From the sequence record PQ303785.1: a DNA stretch of 64,000 nucleotides, one strand, 5' to 3'. Shown here piece after piece: positions 1 to 64,000 of the stretch. Position numbers and translations under genes: made by a program. This DNA comes from Escherichia phage LYE-01. Below the pieces are notes generated by a model that did no database searches, had not been told where the DNA came from, and worked only from the letters and a program-made list of their open reading frames with translations. Position 1 is the stretch's first letter, and the number at the start of each line of letters is the position of its first letter.

Positions 1-875
1 CTGTTGACCCAGGAGAAAACACTGCTTATATCAGTCCATTCTTTACGCACAAAGATTTTTATCAATGTGAACTCACTGAAGTTAAACGCAGTAATGCTCC
101 TATTATTGATGTAGCTACTGATGTTCGCAACGGTAAGTGGATTTATGATAAAATTGTTGACGGGCATGGAGTACGTGGATTTACTGGTGATACCGCTTTA
201 CGCGATTTTATGGTAAATTATTTTTCAATCGTAAAATCGCTAGATGATTTGTTTGAAAATCGTGTAATGGCATTTACGAATAAATCTGTTGATAAGTTAA
301 ATAGCATTATTCGCAAAAAGATTTTTGAAACTGATAAAGATTTTATCGTTGGTGAAATTATTGTAATGCAGGAACCATTAATTAAAACATATAAAATTGA
401 TGGAAAGCCTGTGTCAGAAATTATTTTTAATAACGGGCAATTAGTTCGTATTATAGAAGCAGAGTATACATCAACATTTGTTAAAGCTCGTGGTGTTTCT
501 GGAGAATATCTAATTCGTCATTGGGATTTAACAGTAGAAACTTACGGCGATGATGAATATTATCGTGAAAAGATTAAAATAATTTCATCTGATGAAGAGC
601 TGTATAAGTTTAACTTATTTTTAGGTAAAACGGCAGAAACTTATAAAAATTGGAATAAAGGTGGAAAAGCTCCGTGGAGTGATTTTTGGGATGCTAAATC
701 GCAGTTTAGTAAAGTGAAAGCACTTCCTGCATCAACGTTCCATAAAGCGCAGGGTATGTCTGTAGACCGTGCTTTCATCTATACGCCTTGTATTCATTAT
801 GCAGACGCTGAATTGGCTCAGCAGCTTCTTTATGTTGGTGTCACTCGTGGTCGTTATGATGTGTTTTATGTATGA
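1..875 (+). CDS. dda: DNA helicase Dda, C-terminal part (5' end lies upstream of the window)
   Basis: Frame 3 is open from the window edge to TGA 873-875; position immediately upstream of dexA.2/dexA.1/dexA matches T4 order. Confidence 0.75.
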   Translation, partial: VDPGENTAYISPFFTHKDFYQCELTEVKRSNAPIIDVATDVRNGKWIYDKIVDGHGVRGFTGDTALRDFMVNYFSIVKSLDDLFENRVMAFTNKSVDKLNSIIRKKIFETDKDFIVGEIIVMQEPLIKTYKIDGKPVSEIIFNNGQLVRIIEAEYTSTFVKARGVSGEYLIRHWDLTVETYGDDEYYREKIKIISSDEELYKFNLFLGKTAETYKNWNKGGKAPWSDFWDAKSQFSKVKALPASTFHKAQGMSVDRAFIYTPCIHYADAELAQQLLYVGVTRGRYDVFYV

Positions 876-881
876 TTAAAT

Positions 882-1142
882 TTGAGGAAGCTATTCGTGG
901 AAATAACTAAAGATCAGTTTTATCTTCTTCAAGATAAAGTAAGCGAAATTTATGAAATTGCTTATAGCAAAAATCGTGAAACTGTAAAAATAGAATCTAG
1001 TAAGTTGATGCTTCAATTAGAAGAAATTGAACGAGATTTAATTGCGTTAGAATTCTTTTGTGGTGAAGTTAAAACTGTTACAATCAATGATTACGTTTTA
1101 GGCGAAATTAGCTATCTTTATAAGGCGATTATTAATGATTGA
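882..1142 (+). CDS. hypothetical early protein (dexA.2 position)
   Basis: ORF track; track start is TTG 882, GTG 897 lies 8 nt after GAGGA; start uncertain. Confidence 0.45.
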   Translation: MRKLFVEITKDQFYLLQDKVSEIYEIAYSKNRETVKIESSKLMLQLEEIERDLIALEFFCGEVKTVTINDYVLGEISYLYKAIIND

Positions 1143-1377
1143 ATTAAGTTGGTACCAATTTAAATCTCTTATGACAAATGTTAAAGCTGTCATTGAAGAA
1201 AATCCGGGTCCTGAAAATATTACTATTCGCGAAAAAGCTTTAAAGATAGTATACAGTCTTGAAGAAATACAAAAAGATATTGAATCTATGGCAAAATTTA
1301 TTGATGAGCCTATCAATAAAGTTTATATTCAAGACTATACTGTAGGTCAAATTCGTGATTTAGCGAGGAAAATTTAA
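1135..1377 (+). CDS. hypothetical early protein (dexA.1 position)
   Basis: ORF track, ATG 1135, tightly packed with neighbours. Confidence 0.5.
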   Translation: MIELSWYQFKSLMTNVKAVIEENPGPENITIREKALKIVYSLEEIQKDIESMAKFIDEPINKVYIQDYTVGQIRDLARKI

Positions 1378-2060
1378 TGTTTGATTTTATTATAGATTTT
1401 GAAACAATGGGAAGCGGTGAAAAAGCAGCTGTTATTGATTTGGCTGTAATTGCTTTTGACCCTAACCCAGAAGTAGTTGAAACATTTGATGAATTAGTTT
1501 CACGCGGCATTAAAATCAAATTTGATTTAAAAAGCCAAAAAGGACATCGTCTTTTTACTAAAAGCACTATCGAATGGTGGAAGAATCAATCTCCTGAAGC
1601 TAGAAAAAATATTGCACCATCCGATGAAGATGTAAGCACTATCGATGGTATTGCAAAATTTAATGATTACATTAATGCACATAATATCGATCCTTGGAAA
1701 TCTCAAGGCTGGTGTCGTGGAATGTCATTTGATTTTCCAATTTTAGTCGATCTCATTCGTGATATTCAGCGTCTTAATGGTGTATCTGAGAATGAGCTTG
1801 ACACATTTAAGTTAGAACCATGTAAATTCTGGAATCAGCGTGATATTCGTACCAGAATTGAAGCACTTCTCCTTGTTCGTGATATGACCACATGTCCTCT
1901 TCCAAAGGGAACTTTAGATGGATTCGTTGCACATGATTCTATTCATGACTGTGCGAAAGACATCCTGATGATGAAGTATGCTTTGCGATATGCTATGGGT
2001 CTTGAAGATGCTCCGTCAGAGGAAGATTGCGATCCTCTATCTCTTCCAACAAAACGATAA
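1377..2060 (+). CDS. dexA: exonuclease A (DexA)
   Basis: 227 aa, N-terminus MFDFIIDFETMGSG (DEDD exonuclease-like), GAGGA SD; matches T4 DexA length and position. Confidence 0.85.
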   Translation: MFDFIIDFETMGSGEKAAVIDLAVIAFDPNPEVVETFDELVSRGIKIKFDLKSQKGHRLFTKSTIEWWKNQSPEARKNIAPSDEDVSTIDGIAKFNDYINAHNIDPWKSQGWCRGMSFDFPILVDLIRDIQRLNGVSENELDTFKLEPCKFWNQRDIRTRIEALLLVRDMTTCPLPKGTLDGFVAHDSIHDCAKDILMMKYALRYAMGLEDAPSEEDCDPLSLPTKR

Positions 2061-2066
2061 AAAGTT

Positions 2067-2096
2067 GTTTACTTCCTCGGTTAGTTGTGGTATTAT
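2067..2096 (+). promoter_or_regulatory. early promoter (GTTTAC, 18 bp, TATTAT)
   Basis: -35 at 2067-2072, -10 at 2091-2096. Confidence 0.6.
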
Positions 2097-2123
2097 AACA
2101 CCATAGCTACTGAGGATAATAAA

Positions 2124-2624
2124 ATGAAAATTTATCGTGTTGAATCATCTTTTAGTATTCTTAATTATGAAGATGCTATAACAATACGTCGAAATCTTTG
2201 TGTTCAAATAACGCCGTACAGGAGTATAATAGATTCATGGAGCGAAGAGTGGTTATTACACGTAGGTTATGATAGACCTAATTTTATGCATCATAGCGAT
2301 AATAATAAAAGAATTCCTTTACCACACGAAGATAAACTATTAGTTAAAAACGCTAATATAGTAATTAATACTAAGTTCAAGAAAGATTATGTTGGAGTAG
2401 AATATCATATTCCAGGATGGTTTATAGCTCTTTATCATTTTGCTTTCGCTAGTGAATATGATATGATGAGATGGTTCACACGAGAAGAGCGGGAAGAATT
2501 ATCTTCTAAAGGATTTTATCTTGCTGTATACGAAGTGCCAGATGACCAAGTTATCATTGGCAGGCGCCAAGTAATGTTCCGCAAATCACATGCTGAACTC
2601 GTAGATTTTATTGAAATGAGATAA
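2124..2624 (+). CDS. hypothetical protein (motB.2 position)
   Basis: Track ORF 2085-2624 begins with TTG inside the promoter; first ATG 2124 follows GAGGA. Confidence 0.5.
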   Translation: MKIYRVESSFSILNYEDAITIRRNLCVQITPYRSIIDSWSEEWLLHVGYDRPNFMHHSDNNKRIPLPHEDKLLVKNANIVINTKFKKDYVGVEYHIPGWFIALYHFAFASEYDMMRWFTREEREELSSKGFYLAVYEVPDDQVIIGRRQVMFRKSHAELVDFIEMR

Positions 2625-2625
2625 T

Positions 2626-3168
2626 ATGAAATTTAATTATACTCCTGAATACACACCAAATCCGGCAGCTAAACTGATTGATTTTGATGTTGTAAGCACT
2701 TATGTATGCCCTGTTAAACCACTGGAAATTAAGGAACCTACTATGACTACCGCTATTGAAATCGGCAAAACCTACAAACTGGTTGAAACTGAAATTAAAA
2801 CTAATGCCTTAATTTCCGGCCATAAAATTTTGACTGATGTTTTTGGCGAAGGCGAATTTACCGTTGAAGACTTTGAAAAAAGTAAATGGTTTACTAAATC
2901 TTATATTGTCCACGGTCGTCGTTTAGACAATAACAAAATAGAGAAAATCCTGGTTTATGAAGCAGAGTTCATCCTGTTCCAAGAAGTTGAAGAACAAGAC
3001 CCTACCGACCTTCTAACTCGTGCAGTAGCTATTAAGACCCCATTTATTTCGGTCTGCGGTTGGGTAACAGACCAGTGGGTTGAAGACGGTGTTGAACTTC
3101 TAAACGTTGTTCATGCAGGTGATTTTAGCGTAGTACCTCGTAGTGCGGTGGTAGCTATTTTAAATTAA
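2626..3168 (+). CDS. MotB paralog (motB.1 position)
   Basis: 180 aa; C-terminus CGWVTDQWVEDGVELLNVV closely matches C-terminus of the next ORF. Confidence 0.55.
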   Translation: MKFNYTPEYTPNPAAKLIDFDVVSTYVCPVKPLEIKEPTMTTAIEIGKTYKLVETEIKTNALISGHKILTDVFGEGEFTVEDFEKSKWFTKSYIVHGRRLDNNKIEKILVYEAEFILFQEVEEQDPTDLLTRAVAIKTPFISVCGWVTDQWVEDGVELLNVVHAGDFSVVPRSAVVAILN

Positions 3169-3170
3169 TA

Positions 3171-3200
3171 GTTTACAAACTCTTGGGACCGGAGTATAAT
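3171..3200 (+). promoter_or_regulatory. early promoter for motB
   Basis: GTTTAC 3171-3176, TATAAT 3195-3200; -10 sits in the loop of GGGACC/GGTCCC. Confidence 0.6.
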
Positions 3201-3244
3201 GGTCCCGCGGAGTATAAAATCTTTTTAACAAGTGAGAGATAACT

Positions 3245-3733
3245 ATGATTATTAATATTGGTGAAATTGCTCGTGTATCTGATAAATCTCGTTCTAAAGC
3301 AGCAGGAAAATTGGTCGAAATTGTAAGCATTCAGCTTAAACACGGCGTTAAAGATGAAGATTCTGAAGTAAAAGTGCGTATCATTCCTAAAGATGGAAAG
3401 TCTAAACCTCAGTTTGGCTATGTTCGTGCGAAATTTCTTGAATCTGCGTTTTTGAAAGCTGTTCCCGCTAAAGGAATTGAGACGATTGATACTTCGCATG
3501 TAGGTGTAGACTTTAAGTGGAAACTCGGTCAATCTATTAAGTTCATTGCTCCTTGCGAATTTAAATTCATTCCAGATGATGGAAAGGCTGTTTATACTCG
3601 TGCTATGTGTGGATACATTACCGATCAATGGGTAGAAGATGGTGTTAAGTTGTACAACGTGGTATTTTTAGGAACATACAAAGTCATTCCTGAAAGTTGG
3701 ATTAAACACTATAGAAATGCGCTCTATGCATAA
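3245..3733 (+). CDS. motB: MotB-like modifier of transcription
   Basis: 162 aa (T4 MotB length), early promoter upstream, position between dexA and gene 39. Confidence 0.65.
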   Translation: MIINIGEIARVSDKSRSKAAGKLVEIVSIQLKHGVKDEDSEVKVRIIPKDGKSKPQFGYVRAKFLESAFLKAVPAKGIETIDTSHVGVDFKWKLGQSIKFIAPCEFKFIPDDGKAVYTRAMCGYITDQWVEDGVKLYNVVFLGTYKVIPESWIKHYRNALYA

Positions 3734-3830
3734 AGTTTAAAATTTTTTCATAAAACTATATACATCAGTAGTTGATTATGGTACTATATCAATATCAACT
3801 ACTGATACAGAAAACAACTTGGAGAATAAA

Positions 3831-4100
3831 ATGGAAAACTTAATTATCATCGAACAATCTTTCAACGATTATGGTATGGCTTACGGTTATCGTGCGATAA
3901 TGGAAGATTCTCGTGGATGTGTTATCGATATTGCTGAATGTAAAGATTTACTGCAGCTTTTGAAGATTGTTCGCAAAAATTGGGATTGTGAAAACATTAA
4001 AGTTCGTGTTGTAACGGAAGAAGAAACTGTTTTTCATGATGTAAAATTTGCCAAAGGTGCTGCTACTCTTCTGAAACGCATCGCTCCACTGTTCAATTAA
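3831..4100 (+). CDS. hypothetical protein
   Basis: Track ORF starts TTG 3819; first ATG 3831 after GGAG. Confidence 0.45.
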   Translation: MENLIIIEQSFNDYGMAYGYRAIMEDSRGCVIDIAECKDLLQLLKIVRKNWDCENIKVRVVTEEETVFHDVKFAKGAATLLKRIAPLFN

Positions 4101-4113
4101 TGAGGAAATTGTA

Positions 4114-4329
4114 ATGAAACGTAAAATTGTTCAGAACTGCACTAATGACGAATTTGAAGATGTATTATTCGATCCAGATTTGGTAGTAGTTCAAAAGGAA
4201 CACACCATTAAGTTTACCCACTTGACTTCGGTTTATGTGTATGAAAAGGTTGGTGATAAACAACCAATTTACGGTGTATTTCGTGAAATTACTGAAGATG
4301 GCACAACTTACTGGAAGGAAATTTATTAA
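4114..4329 (+). CDS. hypothetical 71-aa protein, possibly Cef (tRNA-processing modifier)
   Basis: 71 aa equals T4 cef length; synteny only. Confidence 0.4.
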
Positions 4330-4748
4330 TGGCTATTAAATTTGAAGTTAATAAATGGTATCAATTTAAAAATAAACAAGCTCAAGAAAATTTTATTAAA
4401 GACCATACTGATAACGGAATCTATGCACGACGTTTAGGTATAGAACCTTTTAAAATTTTAGATGTTGACTATTACGGGCGTCCTACTAAAATTGTGACAT
4501 CTACTGGCACAATTGGATATTCAACATGTGGTACAGTCATTGACGAAAACTTTATCTGGCTCTCTACTAACGAAGCTGAGTTCTTTGATGAAGTTGAAAA
4601 TCCATATCAGGCATCTGAAGAGCAAGGGCAGGAAGAGCAAGAACAAATAGAAGATTTCACAGAATTCCCTGTCATGAAAGTTACTATTGAAAATAATGAA
4701 CAGGCATGGTCCTTGTATCAGATGTTGAAAGCACACTTTAAGGAATAA
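4329..4748 (+). CDS. hypothetical 139-aa protein, possibly GoF/ComC-alpha
   Basis: Size and position resemble T4 goF; acidic C-terminal tail. Confidence 0.4.
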
Positions 4749-4750
4749 TT

Positions 4751-4927
4751 ATGCCAATGTATGATTATAAATGCCAATCCGAAGATTGTGGGCATGAATA
4801 TGAAAAAATTAAAAAGATTTCTGAACGAGAAAATGATGTTTGCCCTAAATGTCATCGTTTGTCTACTCGTCGGCCTTCTGCTCCTAAGCATGTGAATGGT
4901 GGATTTTACGACTTACTTAAAGGGTAA
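4751..4927 (+). CDS. small zinc-ribbon protein (58 aa, two CxxC pairs)
   Basis: Not in ORF track (under 60 aa); ATG 4751 to TAA 4925-4927; CQSEDC ... CPKC. Confidence 0.5.
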   Translation: MPMYDYKCQSEDCGHEYEKIKKISERENDVCPKCHRLSTRRPSAPKHVNGGFYDLLKG

Positions 4928-4929
4928 TT

Positions 4930-5301
4930 ATGTTTAAAATCGGTAAGAAATATCGTGTTCGCGAAGGTGAAGAAAAGAAATATCTACTTTCTTCTATTTA
5001 TAGGAATAGTTCTATTAATACTGTAATATCTACAAGCGAATTTATCGTTGAAGATATGAAAGGTCATAATGTTACAATGATTAGTACAGCATCTGGAAAT
5101 GATGGAAAAATTCTTCACAGCTTTCAGAGTAATGTTCTAATTTATGATGAAGAATTTGACTTCTTCGAAGAAGTTACAGAAGATTTTGATTTTGGATGCA
5201 CCATCACTATGAAATCTGGTGACCCTCTTTCATTTACGGTTAAAGATGAAAGAAGTCGCTTGAGAATTATTAGTCTTCTTCAAGCCATTAAATTTGAGTG
5301 A
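4930..5301 (+). CDS. hypothetical protein
   Basis: ORF track, ATG 4930. Confidence 0.5.
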   Translation: MFKIGKKYRVREGEEKKYLLSSIYRNSSINTVISTSEFIVEDMKGHNVTMISTASGNDGKILHSFQSNVLIYDEEFDFFEEVTEDFDFGCTITMKSGDPLSFTVKDERSRLRIISLLQAIKFE

Positions 5302-5305
5302 AATT

Positions 5306-5566
5306 ATGAAATATGTTAATCGTTCTATCGCGGCATTAGTATTAGCAGTATCTTTAGTAGGATGTACTGATGCTGATAATGCAACCAAAGTTTTGTCTTC
5401 AAGTGGGTTTACTAATATTGAAATCACTGGATACAATTGGTTTGGTTGCTCTGAAAATGATTTCCAACACACTGGATTTCGTGCTATTGGACCTACTGGG
5501 CAGAAAGTAGAAGGAACCGTGTGTTCTGGTCTATTCTTCAAGGATTCGACTATCCGTTTTAAATAA
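5306..5566 (+). CDS. putative lipoprotein (lipobox LVGC)
   Basis: Track ORF starts TTG 5294; from ATG 5306: MKYVNRSIAALVLAVSLVGC, signal peptide plus lipobox cysteine. Confidence 0.5.
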   Translation: MKYVNRSIAALVLAVSLVGCTDADNATKVLSSSGFTNIEITGYNWFGCSENDFQHTGFRAIGPTGQKVEGTVCSGLFFKDSTIRFK

Positions 5567-5583
5567 AAGGCCTTCGGGCCTTT
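5566..5583 (+). terminator. hairpin terminator AAAGGCC-TTCG-GGCCTTT
   Basis: GC stem, UUCG loop, followed by TTTAGCTTT. Confidence 0.55.
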
Positions 5584-5584
5584 A

Positions 5585-5608
5585 GCTTTATGATTACTGG
5601 AGTATAAT
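5585..5608 (+). promoter_or_regulatory. candidate promoter for gene 39
   Basis: TATAAT 5603-5608 preceded by TAGCTTTA (MotA-box-like); no GTTTAC. Confidence 0.4.
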
Positions 5609-5635
5609 ATTCCCGAAACCAAACGAGGATAAGTG

Positions 5636-7453
5636 ATGATTAAGAATGAAATTAAAATTCTGAGCGATATTGAACATATCAAAAAGCGTAGCGGCATGTA
5701 CATTGGCTCTTCCGCTAATGAAATGCATGAGCGCTTTCTGTTTGGTAAATGGGAAAGTGTTCAGTATGTACCTGGTCTTGTTAAGCTTATTGATGAAATT
5801 ATTGATAACTCAGTAGATGAAGGTATTCGTACTAAGTTTAAATTCGCAAATAAAATTAATGTTACTATCAAAAACAATCAAGTAACAGTTGAAGATAACG
5901 GTCGTGGTATTCCACAAGCGATGGTTAAAACACCTACCGGTGAAGAAATTCCTGGTCCAGTTGCTGCATGGACTATTCCAAAGGCAGGTGGTAACTTTGG
6001 TGATGATAAAGAACGCGTCACTGGTGGTATGAATGGTGTTGGTTCTAGTTTAACTAACATTTTTTCTGTGATGTTTGTCGGTGAAACTGGCGACGGTCAA
6101 AATAATATTGTAGTTCGTTGTTCAAATGGCATGGAAAATAAATCATGGGAAGATATTCCTGGAAAATGGAAAGGAACACGTGTTACTTTCATTCCTGATT
6201 TTATGTCATTTGAAACTAATGAGCTATCTCAGGTTTATCTTGACATTACACTAGATCGTCTCCAGACACTTGCGGTAGTTTATCCTGATATTCAATTTAC
6301 CTTTAATGGTAAAAAGGTTCAGGGTAATTTTAAGAAATATGCACGCCAATATGATGAACACGCTATCGTTCAAGAACAAGAAAATTGTTCTATTGCGGTT
6401 GGTCGTTCACCTGATGGTTTTCGTCAATTAACATACGTTAATAACATTCATACTAAGAATGGTGGCCATCACATTGACTGCGTTATGGATGATATTTGTG
6501 AAGACCTTATTCCACAAATCAAACGTAAGTTCAAAATTGATGTAACTAAAGCACGTGTTAAAGAATGTTTGACTATCGTTATGTTTGTTCGTGATATGAA
6601 AAACATGCGATTTGATTCTCAAACTAAAGAGCGTTTGACTTCTCCATTTGGTGAAATTCGTAGTCATATTCAGCTTGATGCTAAAAAGATTTCACGTGCT
6701 ATTTTAAATAATGAAGCAATTTTAATGCCAATCATTGAAGCTGCCTTGGCTCGTAAATTGGCGGCAGAAAAAGCAGCAGAAACTAAAGCAGCTAAAAAGG
6801 CTTCTAAAGCCAAGGTTCATAAACATATTAAAGCGAATCTTTGTGGTAAAGATGCTGATACTACTCTTTTCTTGACTGAGGGTGATTCTGCTATCGGATA
6901 TCTTATTGATGTTCGTGATAAAGAACTTCATGGTGGTTATCCATTGCGTGGTAAAGTTCTCAACAGTTGGGGTATGTCTTATGCTGATATGCTTAAAAAC
7001 AAAGAACTGTTTGATATTTGCGCAATCACTGGATTGGTTCTTGGTGAAAAGGCTGAAAACTTAAATTATCATAATATTGCAATTATGACCGATGCTGACC
7101 ATGATGGTCTAGGAAGCATTTATCCTTCTCTGCTCGGATTTTTTAGTAATTGGCCAGAACTGTTTGAACAAGGAAGAATTCGCTTCGTCAAAACTCCTGT
7201 AATCATCGCTCAGGTCGGTAAAAAACAAGAATGGTTTTATACAGTCGCTGAATATGAGAGTGCTAAAGATGCTCTACCTAAACATAGCATCCGTTATATT
7301 AAAGGACTTGGCTCTTTGGAAAAATCTGAATATCGTGAGATGATTCAAAACCCAGTATATGATGTTGTTAAACTTCCTGAGAATTGGAAAGAGCTTTTTG
7401 AAATGCTCATGGGAGATAATGCTGACCTTCGTAAAGAATGGATGAGCCAGTAG
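5636..7453 (+). CDS. 39: DNA topoisomerase II large subunit, uninterrupted 39+60 type
   Basis: 605 aa; GyrB-like ATPase N-terminus through Toprim region ending EWMSQ; DADHDG-LGSIY is continuous. Confidence 0.9.
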   Translation: MIKNEIKILSDIEHIKKRSGMYIGSSANEMHERFLFGKWESVQYVPGLVKLIDEIIDNSVDEGIRTKFKFANKINVTIKNNQVTVEDNGRGIPQAMVKTPTGEEIPGPVAAWTIPKAGGNFGDDKERVTGGMNGVGSSLTNIFSVMFVGETGDGQNNIVVRCSNGMENKSWEDIPGKWKGTRVTFIPDFMSFETNELSQVYLDITLDRLQTLAVVYPDIQFTFNGKKVQGNFKKYARQYDEHAIVQEQENCSIAVGRSPDGFRQLTYVNNIHTKNGGHHIDCVMDDICEDLIPQIKRKFKIDVTKARVKECLTIVMFVRDMKNMRFDSQTKERLTSPFGEIRSHIQLDAKKISRAILNNEAILMPIIEAALARKLAAEKAAETKAAKKASKAKVHKHIKANLCGKDADTTLFLTEGDSAIGYLIDVRDKELHGGYPLRGKVLNSWGMSYADMLKNKELFDICAITGLVLGEKAENLNYHNIAIMTDADHDGLGSIYPSLLGFFSNWPELFEQGRIRFVKTPVIIAQVGKKQEWFYTVAEYESAKDALPKHSIRYIKGLGSLEKSEYREMIQNPVYDVVKLPENWKELFEMLMGDNADLRKEWMSQ

Positions 7454-7482
7454 TTTACTTTACCACAAGGATGTGGTATAAT
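7453..7482 (+). promoter_or_regulatory. early promoter upstream of rIIA.1/rIIA
   Basis: GTTTAC 7453-7458, TATAAT 7477-7482. Confidence 0.65.
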
Positions 7483-7507
7483 TAATTGGGCAAATGAGGA
7501 TATTGAA

Positions 7508-7711
7508 ATGAAATCATATAAAGTAAATTTAGAACTTTTTGATAAAGCAGTTCATCGAGAATATAGAATCATTCAACGCTTTTTCGATATGGGAGAAGCT
7601 GAAGAGTTTAAAAACCGCTTTAAGGATATTAGAGATAAAATTCAATCCGACACCGCAACTAAAGATGAACTACTAGAAGTTGCTGAAGTTATTAAACGCA
7701 ATATGAATTAA
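7508..7711 (+). CDS. hypothetical protein (rIIA.1 position)
   Basis: ORF track, 67 aa, downstream of an early promoter. Confidence 0.5.
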
Positions 7712-7721
7712 TGAGGAAATT

Positions 7722-9899
7722 ATGATTATCACCACTGAAAAAGAAACAATTCTTGGTAATGGTTCTAAATCAAAAGCATTTAGCATCACAGCGTCTCCTA
7801 AAGTATTTAAAATTCTGTCATCTGATTTGTATACAAACAAGATTCGCGCAGTGGTTCGTGAATTGATTACCAATATGATTGATGCCCATGCTCTTAATGG
7901 AAATCCTGAAAAATTTATCATTCAAGTTCCAGGACGATTAGATCCGCGATTTGTTTGCCGAGATTTTGGTCCAGGTATGAGCGATTTTGATATTCAGGGT
8001 GATGATAATTCTCCTGGGTTGTATAATTCATACTTCAGTTCATCTAAGGCTGAATCTAACGATTTCATTGGTGGATTTGGTTTAGGTTCTAAATCTCCGT
8101 TTAGTTATACTGATACGTTTAGTATTACTTCGTACCATAAAGGTGAAATTCGCGGTTATGTAGCTTATATGGATGGTGACGGTCCGCAGATTAAACCTAC
8201 ATTCGTAAAAGAAATGGGTCCAGACGATAAAACTGGTATTGAAATCGTAGTTCCAGTTGAAGAAAAAGACTTTAGAAACTTTGCTTATGAAGTTTCTTAT
8301 ATCATGCGACCATTCAAAGATTTGGCTATCATTAATGGTCTTGACCGCGAAATTGATTATTTTCCGGATTTTGATGATTATTACGGCGTAAATCCAGAAA
8401 GATACTGGCCAGATCGTGGTGGATTGTATGCTATCTATGGTGGTATTGTTTATCCTATTGATGGTGTTATTAAAGACCGTAACTGGTTGAGCATTCGCAA
8501 TGAAGTGAATTACATTAAGTTTCCAATGGGTTCACTTGATATTGCTCCATCACGTGAGGCTCTTTCATTAGATGATCGTACTCGTAAAAATATTATTGAG
8601 CGTGTTAAAGAGCTTAGTGAGAAGGCATTCAATGAAGATGTAAAACGATTTAAAGAATCTACATCTCCTCGTCATACATACCGTGAATTGATGAAGATGG
8701 GATATTCTGCTCGAGATTATATGATTAGTAATTCGGTCAAATTCACGACTAAAAATCTGTCATATAAAAAGATGCAGAGCATGTTTGAGCCTGATAGTAA
8801 GTTATGCAATGCAGGGGTTGTGTATGAAGTAAATCTTGACCCTCGACTGAAACGCATTAAACAAAGTCATGAAACTTCAGCCGTTGCATCAAGTTATCGT
8901 CTGTTTGGTATTAACACAACAAAAATTAATATCGTTATTGATAATATTAAAAATCGTGTTAATATTGTCCGTGGATTAGCACGTGCATTAGATGATAGTG
9001 AATTTAATAACACTTTGAATATTCATCACAATGAGCGTCTTCTGTTTATTAATCCGGAAGTAGAATCGCAGATTGATTTGCTTCCTGATATTATGGCAAT
9101 GTTTGAAAGTGATGAAGTTAACATTCATTATCTGTCAGAAATTGAGGCTTTAGTTAAAAGTTATATTCCAAAGGCAGTAAAAAGTACAGCTCCTCGTCCT
9201 AAAGCTGCTACTGCGTTTAAGTTTGAAATTAAAGACGGTCGCTGGGAAAAAGAGGAACTGTTTACGCTCACATCAGAAGCAGATGAAATTACTGGTTATG
9301 TAGCATACATGCATCGTTCTGATATTTTCTCTATGGATGGTACTACATCGCTTTGTCATCCATCTACGAATATTTTGATTCGTATGGCTAATCTTATTGG
9401 CATTAATGAATTTTATGTTATTCGTCCGCTTTTGCAGAAAAAGGTAAAAGAACTTGGTCAGTGCCAATGTATTTTTGAAACTTTGCGTGATTTATATGTA
9501 GATGCTTTTGATGATGTAGATTATGATAAGTATGTAGGTTATTCAAGTTCAGCTAAACGATATATTGATAAAATTATCAAGTATCCTGAACTAGATTTTA
9601 TGATGAAGTACTTCAGTGTAGATGAAGTTTCTGAAGAATATACACGACTCGCTAATATGGTTAGTTCATTACAGGGTGTATATTTCAACGGTGGAAAAGA
9701 TACCATCGGTCATGACATCTGGACAGTAACTAATCTTTTTGATGTATTATCAAATAATGCTTCAAAAAACAGTGATAAAATGGTTGCTGAGTTTACCAAG
9801 AAATTCCGTATTGTTTCCGACTTCATCGGTTATCGCAACTCTTTAAGTGATGATGAAGTTTCCCAAATCGCTAAAACTATGAAGGCCCTTGCGGCCTAA
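7722..9899 (+). CDS. rIIA: rIIA protein
   Basis: 725 aa, [15 protein letters not shown]-terminus, GAGGA SD. Confidence 0.9.
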
Positions 9900-9910
9900 T
9901 AAGGAAAATT

Positions 9911-10849
9911 ATGTACAATATTAAATGCCTGACCAAAAACGAACAAGCTGAAATTGTTAAACTGTATTCAAGTGGTAATTACACCCAACAGGAATTGGCT
10001 GATTGGCAAGGTGTATCGGTTGACACAATCCGTCGTGTTTTGAAAAATGCTGAAGAAGCTGAGCGTTCCAAAGTTACTATTAGCGGTGATATTACAGTTA
10101 AAGTTAAGAGTGATGTAGCTATTGCTTCAGTTGCTAAATCTGACATTATTTGGAATGCATCTAAAAAATTCATTTCAATTACTGTTGATGGCGTAACTTA
10201 CAACGCAACTCCTAATACTCATTCAAACTTCCAGGAAATTCTTAATCTGCTTGTTGCAGATAAATTGGAAGAAGCGGCACAAAAAATTAATGTTCGTCGC
10301 GCTGTTGAAAAATATATTTCCGGTGATGTTCGAATTGAAGGTGGAAGCCTGTTCTATCAAAATATTGAATTGCGGTCTGGTTTAGTTGATCGTATTCTCG
10401 ATTCGATGGAAAAAGGTGAAAACTTTGAATTTTATTTTCCGTTCTTGGAAAATCTGCTGGAAAACCCGAGCCAAAAAGCGGTATCTCGACTCTTTGATTT
10501 CTTGGTAGCAAACGATATTGAAATTACAGAAGACGGTTACTTCTATGCTTGGAAAGTAGTTCGCAGCAATTACTTTGACTGTCACTCAAATACCTTTGAT
10601 AACAGTCCTGGTAAAGTAGTTAAAATGCCACGTACTCGTGTGAATGACGATGATACACAAACTTGTTCTCGTGGTCTGCATGTGTGTTCTAAATCTTATA
10701 TTCGTCACTTTGGCAGTTCAACCAGTCGAGTTGTAAAAGTTAAAGTACATCCTCGCGATGTAGTATCAATTCCGATTGATTACAACGATGCTAAAATGCG
10801 TACCTGCCAATACGAAGTAATTGAAGACGTTACTGAACAATTTAAATAA
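9911..10849 (+). CDS. rIIB: rIIB protein
   Basis: 312 aa, MYNIKCLTKNEQAEI N-terminus, follows rIIA. Confidence 0.9.
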   Translation: MYNIKCLTKNEQAEIVKLYSSGNYTQQELADWQGVSVDTIRRVLKNAEEAERSKVTISGDITVKVKSDVAIASVAKSDIIWNASKKFISITVDGVTYNATPNTHSNFQEILNLLVADKLEEAAQKINVRRAVEKYISGDVRIEGGSLFYQNIELRSGLVDRILDSMEKGENFEFYFPFLENLLENPSQKAVSRLFDFLVANDIEITEDGYFYAWKVVRSNYFDCHSNTFDNSPGKVVKMPRTRVNDDDTQTCSRGLHVCSKSYIRHFGSSTSRVVKVKVHPRDVVSIPIDYNDAKMRTCQYEVIEDVTEQFK

Positions 10850-10863
10850 GGGCTTCGGCCCTT
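10849..10863 (+). terminator. hairpin after rIIB
   Basis: AGGGC-TTCG-GCCCT; weak U-run. Confidence 0.45.
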
Positions 10864-10877
10864 AACTAAGGAAAATT

Positions 10878-11072
10878 ATGTTAGGTTATCAAGCACGAGT
10901 AAAAGAAGAATACGATCAATTAATGCTCAAAATTAATGCACTGAGCAAATTTTTAGAAAGCACAAAGTTTCTAACGATTAATGAAGTTGAGCAAGAACTG
11001 TTGCTTTCACAATTTATCTCAATGAAATCTTACGCAGATTGTTTAGAGAAAAGAATTGCACAATTCAAATAA
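10878..11072 (+). CDS. hypothetical protein
   Basis: ORF track; bracketed by hairpin terminators. Confidence 0.45.
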   Translation: MLGYQARVKEEYDQLMLKINALSKFLESTKFLTINEVEQELLLSQFISMKSYADCLEKRIAQFK

Positions 11073-11076
11073 AATA

Positions 11077-11099
11077 AGGGGCTTCGGCCCTTTTGTTTT
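11077..11099 (+). terminator. rho-independent terminator
   Basis: GGGC-TTCG-GCCC then TTTTGTTTT. Confidence 0.6.
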
Positions 11100-11110
11100 A
11101 AGGAAAAATT

Positions 11111-11440
11111 ATGATTTATTGTATGAATATCGGTGATTCCGACATAAAAGAGATTAAACTGCACGGAAATCATCACGCTAATATTGTGTACTGCAATAAA
11201 TTTGAGTTTGGTCACGAAAAACTTGGGTTTCTTTACTGCAATGATGTTATAGTCATGGATAAAAAGAAACTCGATGAACTTGACCGTGAGTCTTTAAATG
11301 AAAATGATCGAATTTATTATGGTACTCTTAAAGTATATAACGCTTATCTTAGTGGTAAAAAGGAAAGTCTAAATGCAGAAAACGAATCCAGGTTTACAGA
11401 GACTATTTCAGATTCCGACATTTACCCTATCGAACAGTGA
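11111..11440 (+). CDS. hypothetical protein (denB.1 position)
   Basis: ORF track; overlaps denB start. Confidence 0.45.
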   Translation: MIYCMNIGDSDIKEIKLHGNHHANIVYCNKFEFGHEKLGFLYCNDVIVMDKKKLDELDRESLNENDRIYYGTLKVYNAYLSGKKESLNAENESRFTETISDSDIYPIEQ

Positions 11441-11930
11441 CTTGACTAGTGAAATGAAGGTCAAAATTGCTGATACAGCAAGATACTCTTTAAAACAAAA
11501 TCCTAATCAGGATAAAGCAGAAGTTATTGAAAGATGTCGCATCGCTGTGTACGCAGAATTTTTTGTAGCAGATTGGCTAAGCGGGTATGTTAACAAAGGC
11601 CAAGAGGATGTTAATGACCCGTATACATATGCGTGGGATGTACTGGCGCATCCAAAATACTGCGGGCTTCGTGTAGAAGTCAAAACACATCAAACTGACT
11701 CACGTTGGATTTCGGTAACAACCGGATGCAGCGGAGAGTATCCATACGGTTCTGGAATAAATCTAGGGCCCATTCTGAATCATCAAGTCGCTGACTGTAT
11801 AATTATATTCAACACTAAAGAAATTCATCCAGGTGTCATCCAGTACACTCCGAAGTTCATCGGTGATAGAGAAGACCTTCGTAAGGTTGTAAGAAAAAGC
11901 AACTACAACGGATGGTATCTTTCCATTTAA
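11373..11930 (+). CDS. denB: endonuclease IV (DenB)
   Basis: 185 aa (T4 DenB length); position after rIIB. Confidence 0.7.
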   Translation: MQKTNPGLQRLFQIPTFTLSNSDLTSEMKVKIADTARYSLKQNPNQDKAEVIERCRIAVYAEFFVADWLSGYVNKGQEDVNDPYTYAWDVLAHPKYCGLRVEVKTHQTDSRWISVTTGCSGEYPYGSGINLGPILNHQVADCIIIFNTKEIHPGVIQYTPKFIGDREDLRKVVRKSNYNGWYLSI

Positions 11931-11946
11931 AAATTTTCACAAAACG

Positions 11947-11976
11947 GTTTACATACCACAAGGACTGTGGTACTAT
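11947..11976 (+). promoter_or_regulatory. early promoter
   Basis: A/T tract, GTTTAC 11947-11952, TGTGG then TACTAT 11971-11976. Confidence 0.6.
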
Positions 11977-12010
11977 ACAACTATCAACTGATACGGATTT
12001 GGAGAATAAA

Positions 12011-12217
12011 ATGTTTACTACAGCTGAATTAAAACGAGCAAAAGCTAAGAAAGGGCAAGGAAAATATAAAGCTGAATTAGTTAAAGAACTTCAGTTTGCT
12101 GAGGCTGAATTGAATTCAATGATTATTCAAAATGCTCCAGAAACTGAAATTGCTCTTAAACGTATTGCGAATAAGTGTCTTCGTGATGCAATCGTCGTTC
12201 TTTTAGCGGATTATTGA
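12011..12217 (+). CDS. hypothetical 68-aa protein
   Basis: Track ORF 11912-12217 starts inside denB and upstream of the promoter; ATG 12011 follows GGAG. Confidence 0.5.
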   Translation: MFTTAELKRAKAKKGQGKYKAELVKELQFAEAELNSMIIQNAPETEIALKRIANKCLRDAIVVLLADY

Positions 12218-12245
12218 GTAAAATGAAAATCGTTGAGATTGAACT

Positions 12246-12332
12246 ATGAGTTCATTATGGTGGTGTTTCATTTGGTTAATTAGTATTCCATTAATTTGTT
12301 TAACATTTACTTTTGTGATGAGGTTATTATGA
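12246..12332 (+). CDS. hydrophobic micro-ORF (28 aa)
   Basis: MSSLWWCFIWLISIPLICLTFTFVMRLL; below track cutoff. Confidence 0.35.
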   Translation: MSSLWWCFIWLISIPLICLTFTFVMRLL

Positions 12333-12427
12333 AAATTTTGAATTCTGTACTTATTGCTTGTGCGTGGTGGGTTGCGCAAGTTTCGGCAGTAGTGATTGGT
12401 ATTCACATTTATTACGAATATTTTTAA
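12329..12427 (+). CDS. hydrophobic micro-ORF (32 aa)
   Basis: MKILNSVLIACAWWVAQVSAVVIGIHIYYEYF; start overlaps previous stop. Confidence 0.35.
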   Translation: MKILNSVLIACAWWVAQVSAVVIGIHIYYEYF

Positions 12428-12434
12428 AAAAGTT

Positions 12435-12464
12435 GTTTACAAGACTGTTCCTCTGTGGTATTAT
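12435..12464 (+). promoter_or_regulatory. early promoter
   Basis: GTTTAC 12435-12440, TATTAT 12459-12464. Confidence 0.6.
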
Positions 12465-12492
12465 TACTCTATCAACTACGGAGGAACAGAAA

Positions 12493-12606
12493 ATGAAAAA
12501 GATTGTTAAAGCTATATGGAATGTAGTTATAATACTAGTAGTTTTGAGTATATTCCCAATCGTTTTAATGATTGATGTATTAAACGCTTACTTTGGATTT
12601 ATGTGA
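12493..12606 (+). CDS. hydrophobic micro-ORF (37 aa)
   Basis: MKKIVKAIWNVVIILVVLSIFPIVLMIDVL...; ATG after GGAGGAACAG and an early promoter. Confidence 0.45.
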   Translation: MKKIVKAIWNVVIILVVLSIFPIVLMIDVLNAYFGFM

Positions 12607-12613
12607 GGAAAAT

Positions 12614-12811
12614 ATGAAGCGTAAACGCAGTGCTTTTACATTTATTGAATGGTTTTTCGATAATATTTTTCCGGCTTTATTCATTTTCATGTTGATTTTC
12701 GCCTTAGGTTCTGTTGTAGTTGGAATCTATTTGATGGCAGTTGTCGGAATGGATATTCACCAAAATGGTTTAAAATCTGTGGTTGAAACAATTTGGAATG
12801 GTGTAAAATGA
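12614..12811 (+). CDS. small membrane protein (65 aa)
   Basis: ATG 12614 after GAGGA; MKRKRSAF then two hydrophobic helices. Confidence 0.5.
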   Translation: MKRKRSAFTFIEWFFDNIFPALFIFMLIFALGSVVVGIYLMAVVGMDIHQNGLKSVVETIWNGVK

Positions 12812-12918
12812 TGAATTTACTAAACATTTGGTTTTATATTCTTATGTTTTACATTGGCGCAAATATCCCATATTGGATGGGATGGTCAACAACTGCATTT
12901 GGATTTTATACTCCCTGA
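12808..12918 (+). CDS. hydrophobic micro-ORF (36 aa)
   Basis: MMNLLNIWFYILMFYIGANIPYWMGW...; overlaps previous stop. Confidence 0.35.
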   Translation: MMNLLNIWFYILMFYIGANIPYWMGWSTTAFGFYTP

Positions 12919-12926
12919 GGTGAATT

Positions 12927-13142
12927 ATGAAAATCTTTAAAGATGTAAAAGTTGGTGAAATTTTTTGCTTAGATAGTGGTGATCAGTTAATTCGTATTTC
13001 ACCTCTTAAGAGCACTAGCGAGAAAATGACGGTTAATGCTACTTTAGCAAATAACAGTAATGAACGTTTCTGTATTGAAAATGATACTGAAACTTATACT
13101 GTAGAAGAGTTCTGGGAATTGAGCGTCGCCTGCGACGATTAA
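12927..13142 (+). CDS. hypothetical 71-aa protein
   Basis: ORF track, GAGG SD. Confidence 0.5.
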   Translation: MKIFKDVKVGEIFCLDSGDQLIRISPLKSTSEKMTVNATLANNSNERFCIENDTETYTVEEFWELSVACDD

Positions 13143-13148
13143 TTTATC

Positions 13149-13170
13149 GGCCGTATGAATTCATACGGCC
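13149..13170 (+). terminator. perfect 22-nt palindrome before ndd
   Basis: GGCCGTATGAATTCATACGGCC (contains GAATTC); no U-run. Confidence 0.35.
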
Positions 13171-13202
13171 TTGGAGTAGAAAATAATTTAGAGGAAATTA
13201 AC

Positions 13203-13658
13203 ATGAAATATATGACTGTTACTGATTTGAATAATGCAGGCGCAACTGTTATTGGTACAATCAAGGGCGGTGAATGGGTTTTTGGAACTCCGCATAAAGA
13301 CATTTTGTCTAACCCTGGATTTTACTTTTTAGTGAGTAAATTTGGTGGTCCATTTGATAGTCCGTGTGTATCTGCACGATTTTATGTAGGTAATCAGCGT
13401 TCTAAGCAAGGATTCAGTGCAGTTCTAAGTCATATTCGTCAGCGTCGGTCTCAGCTTGCGCGTACTATTGCAAATAACAATGTTCCATACACAGTATTTT
13501 ATCTACCTTCTTCTAAGATGAAACCTCTGACGACGGGATTTGGAAAAGGTCAGTTAGCTTTAGCGTTTACTCGTAATCATCATTCTGAGTATCAAACGCT
13601 TGAAGAAATGAACCGTATGTTGGCTGATAACTTTAAATTTGTTTTGCAGGCATATTAA
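13203..13658 (+). CDS. ndd: nucleoid disruption protein Ndd
   Basis: From ATG 13203 (after GAGGA) 151 aa equals T4 Ndd; track start 13155 lies inside a palindrome. Confidence 0.7.
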
Positions 13659-13738
13659 TGAGTAATTTCCATAACGAACATGTGATGCAGTTTTATCGTA
13701 ATAATCTTAAAACTAAAGGCGTCTTCGGACGCCAGTGA
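13658..13738 (+). CDS. stp: Stp peptide (26 aa)
   Basis: [26 protein letters not shown] matches my recollection of T4 Stp; below track cutoff. Confidence 0.75.
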
Positions 13739-13745
13739 GGAAAAT

Positions 13746-13901
13746 GTGAATATTGCAAAATTATTAGGAGTTATTTCATTTATTTGTTGGATAGTAGCAT
13801 GTGTTTTAACTATCTGTATTGATGCCAGCAGCGTGTTTTCGCAAGCTTTAGCTCAGGGTATGTGTGCATATTTAACATTTGCGTTGTTATCTAATGATTA
13901 A
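13746..13901 (+). CDS. ac: Ac-like small membrane protein (51 aa, GTG start)
   Basis: 51 codons from GTG 13746; single hydrophobic helix; position between stp and gene 52. Confidence 0.55.
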   Translation: MNIAKLLGVISFICWIVACVLTICIDASSVFSQALAQGMCAYLTFALLSND

Positions 13902-14034
13902 GAAAATCTTGGGCTATTCATTAGCCCTTGCTACTTTATTGGTAGCACTATATTATGGAGTAATGTTCGGATTAATTCAAGTCGTGCTTTTCATTTCTGA
14001 TGTTATTATGGCACTACATTCACTAGTATGGTAA
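13894..14034 (+). CDS. small membrane protein (46 aa; 52.1 position)
   Basis: MIKKILGYSLALATLLVALYYGVMFGLIQVV...; ends 5 nt before gene 52. Confidence 0.4.
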   Translation: MIKKILGYSLALATLLVALYYGVMFGLIQVVLFISDVIMALHSLVW

Positions 14035-14038
14035 ATTT

Positions 14039-15367
14039 ATGCAACTGAATAATCGCGATTTAAAAAGTATCATTGATAATGAAGCATTGGCTTATGCTAT
14101 GTACACGGTTGAAAATCGTGCTATTCCAAATATGATTGATGGATTTAAGCCAGTTCAACGATTTGTTATCGCTCGAGCTCTTGATTTGGCGCGGGGAAAT
14201 AAAGATAAGTTTCACAAACTCGCTTCTATTGCAGGTGGTGTAGCTGACCTTGGATATCATCATGGCGAAAACTCTGCACAAGATGCGGGGGCTTTGATGG
14301 CTAACACTTGGAATAATAACTTTCCTTTGTTAGATGGTCAAGGAAACTTTGGTTCTCGTACCGTTCAAAAAGCAGCGGCAAGCCGTTATATTTTTGCTCG
14401 TGTAAGTAAAAATTTCTATAACGTATATAAAGATACTGAATATGCTCCGGTACATCAAGATAAAGAACACATTCCTCCTGCTTTCTATTTGCCTATTATT
14501 CCTACTGTTCTTCTTAATGGTGTTTCCGGTATTGCAACTGGTTATGCAACTTACATTCTTCCTCATAGTGTTTCTTCTGTCAAGAAAGCTGTACTACAAG
14601 CTCTTCAAGGAAAGAAAGTAACTAAACCGAAGGTAGAATTCCCAGAATTTCGTGGTGAAGTCGTTGAGATTGACGGGCAATATGAAATTCGTGGAACATA
14701 TAAGTTTACTTCACGAACTCAAATGAATATCACTGAGATTCCGTATAAGTATGATCGTGAAACTTATGTGAGTAAAATCTTAGACCCGCTTGAAGATAAG
14801 GGCTTCATTACATGGGATGATGCTTGCGGTGAGCATGGTTTTGGCTTTAAAGTTAAATTCCGCAAAGAATATTCTTTGAGCGATAACGAAGAAGAACGCC
14901 ATGCAAAAATTATGAAAGACTTTGGGTTGATTGAGCGTCGTTCCCAAAATATTACAGTCATCAACGAGAAAGGAAAGTTACAAGTTTACGATAACGTAGT
15001 TGATTTAATTAAAGACTTCGTTGAAGTTCGTAAAACTTATGTCCAAAAACGAATTGATAACAAAATCAAAGAAACTGAATCAGCATTTCGTTTAGCCTTT
15101 GCCAAGGCGCATTTCATTAAGAAAGTAATTTCAGGTGAAATCGTTGTACAGGGTAAAACTCGTAAAGAACTGACCGAAGAACTTTCTAAAATTGATATGT
15201 ATTCTTCTTATGTTGATAAACTAGTTGGAATGAATATTTTTCATATGACTTCCGACGAAGCAAAGAAACTTGCTGAAGAAGCTAAAGCTAAGAAAGAAGA
15301 AAACGAATATTGGAAAACTACTGATGTAGTTACAGAATACACCAAAGATTTAGAGGAAATCAAATGA
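14039..15367 (+). CDS. 52: DNA topoisomerase II medium subunit (GyrA-like)
   Basis: 442 aa; breakage-reunion domain motifs; T4 gp52 length. Confidence 0.9.
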   Translation: MQLNNRDLKSIIDNEALAYAMYTVENRAIPNMIDGFKPVQRFVIARALDLARGNKDKFHKLASIAGGVADLGYHHGENSAQDAGALMANTWNNNFPLLDGQGNFGSRTVQKAAASRYIFARVSKNFYNVYKDTEYAPVHQDKEHIPPAFYLPIIPTVLLNGVSGIATGYATYILPHSVSSVKKAVLQALQGKKVTKPKVEFPEFRGEVVEIDGQYEIRGTYKFTSRTQMNITEIPYKYDRETYVSKILDPLEDKGFITWDDACGEHGFGFKVKFRKEYSLSDNEEERHAKIMKDFGLIERRSQNITVINEKGKLQVYDNVVDLIKDFVEVRKTYVQKRIDNKIKETESAFRLAFAKAHFIKKVISGEIVVQGKTRKELTEELSKIDMYSSYVDKLVGMNIFHMTSDEAKKLAEEAKAKKEENEYWKTTDVVTEYTKDLEEIK

Positions 15368-15513
15368 GTCCATTTATAGGTATTACAAGCGCGGCATTAG
15401 TATCTGGTGGCATTTTACTAGCGGGGGTAGGTGTTGTTCCAGCCGTAGCAGGAGGTCTTCTTGCATTCGGAATTCAACGCGTTATCATGACAGTTATCAC
15501 AGTCATGCAGTAA
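15364..15513 (+). CDS. hydrophobic 49-aa protein (motA.1 position)
   Basis: ATGA overlap with gene 52 stop; glycine-rich transmembrane peptide; followed by terminator. Confidence 0.4.
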   Translation: MSPFIGITSAALVSGGILLAGVGVVPAVAGGLLAFGIQRVIMTVITVMQ

Positions 15514-15518
15514 TTTTA

Positions 15519-15546
15519 GGGAGAGCCTCGGCTCTCCCTTTTTTAT
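15519..15546 (+). terminator. rho-independent terminator
   Basis: GGGAGAGC-CTCG-GCTCTCCC then TTTTTTAT. Confidence 0.7.
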
Positions 15547-15569
15547 TTCAAAATTTTTTTCACAAAACG

Positions 15570-15599
15570 GTTTACAACCAAAGCATACTGTGGTACTAT
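15570..15599 (+). promoter_or_regulatory. early promoter for motA
   Basis: A/T tract, GTTTAC 15570-15575, TACTAT 15594-15599. Confidence 0.6.
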
Positions 15600-15640
15600 A
15601 CAACTATCAACTACTGATACAGAATTACGGAGATTAGAAA

Positions 15641-16276
15641 ATGTCTAAAGTAACTTACATCATCAAAGCTTCTAACGATGTTCTGAATGAAAAAACTGCT
15701 GCGATTTTAATTACCATTGCTAAGAAAGATTTCATTACAGCTGCAGAAGTTCGTGAGGTGCATCCAGATTTAGGTAATGCAGTAGTTAATAGTAATATTG
15801 GGGTATTGATTAAAAAAGGCCTGGTGGAGAAATCTGGTGATGGATTAATCATTACAGGTGAAGCTCAGGATATTATTTCAAATGCAGCAACTTTATACGC
15901 ACAGGAAAACGCTCCTGAACTGCTGAAAAAACGAGCAACTCGTAAAGCTCGTGAGATTACTTCTGATATGGAAGAAGATAAAGACTTCATGTTAAAACTT
16001 TTAGATGAAAATGGATTTGTTCTTAAAAAGGTTGAAACTTATCGTAGTAACTATCTCGCTATTTTAGAAAAACGCACTCACGGAATTCGTAATTTTGAAA
16101 TTAACAACAATGGAAATATGCGAATTTTTGGATACAAAATGATGGAACATCATATTCAGAAATTTACTGATATCGGAATGTCATGTAAAATCGCTAAAAA
16201 CGGTAATGTGTATCTTGACATTAAACGCTCGGCAGAAAACATTGAAGCTGTAATCACCGTAGCATCTGAACTGTGA
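15641..16276 (+). CDS. motA: middle-transcription activator MotA
   Basis: 211 aa, MSKVTYIIKASNDVLNEKTAAIL N-terminus. Confidence 0.9.
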   Translation: MSKVTYIIKASNDVLNEKTAAILITIAKKDFITAAEVREVHPDLGNAVVNSNIGVLIKKGLVEKSGDGLIITGEAQDIISNAATLYAQENAPELLKKRATRKAREITSDMEEDKDFMLKLLDENGFVLKKVETYRSNYLAILEKRTHGIRNFEINNNGNMRIFGYKMMEHHIQKFTDIGMSCKIAKNGNVYLDIKRSAENIEAVITVASEL

Positions 16277-16286
16277 GGAATAAATA

Positions 16287-16616
16287 ATGAACAAGTTAGA
16301 AATTGTCAATGAACTTCGTCGTTGCGCAGAACCTACTCAAGAGGGATGGGACATTTGGTACCATGGGGCTTATCTTGGAACTATTGTAAAGATTAAGACT
16401 GGCAAATACATGATTATTCGTGAAAGTAAAGATGCTCCAGTAGGTATTCGCAATAATTTCATGGCAGCGATAAGTTCCTTTACGGATTCAGCTTACGAAA
16501 TTTACCTTGCCGATTATAAAGAATTCCAGGAATCTCAACCAGTTATTCGCTCAATTGGTGTTAACAAAGCTCAACAGAAAACTTTATGGCAACGTATTAA
16601 AGGATGGTTTAAATGA
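16287..16616 (+). CDS. hypothetical protein (arn.4 position)
   Basis: ORF track. Confidence 0.5.
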
Positions 16617-17074
16617 ACCCATTTATTAATCGTTTAAAAATGCTGAATGTTCCTTTATCTCGTGAAACTCCAGAAAGTCTTGCTGAAAAATTTAAAGCGC
16701 ATGGTTATAAATGCACAGAAGAAGATATTTTAAAAGAAGTTCCTGAAATCTGTTGGCAGTCTGCATACTGGGATGAAAACCAAAAGTACCAACGACGGAT
16801 TGTTTGCGCAGCCAACCGTTTTAAATTAAAAGATGGACGAACTCTTATTATTCCGGGTGCTCGTCATTATTCTAAAGATATGGCCGAAGTTTTAGATGTA
16901 GTTAAACCCCAATTAGTTACTCAGCAAGTTTGTGATGATGACCAAGGGTTTATTGACCAATATAGTAATTATTGGACACGTGAAGAAGCAATGATTATTG
17001 CAACTTACGCTGGACAAGTACGTATTGAACGTGGTGGCAGTGAAAAAGAACTTTACTCTGAGGACCTTTACTAA
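16613..17074 (+). CDS. hypothetical protein (arn.3 position)
   Basis: ORF track. Confidence 0.5.
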
Positions 17075-17370
17075 TGAATATTAAAAAGTTTCAAATTGAT
17101 GGAATTACTAATCAAATCCAGGCATTGGAATATGCCAATAAAATGATGTCAACTAATTGGGGAATTTATGCTAATGAACCTGCATTTCAGTTTTGTGATA
17201 TGGAATTAACTAAAAAGCTCGTAGGAAAAGATTATGTATGTCCATTTAGTTCTCCAGTAAATGGAATGTTAAAACCTGCTTTACGCGATCTTTATATTGC
17301 GATGAACGAAGAGATGATAAAAGAGCTAAAACGTCAACTGAAGGTGATTCAATTTGGCCAGGGAAATTAA
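17074..17370 (+). CDS. hypothetical protein (arn.2 position)
   Basis: ORF track. Confidence 0.5.
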   Translation: MNIKKFQIDGITNQIQALEYANKMMSTNWGIYANEPAFQFCDMELTKKLVGKDYVCPFSSPVNGMLKPALRDLYIAMNEEMIKELKRQLKVIQFGQGN

Positions 17371-17572
17371 TTCAAAATCAGATTATTTTAATTCTCTCAA
17401 CGATAAAGATAAAAATCTAATACGGCACTTTATCGTTGAGATGGGATATACTGACACACGTGATTTAAGAGAACATATATTTGAGTGTGGTGTAGCTAAA
17501 AAGTTTTCATTCACATGCAAATGTTTAAGAGAGGTAATTCAGCATTATGAACAATTTAGTAGCAAAACATAA
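17354..17572 (+). CDS. hypothetical protein, start codon unclear (TTG in track)
   Basis: ORF track only; no in-frame ATG near the 5' end. Confidence 0.3.
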   Translation: MAREINSKSDYFNSLNDKDKNLIRHFIVEMGYTDTRDLREHIFECGVAKKFSFTCKCLREVIQHYEQFSSKT

Positions 17573-17655
17573 TTTTAATAAAGCTTCTGTCCATAAGGAT
17601 AAAAAGAAAGCGTTTAAAGAATCTAATCGCAAACAGAAACATAAGGGGAAGGTCT

Positions 17656-17934
17656 ATGATTATTGATTCTCAATCTGTGGTTCAATATACAATCAAAATT
17701 GATATTTTAGAAAAGCTATATAAGTTTCTACCAAATTTATACCACTCAATTGTTAATGAATTAGTTGAAGAACTACATCTTGAAAATAATGATTTTTTGG
17801 TTGGAACTTATAAAGATAACTCAAAGGCGGGATATTTCTACGTAATTCCAGCTCCAGGAAAAAGTATTGATGATGTATTAAAAACTATAATGTTTTACGT
17901 CCATGATTACGAAATTGAAGATTATTTCGAATGA
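17656..17934 (+). CDS. arn: probable Arn (anti-restriction, McrBC inhibitor)
   Basis: 92 aa acidic protein at the T4 arn position before asiA. Confidence 0.55.
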   Translation: MIIDSQSVVQYTIKIDILEKLYKFLPNLYHSIVNELVEELHLENNDFLVGTYKDNSKAGYFYVIPAPGKSIDDVLKTIMFYVHDYEIEDYFE

Positions 17935-18083
17935 GTCATAATCTTGAAAAGGTAATCGAGCATAATGTAGCTCAGGAACGCGAGTCGTTCAAGGAATTCG
18001 TAGAAAAAATTTTTGAAGAAAATAACACAGACCAGTTTACAAATCGAGTGTCTGATGATATTATAATAAAGTCAACTAATTGA
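17931..18083 (+). CDS. small 50-aa ORF (asiA.1 position)
   Basis: ATGA overlap with arn stop; contains the asiA promoter; coding status uncertain. Confidence 0.3.
   Translation: MSHNLEKVIEHNVAQERESFKEFVEKIFEENNTDQFTNRVSDDIIIKSTN
18035..18067 (+). promoter_or_regulatory. early promoter for asiA
   Basis: GTTTAC 18035-18040, TATTAT/TATAAT around 18059-18067. Confidence 0.5.
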
Positions 18084-18095
18084 GTGGTATAGTTA

Positions 18096-18368
18096 ATGAA
18101 TAAAAACATTGATACAGTTCGTGAAATTATTACTGTTGCATCTATTTTGATTAAATTTTCCAGAGAAGATATTGTTGAGAATCGTGCTAATTTTATTGCA
18201 TTTCTGAATGAGATTGGAGTAACGCATGAAGGTAGAAAGTTAAATCAGAATTCATTCCGTAAAATTGTTTCTGAATTAACCCAAGAAGATAAGAAAACCC
18301 TCATCGACGAATTCAACGAGGGTTTTGAGGGTGTATATCGATATCTAGAGATGTATACAAACAAATAA
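18096..18368 (+). CDS. asiA: anti-sigma70 factor AsiA
   Basis: 90 aa, MNKNIDTVREIITVASILIKFSREDIVENRANFIAFL. Confidence 0.9.
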   Translation: MNKNIDTVREIITVASILIKFSREDIVENRANFIAFLNEIGVTHEGRKLNQNSFRKIVSELTQEDKKTLIDEFNEGFEGVYRYLEMYTNK

Positions 18369-19025
18369 TTATTTAGCCCTTCCTAATATTCTGGCCGCCT
18401 GAGAACATATTGATTCAAGGCGGTCATTACTTATATGATCATTTCTATACCAGTACATGGTTATCGTTCCAGCATAGATATTATCCAAATTAAAATATGG
18501 ACAACTGTACATGTAGTTTATTTCGGGAGTAGGCTTTTTAGTTGGTAAAAAAGCAAATTTTGAGTTGGAATAATAATGACGTCCATTTAAATGAACTGTA
18601 TATTCATCCATAGTTTTATCAACAGGATATCCTCCAAGTGATTTTTCGCTTATTGTTGAAGGTAATTTTCCTTCATATGCTATAATATCAACAAAATAGT
18701 TTAAGTTTTTAGGGCGGAAAGAATACACCGCACTAAAGTCTGCCTCAGATGATATATGAACTATCTGGAGTTGTTCCAGGGCGACAGATTCAAAGCGTGC
18801 ATTTCTTTCCTTTTCAATAATTTCACTGTATGTTTCATACTTTGATTGCTTATAGTACTCAAAGAAACTATCTCCCCTATACCAAACAATCGCCATTATA
18901 AACAAAAGAATTACGACAGCTACTCGGGAAGCAAGAACCTTCCCGGTAGCGTTATCTTTGAACAAGCGATCTAGAACACCCAACAGAATATCAGAGGGCG
19001 AAAATGATATTCTAGGTGCTGCCAT
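18369..19025 (-). CDS. t: holin T
   Basis: 218 aa, MAAPRISFSPSDILLGVLDRLF with one N-terminal transmembrane segment. Confidence 0.9.
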   Translation of the reverse strand: MAAPRISFSPSDILLGVLDRLFKDNATGKVLASRVAVVILLFIMAIVWYRGDSFFEYYKQSKYETYSEIIEKERNARFESVALEQLQIVHISSEADFSAVYSFRPKNLNYFVDIIAYEGKLPSTISEKSLGGYPVDKTMDEYTVHLNGRHYYSNSKFAFLPTKKPTPEINYMYSCPYFNLDNIYAGTITMYWYRNDHISNDRLESICSQAARILGRAK

Positions 19026-19055
19026 AGACCCTCCTTTTAAGGATATTTATTCAAA

Positions 19056-19835
19056 TTATACTCTTGGACCATATATTGCTCCAACGTTTTGCCATGTCGG
19101 TGTAGACCCTATGACGGCATAACCAGCAGCACCACCGTTATATTCTGTACCGTTCCCATGAATATTACATCTACCTCCTGCTGAGCCAACTTCACCGCCA
19201 TTCCCGCCTGTATATACCCAAAGAGACCCCTCACCGACAGATCCTGCACCCGGAGCGGAAATGGTGCCAGCGGTTGCACCAGCACCCATATGAGAGGAAG
19301 ACCCGCCAGCACCGAATGGGCGACCACCACCACCACCAAATGATAGTCTACCGTAGTTACCGCCGCCGCCACCGCCACCGCCGCCTGCAATAGCTCCACC
19401 ATTATTAATTCTTAGTCTCCCACCAATATCGTTTTGAATACAATGACCTCCAGCTGAGCCAGGACTATTGCTACCGCCATTACCGCCACGTCCATACATC
19501 GTTACGCCGTGTATATTCAACTGAACATATTCATTCGGTGTATCTCCGTACATGAAGAATAAAGGAACATCTTTAGAATATGATACTAAATCTCCAGTGA
19601 TATTAAACACTATAGGTGTACTACCTGCCTCAAAACATCTATCTCGGAACCATTGACCATTGAAGTTATGGTCTGCTCCAAGTGTATGAATAATTTCTCT
19701 TGAGCGACCTGCAAATTGACTCATCCAGCAAGGAACACCCAATCTTAATTGACCAGCTGCTTGACTCATCCAGCGCTGACCCGTTTCATTTACGGCTGAA
19801 CTTCCAATCCAGCCAGGAACTCCAACTACTGCCAT
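19056..19835 (-). CDS. 38: long-tail-fibre adhesin gp38, T2 type with glycine-rich motifs
   Basis: 259 aa; poly-Gly runs between variable segments; immediately downstream of gene 37. Confidence 0.8.
19320..19390 (-). repeat. glycine-codon low-complexity runs within gene 38
   Basis: + strand CCACCACCACC... and CCGCCGCCGCCACCGCC... encoding poly-Gly. Confidence 0.8.
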
Positions 19836-19850
19836 AATTTATACTCCAAA

Positions 19851-19865
19851 GGGGGCATTTCCCCC
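19851..19865 (-). other. GC hairpin between genes 37 and 38
   Basis: GGGGG-CATTT-CCCCC in the 36-nt spacer. Confidence 0.4.
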
Positions 19866-19871
19866 TTGTTG

Positions 19872-22800
19872 TTAGAATTTAAAATATTTACTAATTTTGC
19901 GAGCAATTTTAGTAAAGAGAGGCGTTTTCAATTCTTTAATTTCTTCACTCATTTCCTGAATAGCCTTAATTAAAAGAGCATTCACTGTAGAGTTAGAAAT
20001 TGTTAAAATCTCTTCTGGGTTATCAAGAGATCCGACATTAGAAGTGCTAACAGCTTCCGGTAAAATTTCTTGTAAATCCTGCGCGATAATACCAATCTCA
20101 TGTGCGATGACTTCTCGGTCAGAAAGAGACTTAACTTTATCGTAGGTTTTAACTTTTAGTTTATTTACCTTATCTACCGCATTTTCTTCGTAGTCTTCAA
20201 CGTTAATTTTCAGACGACGGTCGGAACGAATATAAACATCGTTACAGTAAACCGACGCACTAGATGTGAAATCGCCATTTGCAGCCCATGAATACCAGCC
20301 GCCTTTGTTCATATGCATCATTACGGTAGCTTGACCACCGCCAGCATGAACACCCATTGCCGCAAGATGATCAACACCCCAATGAGTTGCTTTCCAAATT
20401 GAATATGCTCGGGTTTGTGAATCCTGACAATCTAAGAGAATACCAGCAGGACGGTTGCGCCAGTCATCCCAAGCACCACCAAAAACATCACCACGGATAA
20501 GAGCGTATTCACTATTATAAGGAACTTGCTCTCCCGCTTTAATCATTGCACCCTGGAAGTGATGACTAAATGAACCCCCATGATTATTTCGTATATGTAA
20601 AATACCCTCATCTGTAGCCCAGATAACAGCCTTTTCTGCATCGCTATCATCTCTAAACCAGATATGGCGAGCACCAGTTGAGTTTTTGATGGTTATTCCG
20701 CTAGGTCCATGCACGGTCAAAGAACCAGCAACATCAAACATCAAACTGTTATCTGTCCTGCGTTCAGCATAGAAGTGATAACCTTTTGAATCGCCGACTT
20801 CCAATACTGCCGCGCGACCAACTTCTGAATTTCCCCAATTGTTGATAGAGAATCGTTCAGAGCTATTATTCATCTGATTTAGGTATAATGTACCATCAGT
20901 GAATGTTTCGCCAAAGAAACGAGTTTTAATTGCACCTGTCGCTAAAGTACGTTCAGTGGAAAAATGGGCGCCTTGACTATCTTCTAACTGGATGATGTTA
21001 TCACGAGCGTTATTGCTATCACCCCAATGGTTAAATTTAAAATAATCTCGTGATCCTAAACGTCCGGCGTCAAAAGTCATCAAGCCTTTCATGTTAATAT
21101 CACCGCCGACCAGAACGTTATCCGGGAAGTTAACTGTACCATCAGCATTAAATCTTGATGTATGGCCCTGTGTTCCATCTTCTTTGATATGGTGTATCAC
21201 GAATGTACCTGAATTAATTTCAGTACCTAAAGACCAAACTGCTTTACCTTGAAGGTATTTTTGCTTAACAATCGGATAATATTTGTTTACAGCATCATCA
21301 TCGATTTCCTGGAAAATAGGAGCCGCTTGAACATATTGAATATCATAACCACCAGCGCCAGCGCCATGACCAACAAATTTAATATAGCCGTTCGCAGCGA
21401 ACGTATTGTAACTTGATTGTAAATCTGGAATAGTAACTTTACCGGTATCTAAAGCCATACTAAACGGGCGAAGTGGACCGATATCGCCATGTTTACCTTC
21501 ACCATAAGCAGTTGGAATAATATGAAGACTGCCTTCTGAACGTCTAAAAATAGCTCCATAATCTGCGTTCCAAATGCGAAGACCATTTACAGCATTTGTC
21601 GCGATTTCACCGGCTGCGCTGATTGTACCGTCAAATGTAGCATTTTTTACTACTGTAAAGTTTTCATTAACAATCTGGGTGCCATTTATAACCGATTCGA
21701 TTTTACCCGCAGTTGTTCGTTGAATATAATGCATCCATCCAATATCATCAGAAATTTCCATGACATTTTTACGGGTGCCTTCACTTGGATTAGTAAAAGT
21801 ATTTCCCCAAACAGCTATATACATGTTATCAACGGAGCTTTGACCCATGGTATAGCCTTTAAACATTAAAGTTGAATTATTATTTCTACCATCAATATTA
21901 ACCGAACCACCAATAACGTCAATATTGCCTGGAGTAACTAACAAACCGCCATGAGTATTAATGTTTGTGGTACCCTTACCGCGGAAATAGTGATGATAGT
22001 TACCGCCTTGATAATATCCTAAAAGAGTTTGACCGTCACCATACGCGTTATTATCATGGTAAGTAACAACAGTGGCTAATGCATAGTTTTCTGTCGGTGG
22101 CGTTGTCATAAGAATCCCATCCGGAGAATAACCCATAACCATTTTTCTAAGGCTTTGTGTTTCCGCAGGACCGTAAATGAAAGTTCTTGTTCCGTTGTTT
22201 ACTGCATGAAAATATCCGTCCTGATGCCATTTAAATCCGGTATCATTATCGCCAATAGCAATAGAACCTTTACCTAAGGCTGAATATGTCATAGGACTTG
22301 ATTCCATACCTACTGCAATTGAATGGCCTGCTTGAAGCCCACCGGAATAAGAAAATGACAACATGTAATCAGTAGGGGTTGAACCAGAATACCAACTGAT
22401 GCCGTTATTTTCACAAATTTCATGGAGCATTGCGGCCGCTGGGTCGGTACGTACAATGCGCAAATAGTTTTTATCTGTGTCAGAATTATTATTTGCTAAT
22501 GAAGATATATCATAATCGCCCGTCTTCTTCCCATCTGTAATAACTTTATCGGTCAGAATTTGTGGAGACGAAATAGATTTCCATGCTGATACTTCAGGTG
22601 AAGTAAATAGGCCACTGCCTGAAAATGCATAGGTGCTTTCATCACCAGCGGCGTAGTCTTGAACCCTGATATTAAGTACTTGTGTAGTTAATCCATCATT
22701 AGCCGGGGCATAAATTATTCCGCGTTCGCGGTTATTGCCATCGAAAAAACGAACATGCGCTGTACCTGAACTTTTTGTAATAAGTTCTCCGCCCTCAGTC

Positions 22801-23114
22801 ATAATCTGCCCGGCGGCAATAATATCGCGAGTTACTCGAGCAATACCAGTTAAATTAAAATTACCTGTCTGAGTGAAAGCGCCATTTAAAGTATAATCAC
22901 CAGTTTGATTATAGTTTCCTATATGAATAACATTCCCGTCAATGCTACCGCCCTTAGCAAAACCAAGATCAATGATATTTCCTTGGTCGTCTTTAGTAAA
23001 AAGTACGCGGTCTTTTAAGTTTATAGCCAATTCACCTTCGGCTAATACTGAAGCGGCAGGACGTGCTCCTGCAGTTTTGCTTCTTTTAAATTGTATTTGT
23101 TTTAAAGTAGCCAT
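19872..23114 (-). CDS. 37: long tail fibre distal subunit gp37
   Basis: 1080 aa; fibre repeats; C-terminal SDRRLK chaperone-like segment. Confidence 0.85.
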   Translation of the reverse strand: MATLKQIQFKRSKTAGARPAASVLAEGELAINLKDRVLFTKDDQGNIIDLGFAKGGSIDGNVIHIGNYNQTGDYTLNGAFTQTGNFNLTGIARVTRDIIAAGQIMTEGGELITKSSGTAHVRFFDGNNRERGIIYAPANDGLTTQVLNIRVQDYAAGDESTYAFSGSGLFTSPEVSAWKSISSPQILTDKVITDGKKTGDYDISSLANNNSDTDKNYLRIVRTDPAAAMLHEICENNGISWYSGSTPTDYMLSFSYSGGLQAGHSIAVGMESSPMTYSALGKGSIAIGDNDTGFKWHQDGYFHAVNNGTRTFIYGPAETQSLRKMVMGYSPDGILMTTPPTENYALATVVTYHDNNAYGDGQTLLGYYQGGNYHHYFRGKGTTNINTHGGLLVTPGNIDVIGGSVNIDGRNNNSTLMFKGYTMGQSSVDNMYIAVWGNTFTNPSEGTRKNVMEISDDIGWMHYIQRTTAGKIESVINGTQIVNENFTVVKNATFDGTISAAGEIATNAVNGLRIWNADYGAIFRRSEGSLHIIPTAYGEGKHGDIGPLRPFSMALDTGKVTIPDLQSSYNTFAANGYIKFVGHGAGAGGYDIQYVQAAPIFQEIDDDAVNKYYPIVKQKYLQGKAVWSLGTEINSGTFVIHHIKEDGTQGHTSRFNADGTVNFPDNVLVGGDINMKGLMTFDAGRLGSRDYFKFNHWGDSNNARDNIIQLEDSQGAHFSTERTLATGAIKTRFFGETFTDGTLYLNQMNNSSERFSINNWGNSEVGRAAVLEVGDSKGYHFYAERRTDNSLMFDVAGSLTVHGPSGITIKNSTGARHIWFRDDSDAEKAVIWATDEGILHIRNNHGGSFSHHFQGAMIKAGEQVPYNSEYALIRGDVFGGAWDDWRNRPAGILLDCQDSQTRAYSIWKATHWGVDHLAAMGVHAGGGQATVMMHMNKGGWYSWAANGDFTSSASVYCNDVYIRSDRRLKINVEDYEENAVDKVNKLKVKTYDKVKSLSDREVIAHEIGIIAQDLQEILPEAVSTSNVGSLDNPEEILTISNSTVNALLIKAIQEMSEEIKELKTPLFTKIARKISKYFKF

Positions 23115-23122
23115 AAGTCCTC

Positions 23123-23779
23123 TTAATAATAGCCGAAATCTTGAACAGAATCCTTAATAACAATTTGATCAAATCGTGGAACATGTGAAGGTTGAGATGC
23201 AGGATTCTGCGAAAAAAGGTTTGGCGCAGTTAAATTTCCTGTCATAGTATCTCCAGAGCGTAATACCCTAGAGTTTGCGTTTGCTGTAACAATATTTATT
23301 GCTCCATCAACATAATCTTTCCGTGTAAGGTCATAATTATTTACTGGAGATAATGAAGTTGCGCGTATTTGTGATGCTTCAATTACACCCTTTGAGCTAA
23401 TATCTCCATTTCGCGTGTTAATTACTACAGTTCTACCCGCTGAACCCTGTGATGATTTAAAACCAATACCATACCACGAAACAATATCCATATTTGTAGT
23501 ATCATATGTGGCATTATCACCAGGACCAGCAAAAATACCGTTGTCACCTGACCCTGCACCAGGAACAGTCATTCCTTTATTAAAAATTACTTTATTTAAA
23601 TACGTACCACCGTTAGCTTTAGAAACGAAATCGTTATCAGCAGCTTGTGGCTTATTATATTCTGAATATATTTTAAATGATTTATAGAGTACATCGTCAC
23701 CGGCTGGATTCAATGGAAAATTTCCTTGATGCCAAATGACAGAGCCTCCAGTTGTTGAACCTACTTTTAAATCAGCCAT
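23123..23779 (-). CDS. 36: long tail fibre subunit gp36
   Basis: 218 aa; late promoter upstream; synteny. Confidence 0.8.
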   Translation of the reverse strand: MADLKVGSTTGGSVIWHQGNFPLNPAGDDVLYKSFKIYSEYNKPQAADNDFVSKANGGTYLNKVIFNKGMTVPGAGSGDNGIFAGPGDNATYDTTNMDIVSWYGIGFKSSQGSAGRTVVINTRNGDISSKGVIEASQIRATSLSPVNNYDLTRKDYVDGAINIVTANANSRVLRSGDTMTGNLTAPNLFSQNPASQPSHVPRFDQIVIKDSVQDFGYY

Positions 23780-23802
23780 TGTATGCCCCTTTATTTTAAT
23801 AG

Positions 23803-23810
23803 TATTTATA
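23803..23810 (-). promoter_or_regulatory. late promoter (TATAAATA on - strand) for gene 36
   Basis: + strand TATTTATA between gene 35 terminator and gene 36 start. Confidence 0.65.
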
Positions 23811-23818
23811 AAGAAAAA

Positions 23819-23836
23819 GGGAACCCGAAGGCTCCC
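23819..23836 (-). terminator. terminator after gene 35
   Basis: - strand GGGAGCC-TTCG-GGTTCCC followed by a T-run. Confidence 0.6.
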
Positions 23837-23841
23837 TCAAT

Positions 23842-24960
23842 TTATACTTCTCTAAATTCTTGCCCAAATACTTTACCAGCTTTAGACGATGCTTGCGTAG
23901 GAAGTACCATTATATCCGGAGGTGAAGCAGATTCACAGATATAATTAACACGAATGCCGTTGATACCAAATTCAGCAGGTTTCGAAATACTTCCATTTCT
24001 TGACACTTCCGAAAAGCTTAAATTCCTCATGCCACCTTGACCAGCTTGAGCAGTTCTTTGTGCATATATCGTAAATCCTACTGCATTTTCTGGAATAACT
24101 ACATAATCTTCCTTTAATTCCCATGACCCAGCTTGTCCAGTAAACTCAGCATGTGTTGAAGAAATATATCCATTTGATGCATCATAAAAACGAATGGATA
24201 TATTTGTAGTTCCAAGATCAAGTAAATCAGCATCAGCATATAACTGTGCTTTAAGATAAAGAACATCACCAGGAATTAAATTATAATCAGATAGTTTACT
24301 TATAGCAGCTGAAGTTGGTAATCGCGCAATTTCGTTATTAGTTCCACCAACTGCTGACATAAATTGCTCGACACTTTCATATGTTCTTTTAGGAAATCCT
24401 GTAGCTCCGACGTCTTCTAAACTATCAAATACAACATCTAAAATAGTTTGATAGTCATCTGTGCTTTTTCTATTACTTAGTTTAACATGTTCCAATGCAA
24501 TAGCTCTTTTAGAAGAAGTATAAAAGGCAGCATATGATACGTCAAATCTTGACAATACAGAATCAGATGGAAAAGCAGACGTTCCTGCGGTTCTTATCCA
24601 AGATACTACCTCAGGAGGAAAATTAACTTTTCCGTTAGTTAATATAGCAACAAGTCTATTATTCGTCAAAGAGTTCATGAAACCAACAAAAGCAGCTGAT
24701 GTAGTATCATTTGAAGCCGAAAAAGCATATGACTTACTATCAACTAATGCTCCTGTAGAAGGGTCAAAAACTCTTAAATGAAGTCCTGCGCTAAATGTTT
24801 GACTTCCAACAGGATTATCCTGAAATTTAACGTATGGTCCTTCTGCAGTAGAAAGCGGGCAAGAACCCGCTATACTTATTTTATATCTTACTGAATTGCT
24901 TTCCGATAAAAATGGCGTTTGGACATATCCTTGTCCAAACTCTGCCATAAATTTTTCCAT
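23842..24960 (-). CDS. 35: long tail fibre hinge gp35
   Basis: 372 aa (T4 gp35 length); synteny. Confidence 0.8.
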   Translation of the reverse strand: MEKFMAEFGQGYVQTPFLSESNSVRYKISIAGSCPLSTAEGPYVKFQDNPVGSQTFSAGLHLRVFDPSTGALVDSKSYAFSASNDTTSAAFVGFMNSLTNNRLVAILTNGKVNFPPEVVSWIRTAGTSAFPSDSVLSRFDVSYAAFYTSSKRAIALEHVKLSNRKSTDDYQTILDVVFDSLEDVGATGFPKRTYESVEQFMSAVGGTNNEIARLPTSAAISKLSDYNLIPGDVLYLKAQLYADADLLDLGTTNISIRFYDASNGYISSTHAEFTGQAGSWELKEDYVVIPENAVGFTIYAQRTAQAGQGGMRNLSFSEVSRNGSISKPAEFGINGIRVNYICESASPPDIMVLPTQASSKAGKVFGQEFREV

Positions 24961-24968
24961 AATACCTC

Positions 24969-27900
24969 TTATTCAACCCATTCAAATTTAACCGTTTTAT
25001 TCACTGGGTCAGGAATAATGCGAACATTACCAATTCGTAAGAAATCACGAATAGTAAGATTCCCCATTATAGCATTATCAGATGGTAAAGCACCGATATC
25101 AGATGGCTGAGGAGGGTTACCTCCATCAAATACCTGAACAAAGCTTGACCAAGAATTTTTGGTTTTCTGCCATGTACGCGTCCAGCGAGTGGTGCGCGCT
25201 TCTGGGGTCGTTGGATAAGTAATCCAATCTTGGTAAAGCGAATCGAGTGTGTTACCAAATTGAGTCAGCGTACCAGGAGATTTAACCTCTTCACCGCGTT
25301 CTAAGTATGGAAGCCCAGTCACTTCATTAGTTTTTTCAACCATTTTAAAATAACCCGGGAACTGGTTATAAGTGGCTGAATCATTAATATCGATTGACCA
25401 GAATCCTACAGTATCAGATGTTGGCGCCCGGGTATATAAATCAGAGGTTTTAGTACCCTGAGAACGAATTCTCGAGTTAACAGTTAAACCACCTGAAGTT
25501 ATAGTAGCACCTTTGGCAATGATTAAGCTTTCACCAATTGTAACCTGACCAGATTGATTATTAATTGATAATGGACGTAATCCATTAAACCCACCAGTCT
25601 GATCACCAGATGCAGTAAGCATAAAATAGGTGTTAGCACCATCATTACGAATAAAGAATCCGTAATCACCATTTATTGCTCTAAAAGCATTCGACGATTT
25701 ACTGATAAATTCGCCATTAGCAGTAACTGAACTACCGAATGTTGCAACGCCATTCGCATTCAATGTTCCTGAAGCATTCACATTTATCGGTGTTACTGTA
25801 CCATTGATATTAAATGTTATATTACCAGCTTTATTGCGCTGAGAATAAAAGTGACTAGACGTTTCATCACTAACTTCAAATACAGTAGAACGCGTTGTGT
25901 CTGATTCACCACTAAATTGATTTCCCCACACTTTGACTGTCATCGTTTGAGCCGGGTTCGTTCCAGTTTGAGGTCCTTTCTCAAAAATCAGACGAGTTGC
26001 TGTTCCAGTATTAGAAATGGTTAGTGTACTATTTGCTGAAACTGATCCACCGAACGTAGCAGTACTAGATGATACAAGAGGGGCACTCAGATTCGTTTGT
26101 TGGGTTAAGGTTAGTGAACCATTAACCGTTTGTGCAATATCCCTACGAATGAACTGAGATGAATCTAGACCATCCAGTAAATTACTATCTACAGCTTTTG
26201 CTTTTAACGGCAAATAATTTGCTAATACACGGTTTAATTCGTATGGCGATACTGCATAACTATTTTTCTCGTACAATTCTAATGACTGTGTTGAACCAAC
26301 TGTATCATTACCAACGAATGTAATTGAACCAGATGAAGTTTTAACAAAACCTCTTACCAGAGTAGTAGCTGCCCAAGTAGGTTCACTCTGCACAATCCAT
26401 TTTAAATTTTTTGGAGATACAGCAGTATTTGCTGACGTTCCAGCTACAGTTTCAGACTGAGTTGCAACTTTAATAACGCCTTCCTGTGCTTCAGTAGATT
26501 TAGTACCTAAAAGCTTTTTAGGAGTTATTAAAACATTATCCAATGTTCCTGCAGCAGCTTCAACTTGCGTAGCCACACGAAGTGTACCACGCTGTGTCTC
26601 ATTTGCTTCAAGAATATTAAGGGTATAATGGTCCCAGAGAGTTCCTGATTCAACTAATCCAGATAGAGCAACAACAGAAGTACGATCAGTACTATTAAAT
26701 CTGGTTTTAATTTTTAATGGTGTAGAGATACGAGTATCGTCGACGCCTGCGTCGAATTCAACTTGCGTAGCAATTTCAGCTATACCACTTAAACTTTCAG
26801 TTGCTTTACGGCCATTTAAAGTTTTAGGAGTGACTGCACGAGTATAATCAGTTCCTGTATTAACTTCACTTTGCGTAGCAATTTCAATTAAACCAATTCT
26901 TGCATCAGTTGATGTCTTTTTATGTAACGTTTCTGGCGTTACAACCGCATTTGCCCATCCTTCTTGACTCTGTCCAGCAATTACTTCACTTTCAACTGCT
27001 AAAATTACTGCACCTTGTTGGGTTGGAGTAGCTTTATACTGATCCAAAGCTTTAGGCGAAACAACTAAATTATTAGTGTTTTTATTATAAACATTTGTAC
27101 CATTTAATTCACGACTAGAAGCTGCAGTAGCTCCTGCAGTAGATACAAAAGTTACAATACCAGATAATGATTCAGAACCTTGACGAGCTTGAAGCTTTTT
27201 AGGAGTGATGATTGTAGTATCATCAGTACCTGCATTAGTTTCTTGCTGTGTAGCAATTTCAGCAACACCTCTACGAGTTTCTGTAGCAGTTCTTTCATTC
27301 AGCTTTTTAGGAGTGACGATAATATCATCAGCAAAAGAGAATGTAGTATCCTGGTTCACTTGAGCAGTGGTTGCTATTCTTGCGATACCTCTACGAGTTT
27401 CTGTAGCAGTACGGTTAGCTAATGTTTCTGGGGTAATTGCTAATTCTTTTTGCGGAGAATTTTCTAAATCAGCATTTGCTTGAGCTTGTGTAGCTAAAGC
27501 AATTACGCCTAATCTTGCTCTAGTAGAATCATTTAAAGAATCAACTCTTTCAACTGTTGGCACGTTTTGCTGCACCACCCAGTATTTTCCATCAGAATCT
27601 TCTATATAAGCAAGCTGTAAAACTGGAACATAATTAGTTTCGCCGTTAAAAACTAATTCTTGAACAGTCACCCATTCAGCTTCAGGCGGATACTCTGAAC
27701 GTTTTGGGAATTGCAACAATTGAACTGAAGAAGCAATTTTATCTTCACCGGCAGCTTTGATTTTAACTGTTTGGCCTTTTCTCATGTAATTCATGGAAAT
27801 TTTAACAGTATCACCAATGGAAATATCGGTTGGAAGTTGAAGTTCAATTGTTTGGGTTGTTCCGTTATTCGCTCCAAATACCATGACTTCTTCATTTGGA

Positions 27901-28838
27901 CGAATACTAGAATTAGTTGTTATAATACGTAAACGTGCTTTACTATCCCCGTCAAACAATCTCCACAATTTTTCATTATCATCATACATCAAGAAACCAT
28001 CAATCGATGTACGGCCTTCAATGGAATGAGTTCCAACTTCTTGCACTGAAGTTGTTTCATCGTATGTAGTAACAATTGTATGATAAAGTGGATTTAATTT
28101 GTCTAAATCGACGAAATTAATAATATCGCCATGATTAGCAAATCTCGGAAGTTTAATATTAATCGCCGCGGCTGAAGTAAATCTGCGCACGATAAAATCG
28201 TTAGATTGCGCCTGATAAAGACTTGCCGGTGTTACGACTACAGCTTCTCTGCTATAATCAGCAACATACATTTGCCACAGACGATTACTAAAAATTAAAA
28301 CTATCTGCGATTTTGGATGAGTCATTAGTACTGAACGTACTTGTTCGCCTCTGAAGTTTACAATACTTTGCACTGGAGCTACAATTAAAACCTGGTTAAC
28401 ACCAGGTTTTCCTCCAATGTCTTGGAGAACGATAGTATCTCCATCAATTGGGGAAGATGGTAAAGTAAATGTAATGTCATTACCAGCTGCAGTATCAACT
28501 GAAATTGATTCGCCTGACTTTAATTGATAAGGTCCTGATGAAACAGTTGTCCAATTAGCATCAGTACGTAATGCTCTCCAACGCACGCTATTAAAAGCTC
28601 CTGCTGGTTTTGGAATATCATTTATAGCAGCCCAAAAGCGGTTATCATAAATGATTACAAAATCTTTTAAATATCCACGAGTTGGATCGTATTGTTGAAC
28701 TGTGTTTTCTTGAATTAAGTAATCAACGTTAACACCGTCAGTTCCTACGGTACGATCAGCTAAAGCTACGTTGATTATTTTATCGCCACCTGCGTCCAGA
28801 CCGTCTTCTGCTCTGAACTTTCTTTTAATCTCGGCCAT
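24969..28838 (-). CDS. 34: long tail fibre proximal subunit gp34
   Basis: 1289 aa (T4 gp34 length); internal repeats; late promoter upstream. Confidence 0.9.
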   Translation of the reverse strand: MAEIKRKFRAEDGLDAGGDKIINVALADRTVGTDGVNVDYLIQENTVQQYDPTRGYLKDFVIIYDNRFWAAINDIPKPAGAFNSVRWRALRTDANWTTVSSGPYQLKSGESISVDTAAGNDITFTLPSSPIDGDTIVLQDIGGKPGVNQVLIVAPVQSIVNFRGEQVRSVLMTHPKSQIVLIFSNRLWQMYVADYSREAVVVTPASLYQAQSNDFIVRRFTSAAAINIKLPRFANHGDIINFVDLDKLNPLYHTIVTTYDETTSVQEVGTHSIEGRTSIDGFLMYDDNEKLWRLFDGDSKARLRIITTNSSIRPNEEVMVFGANNGTTQTIELQLPTDISIGDTVKISMNYMRKGQTVKIKAAGEDKIASSVQLLQFPKRSEYPPEAEWVTVQELVFNGETNYVPVLQLAYIEDSDGKYWVVQQNVPTVERVDSLNDSTRARLGVIALATQAQANADLENSPQKELAITPETLANRTATETRRGIARIATTAQVNQDTTFSFADDIIVTPKKLNERTATETRRGVAEIATQQETNAGTDDTTIITPKKLQARQGSESLSGIVTFVSTAGATAASSRELNGTNVYNKNTNNLVVSPKALDQYKATPTQQGAVILAVESEVIAGQSQEGWANAVVTPETLHKKTSTDARIGLIEIATQSEVNTGTDYTRAVTPKTLNGRKATESLSGIAEIATQVEFDAGVDDTRISTPLKIKTRFNSTDRTSVVALSGLVESGTLWDHYTLNILEANETQRGTLRVATQVEAAAGTLDNVLITPKKLLGTKSTEAQEGVIKVATQSETVAGTSANTAVSPKNLKWIVQSEPTWAATTLVRGFVKTSSGSITFVGNDTVGSTQSLELYEKNSYAVSPYELNRVLANYLPLKAKAVDSNLLDGLDSSQFIRRDIAQTVNGSLTLTQQTNLSAPLVSSSTATFGGSVSANSTLTISNTGTATRLIFEKGPQTGTNPAQTMTVKVWGNQFSGESDTTRSTVFEVSDETSSHFYSQRNKAGNITFNINGTVTPINVNASGTLNANGVATFGSSVTANGEFISKSSNAFRAINGDYGFFIRNDGANTYFMLTASGDQTGGFNGLRPLSINNQSGQVTIGESLIIAKGATITSGGLTVNSRIRSQGTKTSDLYTRAPTSDTVGFWSIDINDSATYNQFPGYFKMVEKTNEVTGLPYLERGEEVKSPGTLTQFGNTLDSLYQDWITYPTTPEARTTRWTRTWQKTKNSWSSFVQVFDGGNPPQPSDIGALPSDNAIMGNLTIRDFLRIGNVRIIPDPVNKTVKFEWVE
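27267..27410 (-). repeat. in-frame direct repeat within gene 34
   Basis: 24-nt ACCTCTACGAGTTTCTGTAGCAGT occurs twice, 120 nt apart (TATETRRG in both protein copies). Confidence 0.7.
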
Positions 28839-28871
28839 TCTCCCGGCTCCTATTGTGTTTTCAATAATAAG

Positions 28872-28879
28872 TATTTATA
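28872..28879 (-). promoter_or_regulatory. late promoter (TATAAATA on - strand) for gene 34
   Basis: + strand TATTTATA about 34 nt upstream of the gene 34 ATG. Confidence 0.65.
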
Positions 28880-28882
28880 CTT

Positions 28883-28912
28883 GTTTACTTTAAGATTCGG
28901 ATGGTATATAAT
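28883..28912 (+). promoter_or_regulatory. early promoter for rnh
   Basis: GTTTAC 28883-28888, TATAAT 28907-28912. Confidence 0.6.
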
Positions 28913-28941
28913 AGAAATCTCACTAATTGAACGAGGTTCAT

Positions 28942-29859
28942 ATGGATTTAGAAATGATGCTGGATGAAGATTACAAAGAAGGAATCTGCTTAATTGACTT
29001 TAGTCAAATTGCGCTTTCAACTGCTCTAGTAAACTTCCCAGATAAAGAAAAAATTAATTTATCAATGGTTCGTCATTTGATATTGAACTCAATTAAGTTT
29101 AATGTCAAAAAAGCAAAAACTCTTGGATACACTAAAATTGTACTGTGTATCGATAACGCGAAATCTGGATACTGGCGTCGTGATTTTGCTTATTATTATA
29201 AGAAAAACCGTGGAAAAGCACGAGAAGAATCTACTTGGGACTGGGAAGGTTATTTTGAATCCAGTCATAAAGTTATAGATGAATTGAAAGCTTATATGCC
29301 ATACATTGTTATGAATATTGATAAGTATGAAGCAGATGACCATATTGCTGTTCTTGTTAAAAAGTTCTCTTTAGAAGGACATAAGATTTTAATCATTTCA
29401 TCGGATGGTGACTTTACTCAACTTCACAAGTATCCAAATGTTAAGCAATGGTCACCGATGCACAAGAAATGGGTTAAAATTAAAAGCGGTTCTGCTGAAA
29501 TTGACTGTATGACTAAAATTCTTAAGGGTGATAAAAAGGATAACGTTGCTTCAGTTAAAGTACGATCTGACTTTTGGTTTACCAGAGTTGAAGGTGAACG
29601 AACTCCTTCAATGAAAACCTCTATTGTTGAAGCTATTGCTAATGACCGTGAGCAAGCTAAGGTGCTTCTTACCGAATCTGAATATAATCGATATAAAGAA
29701 AATTTAGTTCTAATTGATTTTGATTATATTCCTGATAATATTGCTTCAAATATTGTGAATTACTATAATTCATATAAATTACCACCGCGCGGCAAAATTT
29801 ATTCATATTTTGTAAAAGCGGGTCTTTCTAAATTAACTAATAGCATTAATGAATTTTGA
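28942..29859 (+). CDS. rnh: RNase H (5'-3' exonuclease/flap endonuclease)
   Basis: From ATG 28942: MDLEMMLDEDYKEGICLIDFSQIAL, 305 aa; track start 28927 is TTG. Confidence 0.9.
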   Translation: MDLEMMLDEDYKEGICLIDFSQIALSTALVNFPDKEKINLSMVRHLILNSIKFNVKKAKTLGYTKIVLCIDNAKSGYWRRDFAYYYKKNRGKAREESTWDWEGYFESSHKVIDELKAYMPYIVMNIDKYEADDHIAVLVKKFSLEGHKILIISSDGDFTQLHKYPNVKQWSPMHKKWVKIKSGSAEIDCMTKILKGDKKDNVASVKVRSDFWFTRVEGERTPSMKTSIVEAIANDREQAKVLLTESEYNRYKENLVLIDFDYIPDNIASNIVNYYNSYKLPPRGKIYSYFVKAGLSKLTNSINEF

Positions 29860-29867
29860 GGCGAATA

Positions 29868-30137
29868 ATGGCTAAAAAAGAAATGGTTGAATTTGATGAA
29901 GCTATCCATGGCGAAGACTTGGCTAAATTTATTAAAGAAGCATCTGACCATAAACTGAAAATTTCTGGTTATAATGAATTGATTAAAGATATTCGAATTC
30001 GTGCTAAAGATGAACTTGGCGTTGATGGTAAGATGTTTAATCGTCTATTAGCTTTGTATCATAAAGATAATCGTGATGTGTTTGAAGCTGAAACCGAAGA
30101 GGTAGTTGAACTTTATGACACAGTTTTCTCTAAATGA
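29868..30137 (+). CDS. dsbA: dsDNA-binding protein DsbA
   Basis: From ATG 29868: MAKKEMVEFDEAIHG, 89 aa. Confidence 0.8.
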   Translation: MAKKEMVEFDEAIHGEDLAKFIKEASDHKLKISGYNELIKDIRIRAKDELGVDGKMFNRLLALYHKDNRDVFEAETEEVVELYDTVFSK

Positions 30138-30453
30138 TATTCGTCCGGTCGATGAGACCGGTCTTTCAGAAAAAGAACTTTCAATTAAGAAAGAAAAGGA
30201 TGAAATAGCAAAGCTTCTTGACCGCCAAGAAAATGGATTTATTATTGAAAAAATGGTAGAAGAGTTTGGAATGAGTTATCTTGAAGCTACAACAGCATTC
30301 TTAGAAGAAAATTCTATTCCTGAAACTCAATTTGCTAAATTTATTCCTTCGGGTATAATTGAAAAAATTCAGTCAGAAGCTATTGACGAAAATCTTTTAC
30401 GTCCTTCTGTTGTTCGTTGTGAAAAAACTAATACATTAGATTTTCTACTATGA
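30115..30453 (+). CDS. 33: late transcription co-activator gp33
   Basis: From ATG 30115: MTQFSLNDIRPVDETG, 112 aa. Confidence 0.8.
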   Translation: MTQFSLNDIRPVDETGLSEKELSIKKEKDEIAKLLDRQENGFIIEKMVEEFGMSYLEATTAFLEENSIPETQFAKFIPSGIIEKIQSEAIDENLLRPSVVRCEKTNTLDFLL

Positions 30454-31103
30454 TTAAACTCCGCATGCCTGCTGGTGGTGAAAGATATATTGATGGTAAA
30501 TCAGTTTATAAATTATACTTAATGATAAAACAACATATGAATGGAAAGTATGATGTAATTAAGTATAATTGGTGCATGCGGGTGTCTGATGCCGCTTATC
30601 AAAAGCGAAGGGATAAGTATTTTTTCCAGAAGTTATCAGAAAAATATAAATTAAAAGAACTTGCTTTAATCTTTATAAGCAATCTTGTTGCTAACCAGGA
30701 TGCTTGGATTGGTGACATCTCTGACGCTGATGCACTTGTGTTTTATCGTGAATATATCGGACGCTTAAAGCAAATTAAATTTAAGTTTGAAGAAGATATT
30801 CGCAATATTTATTATTTTAGTAAAAAAGTTGAAGTTTCTGCTTTTAAAGAAATCTTTGAGTATAATCCAAAAGTTCAATCAAGTTATATTTTTAAACTAC
30901 TTCAATCGAATATAATTTCGTTTGAGACGTTTATCTTGCTTGATTCGTTTTTAAATATAATTGATAAACATGATGAACAGACTGATAATTTAGTCTGGAA
31001 TAATTATTCTATAAAGTTAAAAGCTTATAGAAAAATTTTAAATATTGATTCACAGAAAGCTAAAAGTGTTTTCATTGAAACTGTGAAATCTTGCAAGTAT
31101 TAA
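30450..31103 (+). CDS. 59: helicase loader gp59
   Basis: 217 aa, MIKLRMPAGGERYIDGKSVYKLY. Confidence 0.85.
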   Translation: MIKLRMPAGGERYIDGKSVYKLYLMIKQHMNGKYDVIKYNWCMRVSDAAYQKRRDKYFFQKLSEKYKLKELALIFISNLVANQDAWIGDISDADALVFYREYIGRLKQIKFKFEEDIRNIYYFSKKVEVSAFKEIFEYNPKVQSSYIFKLLQSNIISFETFILLDSFLNIIDKHDEQTDNLVWNNYSIKLKAYRKILNIDSQKAKSVFIETVKSCKY

Positions 31104-31111
31104 TTGCTTAT

Positions 31112-31119
31112 TATAAATA
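31112..31119 (+). promoter_or_regulatory. late promoter (TATAAATA) for gene 32
   Basis: Exact TATAAATA; MotA-box-like TTGCTTA 31104-31110 and TATAAT 31123-31128 are adjacent. Confidence 0.55.
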
Positions 31120-31136
31120 GATTATAATTATCTCAC

Positions 31137-31202
31137 TGACCAGCTATGAGGTCATACATCGTCATAGCACCAACTGTTAATTAAATTAAAAAGGAAATAA
31201 AA
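31137..31202 (+). promoter_or_regulatory. gene 32 translational operator: 5' pseudoknot plus A/U-rich leader
   Basis: TGACC-AGCTATGA-GGTCA-TACATCG-TCATAGC (two interleaved stems), then TTAATTAAATTAAAAAGGAAATAAAA before the ATG. Confidence 0.75.
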
Positions 31203-32111
31203 ATGTTTAAACGTAAATCTACTGCTGAACTCGCTGCACAAATGGCTAAACTGGCTGGAAATAAAGGTGGTTTTTCTTCTGAAGATAAAGGCGAGTGGAA
31301 ACTGAAACTCGACAATGCGGGTAACGGTCAAGCAGTAATTCGTTTTCTTCCGTCTAAAAATGATGAACAAGCACCATTCGCAATTCTTGTAAATCACGGT
31401 TTCAAGAAAAATGGTAAATGGTATATTGAAAACTGTTCATCTACCCACGGTGATTACGATTCTTGTCCAGTATGTCAGTACATCAGTAAAAATGATTTGT
31501 ACAACACTGACAATAAAGAGTATGGTCTTGTTAAACGCAAAACTTCTTACTGGGCTAACATTCTTGTAGTAAAAGACCCAGCTGCTCCAGAAAATGAAGG
31601 CAAAGTATTTAAATACCGTTTTGGTAAGAAAATCTGGGATAAAATCAATGCAATGATTGCAGTTGATGTTGAAATGGGTGAAACTCCGGTTGATGTAACT
31701 TGTCCGTGGGAAGGTGCTAACTTTGTACTGAAAGTTAAACAAGTTTCTGGGTTTAGTAACTACGATGAATCTAAATTCCTGAATCAATCTGCGATTCCAA
31801 ACATTGATGATGAATCTTTCCAGAAAGAACTGTTCGAACAAATGGTTGACCTTTCTGAAATGACTTCTAAAGATAAATTCAAATCGTTTGAAGAACTGAG
31901 CACTAAGTTCAGTCAAGTTATGGGAACTGCTGCTATGGGCGGTGCCGCAGCAACTGCCGCTAAGAAAGCCGATAAAGTTGCTGATGATTTGGATGCATTC
32001 AATGTTGATGACTTCAAAACAAAAACTGAAGATGATTTTATGAGCTCAAGCTCTGGCAGTTCATCTAGTGCTGATGACACGGACCTGGATGACCTTTTGA
32101 ATGACCTTTAA
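31203..32111 (+). CDS. 32: single-stranded DNA-binding protein gp32
   Basis: [24 protein letters not shown]; zinc ligands; acidic C-tail; operator pseudoknot upstream. Confidence 0.95.
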
Positions 32112-32133
32112 TAGATTATATTACTAATTAATT

Positions 32134-32160
32134 GGGGACCCTAGAGGTCCCCTTTTTTTT
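32134..32160 (+). terminator. rho-independent terminator after gene 32
   Basis: GGGGACC-CTAGA-GGTCCCC then T8. Confidence 0.8.
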
Positions 32161-32184
32161 ATTTCAAATTTTTTTCACAAAACA

Positions 32185-32214
32185 GTTTACATCCTTGCTC
32201 TTCTATGGTACTAT
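32185..32214 (+). promoter_or_regulatory. early promoter
   Basis: A/T tract, GTTTAC 32185-32190, TACTAT 32209-32214. Confidence 0.6.
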
Positions 32215-32257
32215 ACAACTATCGGCAATACTGCTGATGATTAAAGAGGAAAATAAC

Positions 32258-32485
32258 ATGGCTAAAGTTGATATTGACATCGTTGATTTTGAATATATTG
32301 AAGAAATTATTCGTAATCGTTATCCTGAACTTAGAATCACAAATGTACAAGATTCTAAGTTTTGGAGTATTCAAATCGTTATTGAAGGTCCTCTTGAAGA
32401 CCTCACCCGCTTTATGGCTAATGAATACTGTGATGGCATGGATTCTGAAGACGCAGAATTTTACATGGGACTGATCGAACAATAA
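32258..32485 (+). CDS. hypothetical 75-aa protein
   Basis: Track ORF starts upstream inside terminator/promoter; ATG 32258 follows AAGAGGA. Confidence 0.5.
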
Positions 32486-32491
32486 TTATTA

Positions 32492-32509
32492 AGGGGCTAT
32501 CAAGCCCCT
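32492..32509 (+). terminator. hairpin AGGGGCT-ATCA-AGCCCCT
   Basis: 7-bp GC stem; no clear U-run. Confidence 0.4.
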
Positions 32510-32528
32510 ATTAAAATGAGGAAACATT

Positions 32529-32909
32529 ATGTATACTGGTAGAAAGTATGAACTTGTTCCAAGACTTATTGATACATTTATTAATTATAGCCCACGTTCT
32601 AATTCATCAATAGTTAAAGCTATTCGAGATAATGGCGGATGGTTTGAAGTTAAAGAAGTTTCCGTCGCTAATGGATATAAAGCAGTAAAACACATTGAAT
32701 GCGCAAATGGAAAACATTTTTACCTCAAAGATAGACTTTTAGAAATTTGTGAAGACGAATTTCATTGTTTTCGTGAGTATAAAGAACCGACTTCTGAAGA
32801 AGATGAAGTCGAAGACAAGATTTCTGGCGTAACAAAAATTCACTGCATTGTTGACGAAAACAATGTAGATGAAATCATTGAACTTTTGCGAAAAACTTTC
32901 AAAAAGTAG
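32529..32909 (+). CDS. hypothetical protein
   Basis: ORF track. Confidence 0.5.
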   Translation: MYTGRKYELVPRLIDTFINYSPRSNSSIVKAIRDNGGWFEVKEVSVANGYKAVKHIECANGKHFYLKDRLLEICEDEFHCFREYKEPTSEEDEVEDKISGVTKIHCIVDENNVDEIIELLRKTFKK

Positions 32910-32938
32910 TTTACAGAAGGGTAGTAGTGTGATACTAT
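32909..32938 (+). promoter_or_regulatory. early promoter
   Basis: GTTTAC 32909-32914, TACTAT 32933-32938. Confidence 0.55.
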
Positions 32939-32963
32939 TACCCTATCAATTAAGGAGAATAAA

Positions 32964-33206
32964 ATGAGATTACAACGCCAGAGCATCAAAGATTCAGAAG
33001 TTAGAGGTAAATGGTATTTTAATATCATCGGTAAAGATTCTGAACTCGTTGAAAAAGCTGAACATCTTTTACGTGATATGGGATGGGAAGATGAATGCGA
33101 TGGATGCCCTCTTTATGAGGATGGAGAAAGCGCAGGATTCTGGATTTATCATTCTGACGTCGATCAGTTTAAAGCTGATTGGAAAATTGTGAAAAAGTCT
33201 GTTTGA
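32964..33206 (+). CDS. hypothetical protein
   Basis: ORF track; early promoter and AAGGAG SD upstream. Confidence 0.5.
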   Translation: MRLQRQSIKDSEVRGKWYFNIIGKDSELVEKAEHLLRDMGWEDECDGCPLYEDGESAGFWIYHSDVDQFKADWKIVKKSV

Positions 33207-33216
33207 GGAAAATATT

Positions 33217-33552
33217 ATGTCTGACATTCACGTAACTGGAATTGCCCAAGTAAACATCCGTTGCCAATTTAAAACTGTACCTGGGGTGACTCATATTACT
33301 TTATCACACGACCCATATTCTCGTGGAAGACAGATAACTGGCGTAATTAAGTTTTTCGGTGGAATTGGCGGAAACGAATTTACTATAGGCGATGACGAAA
33401 TTGTTGGCTGTAAACTAAAAGTTCAAAAGGGCGTGTTAGAACTTTTTAGTGATGAAGTTTTTGATGAAATCTCACGAGCAGTTAATAAAGGAATGTTAAC
33501 GTTAATCAAAATGATTAAAGCCAGTGGATATGTTCCCGATCCTTTATATTAG
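33217..33552 (+). CDS. hypothetical protein
   Basis: ORF track. Confidence 0.5.
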   Translation: MSDIHVTGIAQVNIRCQFKTVPGVTHITLSHDPYSRGRQITGVIKFFGGIGGNEFTIGDDEIVGCKLKVQKGVLELFSDEVFDEISRAVNKGMLTLIKMIKASGYVPDPLY

Positions 33553-33560
33553 GAGATAAT

Positions 33561-34387
<827 letters not shown>

Positions 34388-34407
34388 AATAACGCGTGGC
34401 GGAAAAT

Positions 34408-34755
34408 ATGAACTTTAATTATTATCCTATTCTATTAGAAAAAGACGCAAAACAACCAAAATGGCAGGGTCCTCAGTTTATTAAAGGCGTCTATCAATTA
34501 GTAGTTCCTAAAGACAAGATTTATAGTAGTTGTTTCACTGAATCCGCTTGCAGTATTTTCGGTAATAGTTCTCCGTATTGGAATTTTGATATAAAGCTGG
34601 ATAGAAATATTGATATTTGGTTGAAAGCTATGGATATTGACAATATCACGTTTGATGAGAATAATTATCATATTATTGGTCGTTTTTCCAAACGTGGTAA
34701 AGAATTATATTTCACGCCTGAAATTGAAAGAAAATTTGACGCTAAACCGTATTGA
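34408..34755 (+). CDS. hypothetical 115-aa protein between frd and td
   Basis: Track ORF starts GTG 34396; first ATG 34408; no recognisable motif. Confidence 0.45.
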   Translation: MNFNYYPILLEKDAKQPKWQGPQFIKGVYQLVVPKDKIYSSCFTESACSIFGNSSPYWNFDIKLDRNIDIWLKAMDIDNITFDENNYHIIGRFSKRGKELYFTPEIERKFDAKPY

Positions 34756-34800
34756 TTATTTAGCTTCATAAAATGTATTATAATTTATATAAGGTACTAA

Positions 34801-35661
34801 ATGAAACAATACCAAGATTTAATTAAAGACATTTTTGAAAATGGCTATGAAACTGATGACCGAACAGGCACAGGAACAATTGCTTTGTTCGGTACTAAAT
34901 TACGCTGGGATTTAAGTAAAGGTTTTCCTGCAGTAACAACTAAGAAGCTCGCCTGGAAAGCTTGCATTGCTGAGCTAATATGGTTTTTATCAGGAAGCAC
35001 AAATGTCAATGATTTACGATTAATTCAGCATGATTCATTAATTCAAGGCAAAACAGTCTGGGATGAAAATTACGAAAATCAAGCAAAAGATTTAGGATAC
35101 CATAGCGGTGAACTTGGTCCAATTTATGGAAAACAATGGCGTGATTTTGGCGGTGTAGACCAAATTATAGAAGTTATTGATCGTATTAAAAAACTGCCGA
35201 ATGATAGGCGTCAAATTGTTTCTGCATGGAATCCAGCTGAACTTAAATATATGGCATTACCGCCTTGTCATATGTTCTATCAGTTTAATGTGCGTAATGG
35301 CTATTTGGATTTGCAGTGGTATCAAAGAAGTGTTGACGTGTTCTTGGGCTTGCCATTCAACATTGCATCATATGCTGCATTAGTTCATATTGTAGCTAAG
35401 ATGTGTAATCTTATTCCAGGAGATTTGATATTTTCTGGTGGTAATACTCATATCTATATGAATCACGTAGAACAATGTAAAGAAATTTTGCGTCGTGAAC
35501 CTATGGATTTATGCGAATTACAATTAAAATTTCCAGATGAATTTGATGAATGGGACACAGAATCACAGGTATTTTGGTTGAGTCAATTCGCAAAGCCGCA
35601 TAATTTTGTTCTTAACAACTATGTATCTCACCCTCCTATTAAAGGAAAAATGGCGGTGTAA
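34801..35661 (+). CDS. td: thymidylate synthase, uninterrupted (no intron)
   Basis: 286 aa continuous ORF; LPPCH active-site motif. Confidence 0.9.
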   Translation: MKQYQDLIKDIFENGYETDDRTGTGTIALFGTKLRWDLSKGFPAVTTKKLAWKACIAELIWFLSGSTNVNDLRLIQHDSLIQGKTVWDENYENQAKDLGYHSGELGPIYGKQWRDFGGVDQIIEVIDRIKKLPNDRRQIVSAWNPAELKYMALPPCHMFYQFNVRNGYLDLQWYQRSVDVFLGLPFNIASYAALVHIVAKMCNLIPGDLIFSGGNTHIYMNHVEQCKEILRREPMDLCELQLKFPDEFDEWDTESQVFWLSQFAKPHNFVLNNYVSHPPIKGKMAV

Positions 35662-35684
35662 TTAATTATTAATTGTGAGGATAT

Positions 35685-35948
35685 ATGATTTTACGATTTA
35701 AAGATACTTCTGGTGTAGTTCTTTTTACACTTCCTAACCCAAGCGAGTTAGAAGTTCCAGGACCAAATCAGCCTATTATAATTTATGGCAAAAAATATTA
35801 TACTCATAAAATGACTCGTGAGTATTTTGATAATAAAATTTCTACGGTTAAAACTTCTTCAGATTGTTATTATGATATTACTGTTTTAACGGAAAAACAA
35901 TATGACGAATTATTACCGCGCGGGCCGTCTATGCCAAGTAGTGAATAA
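35685..35948 (+). CDS. hypothetical protein (nrdA.2 position)
   Basis: ORF track. Confidence 0.45.
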
Positions 35949-36228
35949 ATATAAATCCGACTTTGATGTTAATATTCACCGTGGTACATTTTGGGGAAAT
36001 TACGTCGGTAAAGATGCTGGCAGCCGGGAGGCTGCCATTGAATTATTCAAAAAAGATTTTATACGTCGAATTAAATCCGGAGAAATAACTAAAGCACATT
36101 TAGAGCCTTTACGTGGAATGAGGCTAGGATGCACATGTAAACCAAAGCCGTGTCATGGTGATATAATAGCTCATATAGTTAACCGATTGTTTAAAGACGA
36201 TTTTCAAGTTGAGGACTTATGCAATTAA
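35902..36228 (+). CDS. hypothetical protein, DUF4326-like (nrdA.1 position)
   Basis: [13 protein letters not shown] motif resembles DUF4326; from memory. Confidence 0.4.
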
Positions 36229-38483
36229 TTAATGTTATCAAAAGTAGTGGTGTTTCTCAAAGCTTTGACCCGCAAAAAATTATTAAAGTTTTATCTTGGG
36301 CAGCTGAAGGAACATCTGTAGATCCTTATGAATTATATGAAAATATTAAATCATATCTCCGTGATGGAATGACAACTGATGACATTCAGACTATTGTCAT
36401 TAAGGCTGCTGCGAATTCTATTTCAGTTGAAGAGCCTGATTATCAATACGTAGCTGCACGCTGTTTAATGTTTGCTCTTCGTAAACATGTGTACGGACAA
36501 TATGAACCACGTTCATTTATTGACCATATTTCTTACTGTGTAAATGAAGGTAAATACGACCCTGAACTGTTGTCAAAATATTCAGCAGAAGAAATTACAT
36601 TTTTAGAATCAAAAATTAAGCACGAACGGGATATGGAATTTACTTATTCCGGGGCGATGCAATTAAAAGAAAAATATCTCGTTAAAGATAAAACCACTGG
36701 TCAAATTTATGAAACTCCACAGCTTGCATTTATGACTATTGGAATGGCATTGCATCAAGATGAACCTGTTGACAGATTAAAACATGTTATTCGTTTTTAT
36801 GAAGCAGTATCTACTCGACAGATTTCATTGCCAACTCCTATTATGGCTGGTTGTCGTACTCCAACTCGGCAGTTTAGTTCATGCGTTGTTATTGAGGCAG
36901 GTGATTCGCTGAAGTCTATCAACAAAGCTTCTGCTTCAATTGTTGAATATATCTCCAAACGAGCTGGAATTGGCATTAACGTTGGTATGATTCGTGCCGA
37001 AGGTTCTAAGATTGGCACAGGTGAAGTGCGTCATACTGGTGTTATTCCTTTTTGGAAACATTTTCAGACTGCTGTTAAATCATGTTCACAGGGCGGAATT
37101 CGTGGCGGCGCTGCTACTGCTTATTATCCTATTTGGCATTTGGAAGTTGAAAATCTTCTCGTTTTGAAAAATAACAAAGGCGTAGAAGAAAACCGTATCC
37201 GTCATATGGATTATGGTGTCCAGCTGAATGATTTGATGATGGAACGTTTTGGAAAGAACGACTACATTACTTTGTTCAGTCCGCATGAAATGGGTGGCGA
37301 GCTTTATTATTCTTATTTTAAAGACCAAGACCGTTTCCGTGAATTATACGAAGCAGCAGAAAAAGATCCTAATATTCGTAAAAAGCGTATTAAAGCTCGT
37401 GAACTATTTGAATTGCTCATGACTGAACGCTCAGGAACAGCAAGGATTTATGTGCAGTTCATTGATAATACGAATAACTATACTCCGTTTATTCGTGAAA
37501 AGGCACCTATTCGTCAGAGTAACTTGTGTTGTGAAATTGCTATTCCAACAAATGATGTGAATAGTCCTGATGCTGAAATTGGATTGTGCACGTTATCTGC
37601 ATTTGTGTTGGATAACTTCGATTGGCAAGACCAAGATAAAATTAATGAATTAGCAGAAGTTCAAGTTCGCGCTCTTGATAATCTTTTGGATTACCAAGGA
37701 TATCCAGTTCCTGAAGCAGAAAAAGCTAAAAAGCGTCGAAATCTTGGTGTAGGTGTTACCAACTATGCAGCTTGGCTGGCAAGTAACTTTGCTTCTTATG
37801 AAGATGCTAACGATTTAACACATGAACTATTTGAGAGATTACAGTATGGACTCATTAAAGCATCCATTAAGCTCGCCAAAGAAAAAGGACCTTGCGAATA
37901 TTATTCAGACACTCGTTGGTCTCGAGGCGAATTACCTATCGACTGGTACAATAAAAAGATTGACCAAATCGCAGCTCCAAAATACGTTTGTGACTGGTCG
38001 GCGCTGCGGGAAGACCTTAAGCTCTTTGGCATCCGTAATAGCACATTATCAGCACTTATGCCATGTGAGTCATCTTCCCAAGTTTCTAACAGTACAAACG
38101 GTATCGAGCCTCCACGTGGACCAGTCTCTGTTAAAGAATCAAAAGAGGGTTCCTTTAATCAAGTCGTGCCCAATATTGAACATAACATAGACCTATATGA
38201 TTATACGTGGAAATTAGCTAAGAAAGGTAATAAACCTTATCTTACGCAGGTAGCTATTATGCTGAAATGGGTATGTCAATCAGCTTCAGCGAATACATAT
38301 TATGACCCGCAGATTTTTCCAAAAGGAAAGGTTCCAATGTCTGTAATGATTGATGACCTTTTGTACTTTTGGTATTTTGGCGGAAAAAATTTCTATTATC
38401 ATAATACCCGTGATGGTTCTGGTACTGATGATTATGAAATAGAAACTCCAAAAGCTGAAGATTGTTCATCCTGTAAATTATGA
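36219..38483 (+). CDS. nrdA: ribonucleotide reductase large subunit
   Basis: 754 aa; ATP-cone N-terminus; catalytic cysteines. Confidence 0.9.
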   Translation: MQLINVIKSSGVSQSFDPQKIIKVLSWAAEGTSVDPYELYENIKSYLRDGMTTDDIQTIVIKAAANSISVEEPDYQYVAARCLMFALRKHVYGQYEPRSFIDHISYCVNEGKYDPELLSKYSAEEITFLESKIKHERDMEFTYSGAMQLKEKYLVKDKTTGQIYETPQLAFMTIGMALHQDEPVDRLKHVIRFYEAVSTRQISLPTPIMAGCRTPTRQFSSCVVIEAGDSLKSINKASASIVEYISKRAGIGINVGMIRAEGSKIGTGEVRHTGVIPFWKHFQTAVKSCSQGGIRGGAATAYYPIWHLEVENLLVLKNNKGVEENRIRHMDYGVQLNDLMMERFGKNDYITLFSPHEMGGELYYSYFKDQDRFRELYEAAEKDPNIRKKRIKARELFELLMTERSGTARIYVQFIDNTNNYTPFIREKAPIRQSNLCCEIAIPTNDVNSPDAEIGLCTLSAFVLDNFDWQDQDKINELAEVQVRALDNLLDYQGYPVPEAEKAKKRRNLGVGVTNYAAWLASNFASYEDANDLTHELFERLQYGLIKASIKLAKEKGPCEYYSDTRWSRGELPIDWYNKKIDQIAAPKYVCDWSALREDLKLFGIRNSTLSALMPCESSSQVSNSTNGIEPPRGPVSVKESKEGSFNQVVPNIEHNIDLYDYTWKLAKKGNKPYLTQVAIMLKWVCQSASANTYYDPQIFPKGKVPMSVMIDDLLYFWYFGGKNFYYHNTRDGSGTDDYEIETPKAEDCSSCKL

Positions 38484-38534
38484 TATAATTTGACTCACGG
38501 ACGAGTCACTATCTATTAACTAAGTGGAAAATTT

Positions 38535-39713
38535 ATGAGCACAGTTTTTAATACAAATCCAGTTGATGTTTTAAAAGAACCTATGTTCTTCGGTTCAGGT
38601 CTTGGTATTGCGCGTTACGATATTCAACGTCATAAAGTTTTTGAAGATTTAACTGAAAAGCAGTTGTCATTTTTCTGGCGTCCTGAAGAAGTAAACTTGA
38701 TGATGGATGCTGCGCAATTTAACAAGCTTCCTCAGTATCAGCAAGATATTTTTACTAATAACCTGAAGTATCAATCACTTCTAGATAGCATTCAGGGTCG
38801 TGCACCGTCTGCAGTACTTATGTCATTAATTTCAGATCCAAGTCTTGATACATGGGTTGCTACATGGACTTTTAGTGAAACTATTCACAGCCGTTCATAT
38901 ACTCATATCATGCGAAATCTTTATACTGATCCATCAAAGGTATTTGATGAGATTGTACTAGATAAAGCTATTATGAAACGTGCTGAGTCCATTGGTCGCT
39001 ATTACGATGATGTTCTTAAAAAGACCCGTGAATGGGAAAATGCTAAAGAATTTGTAGAACTAGCTAAAGAATCTCCTGATGCTGATTTTCGTTTAAATCG
39101 AGCTATTAAACAAGAAGCCGAAGCTAAACGAGCACTAATGAAATCTCTTTATCTTTGCCTCCATGTAATCAATGCATTGGAAGCTATTCGTTTTTATGTA
39201 TCTTTCGCATGTACCTTTAACTTCCATAAGAACATGGAAATCATGGAAGGTAATGCTAAGATTATGAAGTTCATTGCGCGTGATGAGCAACTTCATCTTA
39301 AAGGCACTCAATATATTATTCGTCAACTTCAACTTGGCACTGACGGTGATGAATGGGTTAAAATTGCTCAAGAGTGTGAACAAGAAGCAGTTGATATTTT
39401 CATGGAAGTTAACCGTCAAGAAAAAGACTGGGCAGTTCATTTATTTAAAGATGGCGATGTTCCCGGATTAAATACAAATAGCATGTGGAGCTTTATTGAT
39501 TACTTAACTGTATCTCGTATGAAACATTGTGGTCTTCCATGTCCAATTACCGATGCTCCGGTTAAACATCCATATCCTTGGATTCGTGAATACCTTAATT
39601 CTGATAATGTTCAATCCGCGCCACAAGAAGTAGAACTGTCATCTTACCTTGTAGCACAGATTGATAATGATGTTGATGATAAAGTTATGATGAGTTTTAA
39701 AAAATATTTTTAA
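38535..39713 (+). CDS. nrdB: ribonucleotide reductase small subunit, uninterrupted
   Basis: 392 aa continuous ORF; di-iron ligand motifs. Confidence 0.9.
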   Translation: MSTVFNTNPVDVLKEPMFFGSGLGIARYDIQRHKVFEDLTEKQLSFFWRPEEVNLMMDAAQFNKLPQYQQDIFTNNLKYQSLLDSIQGRAPSAVLMSLISDPSLDTWVATWTFSETIHSRSYTHIMRNLYTDPSKVFDEIVLDKAIMKRAESIGRYYDDVLKKTREWENAKEFVELAKESPDADFRLNRAIKQEAEAKRALMKSLYLCLHVINALEAIRFYVSFACTFNFHKNMEIMEGNAKIMKFIARDEQLHLKGTQYIIRQLQLGTDGDEWVKIAQECEQEAVDIFMEVNRQEKDWAVHLFKDGDVPGLNTNSMWSFIDYLTVSRMKHCGLPCPITDAPVKHPYPWIREYLNSDNVQSAPQEVELSSYLVAQIDNDVDDKVMMSFKKYF

Positions 39714-39717
39714 GGAG

Positions 39718-39737
39718 TGGGCCGCAAGGCCCATTTT
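39718..39737 (+). terminator. hairpin with GNRA loop after nrdB
   Basis: TGGGCC-GCAA-GGCCCA then TTTTATT; directly precedes the denA ATG. Confidence 0.55.
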
Positions 39738-39740
39738 ATT

Positions 39741-41328
<1,588 letters not shown>

Positions 41329-41331
41329 GCT

Positions 41332-41361
41332 GTTTACAAGTCCCTCGTGTTGTGTTACAGT
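41332..41361 (+). promoter_or_regulatory. early promoter for alc
   Basis: GTTTAC 41332-41337, TACAGT 41356-41361; near-duplicate of the 57151 cassette. Confidence 0.55.
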
Positions 41362-41392
41362 AGTCTTACTGACATAACATGAGGACTTTATG

Positions 41393-41896
41393 ATGGATTT
41401 ACAGCTTATTACTACTGAAATGGTCGTTGAAGCATATGGTGATACTACAGATGGGATTTCTGTATTTAAAGGAAATCGTCGAGTTGGATATATCACCGAT
41501 CTTAAGAAAGATTTAGCTAAGCAAGTTAAGCGGAAAACGACCATCAAAGAATATCGAAATCGTCGTCTTGAGCAAGCCCGTGATATGCTTCCTGATGCAG
41601 TTGAGGAGATGAAAGTCTTTTTAGAAAATCAGCTTGCGAAATATGATTGTGAAGTATTCATTAATCAGACTCAACCTAATGTTCATATTAATAACTGTAA
41701 ATGCTACATCATTGTTAATCCTTTGACAGAAAAGCATCGTCTTGGAATTAGTAATCCAAATCGTAGCGCATCAGATATGGCAGAAGATGTTGAGGCATGC
41801 TTTAAAATTTCTAAATCTCCAGCTGAACATCATATTTTAATTAACGGTCTTTCTCAAGACGATATTGTAGAGGTTATTAAAACTTTATGCATGTAA
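41393..41896 (+). CDS. alc: Alc (host transcription unfolding protein)
   Basis: 167 aa from second ATG; position after gene 63. Confidence 0.7.
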   Translation: MDLQLITTEMVVEAYGDTTDGISVFKGNRRVGYITDLKKDLAKQVKRKTTIKEYRNRRLEQARDMLPDAVEEMKVFLENQLAKYDCEVFINQTQPNVHINNCKCYIIVNPLTEKHRLGISNPNRSASDMAEDVEACFKISKSPAEHHILINGLSQDDIVEVIKTLCM

Positions 41897-42240
41897 GTAA
41901 TTTTACAGCTGGATTGCTATTACTTGTAATAGCATTTGGCGGAACATCTATTATTTTAAAAAATAAGGTAGAAAGATTAGAAACATCGGTTACTGAAATT
42001 ACAAAAACGGCCAATGAAAACGCTTTAGCATTAGATAATTTGCGAATTCAGTATAATTATATTGATGCGATGAATAATAAAAATCGTGAGGCAATTGCTG
42101 CTATTGAGCGTGAAAATGAAAAACTGCGCAAAGATGCAAAGAAGGCGGATGTGGTGGCTCATAAGCCAGGATTGGTTGAAAAACAAATCAACAACTCCTT
42201 CAACAAGTTCGCAGAAGACATCCAGGACCTTTCTAAATGA
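41887..42240 (+). CDS. inner-membrane spanin (Rz-like; pseT.3 position)
   Basis: 117 aa; N-terminal transmembrane segment then coiled coil. Confidence 0.55.
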   Translation: MHVSNFTAGLLLLVIAFGGTSIILKNKVERLETSVTEITKTANENALALDNLRIQYNYIDAMNNKNREAIAAIERENEKLRKDAKKADVVAHKPGLVEKQINNSFNKFAEDIQDLSK

Positions 42241-42536
42241 TTAAACTATCGGCAGTAATATTATCTATTGGTCTTCTAGTTGGTTGTTCGACAAAGCCTC
42301 TAGAAGTAAAGAAAGAAACAGTTCATCCTAATTGGCCTGTGCAAATAAAGTCATATGATGAAGCTAAACTATCTTGGCAAGTTAAAGTCATTGATGGTAA
42401 AGCTTGGGTCGGTATGCCATTTGAAGATTCCCAGGAATTTCGTATTTGGCTTAATGATGTAAAACGATATGTACATGACCAAAAAACTATGATATGTTAT
42501 TATCGTCAAGAGCTAAAAGAGGATAAATGTAAATGA
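42237..42536 (+). CDS. outer-membrane lipoprotein spanin (Rz1-like; pseT.2 position)
   Basis: MIKLSAVILSIGLLVGCSTKP signal plus lipobox; adjacent to the i-spanin. Confidence 0.55.
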   Translation: MIKLSAVILSIGLLVGCSTKPLEVKKETVHPNWPVQIKSYDEAKLSWQVKVIDGKAWVGMPFEDSQEFRIWLNDVKRYVHDQKTMICYYRQELKEDKCK

Positions 42537-42759
42537 TTTCATGGCATCAATTTGAACATCTCAAAGGATTGATTTATGAATCTGAGATGGCTGCAATGAT
42601 TTATGGACGCCAGATTCAACGATTAGAATCTTTGCCTCCAACTAATGATGTTTTATTAGCTCAATCACGTGCTAATCTCAAAAATGAATACCAAAATAAG
42701 TGGGGTAAAGCATCTAAAGACCTGCATGATTATATTCAATCATTAGTTGAGAAAAATAA

Positions 42760-42763
<4 letters not shown>
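42533..42763 (+). CDS. hypothetical protein
   Basis: ORF track. Confidence 0.45.
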
Positions 42764-43984
<1,221 letters not shown>

Positions 43985-43985
<1 letters not shown>

Positions 43986-44182
43986 TGGCTTTGCATCATG
44001 AAACTTGGGCTATTGTTATTGTAAATAGTGGTTTAGTTGGTACTAGTAATGGGCAATTTTGTGTTTTCACTAGTGAAATCAGAGCTTGGGAGGAATGCCT
44101 TAAATTAAGAGAAAAGAATCCTGATGTTGAACTAACAGTAAAGAAAACTAAACTGCCTTTACCATGGAAAACTTATGAATAA
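43985..44182 (+). CDS. hypothetical protein
   Basis: ORF track. Confidence 0.45.
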
Positions 44183-44375
44183 CATAGAAAAGATTTATCG
44201 TCTTTGTGATAAAATTGAAAAAGAAAAGAAATATCTATTTTGTCTATGGCCTATTGTTGACGGAAGAGTAGGCTTAGATGTTATTGATTATGAAACAGAA
44301 GACAAAGTAGATGGTTCAATTTTTGATAACGCTTTGGATGTTATTGATTGGCTTGAAGAAAATTATGTGAGGTAA
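44175..44375 (+). CDS. hypothetical protein
   Basis: ORF track. Confidence 0.45.
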   Translation: MNNIEKIYRLCDKIEKEKKYLFCLWPIVDGRVGLDVIDYETEDKVDGSIFDNALDVIDWLEENYVR

Positions 44376-44377
44376 AT

Positions 44378-44653
44378 ATGTTTCCGACTTACTCTAAAAT
44401 CGTAGAAGTAGTGTTTAGCCAAATTATCGCTAATAATATGTTTGAAAAACTTGATAACGCAGCTGAGCTTCGAATTCATGCTCAAGTGACTCATGTATTG
44501 AACACTTTGCTTCCAGACCAGGTGGATTCTATCGCCATTACACTGTATCCAGGTTCTGCGCATATCATTGTTGTATTTGGTCTTGATGCTGAGTTAGTTA
44601 TCAAGGGCGATATTCGCTTTGAATCGCAGACATCAGAATTCAAAGCAATTTAA
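44378..44653 (+). CDS. hypothetical protein
   Basis: ORF track. Confidence 0.45.
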   Translation: MFPTYSKIVEVVFSQIIANNMFEKLDNAAELRIHAQVTHVLNTLLPDQVDSIAITLYPGSAHIIVVFGLDAELVIKGDIRFESQTSEFKAI

Positions 44654-44655
44654 CA

Positions 44656-44685
44656 GTTTACTTTACGGTAGAGTTGTGATATTAT
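44656..44685 (+). promoter_or_regulatory. early promoter
   Basis: GTTTAC 44656-44661, TATTAT 44680-44685 inside the loop of GGTAGAG/CTCTACC. Confidence 0.55.
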
Positions 44686-44715
44686 AGCTCTACCAAAACA
44701 AATGAGGAAATTGAA

Positions 44716-45243
44716 ATGAGCGAATGGTTTGAAGAAGATAAGGTTTATCGCTTTAAAGCTGGATATAAAGATATTTTTAATGAAACTTGCGGAGCTAATA
44801 AACGAATTGCACAGTTTATTGGGGAAAATTCATTTAAAGTAAAAATAGATCCTGCGAAAAATGTTATTAGCATTAAACGTGAAATTGATGATTGCTGGTA
44901 TAAAGCTGTTGATGTAATGGGTGAATCCTATAAAGTTAGTCCGTTATTTTCAATTGCTTATATGTTAGAATATTCTTTTTTCGAAGAAGTTCAAAAAGAT
45001 GATTCTGTCAGTAAATTTGAAATTAAAGCTGATAAAGAAATTAAATGGAAAGTAGTAGGTATTACTGGTTGTATGTTCTATATCTATGCTCAAACTGATA
45101 CGAAGGAAGAAGCTAAAAAGAAAGCTCTAGAATATCTTGAAGAGTATGAAGAAGGTCCGGTAATGATTACTCAAGATGCCGAATTAGTTTCTGTCAAATT
45201 AGTTAAAAACGTTGAAAGTAAGGAGCTTGGATCAACATGCTAA
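44716..45243 (+). CDS. hypothetical 175-aa protein
   Basis: ORF track; early promoter and GAGGA SD upstream. Confidence 0.5.
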   Translation: MSEWFEEDKVYRFKAGYKDIFNETCGANKRIAQFIGENSFKVKIDPAKNVISIKREIDDCWYKAVDVMGESYKVSPLFSIAYMLEYSFFEEVQKDDSVSKFEIKADKEIKWKVVGITGCMFYIYAQTDTKEEAKKKALEYLEEYEEGPVMITQDAELVSVKLVKNVESKELGSTC

Positions 45244-45473
45244 GCGAAAAACCAATTACTGTTAAAGAATTCCAAGAAAAAGTTAAACTATTTGCTCAGG
45301 AATTGGTAAATAAGGTTTCTGAACGATTTCCTGAAACATCGGTTCGTGTTATTACCGAAACTCCTCGTTCAGTATTAGTAATTGTGAATCCAGGTGATGG
45401 TGACCAAATAACACATCTCAAATTGGATTTTGATGGATTAGTTGAAGCACAAAGGGTGTATGGCGTACTATGA
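45237..45473 (+). CDS. hypothetical protein
   Basis: ORF track. Confidence 0.45.
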   Translation: MLSEKPITVKEFQEKVKLFAQELVNKVSERFPETSVRVITETPRSVLVIVNPGDGDQITHLKLDFDGLVEAQRVYGVL

Positions 45474-45808
45474 TGAATTTAACTGATATAATTGATAATT
45501 GTCTTGAAAATGATACTGGCGATCATAGAGCGCTTGATTCTGAAACAGCACAGTTCATTAGAATAACTTTAATGAATGATACTCTAGTGAATAGTATTCA
45601 TCCTTCTGTGTATGATGCTATTATTGTGACGAAGTATCCAGTTGAGCTTCACAAAAAGATGGCTGGTGCAATTTTTATTGATAAGAAAAACCGCTTTAAA
45701 GATGGGCAGAATATAATTAGTTCTGTTATTAAAAGTATAACTAAACTTCGTCACGAAATTTATCGTGTTGAAACTGCTAAATCTGCTTATCTGGTGATTA
45801 TGAAATGA
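45470..45808 (+). CDS. hypothetical protein
   Basis: ORF track. Confidence 0.45.
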   Translation: MMNLTDIIDNCLENDTGDHRALDSETAQFIRITLMNDTLVNSIHPSVYDAIIVTKYPVELHKKMAGAIFIDKKNRFKDGQNIISSVIKSITKLRHEIYRVETAKSAYLVIMK

Positions 45809-46386
45809 AAGCGAGTACAGTACTTCAAATTGCATATTTAGTATCACAAGAATCAAAATGTTGCTCCTGGAAGGTAGGAGCAGTAATTGAAAAGAATGGA
45901 CGTATTATTTCTACTGGGTATAATGGTTCGCCTGCAGGTGGTGTGAATTGCTGTGATTATGCTGCTGAGCAAGGTTGGTTGCTGAATAAGCCTAAACATA
46001 CTATCATTCAAGGTCATAAGCCTGAATGCGTATCATTTGGTTCAACTGATCGTTTTGTCTTAGCGAAAGAACACCGCAGCGCTCATTCTGAATGGTCGTC
46101 TAAAAATGAAATTCATGCTGAACTAAATGCAATTTTGTTTGCTGCACGAAATGGTTCTTCAATTGAAGGTGCTACTATGTATGTAACACTTTCTCCTTGC
46201 CCAGATTGTGCAAAAGCGATAGCTCAATCTGGAATTAAAAAGCTGGTTTATTGTGAAACATACGATAAAAATAAACCTGGCTGGGATGATATTCTGCGAA
46301 ATGCGGGTATTGAAGTGTTTAATGTTCCTAAGAAAAACTTGAATAAGTTAAACTGGGAAAATATCAACGAATTCTGTGGTGAATAA
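45805..46386 (+). CDS. cd: dCMP deaminase
   Basis: 193 aa; HAE and PCPDC zinc-binding deaminase motifs. Confidence 0.85.
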   Translation: MKASTVLQIAYLVSQESKCCSWKVGAVIEKNGRIISTGYNGSPAGGVNCCDYAAEQGWLLNKPKHTIIQGHKPECVSFGSTDRFVLAKEHRSAHSEWSSKNEIHAELNAILFAARNGSSIEGATMYVTLSPCPDCAKAIAQSGIKKLVYCETYDKNKPGWDDILRNAGIEVFNVPKKNLNKLNWENINEFCGE

Positions 46387-46622
46387 TGAAATTTCGTTTG
46401 GTACAACTCACAGCAATTAGTTCTTATTCCAACGAGAACATTTCATTTGCTGTAGAGTATAAGAAATATTTTTTCTCTAAATGGAAACAGTATTATAAGT
46501 CAGACTGGGTTTGTATTGATAGACCGTATAGTTGGAAATCTGATTTAGAAAAATGCCAAAAACTGCTTTCCACTCTTAAAGAACGTGGAACAACTCATAT
46601 TAAAACTGTGATAGGTAAATAA
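46386..46622 (+). CDS. hypothetical protein (31.2 position)
   Basis: ORF track. Confidence 0.45.
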   Translation: MKFRLVQLTAISSYSNENISFAVEYKKYFFSKWKQYYKSDWVCIDRPYSWKSDLEKCQKLLSTLKERGTTHIKTVIGK

Positions 46623-46931
46623 ATGAAACTGACGACTGAACAGAAAGTAGCAATTCGTGAAATTTTGAAAACTAAATTGTCCATGGGTATTTCAAACGTA
46701 GTTTTTGAAAAGTCTGATGGTACTATTCGTACTATGAAAGGTACTCGTGATGCAGACTTTATGCCAACCATGCAAACCGGTAAATTGACTGAATCAACTC
46801 GGAAAGAATCTACTGATATGATTCCAGTATTTGATGTTGAGCTTGGTGCATGGCGAGGTTTTTCTATTGACAAATTGATTTCTGTTAATGGTATGAAAGT
46901 TGAGCATTTGCTTCAATTTATTGGTAAATAA
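46623..46931 (+). CDS. hypothetical protein (31.1 position)
   Basis: ORF track. Confidence 0.45.
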   Translation: MKLTTEQKVAIREILKTKLSMGISNVVFEKSDGTIRTMKGTRDADFMPTMQTGKLTESTRKESTDMIPVFDVELGAWRGFSIDKLISVNGMKVEHLLQFIGK

Positions 46932-46987
46932 ATGCTTTAAGAATTATTTGTTATTATTAATTCATCTGTTAACAAAAAGGAAAAACG

Positions 46988-47323
46988 ATGTCTGAAATAC
47001 AACAGCTACCAATTCGTGCTGTCGGTGAATATGTTATTTTAGTTTCTGAACCTGCGCAAGCCGGTGATGAAGAAGTTACAGAATCAGGACTTATTATCGG
47101 TAAACGTGTTCAAGGTGAAGTTCCTGAACTGTGTGTAATTCACTCTGTCGGTCCTGATGTTCCTGAAGGTTTTTGTGAAGTTGGTGATTTGACTTCTCTT
47201 CCAGTTGGTCAAATTCGAAACGTTCCGCATCCTTTTGTAGCTCTGGGTCTTAAGCAGCCAAAAGAAATTAAACAAAAATTCGTTACCTGTCACTATAAAG
47301 CTATTCCATGTCTTTATAAGTGA
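46988..47323 (+). CDS. 31: co-chaperonin gp31 (GroES analogue)
   Basis: 111 aa, [38 protein letters not shown]. Confidence 0.9.
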
Positions 47324-47331
47324 TATAAATA
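47324..47331 (+). promoter_or_regulatory. late promoter (TATAAATA) for rIII
   Basis: Exact TATAAATA right after gene 31 stop. Confidence 0.55.
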
Positions 47332-47470
47332 ATAATATGAATTGGGTGTCGGAATAATAAGTTAACCGAACAATTCTATGTGGTAGTCTACAACTGAGAG
47401 ATCTGTCGAAAGAAGATGAAATTCAGAAGAACGTGACTACCGAGTTTTAATCTCTAACGAGAATTTTTAA

Positions 47471-47719
47471 ATGATTAAACAATTACAACACGCTCTTGAA
47501 CTGCAACGAAACGCATGGAATAATGGTCACGAAAACTATGGCGCATCTATTGATGTTGAAGCCGAAGCTCTTGAAATCCTGCGTTATTTCAAACATCTGA
47601 ATCCTGCTCAAACTGCATTAGCTGCTGAGCTTCAGGAAAAAGATGAACTTAAATATGCTAAGCCTCTGGCTTCTGCTGCACGAAAAGCAGTTCGTCACTT
47701 TGTGGTAACATTGAAGTAA
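47471..47719 (+). CDS. rIII: rIII lysis-inhibition accessory protein
   Basis: 82 aa; late promoter upstream. Confidence 0.8.
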   Translation: MIKQLQHALELQRNAWNNGHENYGASIDVEAEALEILRYFKHLNPAQTALAAELQEKDELKYAKPLASAARKAVRHFVVTLK

Positions 47720-47964
47720 TTTATTGGAGATTCACTGCCTTAGTGTGAGCTAAAATCGAGGAGCCGTCGAACTGTCTGATTAATGATTTGCGAATCATTA
47801 TAGTTTTAAGACCCCGGCAGTTTTACGGTGTACCTCTTGAATGTGAATGATGACGGGTTTATGGTTATCCTGGTCGTTAAATATCCAAAAACCTATGTTC
47901 CCCTTGAGGGCTTGCGCAGGCAATGCCAATAAGTCCTGCATTTTCATTTAAAAGAGAATTTATA

Positions 47965-48141
47965 ATGGCAAAACAAGCTAAAGCAAAGAAAGCAGTTGAA
48001 AAGAAAGTTGGTGATTCTAAACGCGCTGGTTACAAGCGTGGGTCGAACTCTCGTATCAATCAAACTGTTGAGAAGATCATGCGCCGAGCACGTGCGGTTC
48101 TTCGAGATGATGCTTCTCGTTTTGGTAAGCAGAAAGCATAA
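47965..48141 (+). CDS. small basic protein (58 aa; 30.9 position)
   Basis: MAKQAKAKKAVEKKVGDSKRAGYKRG; track start 47923 extends upstream; strong terminator follows. Confidence 0.5.
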   Translation: MAKQAKAKKAVEKKVGDSKRAGYKRGSNSRINQTVEKIMRRARAVLRDDASRFGKQKA

Positions 48142-48146
48142 GTTGA

Positions 48147-48170
48147 GGACTCCTTCGGGAGTCCTTTTTT
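48147..48170 (+). terminator. rho-independent terminator
   Basis: GGACTCC-TTCG-GGAGTCC then T6. Confidence 0.8.
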
Positions 48171-48194
48171 ATTTTCCAAAGATTGCACAAAGTT

Positions 48195-48227
48195 GTTTAC
48201 AGTATAGTTCCTTTGTGATAGTATTAT
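48195..48227 (+). promoter_or_regulatory. early promoter
   Basis: GTTTAC 48195-48200, TAGTAT/TATTAT 48219-48227. Confidence 0.55.
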
Positions 48228-48251
48228 CTTACACAAACAAAGGAGAATAAA

Positions 48252-48584
48252 ATGAAAACGATTAATCTGAACGCTGCGGTTAAAGCTAAATGTTTCAATG
48301 GTGAATATAACGAAACTATGTGGTTCTTAATGGCAGTTGAAGGTGATATTATTGAAGTAGAAACAACAGAAGGTATGGGAACAGATTTCACCTTTACAAT
48401 TCAAGTTCATAATTTCTTTACTGGTTGGATTTATGAATTGAATACAGTAATCGTTGGAAAAATTGAACAAAATGAATTAGGTGAATGGTATTATGTTACA
48501 GCTCGCCAACGTGCAGAACGCTTAATTGAGAAGATGAAAAAAGTTGGCAAACTTGACATGCAGCACTGGAAAGTAGTAAAATAA
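48252..48584 (+). CDS. hypothetical protein (30.8 position)
   Basis: ORF track; early promoter, AAGGAG SD. Confidence 0.5.
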   Translation: MKTINLNAAVKAKCFNGEYNETMWFLMAVEGDIIEVETTEGMGTDFTFTIQVHNFFTGWIYELNTVIVGKIEQNELGEWYYVTARQRAERLIEKMKKVGKLDMQHWKVVK

Positions 48585-48586
48585 TT

Positions 48587-48615
48587 GTTTACTTTGGTAC
48601 AGGATATGATATTAT
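48587..48615 (+). promoter_or_regulatory. early promoter
   Basis: GTTTAC 48587-48592, TATTAT 48610-48615 inside the loop of GGTACAGG/CCTGTACC. Confidence 0.55.
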
Positions 48616-48652
48616 ATACCTGTACCGCAATTAAACATCTTGGAGAATAAAA

Positions 48653-49018
48653 ATGAACTACATCAACTTTGAACGTAAATATGTTTCTAACGGTATTGCA
48701 GGTTCTATTGATACTATTTGCCTTTGGAAACATCAAAATGGATCAGTATGCGAAATTGAACAGTATATGACTCCTAACTACGTTTATATGCGATTTGAAA
48801 ATGGCATCACGGTTTCAATCACGAAAGAAGGTTCTTCTTTTAAAATCGCATTAGATGATGATTTCCGTCAACGCGATTTAGGTACTCATCCTTGCTGGAA
48901 TGGCGTCAATCGTAAGCTTCTGGTTAAAACTTGGATTCGTCATATTCTGAGTAACAGAGCTAAACCTGAGCATCTTGAAGCGATCTTTGATGTAGTTCTT
49001 AATGAATTTGATATTTAA
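48653..49018 (+). CDS. hypothetical protein (30.7 position)
   Basis: ORF track; early promoter, GGAG SD. Confidence 0.5.
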   Translation: MNYINFERKYVSNGIAGSIDTICLWKHQNGSVCEIEQYMTPNYVYMRFENGITVSITKEGSSFKIALDDDFRQRDLGTHPCWNGVNRKLLVKTWIRHILSNRAKPEHLEAIFDVVLNEFDI

Positions 49019-49026
49019 AATAAAAT

Positions 49027-49042
49027 AGGGGCTTCGGCCCCT
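49027..49042 (+). terminator. hairpin AGGGGC-TTCG-GCCCCT
   Basis: GC stem with UUCG loop; no U-run. Confidence 0.4.
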
Positions 49043-49058
49043 TACTGAGGAAAATACT

Positions 49059-49346
49059 ATGTTTATGACTACTTATTTTGATACTCGTAAAAATTTTTGC
49101 GAAGTAGTTTTCTCTAAGGCGCCTAAAGACCTTCCTGCTCATTTGCAGCCTACCAGTGAATCGATTAAAAACTACGTTAATGTAGTATGTCCTTTAGAGT
49201 TCCGTACTGTAAATGGGCGTGATACTCTAGCTATCGCTAAACTCAATCGTGAAATTGACATTGACCCTTCAATTGCGCGTGAAATTAACATTTCTGATAT
49301 TGACGGCGGTAATGTTAAATCGCATGGTTTTCAGATGAGGTTCTAA
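49059..49346 (+). CDS. hypothetical protein (30.6 position)
   Basis: ORF track. Confidence 0.45.
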   Translation: MFMTTYFDTRKNFCEVVFSKAPKDLPAHLQPTSESIKNYVNVVCPLEFRTVNGRDTLAIAKLNREIDIDPSIAREINISDIDGGNVKSHGFQMRF

Positions 49347-49543
49347 TGAAATTCTTTTTGGGTCAAACTGTTGAATTAAAGGGAGTCGGTATACCTGGAT
49401 TAATTTCTAAGGTTCTACCTCCATTTAAATGGAGTGGTATTCAAATAAAAGAGGCTTATATTGTTTCCTGGGTAGATGGAAATGAAGACCTTCGTATGGG
49501 TGATGAATTATCTCCTATCTATGGATTAAAGGAATTAGTATGA
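49346..49543 (+). CDS. hypothetical protein (30.5 position)
   Basis: ORF track. Confidence 0.45.
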   Translation: MKFFLGQTVELKGVGIPGLISKVLPPFKWSGIQIKEAYIVSWVDGNEDLRMGDELSPIYGLKELV

Positions 49544-49746
49544 ATATAATTAATAAGATTTTTGGAATTCAGTACATTAAGGTCACATATAAAGTAACGT
49601 ATAAAGGTCCGTATACCGATGAACATGAAGAACCACAAGTTAAGTCTATTATATTAGAAAAGGACCCTAACTGGCCAGTTGAATTTCGTCTTCCTTGCTA
49701 TGGTCATTGGGCTGATGTTGAAATTATAAGTATTGAAAATGTCTGA
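49540..49746 (+). CDS. hypothetical protein (30.4 position)
   Basis: ORF track. Confidence 0.45.
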   Translation: MNIINKIFGIQYIKVTYKVTYKGPYTDEHEEPQVKSIILEKDPNWPVEFRLPCYGHWADVEIISIENV

Positions 49747-50197
49747 GCTAGAAATAAGAAGCAATTTTAGATGGCCATCATGTGCATTAAGCAATTTCGC
49801 CCAATGGCCTTTCGTTATGGATGGTATCCAATTTGGAGGTCTCGAAGGATTCCTTCAAGGATGTAAGGTGAAAAATGCTGAACAACAACGTCGTATATTT
49901 GGGTTATCCGGGCTTGCCGCCCAACAAGCTGGAAGGTCTTATGCTAGAGCTCAAGACCGTGGGACCCTCTTCTGGCTTGGAGTTCCGTTTTCAAGATACT
50001 CTCCAGCGTGGAAAGAATTATACACAAATGCATACTTTGAAGCAGCGATCCAAAACAAGGGCTTTCGTGATGCATTACAAGCCTCGAAAGGAAAAGTTTT
50101 GAAGCACAGCATGGCTAGTGGTCTAACAAAAGATGATACAATACTAACCGAAGCTGAATTTATTGATGTGTTAAACCTATTAAGAGACTCTCTATGA
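49733..50197 (+). CDS. possible NADAR/YbiA-like domain protein (30.3 position)
   Basis: LSNFAQWPFVMDGIQFGGLEGFLQGCK resembles the YbiA/NADAR core motif as I remember it; not verified. Confidence 0.35.
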   Translation: MKMSELEIRSNFRWPSCALSNFAQWPFVMDGIQFGGLEGFLQGCKVKNAEQQRRIFGLSGLAAQQAGRSYARAQDRGTLFWLGVPFSRYSPAWKELYTNAYFEAAIQNKGFRDALQASKGKVLKHSMASGLTKDDTILTEAEFIDVLNLLRDSL

Positions 50198-51033
50198 AGC
50201 CTACTATTTTAACTGATATTGATGGAGTATGTTTAAGCTGGCAATCAGGTCTTCCTTATTTTGCTCAAAAATATAATCTTCCATTAGAACATATTTTAAA
50301 AATGATCCAAGATGAGAAATTTATTTCTCCAGGTAAACTCTTTAATTGTGACGAAGAACTTGGCGTCAAGTTAATTGAAAAATACAATCGTTCAGATTTT
50401 ATTCGTTACTTGTCTCCGTATAAAGATGCCCTGTGTGTAATTAACAAATTAAAGGAAGATTATAATTTTGTAGCTGTTACAGCATTGGGCGATTCTATTG
50501 ACGCTCTGTTGAATCGTCAATTTAATTTGAATGCTCTTTTTCCTGGTGCCTTCTCAGAAGTAATGATGTGTGGTCATGATTCTTCAAAAGAAGAGCTGTT
50601 CAAAAAGGCAAAAGAGAAATATAACGTAATTTGTTATATTGACGATCTCGCTCATCACTGCGATCATGCAAGTGAAATATTAAATGTTCCTGTTTATTGG
50701 ATGGCTCGAGGGGAGCGTGATAATATTCCAAAAACTGCTCAGCGAGTTTATACATGGAATGATGTAGAAAATAAGCTTTTTTCGCCGAAGGAAAATAAAG
50801 AAAGTTTTGATAGTGAAAAAGCTATAAAAGATTTAATTGAGAAGATGGTTAAAAACGATTCTTTTCCTTGGAACACTACCTGGAGAACGCCTGGATTAAA
50901 TCCTTATAATCATCTATATCATCCATATCAGACACATCCGTTTCAGACATGGAACTATATTAAACCTGGTGGCATAGAGTATTTGTATAATAGACCTACT
51001 AGTGGTGATAATATTTTTCAAGGAGCATTCTAA
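50194..51033 (+). CDS. HAD-superfamily hydrolase-like protein (30.2 position)
   Basis: N-terminal ILTDIDGV (HAD motif I) and downstream YIDD. Confidence 0.45.
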   Translation: MKPTILTDIDGVCLSWQSGLPYFAQKYNLPLEHILKMIQDEKFISPGKLFNCDEELGVKLIEKYNRSDFIRYLSPYKDALCVINKLKEDYNFVAVTALGDSIDALLNRQFNLNALFPGAFSEVMMCGHDSSKEELFKKAKEKYNVICYIDDLAHHCDHASEILNVPVYWMARGERDNIPKTAQRVYTWNDVENKLFSPKENKESFDSEKAIKDLIEKMVKNDSFPWNTTWRTPGLNPYNHLYHPYQTHPFQTWNYIKPGGIEYLYNRPTSGDNIFQGAF

Positions 51034-51302
51034 TGTTTGTTGTTCATACTATTTATGAAAATGAAGGTAATACTACACGTGATTACGGTCACGTAAATCA
51101 ATTTTTTAGATGCAATCCAGAATTCCGTGCTCAAAAAGACGAACGAATTTTTAAAAAATGTGTAGAACAAGGTTTCATTTACGTCAAGCACTGGATGCAA
51201 GGAAATAAAGTTAGAACTACATATCATAGGTCTTTGCCTGAGCTTAATGATGAATTGATTTATAATAGAGCTGTAAACCAAACCTTGAAGGATGAGCAAT
51301 GA
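51033..51302 (+). CDS. hypothetical protein (30.1 position)
   Basis: ORF track. Confidence 0.45.
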   Translation: MFVVHTIYENEGNTTRDYGHVNQFFRCNPEFRAQKDERIFKKCVEQGFIYVKHWMQGNKVRTTYHRSLPELNDELIYNRAVNQTLKDEQ

Positions 51303-52759
51303 TTCTTAAAATTCTGAATGAAATAGCATCTATTGGATCAACTAAGCAGAAGCAAGCAATTCTTGAAAAGAATAAAGATAATGAATTGCTTAAACGAGTA
51401 TATCGTCTGACTTATTCTCGTGGGTTACAGTATTATATCAAGAAATGGCCTAAGCCTGGTATTGCTACCCAGAGTTTTGGAATGCTGACTATTACCGATA
51501 TGCTTGACTTCATTGAATTCACGTTAGCTACTCGGAAATTGACTGGAAATGCAGCAATTGAGGAATTAACTGGATATATCACTGATGGTAAAAAGGATGA
51601 TGTTGAAGTTTTGCGTCGGGTTATGATGCGAGACCTTGAATGCGGTGCTTCAGTATCTATTGCAAACAAAGTTTGGCCAGGTTTAATTCCTGAACAACCT
51701 CAAATGCTGGCAAGTTCTTATGATGAAAAAGGCATTAGTAAGAATATCAAGTTTCCAGCCTTTGCGCAGTTAAAAGCAGATGGAGCTCGGTGTTTTGCTG
51801 AAGTCCGAGGCGATGAATTAGATGATGTTCGTCTTTTATCGCGAGCTGGTAATGAATATCTAGGATTAGATCTTCTTAAGGAAGAGTTAATCAAAATGAC
51901 TGCTGAAGCCCGCCAGATTCATCCAGAAGGTGTGTTAATTGATGGCGAATTGGTATACCATGAGCAAGTTGAAAAGGAACCAGAAGGCCTAGATTTTCTT
52001 TTTGATGCTCCTGAAATCAGTAAAGCTAAAGAGTTTGCCGAAGTAGCTGAATCTCGTACTGCTTCTAATGGAATCGCTAATAAATCTTTAAAGGGAACTA
52101 TTTCAGAAAAAGAAGCCCAATGTATGAAGTTTCAGGTCTGGGATTATGTTCCGTTGGTAGAAATATACGGTCTTCCGGCGTTTCGTTTAAAATATGATGT
52201 ACGTTTTTCTAAACTAGAACAAATGACATCAGGATATGATAAAGTAATTTTAATTGAAAACCAAGTAGTAAATAACCTAGATGAAGCTAAGGTAATTTAT
52301 AAAAAATATATTGACCAAGGTCTTGAAGGTATTATTCTCAAAAATACCGATGGATTGTGGGAAAATGCTCGTTCAAAAAATCTCTATAAATTTAAAGAAG
52401 TAATTGATGTTGATTTAAAAATTGTAGGAATTTATCCTCACCGTAAAGACCCTACTAAAGCGGGTGGATTTATTCTTGAATCAGAGTGTGGAAAAATTAA
52501 AGTAAATGCTGGTTCAGGCTTAAAAGATAAAGCCGGTGTAAAATCACATGAACTTGACCGTACTCGCATTATGGAAAACCAAAATTATTATATTGGAAAA
52601 ATTCTAGAGTGCGAATGCAATGGTTGGTTAAAATCTGATGGTCGCACTGATTACGTTAAATTATTTCTTCCAATTGCGATTCGTTTACGTGAAGATAAAA
52701 CTAAAGCTAATACATTCGAGGATGTATTTGGTGATTTTCATGAGGTAACTGGTTTATGA
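51299..52759 (+). CDS. 30: ATP-dependent DNA ligase
   Basis: 486 aa, MILKILNEIASIGSTKQKQAIL; adenylation-domain motifs. Confidence 0.9.
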   Translation: MILKILNEIASIGSTKQKQAILEKNKDNELLKRVYRLTYSRGLQYYIKKWPKPGIATQSFGMLTITDMLDFIEFTLATRKLTGNAAIEELTGYITDGKKDDVEVLRRVMMRDLECGASVSIANKVWPGLIPEQPQMLASSYDEKGISKNIKFPAFAQLKADGARCFAEVRGDELDDVRLLSRAGNEYLGLDLLKEELIKMTAEARQIHPEGVLIDGELVYHEQVEKEPEGLDFLFDAPEISKAKEFAEVAESRTASNGIANKSLKGTISEKEAQCMKFQVWDYVPLVEIYGLPAFRLKYDVRFSKLEQMTSGYDKVILIENQVVNNLDEAKVIYKKYIDQGLEGIILKNTDGLWENARSKNLYKFKEVIDVDLKIVGIYPHRKDPTKAGGFILESECGKIKVNAGSGLKDKAGVKSHELDRTRIMENQNYYIGKILECECNGWLKSDGRTDYVKLFLPIAIRLREDKTKANTFEDVFGDFHEVTGL

Positions 52760-52944
52760 AAGCTTACTTAGAAACAATTGTCGTGGCTCAAAAAGAAGGT
52801 GGAGATGTTTCTACTTCGGTATCACAAGTCATTCTCGAATTTGTAGATGCATATGCTTATAATAAATTTACAGAAACATTTGATGCCTACGAAAAAGGTC
52901 CAAAGTTTGAAATATATCGTACTCTCTTACCACTAGATTATTAA
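52756..52944 (+). CDS. hypothetical 62-aa protein
   Basis: ORF track; followed by hairpin terminator. Confidence 0.45.
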   Translation: MKAYLETIVVAQKEGGDVSTSVSQVILEFVDAYAYNKFTETFDAYEKGPKFEIYRTLLPLDY

Positions 52945-52960
52945 AGGCCTTCGGGCCTTT
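52943..52960 (+). terminator. hairpin terminator, identical to the one at 5566
   Basis: AAAGGCC-TTCG-GGCCTTT then AATTTT; precedes the alt late promoter. Confidence 0.55.
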
Positions 52961-52965
52961 AATTT

Positions 52966-52973
52966 TATAAATA
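52966..52973 (+). promoter_or_regulatory. late promoter (TATAAATA) for alt
   Basis: Exact TATAAATA between terminator hairpin and alt start. Confidence 0.65.
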
Positions 52974-52996
52974 GAATAAACACTAGAGAGGATATG

Positions 52997-55090
52997 ATGG
53001 AACTCATTACAGAATTATTTGACGAAGATACTACTCTTCCGATTACAAACTTAAATCCAAAGAAGAAAATACCACAAATTTTTTCAGTTCATGTTGATGA
53101 TGCAATTGAACAACCAGGCTTTCGTTTATGTACCTATACATCTGGAGGTGATACTAATCGCGATTTAAAAATGGGCGATAAAATGATGCATATTGTTCCT
53201 TTTACATTAACTGCTAAAGGTTCAATTGCTAAATTAAAAGGTCTCGGTCCAAGTCCAATTAATTACATCAATTCAGTTTTTACTGTTGCAATGCAGACGA
53301 TGCGTCAGTATAAAATTGATGCCTGTATGCTTCGTATTCTTAAGTCTAAAACTGCTGGTCAAGCTCGACAAATTCAAGTTATTGCTGATAGACTTATCCG
53401 TAGTCGTTCAGGTGGCAGATACGTCCTTCTTAAGGAACTCTGGGATTACGATAAAAAGTACGCATATATTCTTATACATCGCAAAAATGTATCACTAGAA
53501 GACATTCCAGGAGTTCCGGAAATTAGTACCGAGCTTTTTACTAAAGTCGAATCGAAGGTCGGCGATGTTTATATCAATAAAGATACTGGAGCTCAAGTAA
53601 CTAAAAATGAAGCAATTGCAGCATCTATTGCGCAAGAAAATGATAAACGTTCTGACCAAGCTGTAATCGTTAAAGTTAAAATTTCCCGTAGAGCAATTGC
53701 GCAAAGTCAATCATTAGAATCTTCTAGATTTGAAAGCGAATTATTCCAGAAGTATGAATCTACCGCAGCCAATTTTAATAAGCCTGCTACTGCTCCTTTA
53801 ATTCCAGAAGCAGAAGAAATGAAGCTTGGAATTAATTCATTAGCTTCTAAAACTAAGGCAGCAAAAATCATTGCCGAAGGAACCGCAGATGAACTTCACT
53901 ATGACTATAAATTCTTTTCAAAAAGTGAGGTTAATGAAGTTTCTGAAAAAATTAAAGATGTAATTCTTAATGCGATTAAAAATGAACCAACTACTTCAAT
54001 AAAATGTTTAGAGAAATACGCAGCAGCTGTTAATCAATTCTTTGAAGAATATAAAGATAATTGGCTTGATAAACATAATAAAACTCGTAAAGGACAGCCA
54101 GATGAAGTCTGGGAAGAAATAACTAAAAATTCCTGGAACGCAGCAAAAACTAAATTCCTCAAACGAATGATTTATAGCTTTTCTGGAATTGGTGCAGGTC
54201 CAATGATTGATATTACCATTGCCCGTGATGGTTCTAAATACACTCCATCGCAAAAGCGCGGAATTAGAGAGTATTGCGGATCAGGATATACTGACATCAA
54301 TAATCTTCTTTTAGGCCGCTACAATCCAGAACGATATGATGTAATGAGTGAAAAAGAAATTGAATCTGCGATAAATAATTTAGATTCAGCTTTTGAAAAT
54401 GGTGACCGTATACCAGAAGGCATTACAGTTTATCGTGCTCAAAGTATGACTGCTCCTATATATGAAGCACTAGTTAAAAATAAAGTGTTCTATTTCAGAA
54501 ATTTTGTATCTACTTCTTTAACTCCTATCATTTTTGGACGTTTTGGAATTACACATGCTGGTATCGGTCTTTTAGAACCAGAAGCTCGCAATGAATTAAC
54601 AGTTGATAAAAATGAAGAAGGAATAACTATTAATCCAAACGAAATAAGAGCGTATAAAGAAAATCCTGAATACGTTAAAGTTCAAATAGGATGGGCTATT
54701 GATGGAGCTCATAAAGTTAATGTTGTATATCCAGGAAGTCTCGGAATAGCAACAGAAGCTGAAGTTATTCTACCACGCGGATTGATGGTCAAAGTTAATA
54801 AAATAACTGATGCTTCTAATAATGATGGAACAACATCTAATAATACAAAACTCATTCAAGCTGAAGTTATGACTACGGAAGAACTCACCGAATCGGTAAT
54901 TTATGACGGTGACCGTCTAATGGAAACTGGTGAATTGGTTGCAATGACAGATGATATTGAAATAGAAGACAGAGTTGACTTTGCATCATTTGTTTCATCA
55001 AATGTTAAACAGAAAGCAGAATCATCTCTCGGAATTATTGCGTCTTGCATAGATATTACAAACATGCCTTACAAGTTCGTTCAAGGATAA
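52997..55090 (+). CDS. alt: ADP-ribosyltransferase Alt (head-packaged)
   Basis: MELITELFDEDTTLPITNL N-terminus; R (YRAQ), STS (FVSTSLTP) and ExE (EAEVILPRG) motifs; late promoter upstream. Confidence 0.85.
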   Translation: MELITELFDEDTTLPITNLNPKKKIPQIFSVHVDDAIEQPGFRLCTYTSGGDTNRDLKMGDKMMHIVPFTLTAKGSIAKLKGLGPSPINYINSVFTVAMQTMRQYKIDACMLRILKSKTAGQARQIQVIADRLIRSRSGGRYVLLKELWDYDKKYAYILIHRKNVSLEDIPGVPEISTELFTKVESKVGDVYINKDTGAQVTKNEAIAASIAQENDKRSDQAVIVKVKISRRAIAQSQSLESSRFESELFQKYESTAANFNKPATAPLIPEAEEMKLGINSLASKTKAAKIIAEGTADELHYDYKFFSKSEVNEVSEKIKDVILNAIKNEPTTSIKCLEKYAAAVNQFFEEYKDNWLDKHNKTRKGQPDEVWEEITKNSWNAAKTKFLKRMIYSFSGIGAGPMIDITIARDGSKYTPSQKRGIREYCGSGYTDINNLLLGRYNPERYDVMSEKEIESAINNLDSAFENGDRIPEGITVYRAQSMTAPIYEALVKNKVFYFRNFVSTSLTPIIFGRFGITHAGIGLLEPEARNELTVDKNEEGITINPNEIRAYKENPEYVKVQIGWAIDGAHKVNVVYPGSLGIATEAEVILPRGLMVKVNKITDASNNDGTTSNNTKLIQAEVMTTEELTESVIYDGDRLMETGELVAMTDDIEIEDRVDFASFVSSNVKQKAESSLGIIASCIDITNMPYKFVQG

Positions 55091-55093
55091 ATC

Positions 55094-57151
55094 ATGGAAC
55101 TTATTACAGAATTATTTGACGGCGCTTCGGCGCCGGTTGTTAACTTAAATCCTAAGCATAAAATACCTCAAATTTTTGCTATTCAAGCAGGCGAAGAAAG
55201 CGTGCTTCCTGGATTTAGATTTTGTACATACACCTCTGGCGGTGATACAAATAAAAACGTTAAGCCAGGCGATAAAATGATGCATATCGTAATGATAGGT
55301 GTCAATGAGAAACTATCATTAGTTAAACTTAGAAACTTGGGTGGAAATCCAATTGGTGTCATTAATGCGGTTTTTGATACTGCTCTTCAGACAATGAAAC
55401 AATACAAAATTGACGCATGCTTATTCCGCGTACTAAAGAGTAAAACAAATGGTGCAGCTCGTCAAATGCAAGTTATTGCCGACCGTTTAGTACGTACTAA
55501 AGGAGCAGGTCGATATGTTCTTTTAAAGGAAATCTGGGATTACGATAAAAAGTACGCATATATTATGGTTTACCGTAAAAATGCTAATTTAGAAGACATT
55601 CCAGGTGTACCTCCTATTTCAACTGAGTTATTCACAAAAGTTGAATCAAAGGTTGGTGATGTTTATGTAGATGTTAAAACAGGTAATGCTGTTCCTAAAG
55701 CTGTTGCTGTTGCTGCTTCTATTGCTTTAGAAAATGATAAGCGCACGGATCAAGCTGTTATTCAGAAAACTAAAATTAGTCGTCGGTTAGCAGCACAAGC
55801 TCAATATTCTACTGTCGATGCTTCACTTCAGGGTGATAGCTTCGCTGCTAAGAAATATCAAGAGTTTGAATCTAAAGTTCCGGTATATAAAGCAGAAGGA
55901 CCAATGAACTCTGGCGTTATTCAGGTTGGTTCAAACTTCAGCAAAGGAGCTATCGGTGGTATGAGAAGTGCTTCCCGTTTTAAATCTAGTGATTATGAAT
56001 TAGAAAGCTTCCGAAATCATATTGCATTGGCTCATGCGCGTTTACGTGATCCATCTATCAAGTTACAGAGCGATATATCATATCAAGGTTCTCAAGAATA
56101 TTTAAAGAATAAAGAATTTTTTGATTATAAAACTGATAAAATTTTAAGTGATCTTGCTGACATTAATATTTCTAATAGCTTTGATGTTATTAAGAAAATT
56201 GTCAATGATTTAGTTAAAGGTTCTAAAGCCACACCAGATGAAAAGGTAGCTATTGTTCAATTTGTCATGAATGGCGTTTATAAATTGATTAATGAGTCTG
56301 CTTCTCAAGCGTATGAATATGCAAGTACTGAAGTAACTCCAAAAGGATTAACTCAGGCTGAGTCTGATGTAATTGAAGATTATTGTGCAGATTCATATGT
56401 TGAAATGAACTCGTTCCTTTTAGGTAAACCGGATTCTACTCGTGAAGAATACATGGAACGAGCTATTAAACACATCGAGACAATGGATTCTGCCTTTGCC
56501 AAAGGATCAGTTCTTCCTCCAGGAACTACACTTTACCGTGGACAAGAAGTTACCTTTAAAACTTTACGTCATAATATTGAAAATAAAATGTTCTACTTCA
56601 AGAACTTCGTATCCACATCGCTTAAACCAAATATCTTCGGTGAGTATGGTAAAAACTATATGGCTCTAGATGATTCCGGCGCAGTATTTTCTGGTGAAGG
56701 AGAAGGTTCAGTTGACGCAGAAGATTTGATGCATATGGGCAGTCACTCTGCTTATGCGAATGAAGATGCTGAAACTAGCGTGGGTATGGTAATTAAAGGA
56801 GCTGAGCGAATCAAAGTTATCGTTCCAGGACATTTATCAGGATTTCCATCAGAAGCTGAAGTTATTTTACCGCGTGGAATTTTGCTGAAGATTAATAAAG
56901 TGAGTACGTACATGATGAAAGAAACTGCTTATAATAAGTATCTAATCGAAGGCACAATCGTTCCTCCTTCTGAACAATTAGAAGAATCGGTATATGATGG
57001 CGACCATCTAATGGAAACTGGTGAAGTTCGTCCAATGGCTGGATTTAATCAATTCCTTGTAGAAGAATCAAAAGAAGAGGAAAACGAAGTTTCTCAAATC
57101 TTGGCTTCTTTGGTTAACATCAACGGAATGTCTAAAAAGTTCAAGATGTAG
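55094..57151 (+). CDS. Alt paralog, second ADP-ribosyltransferase
   Basis: 685 aa; N-terminal ~200 aa nearly collinear with Alt; YRGQ / FVSTSLKP / EAEVILPRG motifs intact. Confidence 0.75.
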   Translation: MELITELFDGASAPVVNLNPKHKIPQIFAIQAGEESVLPGFRFCTYTSGGDTNKNVKPGDKMMHIVMIGVNEKLSLVKLRNLGGNPIGVINAVFDTALQTMKQYKIDACLFRVLKSKTNGAARQMQVIADRLVRTKGAGRYVLLKEIWDYDKKYAYIMVYRKNANLEDIPGVPPISTELFTKVESKVGDVYVDVKTGNAVPKAVAVAASIALENDKRTDQAVIQKTKISRRLAAQAQYSTVDASLQGDSFAAKKYQEFESKVPVYKAEGPMNSGVIQVGSNFSKGAIGGMRSASRFKSSDYELESFRNHIALAHARLRDPSIKLQSDISYQGSQEYLKNKEFFDYKTDKILSDLADINISNSFDVIKKIVNDLVKGSKATPDEKVAIVQFVMNGVYKLINESASQAYEYASTEVTPKGLTQAESDVIEDYCADSYVEMNSFLLGKPDSTREEYMERAIKHIETMDSAFAKGSVLPPGTTLYRGQEVTFKTLRHNIENKMFYFKNFVSTSLKPNIFGEYGKNYMALDDSGAVFSGEGEGSVDAEDLMHMGSHSAYANEDAETSVGMVIKGAERIKVIVPGHLSGFPSEAEVILPRGILLKINKVSTYMMKETAYNKYLIEGTIVPPSEQLEESVYDGDHLMETGEVRPMAGFNQFLVEESKEEENEVSQILASLVNINGMSKKFKM

Positions 57152-57180
57152 TTTACAAGTCACTCGTGTTGTGTTATAAT
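57151..57180 (+). promoter_or_regulatory. early promoter for the 96-aa ORF
   Basis: GTTTAC 57151-57156, perfect TATAAT 57175-57180. Confidence 0.6.
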
Positions 57181-57211
57181 AATCTTACTGACATAACATG
57201 AGGAACACAAA

Positions 57212-57502
57212 ATGAAATCTTCTTTGCGCTTTTTAGGTCAAGAACTCGTAGTTGAAGGCGTTATTCCTGCTGATAACGCTTTTAATGAAGCGGTTTACGA
57301 CGAATTTATCAAAATTTTTGGAACAGATAAAAAGTTCGGAATTTTTCCTTCTGAAAATTTTTCAAAGCCAGAACAGACTGAAAGCATTTTCCAAGGTGTA
57401 GTAACAGGTAAATTTGAGTCAGAAGCTCCGGTAAAAATTGAAGTTTATATTGAAGACAGTTTAGTTGCTTCAGTTGCTGCTTTTATTTCATTCCGTAAAT
57501 AA
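57212..57502 (+). CDS. hypothetical 96-aa protein
   Basis: ORF track; own early promoter; bidirectional terminator follows. Confidence 0.5.
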   Translation: MKSSLRFLGQELVVEGVIPADNAFNEAVYDEFIKIFGTDKKFGIFPSENFSKPEQTESIFQGVVTGKFESEAPVKIEVYIEDSLVASVAAFISFRK

Positions 57503-57508
57503 AAATAT

Positions 57509-57526
57509 GGGGACCTTTCGGTCCCC
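57509..57526. terminator. bidirectional hairpin between convergent genes
   Basis: GGGGACC-TTTC-GGTCCCC between the + ORF ending 57502 and gene 54 ending 57531. Confidence 0.6.
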
Positions 57527-57530
57527 ATTG

Positions 57531-58496
57531 TTATATTGCTCCTAATATTTTACTTTGCGAATTGACAATTCCTGTCATAGTATTAATGTTTGAAATGCTT
57601 CCTGCAGTTCCTCCTAATCTACTAAGTCGTGAAAGCGAATTAGATAGTCCAGTAACACCTCCACTATTTCCGAGAACGCTTTGAATACCGTTTATAGCAG
57701 CAGATTCAAGCCATTCAAGAGCAGCTTGTCTATCAACCGCTCCAGCCTGCATGACTCTATACGCAAAAGTAACATCAAATGTAGTTATTTGGTTATCTCC
57801 ATCGTATGATAACTCAGGAGCGCTCACTGACACTGGAATGCATCCAGTGAACATCACCGCAGTATGAGGCAATCCATTGCGAGCATGAAGATTAACTTGA
57901 ATATCTGCTTCAACATCTTGTGGTAAAGCACGTAATCCAGTTACTGGGTCTTGAACAGCGTTAACCCAGTCTTGCATCGCACGATAATTACACGACTCTG
58001 AATCCATTCTAAATGAAATAACCAAAGGGTCTAATTCTCTTCCGGTTATGCGAATATTAGGAGAATTATAGTTCCAGTCAGTTTCATAGGATAATCTATT
58101 CTCTGGCATTTTTACGGAGTATATCATCAATCCAGATGAGTTATATGCCATGTTAAAGAAGTCAATTAAATATGTACCAACTGTAAATGAGCCTAATAAA
58201 CTTTGAACTGTACGTTGACTCATGGCACCAATAAGATATTTACTAACCCCTGATTTTCTTATCAGTTTTTGTGTGCCAGCAGTAATTAGCGTAGTAATTC
58301 CCTGATTAATATCGCCTTGAGTTAATCCTAACCAATCTGAATTTAGGCCCAAGTTATTATAAGAAAAGTTGCTAATTGAACTTATCAACGAAGAGCTTTT
58401 AGTTGATGGAGTTGTCGCAAAAACGCAGCTAAACATATTATTACGTTGGAAATCTGCGTTTATTGCTTGATTATTAAATTCCTCTAAAGAATACAT
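57531..58496 (-). CDS. 54: baseplate tail-tube initiator gp54
   Basis: 321 aa; synteny in baseplate operon. Confidence 0.8.
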   Translation of the reverse strand: MYSLEEFNNQAINADFQRNNMFSCVFATTPSTKSSSLISSISNFSYNNLGLNSDWLGLTQGDINQGITTLITAGTQKLIRKSGVSKYLIGAMSQRTVQSLLGSFTVGTYLIDFFNMAYNSSGLMIYSVKMPENRLSYETDWNYNSPNIRITGRELDPLVISFRMDSESCNYRAMQDWVNAVQDPVTGLRALPQDVEADIQVNLHARNGLPHTAVMFTGCIPVSVSAPELSYDGDNQITTFDVTFAYRVMQAGAVDRQAALEWLESAAINGIQSVLGNSGGVTGLSNSLSRLSRLGGTAGSISNINTMTGIVNSQSKILGAI

Positions 58497-59590
58497 TAAA
58501 AAGTCCCCGCATATAAAGAAGCACGGTTTAACGTGATAATTTCTCTCATAGTAATCTCAAGAGTAAATGTACTAGGGAGGTTTGGAGCAATAGCTAATCC
58601 GTTAAAGTTACCATTAGGTGTTTTATCAAATCTGATGCTCTGTATTTGGCATGGGCCAAATATTTCCGTTTTTCCATCAAACTTAGATGTTGCACCAAAG
58701 TTTTTCACCATCCAAATTGTCGGGTTTGAAACTACTAGAACGTTAGTTAAACTCGATGTCATTTTCTCAAATAGTGTTTTATTTTTAGCTGCGTCTTCCG
58801 GAGATAAAGGTTCAATTAACGTAGAACGATACCAATCATCTAAATACCCCTTTATTTCAGCAGCATATTGAGATTTGCCCGTTTCACCATAAGAAAAATA
58901 GTTAAAATATTGATAGATATTAATAATAGCCATTAAATCTTCTGTGGAACGTGGAGTCAAATCCCATGTAAACACTTTAGTTCTATTTTCAGCGCCGCCA
59001 TACATACTTCTGGCTGTCGTATAAATCTGTTCATTATTATCAGCCATTATACCTTGTGTTATACTTTCCAGTGCTCCAAATACTGCAGTTGAAGCAATAT
59101 TACTTAGCACACCAGTAGCAGTACCTCCGCCTCTGCTGATAAGACTTTCTTGAACATCATTAAATCTATGTGATGATGTATCAACATCGGATTTAGATCT
59201 TGGTAAAAGAATATTTGCAACAGGGGCTTTACTTATTGTTCCTGAATTATTATCTGATATTAATCCATTTGACAGTTTTGATACTGTATTACTGATAGTG
59301 TTTCTGGCTGTACGTAAAATACTCGAAGATGAAGAAGAGTAGTTAGATCTCATCGATCTAAGACTTCCAGAATCCCTAGATGACATATTGTACGCAGTAA
59401 ATAATAATCCATTCTTATATAGATCTGTTACCTGGAAGTCCCCTGTAGTGTCATTACCACTAGCACGCCCAGTTGGAAACTGGGCAGTGTATGTTTTAGT
59501 TGCTACTTCTGATTTAGTACTCTGTCCGGCTGAAATTTTCTCACCGGACTTTTTAATTAAATCAGCAGTTATTTCTTTAACAATTGCCAT
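58496..59590 (-). CDS. 48: baseplate tail-tube cap gp48
   Basis: 364 aa; synteny. Confidence 0.8.
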   Translation of the reverse strand: MAIVKEITADLIKKSGEKISAGQSTKSEVATKTYTAQFPTGRASGNDTTGDFQVTDLYKNGLLFTAYNMSSRDSGSLRSMRSNYSSSSSSILRTARNTISNTVSKLSNGLISDNNSGTISKAPVANILLPRSKSDVDTSSHRFNDVQESLISRGGGTATGVLSNIASTAVFGALESITQGIMADNNEQIYTTARSMYGGAENRTKVFTWDLTPRSTEDLMAIINIYQYFNYFSYGETGKSQYAAEIKGYLDDWYRSTLIEPLSPEDAAKNKTLFEKMTSSLTNVLVVSNPTIWMVKNFGATSKFDGKTEIFGPCQIQSIRFDKTPNGNFNGLAIAPNLPSTFTLEITMREIITLNRASLYAGTF

Positions 59591-59598
59591 ATTATTCC

Positions 59599-61371
59599 TT
59601 AATTAACTCCAGTCGCATCAAATACACCAGGAGCAGTCGTGCTCGTAACAGGTGTCATATTATGAACGACAGTATTTTTCTTAATAACATTATTAGTATT
59701 ATTGATCGAAGGAGATACTTGTTGAACAGGAGCTTGCTGTGCTTTGTTCTTTTCAATAACCTGGACTTGTTTTGCTTCTGGCGATTTAGCAGAAGTTTCA
59801 GGCTTGGCGTTAGGCTGATTTTTCTTAAGCTCTTGATAAGTAGCATCAATTTTAGAAAATCTAGCAGCAAGTTCTTTTTTAACTGCCGGTGAATTATTTA
59901 AATCCGGGTCATCCATCCGTTTTTTAAGGTCTTCATAGGCAGCTTCAACTGATTTAACTGTTGAGTCTTTACTCATATCAGCTGAATCGGCATATTGATC
60001 AAAACGATTCATAGCAGCACGAGCTTCATTAGCTTTCATTAAAGCAATTTTAGCTTCCTCCGGAGAAAGTTGCTTTAATTTTTCTTCTTCCTCTGCCCTC
60101 TCTTCATCAGTCGTTAGTGCTTCTTTATTATCAACACCACGAATCCAGTTAGATGCACGAGTTTTCCAGTTCGCAATTTTGTCTAGTCCTTTTGCTATCG
60201 GACCAAGTTCTCCATTCATTCTTTTATATTGATAGTTTGCAACTTTTTCTTGGTCTTCTTTGTTAAGAGAAGCATTTGTAGTATTTTGGAAATTTTCTAG
60301 TGCTCTTCCTTCTACTTCATCAGCGGTATCCTTCATGCCAGGAATGACTCGAAGAATTGCAGCAGATAATTTAGCCATACCTAATTGAATAAGCTCTCCT
60401 AAATTAAAAAGAACCTTTCCAAGCCCTTCTACAATAGCTACAGTCAAACCACCCCAGTCTCCCGCTTCCCAGAATTTTTTAATTTCATCGATAGAACTAA
60501 AGATGCTTTGTAATAAAGGACCCCATGTTCCGGTTTCGCTAGAGAATTTAGTAAAGTCTGTACTAAACAAATCCCAAGCCTGTGAAAATTTATCTGACCA
60601 ATATTTGAAATGAACCATCAACAGGTCTATTCCGACAACAACAGCCAATATCATTGCTGTCATTTTAGCAGCTTCAATAGCAGCACTGACGGTATACTTA
60701 AATAGCATGCTTGATATTTTATCAGTAATTGAAATAGATTTCTTAAATCCGAAATCAACAGTCTTTGTTAATTTATCTAAAGCTTGAGATAATTTTAAGT
60801 TAAATGCGTCTTTTTTCTGTTTTTCTTCTGGCGATTCTTGTTTGGGCTCAACTGGCTGAGGGGTAGGGAAAAAATCAGCATCAGGATCATTATTAACTGC
60901 TTCAGGAGCCGGTAATAAAGGACCCACAGATTCAGCTGTATCATCCTCAACAACTTTAACAGGAATAGCGCTTTCAACCGTGGCTAAACTAGTTCCCGTC
61001 TGTTGAATTCCAGCTGTCTGAATTTTTTGCTCTAGTAAACTTGTTAATTTATCTAATTTGCTCCCGAGCGATTCACCAATTTCTTTATTAATATTGTTGC
61101 CAATTTCGACAGTTTCAGCAATTAATTCAGAACCGGCAGTAGTATCACTCACTGCGCTTTCTACATTATCAATTGCTCCAATTATTTCATTTGATTTTTC
61201 TTCGACCGTTTGAGCAATTAATTCAGAAGCAGCTTGAGCATCATCCAATTTCGTAGATATATCGTTAAGTCCAGATAAAGTGTTAGAAGCGGATTTAGCC
61301 GCTTCCTGTGTTGGTTTATTATCTGAAATAACTTTTCTACGCATCGTTTGCATTTCTTGTGGCTTTTTCAT
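59599..61371 (-). CDS. 29: tail-length tape measure / baseplate hub gp29
   Basis: 590 aa; long helical acidic regions; synteny. Confidence 0.8.
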   Translation of the reverse strand: MKKPQEMQTMRRKVISDNKPTQEAAKSASNTLSGLNDISTKLDDAQAASELIAQTVEEKSNEIIGAIDNVESAVSDTTAGSELIAETVEIGNNINKEIGESLGSKLDKLTSLLEQKIQTAGIQQTGTSLATVESAIPVKVVEDDTAESVGPLLPAPEAVNNDPDADFFPTPQPVEPKQESPEEKQKKDAFNLKLSQALDKLTKTVDFGFKKSISITDKISSMLFKYTVSAAIEAAKMTAMILAVVVGIDLLMVHFKYWSDKFSQAWDLFSTDFTKFSSETGTWGPLLQSIFSSIDEIKKFWEAGDWGGLTVAIVEGLGKVLFNLGELIQLGMAKLSAAILRVIPGMKDTADEVEGRALENFQNTTNASLNKEDQEKVANYQYKRMNGELGPIAKGLDKIANWKTRASNWIRGVDNKEALTTDEERAEEEEKLKQLSPEEAKIALMKANEARAAMNRFDQYADSADMSKDSTVKSVEAAYEDLKKRMDDPDLNNSPAVKKELAARFSKIDATYQELKKNQPNAKPETSAKSPEAKQVQVIEKNKAQQAPVQQVSPSINNTNNVIKKNTVVHNMTPVTSTTAPGVFDATGVN

Positions 61372-61901
61372 TCAAATAATCCAATAATATTGCCAATTCC
61401 GGTTATTGGACCATTAGGGCCAGGAATTGCTAAAGTTGTAAAAATGTCATTTGCCCATTTTAAAACGAATGCTGGCATCTCAAGAAAATTAATTTCTTTA
61501 ACTTCATCATTGACCTTAAGCAAGCACTTGGATAACATATCGCTCACAGTTAAAAATTGTTCAAATTTTCCAGGCGGTCTAAAATAAAATGTATTTCCTT
61601 GGTATTGAAATTCCAATCTTTGGCATACATAAACATCATTAATGTCATAAGTATAACCATCTATTTCTTTACGAGATTTAATCTTTCCATTAAATTCCAA
61701 TAAATGAATAGAAACGAAATCAACTTCTGCCGGTGATAAATTCGGACAAATAGAATCAATAAGAAGTTTTAAATTTTCATCAGGACCTTTAACATCTTTT
61801 AAAATGTTATAATGTTTAAGACCCATTTTAGGAATAGAAACTTCTTTATTGCTTATTGGAAGAACTACTTTCTTCAGTGGTAGTATCAGATTTAAATTCA
61901 T
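61368..61901 (-). CDS. 28: baseplate hub distal subunit gp28
   Basis: 177 aa; synteny. Confidence 0.75.
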
Positions 61902-63021
61902 TTTTAACCTTAACTGGGTCTATTGTTTCCAGTTTCGTTGCATTAGTGAACATATATAGATGAGTTACTGAATTATTATTGGATAATTCATGAATAACTT
62001 CATCAACGTAAAATTCTGTTTTAAATTGGTTTTTACTATCATTAAAAATAATTTTAACGCCAGGAGTCAAGTTAAAATTACCGACAGTAGAACATTTAGC
62101 ATAGCCATCGTATTGCGCCATAGTTTGAAGACGAATAGCTTCTTCATATCCATTCCTATAAGTCATTTCAGAATAAGCACCTGACCTTGACACTACAATA
62201 GAGTTTTCGCCCTTTCCTGTAGTAATCATTGGCAATGAAGAATCTAAAAATGAATGAGCATAGATAGTAGCGTTTTTCATTGGGTTACGTTTGTGAGGAT
62301 TCGATTTAGTCAACCAAACGAAATCATATGCCAATGGATATTTTAATTCTTGGATGAATTGACCTATTAAAGATGGCTCACCGACAATCATTGGATACGG
62401 TTCTTGATTTATCATCATATCATAGTCCATCATGTTAACTCCCATGATGTCTTGCCATACAAATACAAATTTGTCACTTCCTACAGCTAGAGCAACTTCT
62501 CTGACATACGACAAATAGTTTTCAAATGTACTAGTCCACGGAATATCAGGAACATAAGCATTTATAGCATTTATTGCTGGAGTCAATAGCGTACGGTCTT
62601 GATAAATGACGCCAAGCATTTCCTTTATAGATTCACCTGCATCAGGAAAAAACGGTCTGCCAAATTTAAGATTTTCTATAGAATGAATAGTTCCCAATTC
62701 AATAGCAATGATGTTATCACCTTTTGAATCTACTGACACGGAAAAATGCTTACATCCATAAATTCTTGTTTTAACATTATTAATATCGTTTGCATTAGCT
62801 ACAGAAATCTGAATTATTTCATTTCCATCCATTTTTGTATGGATGTTTTTAGAATCATAAAACTGCAGCATTCCTTCATTTCGGCCATAAAGAGAATCCC
62901 GCATAGTTAATGTGGTAATAGTAGCAGCTAATTCAACAAATCTATTATTACTCCAAGCGTCGTAGCTATCAAATAATTTAACGCTGAGATTTGGATATCC
63001 TGGGCGTTGCAACATACTCAT
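61846..63021 (-). CDS. 27: baseplate hub subunit gp27
   Basis: 391 aa; overlaps gene 28 start. Confidence 0.8.
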
Positions 63022-63770
63022 TATTGTTTATCCTTCTCAATCAGTTTTAATACGAATCCGCGCTCGGCAGGAATCATTTTCATTATTGAATTTAAGCTAT
63101 AATTACTTTTTACGAGTGTGTGATTAATTTGATAAAAAGTAAATATTTCATCTGGGTTAACTAATAGCTTAAACACATCTACTATATCAGTGTATTTTTT
63201 TACATACTTATCACAGCAGGACATATGTAGCGTTAAATTAATAGGATTCAATGCATCGAGAATTTTTTCTAATGTTTCTATCTCGATGGCATCAACAAGT
63301 TCTATTTGACTTGATTCACTAATTTCCTTCCAATCATACCATGTTTCATCTACTTGAACAGAATGAATATTTTCAGTAATCATCTTTGCTTTATTTTCAT
63401 AAAACTCAGAAGGAAACTTTAATTTAATTTTAACATTAGCTACATCGAAAACAGGTTCCTTTAATTCTTTTTGATATATTTCAAATGGAACTGTCTTTTC
63501 TTTTTTACATTTTGGACATACAAATGTGACCGGTACTTTAGTTTTACCTATTGATCCTACAAATACCTGCAAAAATATAAATGGTTGCCAAGTCTTCGGA
63601 TAGTCTCCAAAATAATCGGCAATTAAATCAGCAATTATTTCTTTTTGTTCTTGTGGTGACCGATGTTCTATATCGTTTCGAACTAACAAAAAATCTCGAT
63701 AATCTTCTACCGTAAATGGTTTAAAACGATGAACACCATCTGGTAATTTACAACGAATAATGTTTGCCAT
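63021..63770 (-). CDS. 51: baseplate hub assembly catalyst gp51
   Basis: 249 aa; Cys pairs (CPKCKK); late promoter upstream. Confidence 0.8.
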
Positions 63771-63787
63771 AGATGCTCCTTTTATTC

Positions 63788-63795
63788 TATTTATA
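63788..63795 (-). promoter_or_regulatory. late promoter (TATAAATA on - strand) for gene 51 operon
   Basis: + strand TATTTATA; overlaps the gene 26 promoter by 4 bp. Confidence 0.6.
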
Positions 63796-63799
63796 AATA
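63792..63799 (+). promoter_or_regulatory. late promoter (TATAAATA) for gene 26
   Basis: Exact TATAAATA about 22 nt before ATG 63821. Confidence 0.65.
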
Positions 63800-63820
63800 T
63801 GATAAATAAAGGAGCTAAAT

Positions 63821-64000
63821 ATGTATGAATACAAATTTGACGTGAGAGTTGGTTCTAAAATAATCAACTGTCGCGCATTTACTCTTAAAGAATATCTAGA
63901 ACTTATTACTGCTAAAAAGAACGGTTCAGTCGAAGAAATTGTTAAAAAGCTAATTAAAGACTGTACAAATGCAAAAGATTTAAACCGTCAAGAATCAGAA
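63821..64000 (+). CDS. 26: baseplate hub subunit gp26, N-terminal part (continues past window)
   Basis: ATG 63821 after AAGGAG; [20 protein letters not shown]; late promoter upstream. Confidence 0.7.

Follow-up and report, generated by a model that had tools for sequence, protein, structure and literature searches.

Two near-identical early promoter cassettes, one before alc and one before alt.-3, were compared in the 64,000-nucleotide window (the whole stretch of Escherichia phage LYE-01 DNA that was analysed, PQ303785.1). Each cassette is an imperfect inverted repeat in which the promoter spacer and -10 are complementary to the leader and Shine-Dalgarno (SD) sequence, a complementarity missed in an earlier, sequence-only reading of this DNA. 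The preferred reading, given a probability of roughly 0.6, is that the two cassettes are paralogous, that the spacer serves as an anti-SD which would mask the SD in read-through RNA and so act as an early-only gate, and that the alt.-3 copy came from alc.

From these sequences we infer a start site, a read-through RNA and an effect on translation. Transcription from a cassette's own promoter would begin inside the loop and yield an mRNA that lacks the 5' arm and has an open ribosome site. RNA arriving from upstream would have both arms, and its stable hairpin would hide the SD. Read-through into alc would come from transcripts of rnlA and of early or middle promoters further upstream; read-through into alt.-3 would come from late alt transcripts and extend as far as the terminator at 57507-57528. 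Alc and Alt.-3 would be synthesized only while their own early promoters fire, despite later transcription of both genes.

The cassette pair and its genomic setting

The window is from a Tequatrovirus (T4-like); the closest records were Yersinia phages fPS-90 and ZN18, locally at least 99% identical. Copy A of the cassette (promoter, leader and SD; 41332..41385, + strand) occupies the rnlA/alc intergenic space and was near-identical or identical in T4 and 499 Tequatrovirus records. Upstream of it is rnlA (gene 63; 40204..41328, + strand, with the start inferred from the 1125-nt T4 rnlA), and downstream is the gene for the inhibitor of host transcription, alc (41393..41896, + strand), with a second in-frame ATG at 41390. 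Copy B (57151..57204, + strand), which has a T4 counterpart, separates the second alt paralogue from alt.-3, its first G being the last base of the preceding TAG stop codon. Two tandem full-length alt paralogues (ADP-ribosyltransferase; 52994-55090 and 55094-57151, + strand) stand upstream of copy B. The second paralogue was full-length in the window, whereas T4 has remnants only (alt.-1 and alt.-2). The 96-aa alt.-3 (57212..57502, + strand) is non-essential in T4 (PMC11618068) and convergent with gene 54; the alt.-3 transcription unit ends at a bidirectional intrinsic terminator between the two (57507..57528), which the DalCa and ASO78A records annotate as well. The sequence-only reading had placed the copies before alc and before the ORF downstream of the alt paralogue, and these positions and genes were correct, that ORF being alt.-3.

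Read-through at both sites is plausible. A late-promoter-like TATAAATA was found at 52966, just 5' of the first alt paralogue, and since Alt is a virion protein, late alt transcripts should reach alt.-3. A MotA-box middle-promoter-like motif (ATGCTT...TACTAT; a pattern match only) was found at 40151-40177, directly 5' of rnlA. The published mapped T4 middle promoters include no entry matching this position, while T4 middle promoters upstream of rnlA were identified in nrdB and nrdA (PMC2988021). The nrdB and nrdA promoters and the MotA-box-like motif together make read-through into alc plausible. Elsewhere in the window, a family of near-identical GC-rich hairpins, GGGCTTCGGCCC and GGCCTTCGGGCC (families D5 and D12), had A/T runs on both sides and resembled intrinsic terminators with UUCG-type loops. 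These hairpins were located at 5563-5596, 10839-10876, 11073-11106, 49018-49055, and 52940-52973.

In an ungapped alignment copies A and B were identical at 50 of 54 positions (93%), from the G of GTTTAC to the final A of GAGGA, and the flanks on both sides were without similarity. The identity thus runs through the leader and SD, as the sequence-only reading had said. Its list of mismatches (the -10 hexamer and one spacer base) was accurate for those positions and short in its implied count of three: there were four, namely C versus A in the spacer (41343), C/T and G/A in the -10 (41358 and 41360), and G/A at 41363, 2 nt 3' of the -10.

The 22-nt 3' half and the 20-nt 5' half of the cassette each had two matches in the 64-kb window at up to three mismatches, compared with about zero in shuffled sequences, which excludes chance for the pair. 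Other early promoters of the window formed families (D1, D2, and D8) at 60–79% identity, with likeness mostly upstream of or across the -35 and -10 and none extending downstream, whereas the pair is 93% identical as far as the SD. The pair is therefore distinct from the generic early promoter consensus, the possibility against which the sequence-only reading had set its claim.

When the 54-mer was searched by BLAST in 50,697 phage records, 499 of them matched at 997 places in total, about two per genome and all at least 90% identical; in these records no copies were found beyond Tequatrovirus-like genomes. This search for further copies, proposed with the original observation, thus ended at two per half in the window and about two per genome. 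In IMG/VR a scan returned only 10 stretches from five sources, each contributing two; three of the sources were single contigs, and the others were samples that were each split over two contigs. T4 had the pair at the same two loci, its copies 53/54 identical to each other, and every close T4 relative checked had the pair at the same two places. An average of about two copies in each of 499 genomes marks the pair as fixed in the genus, and the element is not proliferating. Gene duplication was rejected as a source of the pair, the Alc and Alt.-3 proteins being without similarity.

The sequence-only reading had also proposed the pair as a recombination substrate. As a live process this was not supported. 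The interval between the direct repeats contains genes 30 and 31, so that a repeat-mediated deletion should be lethal, and no genome was without either copy or rearranged.

Promoter, leader and predicted read-through hairpin

In each cassette the promoter scan picked out a strong early promoter of the sigma-70 type (TTTACA, 17 bp, TGn, and -10). Behind it come a leader of about 20 nt and the SD GAGGA (41381-41385 in copy A and 57200-57204 in copy B, + strand), the whole fitted tightly between the preceding stop codon and the start of alc or alt.-3. In copy A the -35 TTTACA was at 41333..41338 (+ strand; TTTACA-17-TACAGT, TG present, 9/12) and the extended -10 (TGn and TACAGT) at 41353..41361 (+ strand), in the apical part of the hairpin. 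The promoter of copy B (TTTACA, 17 bp, TGn, TATAAT; 57152..57180, + strand) scored 11/12. A "predicted early promoter" is annotated at copy A in the fPS-90 record, and the copy B homologue in the ASO78A record is annotated as similar to a T4 early promoter.

Both sites had the -35, spacer, TAnnnT -10, and extended -10 TGn of T4-type early promoters. Against the generic T4 early promoter (UP/-35/TGn/-10; Hinton, 2010, PMC2988021), the pair shared GTTTAC, the 17-bp spacer, TGn, and TAnnnT, and alc is immediate-early. It differed in having no initial-transcribed motif ACAACTATCAAC, which is common to several other early promoters of the window, and in adjoining coding sequence where a clear A/T-rich UP tract normally sits. 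Upstream of the -35, an A/T-rich run was located about 20–45 nt away at site A and none was obvious at site B; in both cases this sequence is a coding 3' end. The T4 late promoter TATAAATA was absent from both cassettes. Taken alone, neither promoter is unusual: similarity-based annotations of both existed before, and T4 has the pair as well. A literature search with the cassette sequence strings returned no relevant paper; Liebig and Ruger (1989), the 1994 T4 book, and Miller (2003) may mention the pair or the spacer:SD pairing.

Both leaders contained an upstream AUG (cAUGAGGA) that opens a mini-ORF of 4 or 5 codons (41378-41392 and 57197-57215), whose UGA overlaps the main start codon (AUGA). 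As no SD precedes this AUG, the mini-ORF is probably not translated.

The 5' arm of the copy A hairpin (41338..41362, + strand) consisted of the spacer and -10 and included the anti-SD CCCUC. The 3' arm (41367..41388, + strand) consisted of the start of the cassette's own transcript, the leader, and the SD, and the predicted duplex had an energy of -21.7 kcal/mol. The anti-SD CCCUCGUG..., right after the -35, pairs with the leader/SD sequence ...CAUGAGG. In copy B the predicted read-through hairpin (57163..57202, + strand) covered the GAG of the SD GAGGA. Transcription is predicted to start about 7 nt after the -10, near 41368 at site A and near 57187 at site B; in T4 the predicted starts would be near 136,303 and 123,028 (minus strand). 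The 5' arm is upstream of this predicted start and would be missing from the cassette's own transcript, so the hairpin would form only in read-through RNA.

Read-through RNA was predicted to fold at -28.6 kcal/mol (z -5.75) at site A and -20.2 kcal/mol (z -3.5) at site B, while the predicted own-start RNAs of both sites were essentially unstructured. The predicted cost of opening positions -13 to +3 was 15.5 kcal/mol in read-through RNA versus 3.8 kcal/mol in own-start RNA at site A, and 12.9 versus 2.1 kcal/mol at site B. The unpaired probability of the SD at site A was 0.01–0.02 in read-through RNA versus 0.71 in own-start RNA. The SD of site B was covered in part (GAG only) and its unpaired probability showed a weak contrast (0.26 versus 0.31), the difference there being one of stability. 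The shared RNA-level regulatory site suggested by the sequence-only reading was thus right in that an RNA-level feature exists, and it took another form, a hairpin of the spacer with the leader/SD that is predicted in read-through RNA only.

The same hairpin could be read as a module of the PeSL type (early promoter, stem-loop, and SD with ATG at the 3' end; Arbiol, 2010, PMC2839356; Comeau, 2014, PMC4122927). The stem-loop would terminate or attenuate upstream transcription and insulate the downstream unit, and the cassette would be a homology patch for shuffling, with the identity of the copies as its trace. All parts of such a module are present in the cassettes, including the promoter-overlapping stem-loop. 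In RB49 and phi1 the stem-loops are often between the -35 and -10 or over the -10, and one of them cut lacZ expression like a strong terminator (PMC2839356). One GenBank record also labels the alt.-3 hairpin a rho-independent terminator (WebGeSTer). Against a terminator, the scan called no intrinsic terminator at either cassette. At site A no more than UUUAU followed the hairpin, and no U-tract followed the stem at site B (GGAACACAAAAUG) or at the alc hairpins of other genera (for example GGAGAAAACGAAAUG). This reading is considered unlikely.

A role of the hairpin in RNA processing or stability is considered very unlikely. In this reading a duplex of about 20 bp would be cut by RNase III or would be left after endonucleolytic cleavage as a stabilizer of the 3' end, separating the fates of the upstream (rnlA or alt) and downstream (alc or alt.-3) messages, with SD masking a side effect or co-function. 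The stems of 13–22 bp, their conserved pairing, and their place at the 3' end of the upstream cistron would suit such an element, and T4 makes heavy use of mRNA processing (PMC3014915). The cassettes showed no specific nuclease signature, however, and their Rfam search returned no relevant family; the SD GAGGA is without GGAG and is therefore not a RegB site. Processing would also leave two regularities unexplained: the end of the 3' arm falls on the SD in nearly every case, and the 5' arm is always upstream of the start.

Conservation at alc and origin of the alt.-3 copy

The order rnlA-alc and its short gap were kept in Gelderlandvirus, Karamvirus, Moonvirus, Klebsiella phages, Dhakavirus, Roskildevirus, and others. 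Among 14 representative alc arm types from other Tevenvirinae, 11 had the design of the alc cassette, with different arm sequences and one layout: TTTACA, anti-SD arm, -10 in the loop, SD arm, 5–8 nt, and ATG. The distance from TTTACA to ATG was constant at 59–63 nt.

Run on 26 alc leaders in a plain alignment by MAFFT, RNAalifold found no structure, the 3' arms being misaligned, and was replaced by a swap test of arms and a same-register alignment of a subgroup. In the swap test, own-arm duplexes had a mean energy of -17.3 kcal/mol versus -8.9 kcal/mol for cross-lineage duplexes (permutation p<1e-4), and the own 3' arm ranked first in 12 of 14 rows. In the same-register alignment of 10 alc sequences, 94.6% of cells paired, versus 39–47% in slid controls, and compensatory changes were found at 4 of 17 pairs. 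Some of these fell within the SD itself, as UCUCC/GGAGA, UCCUC/GAGGA, and UCCCC/GGGGA (spacer/SD). Covariation inside the SD is predicted by SD masking and is not required of a terminator. On this comparative evidence the hairpin structure at alc is clearly selected. Strand asymmetry was used to tell action in RNA from action in DNA: summed over the family, sense and antisense folds were about equal (-383.6 versus -373.7 kcal/mol); G.U pairs clearly favored the sense RNA in Tequatrovirus only.

The exceptions show that SD masking at alc is not universal. In the set of 14 arm types, L046 (with its near relative L062) and L051 had a hairpin that encloses the -10 and ends just 5' of the SD, with no predicted SD masking. 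Outside this set, Mosigvirus L018/L050 and L063, L064, and L066 had a small intra-spacer hairpin only. Hairpins that surround the -10 may do something else, instead of masking or alongside it. Gaprivervirus-like IMG/VR contigs L037, L038, and L065 had a hairpin over the -35 and an anti-SD hairpin downstream of the -10. In these contigs, and also in TH41 and TH22, the alc match was split by about 240 extra nt and the frame stopped after about 77 codons; alc is, as far as these matches indicate, interrupted or rearranged in them.

Within Tequatrovirus both copies were compared in 11 genomes (22 copies). The consensus forms of the two sites were identical. Variable positions were confined to 9–16 (5' arm), 27–33 (-10 and discriminator), and 40; elsewhere in the leader and SD there was no variation. 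The contrast of a varying 5' arm with a near-invariant 3' arm indicates a constraint on the leader beyond pairing, and raises the possibility that a trans-acting regulator common to alc and alt.-3 uses the leader as its operator. Copies differed on average by 2.64 positions within a genome and 2.79 between genomes (p=0.34), so that no homogenization or concerted evolution of the A and B copies was detectable in the 11 genomes, a further point against live recombination between them. Derived bases were found at both sites in KRT47 (TACAGT) and T2 (G32A), and may reflect occasional conversion or parallel mutation.

All variants in eight genomes kept the predicted masking, at 12–17 versus 1.5–3.4 kcal/mol. 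Recurrent changes in the 5' arm were G.U to A-U and C-G to U.G, which fit a helix of sense-strand RNA. A haplotype with three 5'-arm changes, found in T2 and UViG 3300010279, kept or improved the pairing.

At the alt.-3 site, the alt/alt.-3 gap of Gaprivervirus, Mosigvirus, Marfavirus, and Gelderlandvirus contained an early promoter and the SD CATGAGGAA without a spacer:SD hairpin, and the predicted opening-cost difference there was 0.8–2.8 kcal/mol. As the hairpin is present at alc across genera and absent at alt.-3 in these four, its design is, on this distribution, of long standing at alc and a later arrival at alt.-3. Only the alc site has the full outer stem AAGUCC/GGACUU, the 3' partner of which falls outside the repeat, and together with the four hairpin-less genera this gives the direction of copying as alc to alt.-3. 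The alt.-3 copy probably had a single origin from the alc cassette, by copying or conversion in the Tequatrovirus ancestor, and the exchange would have run between motifs that both sites already shared, the -35 and CATGAGGA. The portable cassette of the sequence-only reading is therefore retained for one copying event, probably of this direction and age; otherwise the pair is fixed at two syntenic sites.

In Enterobacter phage CIP9 (Kanagawavirus, L025 341-412), the alt.-3 promoter spacer GAATGAACG was complementary to codons 2–4 (CGTTCATTC). The predicted hairpin of -28.9 kcal/mol would hide the start codon in read-through RNA, with 12.7 kcal/mol of masking. CIP9 appears to have an independent version of the same device, modeled from its predicted fold, and this suggests that alt.-3 has repeatedly had to be silenced on read-through RNA.

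Alternatively, the pair could have no special function: a promoter was copied fairly recently, just before the Tequatrovirus radiation, promoter and SD constraint kept the copies alike, and the repeat at alt.-3 is passive or acts at the DNA level, as a cruciform or in promoter melting. The identical consensus forms would fit such an origin, as would the scattered differences, mostly private to one site, the similar means within and between genomes, and the four genera whose alt.-3 site has no hairpin; the coding DNA that flanks the copies is also 90–99% identical within the genus. This account has difficulty with the strong masking held by all observed alt.-3 variants, with the preserved or improved pairing of the T2/UViG 3300010279 haplotype, and with the independent masking at alt.-3 of Kanagawavirus beside a selected structure at alc. 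A DNA cruciform is unlikely in the Tequatrovirus form because of its G.T mismatches and bulges. An absence of function is regarded as very unlikely, and masking of the SD in read-through RNA is preferred.

Related devices and possible meaning for early gene expression

In T4, the SD or AUG of e, soc, 49, and I-TevI is masked in long transcripts, with a proximal late promoter between the arms (PMC3014915). The two cassettes resemble these genes by prediction at both sites: the SD or AUG is buried in RNA from upstream, transcription starts between the arms, transcripts of the proximal promoter are translatable, and the arrangement is cis-acting with no protein factor. They differ in the internal promoter, which is late (TATAAATA) and gives "late only" expression in e, soc, 49, and I-TevI, whereas the cassettes have a sigma-70 early promoter in place of a late one and are predicted to be "early only". 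They also differ in that the anti-SD is the promoter spacer itself. The structure was conserved with covariation at alc; at alt.-3 it was conserved in Tequatrovirus only, with Kanagawavirus having its own. Neither alc nor alt.-3 is among the masked-gene examples of PMC3014915. The cassette is most likely, on the modeled structures, a masking hairpin with an internal early promoter and a new example of the e/soc/49/I-TevI logic.

PeSL units share with the cassettes a compact early promoter/stem-loop/SD/ATG unit that is repeated in the genome, and their stem-loop may overlap the spacer or -10. Exchanges between PeSL units are documented, which fits the origin of the alt.-3 copy; the duplication itself needed an exchange between two promoter regions, a point in favor of a PeSL-type module. 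PeSLs are different in being many per genome, in lying in hyperplastic regions near indels, and in having been read as terminators and recombination modules. The alc/alt.-3 pair had two fixed copies in gene orders (rnlA-alc and alt-alt.-3-54) that are conserved across genera, not beside indels; it had no terminator signature, and its stem reached the SD. SD masking is not proposed in the PeSL papers, from which the word "sequester" is absent (PMC2839356, PMC4122927).

Strong spacer:SD pairing was found in 5 of 13 early promoters of the window (+ strand, beside genes; permutation p=2e-4), those at 2067, 12435, 41332, 48195, and 57151. The predicted opening-cost difference was 8–16 kcal/mol in these five, versus -0.6 to 2.2 kcal/mol in five computed controls. 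Three of them had spacer:SD sequences unrelated to the alc cassette: 2067-2126 (+ strand; duplex -17.4 kcal/mol), before a motB.2-like gene after dexA; 12435-12495 (+ strand; -23.8 kcal/mol), before a 37-aa ORF; and 48195-48254 (+ strand; -11.3 kcal/mol), before a 110-aa ORF at the T4 30.8 position. Early promoters at 44655-44716, 48587-48653, and 32910-32964 had hairpins that enclose the -10 and fall short of the SD, with stems such as GGTAGAG...CTCTACC and GGTACAGGATAT...ATACCTGTACC. These resemble PeSL stem-loops and count toward the PeSL reading. With these five promoters and the design at alc in most genera, many early-promoter spacers of Tevenvirinae could double as anti-SDs and form a widespread early-only translational gate: after early-promoter shut-off, read-through would keep the genes transcribed while their translation stopped. 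This generalization is considered rather less likely than not.

Alc is a terminator of host transcription, and mutations in alt.-3 let T4 escape the CmdTAC defense system. If the gate works, it would explain how T4-like phages confine Alc and Alt.-3 to the earliest minutes of infection even though both genes follow genes that are transcribed later, and it would extend a classic T4 device from late to early genes. For annotation, the hairpins at both sites should not be called intrinsic terminators by default, and PeSL stem-loops, so far read as terminators, would gain a second, testable function. The interval between the -35 and -10, usually deemed free, would be constrained by the RNA that it encodes. 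Were the gate widespread, promoter spacers would be under RNA-level selection, and the shut-off of early protein synthesis in T4, so far understood in part, would gain a cis-encoded component.

Follow-up and report, generated by a model that had tools for sequence, protein, structure and literature searches.

Covarying plus-strand RNA modules in the non-coding spacer between rIII and 30.9 of a T4-like Escherichia phage

Is the 245-bp gap between rIII and 30.9 of Escherichia phage LYE-01 empty sequence, the remains of a gene or a functional RNA? We addressed this question in a window of 64,000 nucleotides (sequence record PQ303785.1; "the window" means this whole stretch), which is about 99% identical to phage T4 overall and 99.2% identical within 47400-48300, its plus strand corresponding to the T4 minus strand. 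The genes are ordered cd, 31.2, 31.1, 31, rIII, 30.9 and 30.8. Few phage genomes have been annotated as thoroughly as that of T4, yet the spacer is bare in the records examined: T4 carries the same gap (244 bp) and no feature is annotated in it in these records. In the literature that we searched, the spacer is not described as an RNA feature, and no transcript data for it were found. Its two flanking genes are as follows.

47471-47719, plus strand: rIII, 82 aa, the upstream flank, 100% identical to T4 rIII
47965-48141, plus strand: 30.9, 58 aa and very basic, the downstream flank; phrog_1427, with the PHROGs label "function unknown"

The gap, placed by the first-pass annotation at 47720-47964, indeed runs exactly from the stop codon of rIII (47717-47719) to the ATG of 30.9 at 47965. 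We take the latter as the conserved start because another ATG upstream, at 47923, is missing from several relatives. Searches of Pfam and the PDB found no relative of the 30.9 protein. Spacers in this region had been described as shorter than 100 bp, and most of them are, but two exceed this length (147 bp from 31 to rIII and 110 bp from 30.9 to 30.8); the rIII–30.9 gap is the largest nearby. It had also been called GC-rich, which is only marginally so, since 13% of 245-nt windows equal or exceed its GC content (0.40, against a window mean of 0.358 with sd 0.04) and neither flanking gene has a lower one (rIII 0.406, 30.9 0.441).

We then considered whether the gap encodes a protein. The frame beginning MMTGLW had been taken for the only one, but the spacer holds two ORFs of 34 aa on the plus strand, one of them starting with GTG, and one of 49 aa on the minus strand, none of which is conserved. 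Some genome annotators do call ORFs here, and together with the presence of the 34-aa and 49-aa frames this might speak for a decayed gene remnant or an unannotated small protein. Against it, the frame starting at AUGAUG varies from 3 to 34 codons across 35 distinct relatives' spacers and ends after 10 or 19 codons in ones that are nearly identical, so that frames are broken even among spacers at least 95% identical; the minus-strand ORF is equally unstable in these relatives, and neither PHROGs nor Pfam gave a match to the spacer ORFs. We regard a coding origin, which had been one of the options proposed for this gap, as scarcely credible.

The feature that had first drawn attention to the gap, a perfect 8-bp hairpin TAATGATT-TGCG-AATCATTA at 47781-47800 followed by TAGTTTT, is present as described. 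Such a hairpin is not beyond chance by itself: perfect 8-bp hairpins begin at 29 positions in the window, as compared with 11 ± 3.4 in shuffles. In addition, the folding z-scores of the whole spacer are weak (-1.5 on the plus strand and -0.9 on the minus strand), not significantly better than shuffles. As the hairpin is not rare and the z-scores are weak, the single sequence proves little, and the evidence has to come from relatives. We collected 40 rIII loci from IMG/VR, together with phage records from GenBank; each of the 35 relatives with both genes identified has an rIII–30.9 spacer, of 120-416 bp. In all, about 770 phage copies of the spacer and about 640 of B, a module described below, were located. 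The alignment of these spacers, which the first-pass annotation had suggested as a check, showed conservation and covariation. One structure recognised in this way is module B, in which the hairpin is only the apical helix.

47758-47836, plus strand: module B, nested helices P0-P3, covarying
47758-61 / 47833-36, plus strand: B helix P0
47764-67 / 47825-28, plus strand: B helix P1
47770-76 / 47816-22, plus strand: B helix P2
47781-47800, plus strand: B helix P3, the originally reported hairpin

Among 21 distinct sequences of B, 98.1% of the cells are paired and 13 of the 25 pairs show double-sided changes. None of 500 shuffles reached this score, and slid controls pair at 26-64%. It is this covariation in relatives, not the single sequence, that makes the hairpin at 47781-47800 real. 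Pairing is more complete on the plus strand than on the minus strand (98.1% vs 93.8%, owing to G·U pairs), and the internal loops CGAA, CUGAUU, UAGUUUUAAGACCCC and UGUA are conserved. A covariance model of B finds one copy in the window, at 117 bits, and no second copy. Natural truncations in L033 (STML-198-type) and in KBNP1711 have lost P3 and upper P2 and kept P0, P1 and the junctions, so P3 is the most dispensable part of B. The hairpin with its TAGTTTT, first seen as a unit of its own, was also considered as an intrinsic terminator and rejected: its stem has one G-C pair, the terminator scan made no call, and P3 is not free-standing, being enclosed by the covarying helices P2, P1 and P0.

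There are also two GGAG motifs in the spacer, at 47726-47729 and 47760-47763, GGAG being the cleavage motif of RegB. Only the second is conserved: situated at the P0/P1 junction, it shows no variation among the 21 full-length copies of B that were aligned, which come from all phage families. The rIII protein has been reported to inhibit RegB activation (PMC9409239). As for differences between the window and T4 (L001) in the spacer, there is a 1-nt indel at 47752 (GCTAAAATCG vs GCTAAATCG) and a G/A difference at 47817 in the 3' strand of P2; the latter preserves the structure, since a U·G pair becomes U-A.

Module B is flanked by two smaller modules, A and C.

47732-47748, plus strand: module A, hairpin with stem UCAC/GUGA and a 9-nt loop UGCCUUAGU
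47847-47898, plus strand: module C, hairpin followed by a conserved A-rich tail GUUAAAUAUCCAAAAACC
47850-57 / 47869-77, plus strand: stem of C, with loop UUUAUGGUUAU

The evidence for A is modest (11 sequences, 93% of cells paired, double-sided changes in 2 of 4 pairs); an alternative register of this hairpin gave zero covariation and was discarded. In C, 90% of cells are paired and 4 of 8 pairs have double-sided changes (23 cells), a score reached by 0 of 500 shuffles. Here too the plus strand pairs better than the minus strand (90% vs 80%, again through G·U pairs). The AUGAUG of C is the start of the MMTGLW frame mentioned above. The covariance model of C finds one copy in the window (69 bits) and no second one. 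Compensatory changes thus stand above both shuffled and slid controls in B and C, the signature of a conserved structured RNA, while A is supported modestly.

The compensatory changes and the fit of the G·U pairs to the plus strand point to selection on RNA. We conclude that A, B and C are independently folding, evolutionarily maintained plus-strand RNA modules, and it is well supported that the RNA structure of this spacer is maintained by selection, modular and partly mobile. Plus-strand covariation supports the structured-RNA options of the first-pass annotation, a small RNA or a 5' UTR. Moreover, conservation of the non-coding modules B, C and D exceeds that of the genes beside them: in comparison with Mosigvirus-type loci, identity is 90-99% for B, 98-100% for C and 93-99% for D, against nucleotide identities of 83-85% for rIII and 77-80% for 30.9. 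Part of this inter-genus identity could reflect recent lateral exchange rather than constraint; phi92, for one, has a nearly unchanged copy of the entire spacer.

Between C and 30.9 lie three further elements, together called module D.

47899-47914, plus strand: module D1, mini-hairpin CCC-UUGA-GGG within the conserved frame GU(A/U)CCC...GGGCUUG
47916-47939, plus strand: module D2, stem-loop GCAGG / CCUGC with a 14-nt loop, then AUUUUCAUUU
47940-47959, plus strand: module D3, weak hairpin AUUUUC / GAGAAU overlapping the 30.9 Shine-Dalgarno AAGAGA (47952-57)

These were read from the sequences and left unscored by covariation. D1 occurs in every relative, with the stem/loop variants CCCU/AGGG, CCUC/GAGG and CCC/GGG(G). 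At the D2 position a stem-loop is retained although its sequence is fully replaced (AACUGG/CCAGUU, GGGAGC/GCUCCC, GGUGGAG/CUCCAC). D3 has a fold energy of -2.4 kcal/mol, and distant relatives carry an analogous hairpin, UCUCC...GGAAGA, at its position. An alternative fold of D proposed by RNAfold, GGGCUUG/UAAGUCC, was rejected because L018 and L033 break it and retain pairing of the GCAGG/CCUGC type.

D1-D3 always adjoin 30.9 and would constitute its leader, in which D3, by partly covering the ribosome-binding site, may damp translation initiation. Ribosome-binding-site hairpins are known from the T4 genes e, soc and I-TevI. D3 resembles them in placing the 30.9 Shine-Dalgarno in a local hairpin, but it is very weak, at the energy given above, and no internal plus-strand late promoter was found in the spacer to relieve it. 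Could the whole spacer then be a leader that controls read-through or translation of 30.9, as an attenuator, an antiterminator or a site of autoregulation by the 30.9 protein? D1-D3 do always stand 5' of 30.9, the D2 stem-loop is followed by a U-rich run, which like the stem is kept in relatives, and D3 overlaps the Shine-Dalgarno. Measured against terminator criteria (at least 5 pairs, at least 3 of them G-C, a loop of 3-8 nt and an uninterrupted U tract), however, D2 with AUUUUCAUUU has 5 bp and 4 G-C pairs, but its loop measures 14 nt, its U tract is broken, and it received no call in the terminator scan. The order of the other modules relative to D varies, unlike in a riboswitch with its coupled expression platform, and B and C are present in phages where a 30.9 homologue is absent. 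Control of 30.9 as the purpose of the whole spacer is therefore quite unlikely. The earlier suggestion of a structured 5' UTR of 30.9 stands in part: the region is structured, but at least the module that includes the hairpin, which also occurs in phages without 30.9, is not simply a 30.9 leader.

How such an RNA would be made can be judged from the signals around the spacer.

47324-47331, plus strand: exact match to the T4 late-promoter consensus TATAAATA, 5' of rIII
48145-48175, plus strand: intrinsic terminator after 30.9, the first convincing terminator 3' of rIII

On the plus strand of the spacer itself, scans for promoters (sigma-70, MotA-box and late) found no match and the terminator scan made no call, so the spacer has no signals of an independent small-RNA gene, although a small RNA may be processed from a longer transcript. 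The sole promoter-scan match in the spacer is TATAAATT at 47957-47964 on the minus strand, which is late-promoter-like with one mismatch to TATAAATA and points antisense into the spacer; it is absent from Mosigvirus-type relatives and hence not conserved. In the annotation of phage SA21RB the site at 47324-47331 is a T4 late promoter; it probably marks a start of a transcription unit running through the spacer. The terminator after 30.9, a hairpin GAGGACUCC-UUCG-GGAGUCCUU plus a U run, is annotated as such in Kha5h and SA21RB. Expression of rIII has been reported from early, middle and late promoters (PMC9409239). Given the lack of plus-strand signals inside, the late promoter upstream, the terminator after 30.9 and the promoters reported for rIII, the spacer is most simply an internal UTR of rIII–30.9 transcripts. 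On balance we favor the reading that the gap is transcribed into a structured, non-coding RNA of modular build, an internal UTR of a unit that extends from upstream of rIII to the terminator behind 30.9; rIII, the spacer and 30.9 would then be co-transcribed, and this RNA may be cleaved.

We also compared the modules with known RNA families. A covariance-model scan, another check suggested in the first-pass annotation, gave no match with E ≤ 10 in Rfam 15 for 47720-47964, the only copies found being those of our own B and C models, one each in the window. Rfam scans of the relatives' spacers gave chance-level matches only, the Rfam tRNA model found no match in 47300-48300, and ARAGORN found no tRNA or tmRNA in the relatives' spacers. 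One candidate was discarded: in the close relative L003, the 3' side of D1, D2 and the ribosome-binding site weakly resemble RF03084 (DUF2815 RNA), a phage 5'-UTR motif, but at 14.5 bits against a gathering score of 41.2 this is not a member, and the resemblance is absent from the window and L018.

Among the relatives, the spacers are mosaics of recurring modules that have been rearranged, lost or gained. C, D1, the stem-loop at the D2 position and D3 were present in every group inspected, in variable order, for example D1-C-D2-D3 in L023 and C-A-E155-D1-D2-D3 in L058. The E155 of the latter is a further structured element, for which the window has an empty site.

47845-47846, no strand: empty site, between ...CTTGAATGT (ends 47844) and ATGATGACG (starts 47847)

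In alignments, many relatives carry at 47844/47847 either the approximately 155-nt structured RNA E155 or a cassette of about 48 nt. E155 (core GCGGCAAGUGCAUGC...GCUAACGGUGUGCAACAGAUAAGAGC) is absent from the window and from T4 and occurs in single copy in 407 phage records, with more than 90% identity across Tequatrovirus, Mosigvirus and the T4-like phages of Klebsiella and Enterobacter; all loci checked have it between rIII and 30.9. This multi-helix RNA, with 97.9% of cells paired and double-sided changes in 17 of 44 pairs, has no match in Rfam. Among our loci it is carried by L003 (945-1100), L013, L014, L016, L020, L022-L032, L058, L059 and L061. A "terminator" annotated in the SA21RB spacer was set aside, as it falls inside E155 and outside the T4-type part. 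The spacer of the window is thus the empty site for a structured RNA of about 400 sequenced phages. The cassette of about 48 nt, UACUAUCACGCGUCAGAAAAAGGUUAUCUGUCUAAGUCGUGGUUGG, is found at the E155 site in T2/PST-type and some Mosigvirus-type phages (L004, L006, L009-L012, L015, L017 and L019), and in L021 a sequence related to it forms the D2-position hairpin.

This shuffling raises the possibility that the element acts as DNA, for example as a recombination cassette or through some other binding of a protein. PeSL (promoter-early stem-loop) cassettes have been documented to mediate module shuffling in T4-type phages (PMC2839356, PMC4122927), and like them, the spacer consists of short intergenic stem-loop modules shuffled among T4-like genomes, being a hotspot of module gain, loss and reordering. 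A circularly permuted copy with a 13-bp repeat at its ends has even moved to phi92 (see below). Nevertheless, lacking an early promoter, the spacer does not qualify as a PeSL: the T4-type consensus TTTACW-N17-TAYWAT (PMC4122927) is not found in 47720-47964. It is found at 48145-48227, where the terminator hairpin is followed by the T4-type early promoter GTTTACA-N17-TAGTAT in a PeSL-like unit between 30.9 and 30.8. In contrast to PeSLs, the spacer modules are larger and nested; they show compensatory changes and conserved loops, and one is found across phage families. The compensatory changes that keep pairing, and G·U pairs that fit the plus strand better than the minus strand, also argue against a site acting as DNA, which we consider very improbable.

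We further focused on B and C outside the T4-like phages. The first such group is Vequintavirinae, with B in W70, A73, A5-4 and LTH01. In A5-4 (L082, 606-1040) and LTH01 (L083), B and C adjoin each other, just as they do in the window, and lie about 25 nt 5' of a tRNA with a truncated D arm (35.8 bits), a tRNA-Met and a homologue of T4 rnaD (species 2 RNA); W70 (L067) has lost C. The second is Kuravirus, in which about 30 genomes have B behind the stop codon of the gene that precedes the large terminase gene and ahead of an intrinsic terminator (loci of Kuravirus and relatives: L069 1196-1350, L079, L080, L081, L087 and L088, the last being KBNP1711, 360-450). In Kuravirus, P1, P2 and P3 of B differ through compensatory substitutions, with unaltered junction sequences. 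B of KBNP1711 consists of the base only, namely P0, P1 and a stub of P2. A G-rich segment in Kuravirus could pair with the C-rich strand of the terminator, an attenuator-like layout. This position just before a terminator that separates two genes, with a segment that could compete, is one more point for a regulatory leader as discussed above.

The third is phi92 (L068, 1168-1512; also L042 and L043), which has the whole T4-type spacer, near-identical, inside a tRNA cluster. The copy is circularly permuted, being fused at the 30.9 ATG to the last approximately 100 nt of rIII, and is flanked by a 13-bp repeat TTTATTGGAGATT; the "rIII-like" gp113 of phi92 is this transferred spacer/rIII fragment. 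A near-identical, permuted copy with such a repeat points to recent transfer, and it is arranged as if a circularised or tandem fragment had been inserted. Homologues of 30.9 are exclusive to T4-like genomes, and B-C is therefore independent of 30.9. When IMG/VR, metagenomes and GTDB genomes were pattern-scanned for divergent B, only T4-like and Kuravirus copies appeared, and E. coli genomes contained no similar sequence, which leaves host mimicry unsupported.

What would B-C do in such places? Its surroundings, a stop codon on the 5' side and a terminator or tRNAs on the 3' side, fit either an element for the processing and stability of polycistronic RNA or a domain that is set free as a stable RNA. 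B-C would be an RNA domain that is autonomous and laterally exchanged and needs neither rIII nor 30.9 to act, most likely as a determinant of processing and stability of the polycistronic RNA. Its compact fold is followed by an A/U-rich single strand, a possible cut site for a host endonuclease; after a cut, the upstream RNA would have its 3' end protected, and the 5' end of the downstream RNA would be capped by a hairpin. In the context of tRNA genes, endonucleolytic processing is the rule, and we counted the position of B-C directly 5' of tRNAs and the rnaD homologue in Vequintavirinae for a processing role. Intercistronic processing hairpins are familiar from phage polycistronic mRNAs, such as the RNase III sites of T7 and the RNase E sites in T4 mRNAs. 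Like these, the spacer has a long irregular hairpin with internal loops in an untranslated region, followed by A/U-rich single strand. The likeness is in layout only, as is that to 3'-UTR or leader structures. The internal loops are far more conserved than in the usual sites. The near-invariant loops of B and the extreme conservation of C exceed the needs of a generic processing hairpin, which suggests a specific ligand or partner.

The conservation of loops along with stems would also suit B-C, or the whole spacer, as an excised, stable small RNA acting in trans, for example by regulating a host or defence factor or serving as a decoy for it. T4 makes small stable RNAs together with its tRNAs, which provides an analogy. 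In Vequintavirinae, B-C lies about 25 nt 5' of two tRNA genes and the rnaD homologue, so that its 3' side would be set by RNase P acting on the tRNAs; phi92 has the complete spacer within its tRNA cluster; and B is sporadic in three or four phage families, independent of its neighbours, which is typical of an accessory function. However, the window has no promoter or terminator of its own for such an RNA, no match in E. coli DNA suggests a base-pairing target or mimicry, and the modules are individually dispensable in some lineages. Although sequence by itself fits both a cis-acting UTR and a released small RNA, we hold the latter to be possible but rather unlikely. The known small RNAs rnaC and rnaD of T4 (species 1 and 2) are non-coding phage RNAs encoded beside tRNA genes; B-C of Vequintavirinae likewise clusters with tRNAs and an rnaD homologue, whereas B-C of the window sits between protein genes. 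Comparison of rnaC and rnaD with B, C and E155, by eye only, showed no resemblance.

A more far-reaching reading is that B with C forms a new class of structured RNA that is passed laterally among virulent coliphages unrelated to each other (T4-like phages, Vequintavirinae, phi92-like phages and Kuravirus) and that, once released as a stable RNA, acts in trans on a host or defence factor; the tRNA-processing machinery would carry out the release in some of these phages. Taken with all these parts, it is unlikely; if true, T4 would encode a previously unrecognised functional RNA. Returning to the favored internal UTR, the spacer is a real, functional-looking non-coding RNA region whose motifs are new but of a familiar general kind. 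Its modules and E155 are candidates for new RNA families and bear on post-transcriptional control in T4-like phages and on the movement of non-coding modules between genomes. B, common to three other coliphage groups, and C, nearly invariant across genera, are testable targets.

A second structured module was seen in the 31–rIII spacer, at 47382-47441 of the window, with the closing stem GGUAGUC/GACUACC and the inner stems CUGA/UCAG and AUCU/AGAU. It is homologous, with compensatory differences, to the D2-position stem-loop before 30.9 in Klebsiella-type phages (GGGAGC...CUGUCGAAAGAAG...GAAGAACGUGCUCCC). As this module of the 31–rIII spacer is homologous to a 30.9-leader stem-loop, leader modules move between the 31–rIII and rIII–30.9 spacers.

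Follow-up and report, generated by a model that had tools for sequence, protein, structure and literature searches.

Gene 30.3 of Escherichia phage LYE-01, renamed adfN in T4 and its relatives, lies between genes 30.4 and 30.2 in the cd-to-gene-30 region, an order that is identical in phages T4 and RB69. All coordinates refer to the window, by which we mean the whole 64,000-nucleotide stretch of DNA analysed here (sequence record PQ303785.1). The genes run as in T4, namely cd, 31.2, 31.1, 31, rIII, 30.9 to 30.1, 30 (ligase), alt.1, alt, alt.-3 and 54, and positions 49500-51300 are 97-99% identical in DNA sequence to many Tequatrovirus genomes, with 689 matching phage records. The features discussed below are the following.

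49540..49746, + strand: gene 30.4, 68 aa, a member of phrog_2042, a PHROG without known function; its stop overlaps the adfN start
49733..50197, + strand: 154-aa ORF of the mechanical ORF list, opening at a TTG; contains LSNFAQWPFVMDGIQFGGLEGFLQGCK
49739..50197, + strand: adfN, orthologue of T4 gene 30.3, encoding a predicted 152-aa NADAR-fold DNA ADP-ribosylglycohydrolase
49844..49846, + strand: codon GAA for Glu36, catalytic residue, invariant in the family alignment and aligned with the YbiA Glu; E36A impairs AdfN-T4 (PMC11825919)
49865..49867, + strand: codon AAG for Lys43, catalytic and phosphate-coordinating, invariant in the alignment and aligned with the YbiA Lys; K43A impairs AdfN-T4 (PMC11825919)
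49875..50102, + strand: 30.3', a 75-aa ORF in another frame within adfN (phrog_14037), annotated in T4 as an internal translation product
50105..50107, + strand: codon CAC for His123, in the last strand, signature of the gp30.3 clade and invariant in the alignment (H125 in 154-aa numbering)
50150..50194, + strand: C-terminal 15 residues of AdfN, EAEFIDVLNLLRDSL, forming a terminal helix (helix 140-153 in the model)
50194..51033, + strand: gene 30.2, 279 aa, opening MKPTILTDIDGV; predicted HAD phosphatase core (~1-195), NT5C-like, plus a C-terminal tail
52994..55090, + strand: alt, 698 aa, positional orthologue of the T4 Alt ADP-ribosyltransferase; PF03496 E 1.8e-37, phrog_802; mosaic, 70% identical to T4 Alt
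55094..57151, + strand: second intact Alt paralogue, 685 aa; PF03496 E 2.4e-20, phrog_802; 41% identical to T4 Alt

The true start of adfN is likely the ATG at 49739 and not the TTG at 49733, because it gives a gene of 152 aa and 459 nt as in T4 gene 30.3, because the homologues open with MSELEIRS, and because with this start E36 and K43 of the published numbering are indeed a Glu and a Lys. By sequence inspection the TGA of the upstream gene 30.4 (49744-46) overlaps the adfN ATG, and the adfN TGA in turn overlaps the gene 30.2 ATG in an ATGA at 50194-97. A scan of positions 47300-53100 for promoters and terminators was uninformative, with 20 promoter-like and 4 terminator-like sites where 19.2 and 3.1, respectively, would be expected.

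The NADAR fold of the 30.3 protein

The 30.3 protein is identical to T4 gp30.3 at 150 of 152 residues and matches the Pfam family PF08010 (Phage_30_3) over its full length (E 5.4e-70, 234 bits against a cut-off of 36, profile positions 1-138 of 138), and in a Pfam search it gave no match to the NADAR family PF08719 at E <= 1. The earlier note on this DNA had taken the ORF for a possible NADAR protein on the strength of a likeness to the YbiA core. When the protein is compared by phmmer with all PDB sequences, YbiA (2b3w) is the sole match at E <= 10, with an E of 1.3; the alignment covers exactly the flagged motif, with the Glu and Lys of the two proteins aligned, and the catalytic Glu and Lys of the NADAR E..[FL]Q..K motif are present as E36 and K43. 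A 10-sequence profile of the 30.3 family finds YbiA among PDB sequences at E 0.054. The motif likeness is thus suggestive and not significant when judged by sequence alone, and it was comparison of folds that bore it out. An AlphaFold2 model built from the family alignment (pLDDT 88.8, pTM 0.85) matches YbiA in a Foldseek search of the PDB (2b3w, E 7.7e-5, TM 0.68), and the other significant matches are 8bau, a Phytophthora NADAR with ADP-ribose, and 8bat, the Geobacter lovleyi DarG1 NADAR. The Foldseek probability is at least 0.99 for each of these three and at most 0.08 for every other match, and the NADAR superfamily fold of the 30.3 protein can be regarded as established on its predicted structure.

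The missing PF08719 match, which the note would have counted against the assignment, does not refute it, because two gp30.3-family representatives do match PF08719 (E 1.2e-6) and the fold is the same. A further bridge between PF08010 and PF08719 is provided by a relative, L103 (see below), which matches PF08719 at E 0.001. The separate standing of PF08010 is a Pfam curation split of the phage clade and does not signify non-homology. In PMC11543638 and PMC11125620, which cite De Souza and Aravind, the gp30.3 proteins are described as a phage NADAR clade with a His in the last strand, at a site that is occupied by Glu in the YbiA type and by Asp in the BC4488/DarG1 type. The charged Glu or Asp of other NADARs is accordingly not found in the LYE-01 protein, which has His123 there, as do all phage gp30.3-type NADARs; this His marks a third clade inside the NADAR superfamily, whose membership is kept. 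The identification of the ORF as a NADAR therefore holds, since its only significant fold matches are NADARs and the 99%-identical T4 protein is a guanine-ADPr DNA glycohydrolase (PMC11825919, PMC11125620).

AdfN and resistance to DarTG1

The resistance of phages T2 and T4 to DarTG1 has been mapped to gene 30.3, which was renamed adfN; T-even phages require this gene to resist DarTG1, and it suffices to confer that resistance (Johannesman et al., Nat Commun 2025, PMC11825919). The purified protein strips ADP-ribose from DarT1-modified DNA and does not bind DarT1 (PMC11825919). Suskiewicz and colleagues found that a phage gp30.3 NADAR labelled T4 cleaves guanosine-ADPr and not thymidine-ADPr in vitro, and that it failed to rescue E. 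coli from DarT1 (PMC11125620); we note that their "T4 NADAR" construct is given as residues 1-208, which does not match a protein of 152 aa. The knockout on DarTG hosts that the earlier note had suggested is thus already in print (PMC11825919), and transposon sequencing of T4 by HIDEN-SEQ agrees with it: gene 30.3 is dispensable on K-12 and its insertions are lost on DarTG1 hosts, with a log2FC of -7.25 and a padj of 0 in the Control_vs_DarTG1 table (10.1101/2025.11.20.689424).

In the mechanism that these observations suggest, infection of a DarTG1 host would free DarT1, which would ADP-ribosylate guanine in the phage DNA and so block replication. AdfN, as a NADAR-fold N-glycosidase, would bind the ADP-ribose and hydrolyse the guanine-ribose bond, and with unmodified DNA restored replication could go on. 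The residues involved would be Glu36, Lys43 and the phage-clade His123, and AdfN would act as an enzyme, like the host DarG1 antitoxin, without binding the toxin. It is very probable that 49739..50197 encodes an AdfN that counters DarT1 in this way by DNA de-ADP-ribosylation, activity and phenotype being taken from experiments that others have published for the 99%-identical T4 protein.

The LYE-01 allele resembles AdfN-T4 (PMC11825919) in length, position, intact E36, K43 and H123, and the C-terminal helix; identity with T4 AdfN, fold, intact residues and intact C-terminus are what the present analysis itself covers. It departs from T4 AdfN by two conservative substitutions, with A47 in place of V and M125 in place of I, and the latter lies two residues past His123 at a site where Met is the commoner residue among the homologues. 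The RB69 protein ends ...DTILT at 137 aa, 15 residues shorter, and has lost the terminal helix; the RB69 allele is DarTG1-sensitive, and an RB69-like truncation of the 15 C-terminal residues impairs AdfN (PMC11825919). The LYE-01 allele is full length and should be active, and by analogy with T4 we infer that phage LYE-01 is DarTG1-resistant. For adfN in general, gene, fold, activity and phenotype have all been published, and it is an ordinary feature of a T-even phage. It matters as a case in which a fold of bacterial antitoxins serves a phage in repairing its own DNA once the host has attacked it by ADP-ribosylation, and because an intact allele predicts resistance on DarTG1 hosts, which is useful in phage choice and in host-range prediction.

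AdfN differs from the DarG1 NADARs of DarTG1 systems (E. coli C7; Geobacter lovleyi, 8bat) in being an orphan with no linked DarT1, in sharing only ~15% identity with them, and in having His in the last strand where DarG1 has Asp; unlike them, the T4 enzyme gives uninfected cells no protection from DarT1. From E. coli YbiA (2b3w) and PF08719 it differs by having His for the family-defining Glu, and also in that YbiA is a housekeeping enzyme tied to riboflavin metabolism. That the 30.3 product might nevertheless be a YbiA-like housekeeping N-glycosidase, acting on riboflavin-pathway intermediates and not on DNA, could be argued from YbiA being both its best PDB sequence match and its top structural match. 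The phage-clade His at the site of the defining Glu stands against this, YbiA too cleaves guanosine-ADPr in vitro (PMC11125620), and both DNA de-ADP-ribosylation and the DarTG1 phenotype have been shown directly for the T4 protein (PMC11825919), so that a riboflavin-pathway role is scarcely credible.

The two Alt-type genes 2-3 kb downstream on the same strand invite another reading, in which the NADAR reverses or buffers the ADP-ribosylation carried out by the phage's own Alt, ModA or ModB. These genes, which the earlier note had placed there correctly, both match PF03496 and phrog_802 and begin about 2.0 kb past the end of 30.2 and 3.3 kb past the start of 30.3. LYE-01 differs from T4 in having a second intact Alt paralogue, at whose position T4 has only the alt.-1/alt.-2 remnants, and a mosaic alt. 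[quoted passage not shown] 2022, PMC9503650), and beyond this shared early expression we found no evidence for a functional link between AdfN and Alt. The residues that Alt-type enzymes modify are protein arginines, whereas NADARs, as far as characterised, act on guanine-ADPr; thymidine-ADPr is not cleaved by the phage enzyme (PMC11125620), and we found no report of activity on Arg-ADPr. The sole phenotype found for 30.3 needs host DarT1, the gene can be dispensed with on plain K-12, a host in which Alt and Mod are active, and many 30.3-bearing phages hold it in other gene contexts. The target of AdfN is the DarT1 DNA adduct, and in HIDEN-SEQ insertions in alt, modA and modB are neutral on DarTG1 hosts (log2FC -0.01, 0.11 and 0.13, respectively; 10.1101/2025.11.20.689424). 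The link to Alt, offered in the note as speculation, thus finds no support, and we consider it very unlikely that AdfN serves to offset the phage's own transferases; removal of the DarT1 modification remains the preferred role.

Gene 30.2 and its relation to adfN

The protein encoded by gene 30.2 is identical to T4 gp30.2 at 270 of 279 residues and falls in PHROG 420, which has no assigned function; a Pfam search with it matched no family, and a literature search for "gp30.2" found nothing, biochemical data included. The suggestion that it is a HAD-like hydrolase, made from its opening motif, is nevertheless sound. HAD motifs I-IV are kept in 31 gp30.2 homologues, with D8, D10, K132, D150 and D151 invariant and T96 near-invariant, and among these homologues weak Pfam matches occur to PF00702 (9/31) and to PF06941, NT5C (6/31, best E 1.2e-4). 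The gp30.2 family profile has as its best match among PDB sequences mouse 5'(3')-deoxyribonucleotidase 2jao (E 0.0064, over motif I and the cap). In the AlphaFold2 model the core, residues ~1-195, has a pLDDT of about 77-98 per 10-residue block and is followed by a tail of ~80 residues of low confidence. Foldseek finds 90 PDB matches to the model at E <= 0.001, with a Rossmann-like HAD core and a cap; each of the 50 listed is either a HAD-family structure or an engineered enzyme built on a HAD scaffold, among them the deoxyribonucleotidase-like 3bwv and the cdN structures 2jao and 2i7d, with a Foldseek probability of 1.0 for NT5C. The model thus confirms gp30.2 as a predicted HAD-fold phosphatase.

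The closest family is NT5C, in which membership is not established: gp30.2 shares with the NT5C enzymes (PF06941; cdN 2jao, 2i7d) HAD motifs I-IV and the DxDGVL..[W/F].SGL signature with its aromatic residue, and differs from them in its extra ~80-residue tail and in giving no direct PF06941 match. The aromatic residue, the invariant Trp16, lies eight residues past the nucleophile Asp at what we take to be the position of the base-stacking Phe of the cdN/mdN structures, and a nucleotide substrate is therefore indicated. On its modelled fold gp30.2 is best described as a separate, 5'-nucleotidase-like predicted phosphatase.

Whether 30.2 and 30.3 belong together can be judged from their distribution. 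When 79 IMG/VR loci anchored on 30.2 were compared, about 37 proved to carry a 30.3 homologue on the same strand upstream of it, and in about 42 there was none within 4 kb; the two genes overlap in T-even-like genomes and are 0.1-1.5 kb apart in others. In the 26 loci that were anchored on 30.3, gene 30.2 is next door in the close relatives whose contig continues past 30.3, but a separate 30.2 gene is missing nearby in eight of the nine distant homologues, two of these eight carrying a fused HAD domain. In the latter two, L102 and L103, a gp30.3-type NADAR is fused N-terminally to a domain that scores above the PF06941 NT5C threshold. A protein database search with L103 gave 1831 matches, and all 120 of those listed carry PF08010 and PF06941, some of them also PF01885 (Tpt1/KptA). 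These fusions match the 30.3 and 30.2 pair in their two domain types and in the N-to-C order of these, and they keep the phage-type His; they differ in being one polypeptide in place of two genes, in their gene context, and in their HAD part, which unlike gp30.2 belongs clearly to PF06941. When gp30.2 was aligned by hhalign with the NT5C domain of the fusions, the probability was 50-70%, over motif I and cap only, which is moderate support for homology. At E <= 0.001 the gp30.3-type family numbers 1451 representatives, and an NT5C partner occurs in only one of its 75 multi-domain representatives, the others having heterogeneous partners such as LRR, ASCH and GDSL lipase domains; none of the 147 representatives scanned with the gp30.2 HMM (P0243-P0389) gave a match.

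The fusions show that the NADAR and NT5C domain types can cooperate in some systems. Together with the ATGA overlap of 30.3 and 30.2, which suggests translational coupling, and with the NT5C enzyme that is also the best PDB sequence match of the gp30.2 profile, they could be taken to mean that AdfN and gp30.2 form a two-enzyme pathway, in which the phosphatase processes the ADP-ribose or phosphorylated ribose released by AdfN and gene 30.2 supplies the T-even factor considered below. Against such a pathway, HIDEN-SEQ insertions in gene 30.2, with 71 TA sites scored, cause no loss of fitness on DarTG1 hosts (271.5 to 249.8, log2FC -0.12, p 0.61; 10.1101/2025.11.20.689424), many T4-like phages keep 30.2 without a nearby 30.3, and both the single NT5C partner among 75 and the moderate homology of gp30.2 to the fused domain weigh in the same direction. 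Gene 30.2 is not needed for DarTG1 resistance, and we think a pathway of this kind unlikely; conserved synteny within a dense series of same-strand genes is the best explanation for 30.3 and 30.2 being adjacent.

Two broader ideas were also rejected, that a HAD enzyme is a general partner of gp30.3-type NADARs, on the same one-in-75 count, and that gp30.2 is the cofactor AdfN lacks for DarTG1 resistance, on the neutral insertions and the wide retention of 30.2 without 30.3.

The T-even limit of AdfN and gene 30.4

The question left by the published work is why AdfN-T4 works fully only in T-even infection. AdfN-T4 leaves uninfected cells unprotected from DarT1 and rescues non-T-even phages only partially (PMC11825919, PMC11125620), while RB69 is rescued fully in trans (PMC11825919), and the authors propose that a further T-even protein is required for full effect (PMC11825919). 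Because uninfected cells are left unrescued and non-T-even phages are rescued only in part, the in vivo mechanism of AdfN includes a further T-even-specific component. The present analysis offers two leads on this limit, gene 30.4 and the recurrent NADAR-HAD fusion in Bacteroidales-associated sequences.

In the Control_vs_DarTG1 table gene 30.4 is the only significant gene besides 30.3, its value falling from 375.9 to 108.0 (log2FC -1.79, p 1e-4, padj 0.014), and insertions further upstream are neutral (30.6, -0.30; 30.7, -0.19; 10.1101/2025.11.20.689424). The main texts of PMC11825919 and 10.1101/2025.11.20.689424 do not mention 30.4, and a Pfam search with gp30.4 matched no family. Of the 63 loci fetched that have a 30.3 homologue, 30 also have 30.4, in each case immediately upstream of a T-even-type 30.3 and never on its own, and in RB69 the gene is intact and 49% identical. 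A polar effect on adfN is the simpler reading of the 30.4 signal. That 30.4 is itself the T-even-specific factor AdfN needs for full activity, and its signal not merely polar, is a tentative suggestion to which we attach a rather low probability. A weaker companion reading would have the gp30.2 HAD phosphatase act downstream of the NADAR, as the fusions suggest.

Several of the fusions come from Bacteroidaceae and Prevotellaceae assemblies and others from IMG/VR contigs. The L103 fusion is flanked by an ADP-ribosylglycohydrolase gene and a DSP-phosphatase gene, a setting similar to that of the phosphatase-containing, ARG-centred systems of Iyer et al. (PMC9503650).

Gene 30.4 and the overlapping genes around adfN

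In the public table of the T4 transposon-sequencing screen HIDEN-SEQ (10.1101/2025.11.20.689424), 30.4 is the only gene other than adfN to show significant depletion on DarTG1 hosts (log2FC -1.79, padj 0.014). It is absent from the main-text discussion of both the adfN paper (PMC11825919) and the HIDEN-SEQ preprint. In LYE-01 it lies in a run of genes whose start and stop codons overlap at every junction from 30.6 to alt.1.

49059-52944, +, overlapping pairs 30.6/30.5, 30.5/30.4, 30.4/30.3, 30.3/30.2, 30.2/30.1, 30.1/30 and 30/alt.1
49540-49746, +, gene 30.4, 68 aa, function unassigned, stop codon overlapping the adfN start
49875-50102, +, 30.3', 75-aa alternative-frame ORF within adfN, phrog_14037

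These genes form a long, tightly packed chain that is probably translationally coupled, so polar effects of insertions are plausible; the same tight packing makes adjacency a weaker sign of common function. The depletion of 30.4 on DarTG1 hosts could be a polar effect, or 30.4 could be the missing T-even-specific potentiator of AdfN (gp30.3). Among the 63 loci with a 30.3 homologue that were compared, 30.4 strictly accompanies the T-even-type adfN, and it is intact in RB69, the DarTG1-sensitive phage with a truncated gp30.3.

We note that the neighbours 30.4 and adfN (window 49540-50197) differ strongly in their conservation relative to RB69 (L107 12268-12889): the AdfN proteins of LYE-01 and RB69 are 95% identical across their 137 shared residues, whereas the gp30.4 proteins, whose gene overlaps adfN from the upstream side, are only 49% identical.

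The 30.3' reading frame is intact in LYE-01 and constitutes a PHROG of its own; the T4 annotation describes it as "internal translation, in a different reading frame". Section 4.2 of the Methods of PMC11125620 gives the construct used there as "E. coli T4 phage NADAR (gp30.3; residues: 1-208)", which is inconsistent with the 152 aa length of T4 gp30.3; the in vitro results of that paper may therefore have been obtained with a longer homologue, or the construct may be described wrongly.

The gp30.2 tail and NADAR-NT5C fusion proteins

50791-51033, gp30.2 C-terminal tail, residues ~200-279
L102 4914-5969, +, NADAR-NT5C fusion
L103 3478-4440, +, NADAR-NT5C fusion
L103 1533-5501, ADP-ribose-processing cluster containing the fusion gene

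The gp30.2 tail has low model confidence and an unusual composition, enriched in P, W, Y, N and T. A short motif in it, G(T)GIEYL..(Q/R)PT, is kept across gp30.2 homologues of enterobacterial T4-like phages and looks like a linear interaction motif; homologues from Acinetobacter and other phages (~200-220 aa) lack the tail.

Fusion proteins in two distant loci (L102 and L103) and in matches to the L103 protein (P0123-P0242) join a gp30.3-type NADAR domain, which keeps the phage-type His, to a PF06941 NT5C-type HAD domain, in the same order as T4 genes 30.3 and 30.2. Both domains are present in all 120 matches listed, of 1831; among these, some carry an extra N-terminal PF01885 Tpt1/KptA RNA 2'-phosphotransferase domain and several originate in assemblies of Bacteroidaceae or Prevotellaceae. 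In the L102 fusion, HAD motif I reads VDMGGVL, with its second Asp substituted.

The L103 fusion gene is flanked by genes for a 456-aa protein with a DSP-PTPase domain (PF22784), a phage lysozyme and an ADP-ribosylglycohydrolase (PF03747, E 3.4e-67), a cluster similar to the ARG-centred systems that Iyer et al. described in 2022 (PMC9503650).

Alt-type genes

52994-55090, +, alt positional orthologue, mosaic relative to T4 Alt
55094-57151, +, second Alt-type ADP-ribosyltransferase, 685 aa, intact

The product of the LYE-01 alt orthologue shares 70% overall identity with its T4 counterpart. It is near-identical over residues 1-245 and the final ~100, and far more diverged in the centre, which includes the catalytic part (about 250-560). 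The second Alt-type protein is 41% identical to T4 Alt, and its gene is intact in LYE-01, whereas in T4 this position holds nothing but alt.-1 and alt.-2, the decayed remnants of a duplication.

Follow-up and report, generated by a model that had tools for sequence, protein, structure and literature searches.

A Tandem Pair of Alt-Type ADP-Ribosyltransferase Genes in Escherichia Phage LYE-01 and the Remnant of the Second Gene in T4

The 64,000-nucleotide stretch of Escherichia phage LYE-01 analyzed here (PQ303785.1; hereafter the window) carries two full-length alt genes in direct succession, which raises the question of whether the second is a working gene and, if so, whether its product is likely to be delivered into the host as Alt is, and to act on the same host proteins. 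T4 serves as the reference for Alt biology, yet it is a minority variant without the second enzyme, so that the set of host proteins modified at the moment of infection, as deduced from T4, may be incomplete.

Layout of the Locus and Its Expression Signals

The features of the locus, in window coordinates, are as follows:

52943–52960, + strand: GC-rich hairpin AAAGGCCTTCGGGCCTTT, read from the sequence, a likely terminator of the upstream early/middle unit
52966–52973, + strand: late promoter motif of the T4 type, TATAAATA, with the copy 1 ATG 24 nt downstream
52997–55090, + strand: alt (copy 1), an ORF of 697 aa, with an alternative ATG 3 nt upstream, at 52994
55083–55086, + strand: AGGA Shine-Dalgarno sequence of copy 2, inside the last codons of copy 1
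55094–57151, + strand: second alt paralogue (copy 2; "alt.-2" or "Alt2" in other phages), an ORF of 685 aa
57152–57180, + strand: alt.-3 promoter of the sigma-70 type (T4 early-like), TG-extended TTTACA-17-TATAAT, matching at 11 of 12 positions
57212–57502, + strand: alt.-3 homologue (DUF5498), a neighbor outside the alt pair
57507–57528, no strand: bidirectional hairpin terminator between alt.-3 and gene 54, from the terminator scan

The pair lies behind a late promoter between DNA ligase/alt.1 and the baseplate genes 54-48-29, in an order identical to that of T4, which also has the same arrangement of hairpin, promoter and start, with the late promoter in the same position. The hairpin at 52943–52960 follows immediately after the alt.1 stop codon and is identical in T4; it received no call in our terminator scan. 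Across the whole window, the late-promoter motif occurs 9 times against 9.4 expected, which is not above chance, such that only the position of TATAAATA at 52966 is informative. An earlier note on this DNA had assigned this promoter to the first gene only, and it is indeed the sole perfect match between 52900 and 57250. The same note had placed the second gene 3 nt downstream with its own AGGA, and this also holds, the intergenic gap being ATC. The promoter and terminator scans gave neither a late-promoter match nor a terminator between the two copies, and a search for an internal late or middle promoter for copy 2 found none.

Two Paralogous Genes with Equivalent Catalytic Motifs

The coordinates of the two adjacent ORFs were confirmed, as was their paralogy, with BLASTP aligning the two proteins at 41% identity over 717 columns (E 3e-157). 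This identity is distributed very unevenly, from 68% over residues 1–235, to 12% over residues 236–415, 34% in the ADP-ribosyltransferase (ART) domain, and 41% in the C-terminal tail. The near-collinear N-terminal ~200 aa and the diverged middle regions described in the earlier note are thus both borne out, and all peptide strings quoted there are present in the alignment. The same pairwise alignment supports its claim that both proteins keep the Arg / Ser-Thr-Ser / Glu-x-Glu residues: copy 1 carries YRAQ-479, FVSTSL-503 and EAEVILPRG-587 (catalytic R480, S505-T-S507 and E587-x-E589), and copy 2 carries YRGQ-481, FVSTSL-505 and EAEVILPRG-587 (catalytic R482, S507-T-S509 and E587-x-E589), with R482, S507, S509, E587 and E589 (copy 2 numbering) being invariant in a family alignment of 23 sequences. 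The tandem pair therefore encodes R-S-E ADP-ribosyltransferases of the Alt type, with catalytic motifs in equivalent positions.

Both proteins match Pfam PF03496 (ADPrib_exo_Tox) well above the cutoff of 23.4 bits (copy 1, 129 bits; copy 2, 73.2 bits, E 2.4e-20), and phrog_802, the T4 Alt family, is matched end to end by both halves of copy 2 (1.2e-117 and 2.9e-131). NCBIfam holds no family matching either copy, and an exact-sequence look-up of both proteins returned no identical entry in the collection searched. Judged from sequence, the ExE motif of both copies is of the arginine-specific type; in T4 Alt, the second Glu of this motif is needed for activity (E577A, numbered from the first ATG; PMC11404850).

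Copy 1 is the orthologue of T4 Alt (gpAlt, NP_049811; a head-packaged NAD+–arginine ADP-ribosyltransferase), occupying the same slot between alt.1 and gene 54 and sharing with it the promoter region, the R/STS/ExE motifs and the ITE-6 and LTE cleavage motifs. While the first ~250 and last ~100 residues of the two proteins are nearly identical, copy 1 carries a different allele of the effector part, such that an overall identity of 72% falls to 33% in the middle region and 67% in the ART domain. The alt gene of T2 has the same copy 1 allele as the window. T4 Alt is also collinear with copy 2, with domain order, motifs and both cleavage motifs in common, but copy 2 represents a separate paralogous lineage (41% identity overall, 12–16% in the middle and 34–36% in the ART domain). 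The parts of the two proteins are as follows:

Copy 1, by residue: propeptide, 1–6; N-terminal domain, to ~236; helical middle, 237–412; ART domain, 413–632; C-terminal propeptide, 633–697, after LTE-632
55112–55798, + strand: copy 2 N-terminal alpha/beta domain (aa 7–235), the proposed packaging "chassis"
55799–56338, + strand: copy 2 helical middle (aa 236–415)
56339–56986, + strand: copy 2 ART catalytic domain (aa 416–631), ending at the LEE-631 cleavage motif
56537–56539, 56612–56620 and 56852–56860, + strand: copy 2 catalytic residues R482, S507/S509 and E587/E589, respectively
56987–57148, + strand: copy 2 acidic C-terminal tail (aa 632–685), predicted from low pLDDT and the aligned cleavage motif to be a propeptide that the prohead protease cuts off

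The AF2 model of copy 2 has an overall pLDDT of 74.7, with both termini disordered and values below 50 over residues 629–685. Foldseek matched this model to Vis, C3bot, CDTa, Certhrax and VIP2 with a probability of 1.00 and a target-normalized TM of ~0.6 (E 1e-7 to 1e-4 for Vis, C3bot, CDTa and VIP2). The profile alignment places R and ExE of copy 2 opposite YRG and QxE/ExE of PDB transferases, and the sequence and profile alignments together line these positions up with CDTa and a C3-like ART. A phmmer search of the PDB found no solved Alt structure, no match to copy 2, and only weak CDTa/iota matches to copy 1.

As gp21 cleaves T4 Alt at ITE-6 and LTE-619 (PMC5694885), the corresponding motifs bear on the delivery of copy 2. 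Copy 1 has ITE-6 and LTE-632, and copy 2 has ITE-6 and LEE-631, with LEE|SVYDGDHLMETGE aligning with the LTE-619 site of T4 Alt and both E6 and E631 of copy 2 invariant among 23 sequences. From these retained motifs, and from homology to Alt, we infer that copy 2 is packaged, processed and injected.

Conservation of the Second Copy and Its Remnant in T4

Copy 2 is intact, at 685 aa, in 12 of 12 phages examined, with a mean pairwise dN/dS of 0.041 at a dS of 0.20 (0.033 in the ART domain). The propeptide and domain at the N-terminus, and the cleavage motif at the C-terminus, are under stronger constraint (dN/dS 0.02) than the remainder, with the middle and ART regions at 0.03–0.08. Together with both gp21 motifs, these values uphold the earlier description of the second copy as intact, and indicate a working gene under strong purifying selection, with predicted catalytic activity. 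We also considered that copy 2 is a pseudogene, which the dN/dS of 0.04 and the intact frames rule out.

Full-length copy 2 is found in 398 phage records, including T2, RB14, RB18, wV7 and ime09, and a protein cluster of 772 members is 98% identical to it. The second alt genes of T2, RB14 (alt.-2), ime09, wV7, Bas45 ("Alt2") and fD1 (g200) are 97–99% identical to copy 2 in protein sequence, 685 aa long and in the same position, and do not differ from it materially, being the same gene. The virion proteome of the two-copy phage fD1 (genes g200/g201, of which g200 is the second alt) has been deposited as PXD026812.

The tandem pair is thus the majority arrangement in Tequatrovirus and is already annotated, under names such as "Alt-like RNA polymerase ADP-ribosyltransferase (x2)", "alt.-2" and "Alt2", rather than new. 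The T4 GenBank record describes alt.-1/alt.-2 as an old duplicate of the initial part of alt, and the duplication is also mentioned in PMC4177764 and in PMC1524935, the latter referring in passing to alt.-1/alt.-2 as paralogous duplications. The earlier note accordingly overestimated the novelty of the pair. In the literature on "Alt2" and "alt.-2" we found no functional study of the second copy.

The earlier note had also stated that, where copy 2 would lie, T4 carries nothing but short alt.-n ORFs, which is correct, and these can be traced to copy 2. T4 alt.-1 and alt.-2 (NP_049810 and NP_049809) align residue for residue with residues 1–56 and 62–117 of copy 2, and their families, phrog_23015 and phrog_15247, score 140/131 bits with copy 2 compared to 80/72 bits with copy 1. 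Relative to the window, T4 is without one A of an A-run (window 55251–55255), a 1-nt frameshift, and has lost ~1.7 kb bounded by two short repeats, CTAAAGAGT (window ~55434) and CTAAAAAGT (window 57132). T4 alt.-1/alt.-2 are therefore a frameshifted and deleted remnant of copy 2, the undamaged form of which is present in the window. Only this 348-nt remnant is left in T4 and ~95 related records, and by sequence comparison it is T4 that lost the second alt copy.

JS98-like (Dhakavirus) coliphages and Aeromonas phage 44RR, whose alt pairs came from an IMG/VR scan that returned 12 loci, show this tandem layout too. In JS98, the second copy is the orthologue of copy 2 (45% identity in the middle, 57% in the ART domain and 61% in the tail). 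The effector parts of both 44RR copies could not be assigned to either lineage. Because the effector parts group by orthologue, the duplication is older than the split between Tequatrovirus and the JS98-like phages. The N-terminal domains, however, group by phage and not by orthologue (48:8:2 informative sites), which points to homogenization of the N-terminal 235 aa by gene conversion or module exchange. Such exchange is also supported by natural chimeras and by one cross-genus cassette swap. In ECML-134, the sole alt gene is a natural chimera of a copy 1 N-terminus with the rest of copy 2, and the N-terminal modules are therefore interchangeable.

Proposed Role of the Second Copy and Comparison with Known Systems

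Taking these observations together, we consider it probable that the locus encodes two late-expressed, head-packaged and injected mono-ADP-ribosyltransferases, Alt and its ancient paralogue Alt2. A single late transcript from TATAAATA at 52966 would cover both genes, with copy 2 translated from its own AGGA site, 3 nt past the copy 1 stop. Both proteins would share a delivery chassis, comprising the 6-residue propeptide ending in ITE, the ~230-aa N-terminal domain, and the acidic C-terminal propeptide after L-x-E, which would bring each of them into the prohead core, where the gp21 protease would trim both ends to give predicted mature products of ~70 kDa (copy 1) and ~69 kDa (copy 2). The variable effector cassette between the chassis parts would consist of the helical region and the R-S-E ART domain with its ExE motif. 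Both enzymes would be injected with the DNA, and, since their cassettes differ, should then modify different sets of host proteins. For copy 2, we infer that it is co-transcribed with copy 1, packaged, processed, injected and catalytically active, and that its targets differ from those of Alt. The suggestion in the earlier note of a second injected effector with a different target range would fit the dN/dS, the cleavage motifs and the diverged substrate-side regions.

The delivery part of this proposal competes with the possibility that copy 2, though an active ADP-ribosyltransferase, stays out of the head and acts late inside the producing cell, as the other ARTs of T4, ModA and ModB, work intracellularly (PMC2988021), and as the only apparent promoter of copy 2 is late, which would place the protein in the cell late in infection. 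We regard this as unlikely, given that the propeptide, N-terminal domain and C-terminal motif which copy 2 has in common with packaged Alt are held at a dN/dS of 0.02, and that the sole alt gene of ECML-134 joins a copy 2 effector to a copy 1 N-terminus. Similarly improbable, in our assessment, is a copy 2 whose main role is structural, as part of the prohead or its core, or one that redundantly backs up Alt on the same targets, in which case its specificity as an enzyme would bring nothing new. Alt has been described as a core protein besides being an enzyme (PMC11404850), both copies have the arginine-specific type of ExE, and T4 thrives without copy 2; against this, the ART and middle regions of copy 2 are only 34% and 12% identical to copy 1 and yet 57% and 45% identical to the JS98-like orthologue, with dN/dS of 0.03–0.08, and simple redundancy sits poorly with two diverged lineages having been retained over the long term. 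We give very little credence to a decaying, nonfunctional duplicate on its way to the T4 state, despite the 348-nt remnant in T4 and ~95 related records: the dN/dS of 0.04, the 12 intact frames out of 12, the 398 full-length records and the orthologue in another genus all speak against it. The record of Shigella phage sb4, which shows fragmented alt genes and could be taken as decay in progress, has gp48 fragmented as well, and so looks like a sequencing error.

Beyond the two injected enzymes, a broader reading, which we rate as somewhat less likely than not, is that the T-even alt locus is a polymorphic injected-effector system, in which gene conversion would keep the chassis uniform between paralogues while ART cassettes are exchanged between genes and genera, with Alt2 as an injected enzyme with host targets of its own, possibly acting in counter-defense as T4 Alt does against MazF or Mokosh. 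ADP-ribosylation of RNA polymerase alpha Arg265 is established for T4 Alt only (PMC2988021). Alt alleles differ functionally, Mokosh type I being countered by T4 Alt but not by Bas37 Alt (bioRxiv 10.1101/2025.11.20.689424), and so what Alt2 and the alternative Alt cassettes target is a concrete and testable question. Most relatives of T4, among them T2 and many candidates for phage therapy, probably inject a pair of distinct ADP-ribosyltransferases; as the genes are already in the databases, the value here lies in follow-up rather than discovery.

Among known systems, the Alt proteins share their fold and catalytic triad with the C3-like and binary-toxin R-S-E ARTs (C3bot, Vis, CDTa, iota Ia and VIP2; PF03496), although at merely 13–21% identity, and they add a phage-specific N-terminal domain and propeptides for capsid delivery, where the toxins have secretion or translocation components. 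In their conserved delivery ends, swappable effector cassette and recombination at domain boundaries, the alt genes resemble polymorphic toxins and MuF-fused phage effectors, among which MuF-fused Alt/VIP2 ARTs have been described (PMC9503650). Pfam and PHROG searches detected no MuF (SPP1 gp7-like) head-morphogenesis domain at the N-terminus of the Alt proteins, and, whereas the MuF and polymorphic effectors span diverse toxin types, the variable domains of alt are all ARTs, in a cassette flanked on both sides by conserved sequence.

Gene order and signals at the alt locus

The window comes from a T4-type phage (Tequatrovirus), and the gene order around its alt pair matches that of T4:

51299-52759: DNA ligase, first in order around the pair
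52756-52944: alt.1, between DNA ligase and copy 1
52997-55090, + strand: copy 1 (alt), an ORF of 697 aa
55094-57151, + strand: copy 2 (Alt2, alt.-2), an ORF of 685 aa
57212-57502, + strand: alt.-3, after copy 2
beyond alt.-3, opposite strand: genes 54, 48 and 29

The earlier note had described tandem Alt-type ADP-ribosyltransferase (ART) genes here, and its ORF coordinates, lengths and quoted peptide strings all proved correct, as did the 3-nt gap between the copies with its AGGA site and the single TATAAATA at 52966. This motif is not enriched in the window as a whole (9 found vs 9.4 expected by chance), and what gives the occurrence at 52966 its weight is location, which T4 shares exactly.

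The 62-aa alt.1 product, whose T4 counterpart carries a hypothetical annotation, hits the Pfam family 'Phage blade protein' (PF24647, 2.2e-29), and the alt.-3 homologue is a DUF5498 protein of 96 aa. A near-consensus alt.-3 promoter of the sigma-70/T4-early type (TTTACA-17-TATAAT with TG; 57152-57180) begins 1 nt past the copy 2 stop, and a hairpin with a perfect 9-bp stem at 57507-57528 is a putative bidirectional terminator separating alt.-3 (+) and gene 54 (-). The CmdTAC defence is escaped by C-terminal extensions of T4 Alt.-3 (PMC11618068). Elsewhere in the window, the nested ORFs at 49733-50197 and 49875-50102, in different frames, are the conserved counterparts of T4 30.3 and 30.3'.

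Paralogy, catalytic residues and counterparts in T4

Pairwise alignment, as the earlier note had proposed, identifies the two proteins as paralogues (41% identity, E 3e-157), both above the Pfam ADPrib_exo_Tox cut-off of 23.4 (129 bits for copy 1, 73 bits for copy 2). The claim that both keep the Arg / Ser-Thr-Ser / Glu-x-Glu triad holds, with R480, S505-T-S507 and E587-x-E589 in copy 1 and R482, S507-T-S509 and E587-x-E589 in copy 2, at positions invariant in a 23-sequence alignment spanning 42-95% identity. The Arg and Glu-x-Glu align with the catalytic Arg and E/Q-x-E of CDTa and of a C3-like enzyme in both sequence and profile alignments, and copy 2 as modelled with AlphaFold (pLDDT 74.7) matches the structures of Vis, C3bot, CDTa, Certhrax and VIP2. 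Activity of T4 Alt is abolished when the second Glu of ExE is changed (PMC11404850); the residue named E577 in that work is E576 in the annotated 682-aa T4 Alt, because T4, like the window, opens alt with two adjacent ATG codons (window 52994-52999; 6501-6506 in L001, the T4 alt locus).

Copy 2 is 685 aa long in 12 of 12 phages, among which its mean pairwise dN/dS is 0.041 at dS 0.20 (N-terminal domain 0.020, middle 0.077, ART domain 0.033, tail 0.021). This constant length and dN/dS exclude a decaying duplicate.

Judged by alignment, copy 1 is the T4 Alt orthologue (72% identity overall), with the N-terminal ~250 and C-terminal ~100 residues nearly identical, the middle at 33% and the ART domain at 67%. 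Within Tequatrovirus, copy 2 is uniform, and copy 1 occurs with two or more effector alleles: 316 records carry the 697-aa type seen in the window and T2, and another type is that of T4 (682-684 aa; T4 alt at L001 4455-6503). Copy 2, by the same kind of comparison, corresponds to T4 alt.-1 plus alt.-2, which align residue for residue with its residues 1-56 and 62-117, respectively, and are closer to it than to copy 1 in their PHROG families. The earlier note's statement that T4 holds only short alt.-n ORFs at the second position is borne out, these being the copy 2 counterpart after loss of one A from an A-run and a ~1.7 kb deletion with ends in CTAAAGAGT and CTAAAAAGT, as seen when T4 and window DNA are compared. 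The T4 GenBank note labels alt.-1/alt.-2 an old duplication of the alt start.

Probable separate histories of the N-terminal module and the effector

Tandem alt pairs are also found in JS98-like coliphages and Aeromonas phage 44RR, and their relationships depend on the region compared. Across the middle, ART domain and tail, the proteins group by orthologue: copy 2 of the window goes with copy 2 of JS98 (45%, 57% and 61%, respectively), and the window's copy 1 and T4 Alt go with copy 1 of JS98 (27-35%, 55-60% and 55%). Over the N-terminal 235 residues, the closest pair is the two copies in one phage (window 68%, JS98 65%, 44RR 56%), vs 42-46% identity across genera. Quartet-informative sites divide likewise, with 48 'same phage' vs 8 'orthologue' in the N-terminal region and 3 vs 57 in the rest of the protein. 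The simplest reading is that the duplication predates the Tequatrovirus/JS98-like split and that the N-terminal module has since been homogenised or replaced per lineage, with a probable recombination boundary near residue 235-240.

Three individual cases lend direct support to this reading. In L010 (1184-5356), a JS98-like IMG/VR contig, copies 1 and 2 share 90-94% identity at the N-terminus, which indicates recent gene conversion. In a second such contig, L014 (1145-3229, IME281-like), copy 1 shares 90-98% identity with window copy 1 over the effector region, vs only 32-51% over the N-terminus and about 51% over the tail, indicating a cross-genus cassette exchange; the resemblance also shows as an 84% match between the nucleotide sequences. 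Acinetobacter phage ZZ1 encodes the N-terminal and effector parts of a second alt as two genes, divided close to the recombination boundary proposed above (PMC4177764).

Proposed packaging and targets, and occurrence in known phages

The prohead core of T4 contains ~40 copies of Alt, which the prohead protease gp21 trims after ITE-6 and after LTE-619 (PMC5694885, PMC9026906). The motifs of copy 2 that align with these are ITE-6 and LEE-631, with both cleavage-motif Glu residues invariant and both termini disordered in the AlphaFold model; the predicted mature masses are 70.1 kDa (copy 1) and 69.1 kDa (copy 2). We infer that copy 2 is packaged in the head. The sole alt gene of Escherichia phage ECML-134 (L004 2581-4641, 686 aa) is a natural chimera, the first ~470 nt being copy 1 and the remainder copy 2, with the crossover within the conserved WDYDKKYAYI block, where it apparently arose by unequal crossover. 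A sole alt gene of this composition suggests that the copy 2 effector would work on a copy 1 N-terminus.

In the mechanism we propose, both copies would be read from one late transcript, and both proteins would enter the prohead core via a shared chassis (N-terminal propeptide, ~230-aa N-terminal domain and acidic C-terminal propeptide), lose both propeptides to gp21 cleavage, and be injected together with the DNA; the two enzymes would then modify arginines (ExE type) by ADP-ribosylation, each on its own set of host proteins. Different targets for the two copies are supported indirectly, by their substrate-side divergence, the long conservation of each, and a preprint in which Mokosh type I is countered by T4 Alt and not by Bas37 Alt (10.1101/2025.11.20.689424). 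Among the targets known for T4 Alt are R265 of RNA polymerase alpha and MazF (PMC2988021, PMC5408214).

Copy 2 is full length in 398 phage records (93-99% nucleotide identity), with the T4-type 348-nt remnant in ~95 further records; its variable part is found at ≥95% protein identity in 401 records. Both genes are present in T2, RB14, RB18, wV7, ime09, Bas45 and fD1, among others, and the Bas45 record labels copy 2 "Alt2". The record of Shigella phage sb4 (L002, PQ666542) splits both alt genes, and likewise gp48, into several annotated pieces, which looks like homopolymer sequencing error, not real gene decay. In Escherichia phage sutha (PV245934), the match is limited to the final 128 nt of copy 2, yet two Alt-like genes are annotated, which suggests that some Tequatrovirus-like phages have another, distinct allele of the second copy.

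The literature yielded no functional study of a second alt copy, and the residual interest lies in Alt2 function and in the pattern of chassis and effector cassette (helical middle plus ART domain), both of which existing phages and public data can test. The observation of the earlier note is confirmed and its interpretation essentially right; the tandem pair is usual among phages of this group and was known and annotated before, given the full-length records, the existing labels and the duplications in print for 44RR and T4 alt.-1/-2 (PMC1524935) and for JS98, Bp7 and Ac42 (PMC4177764).
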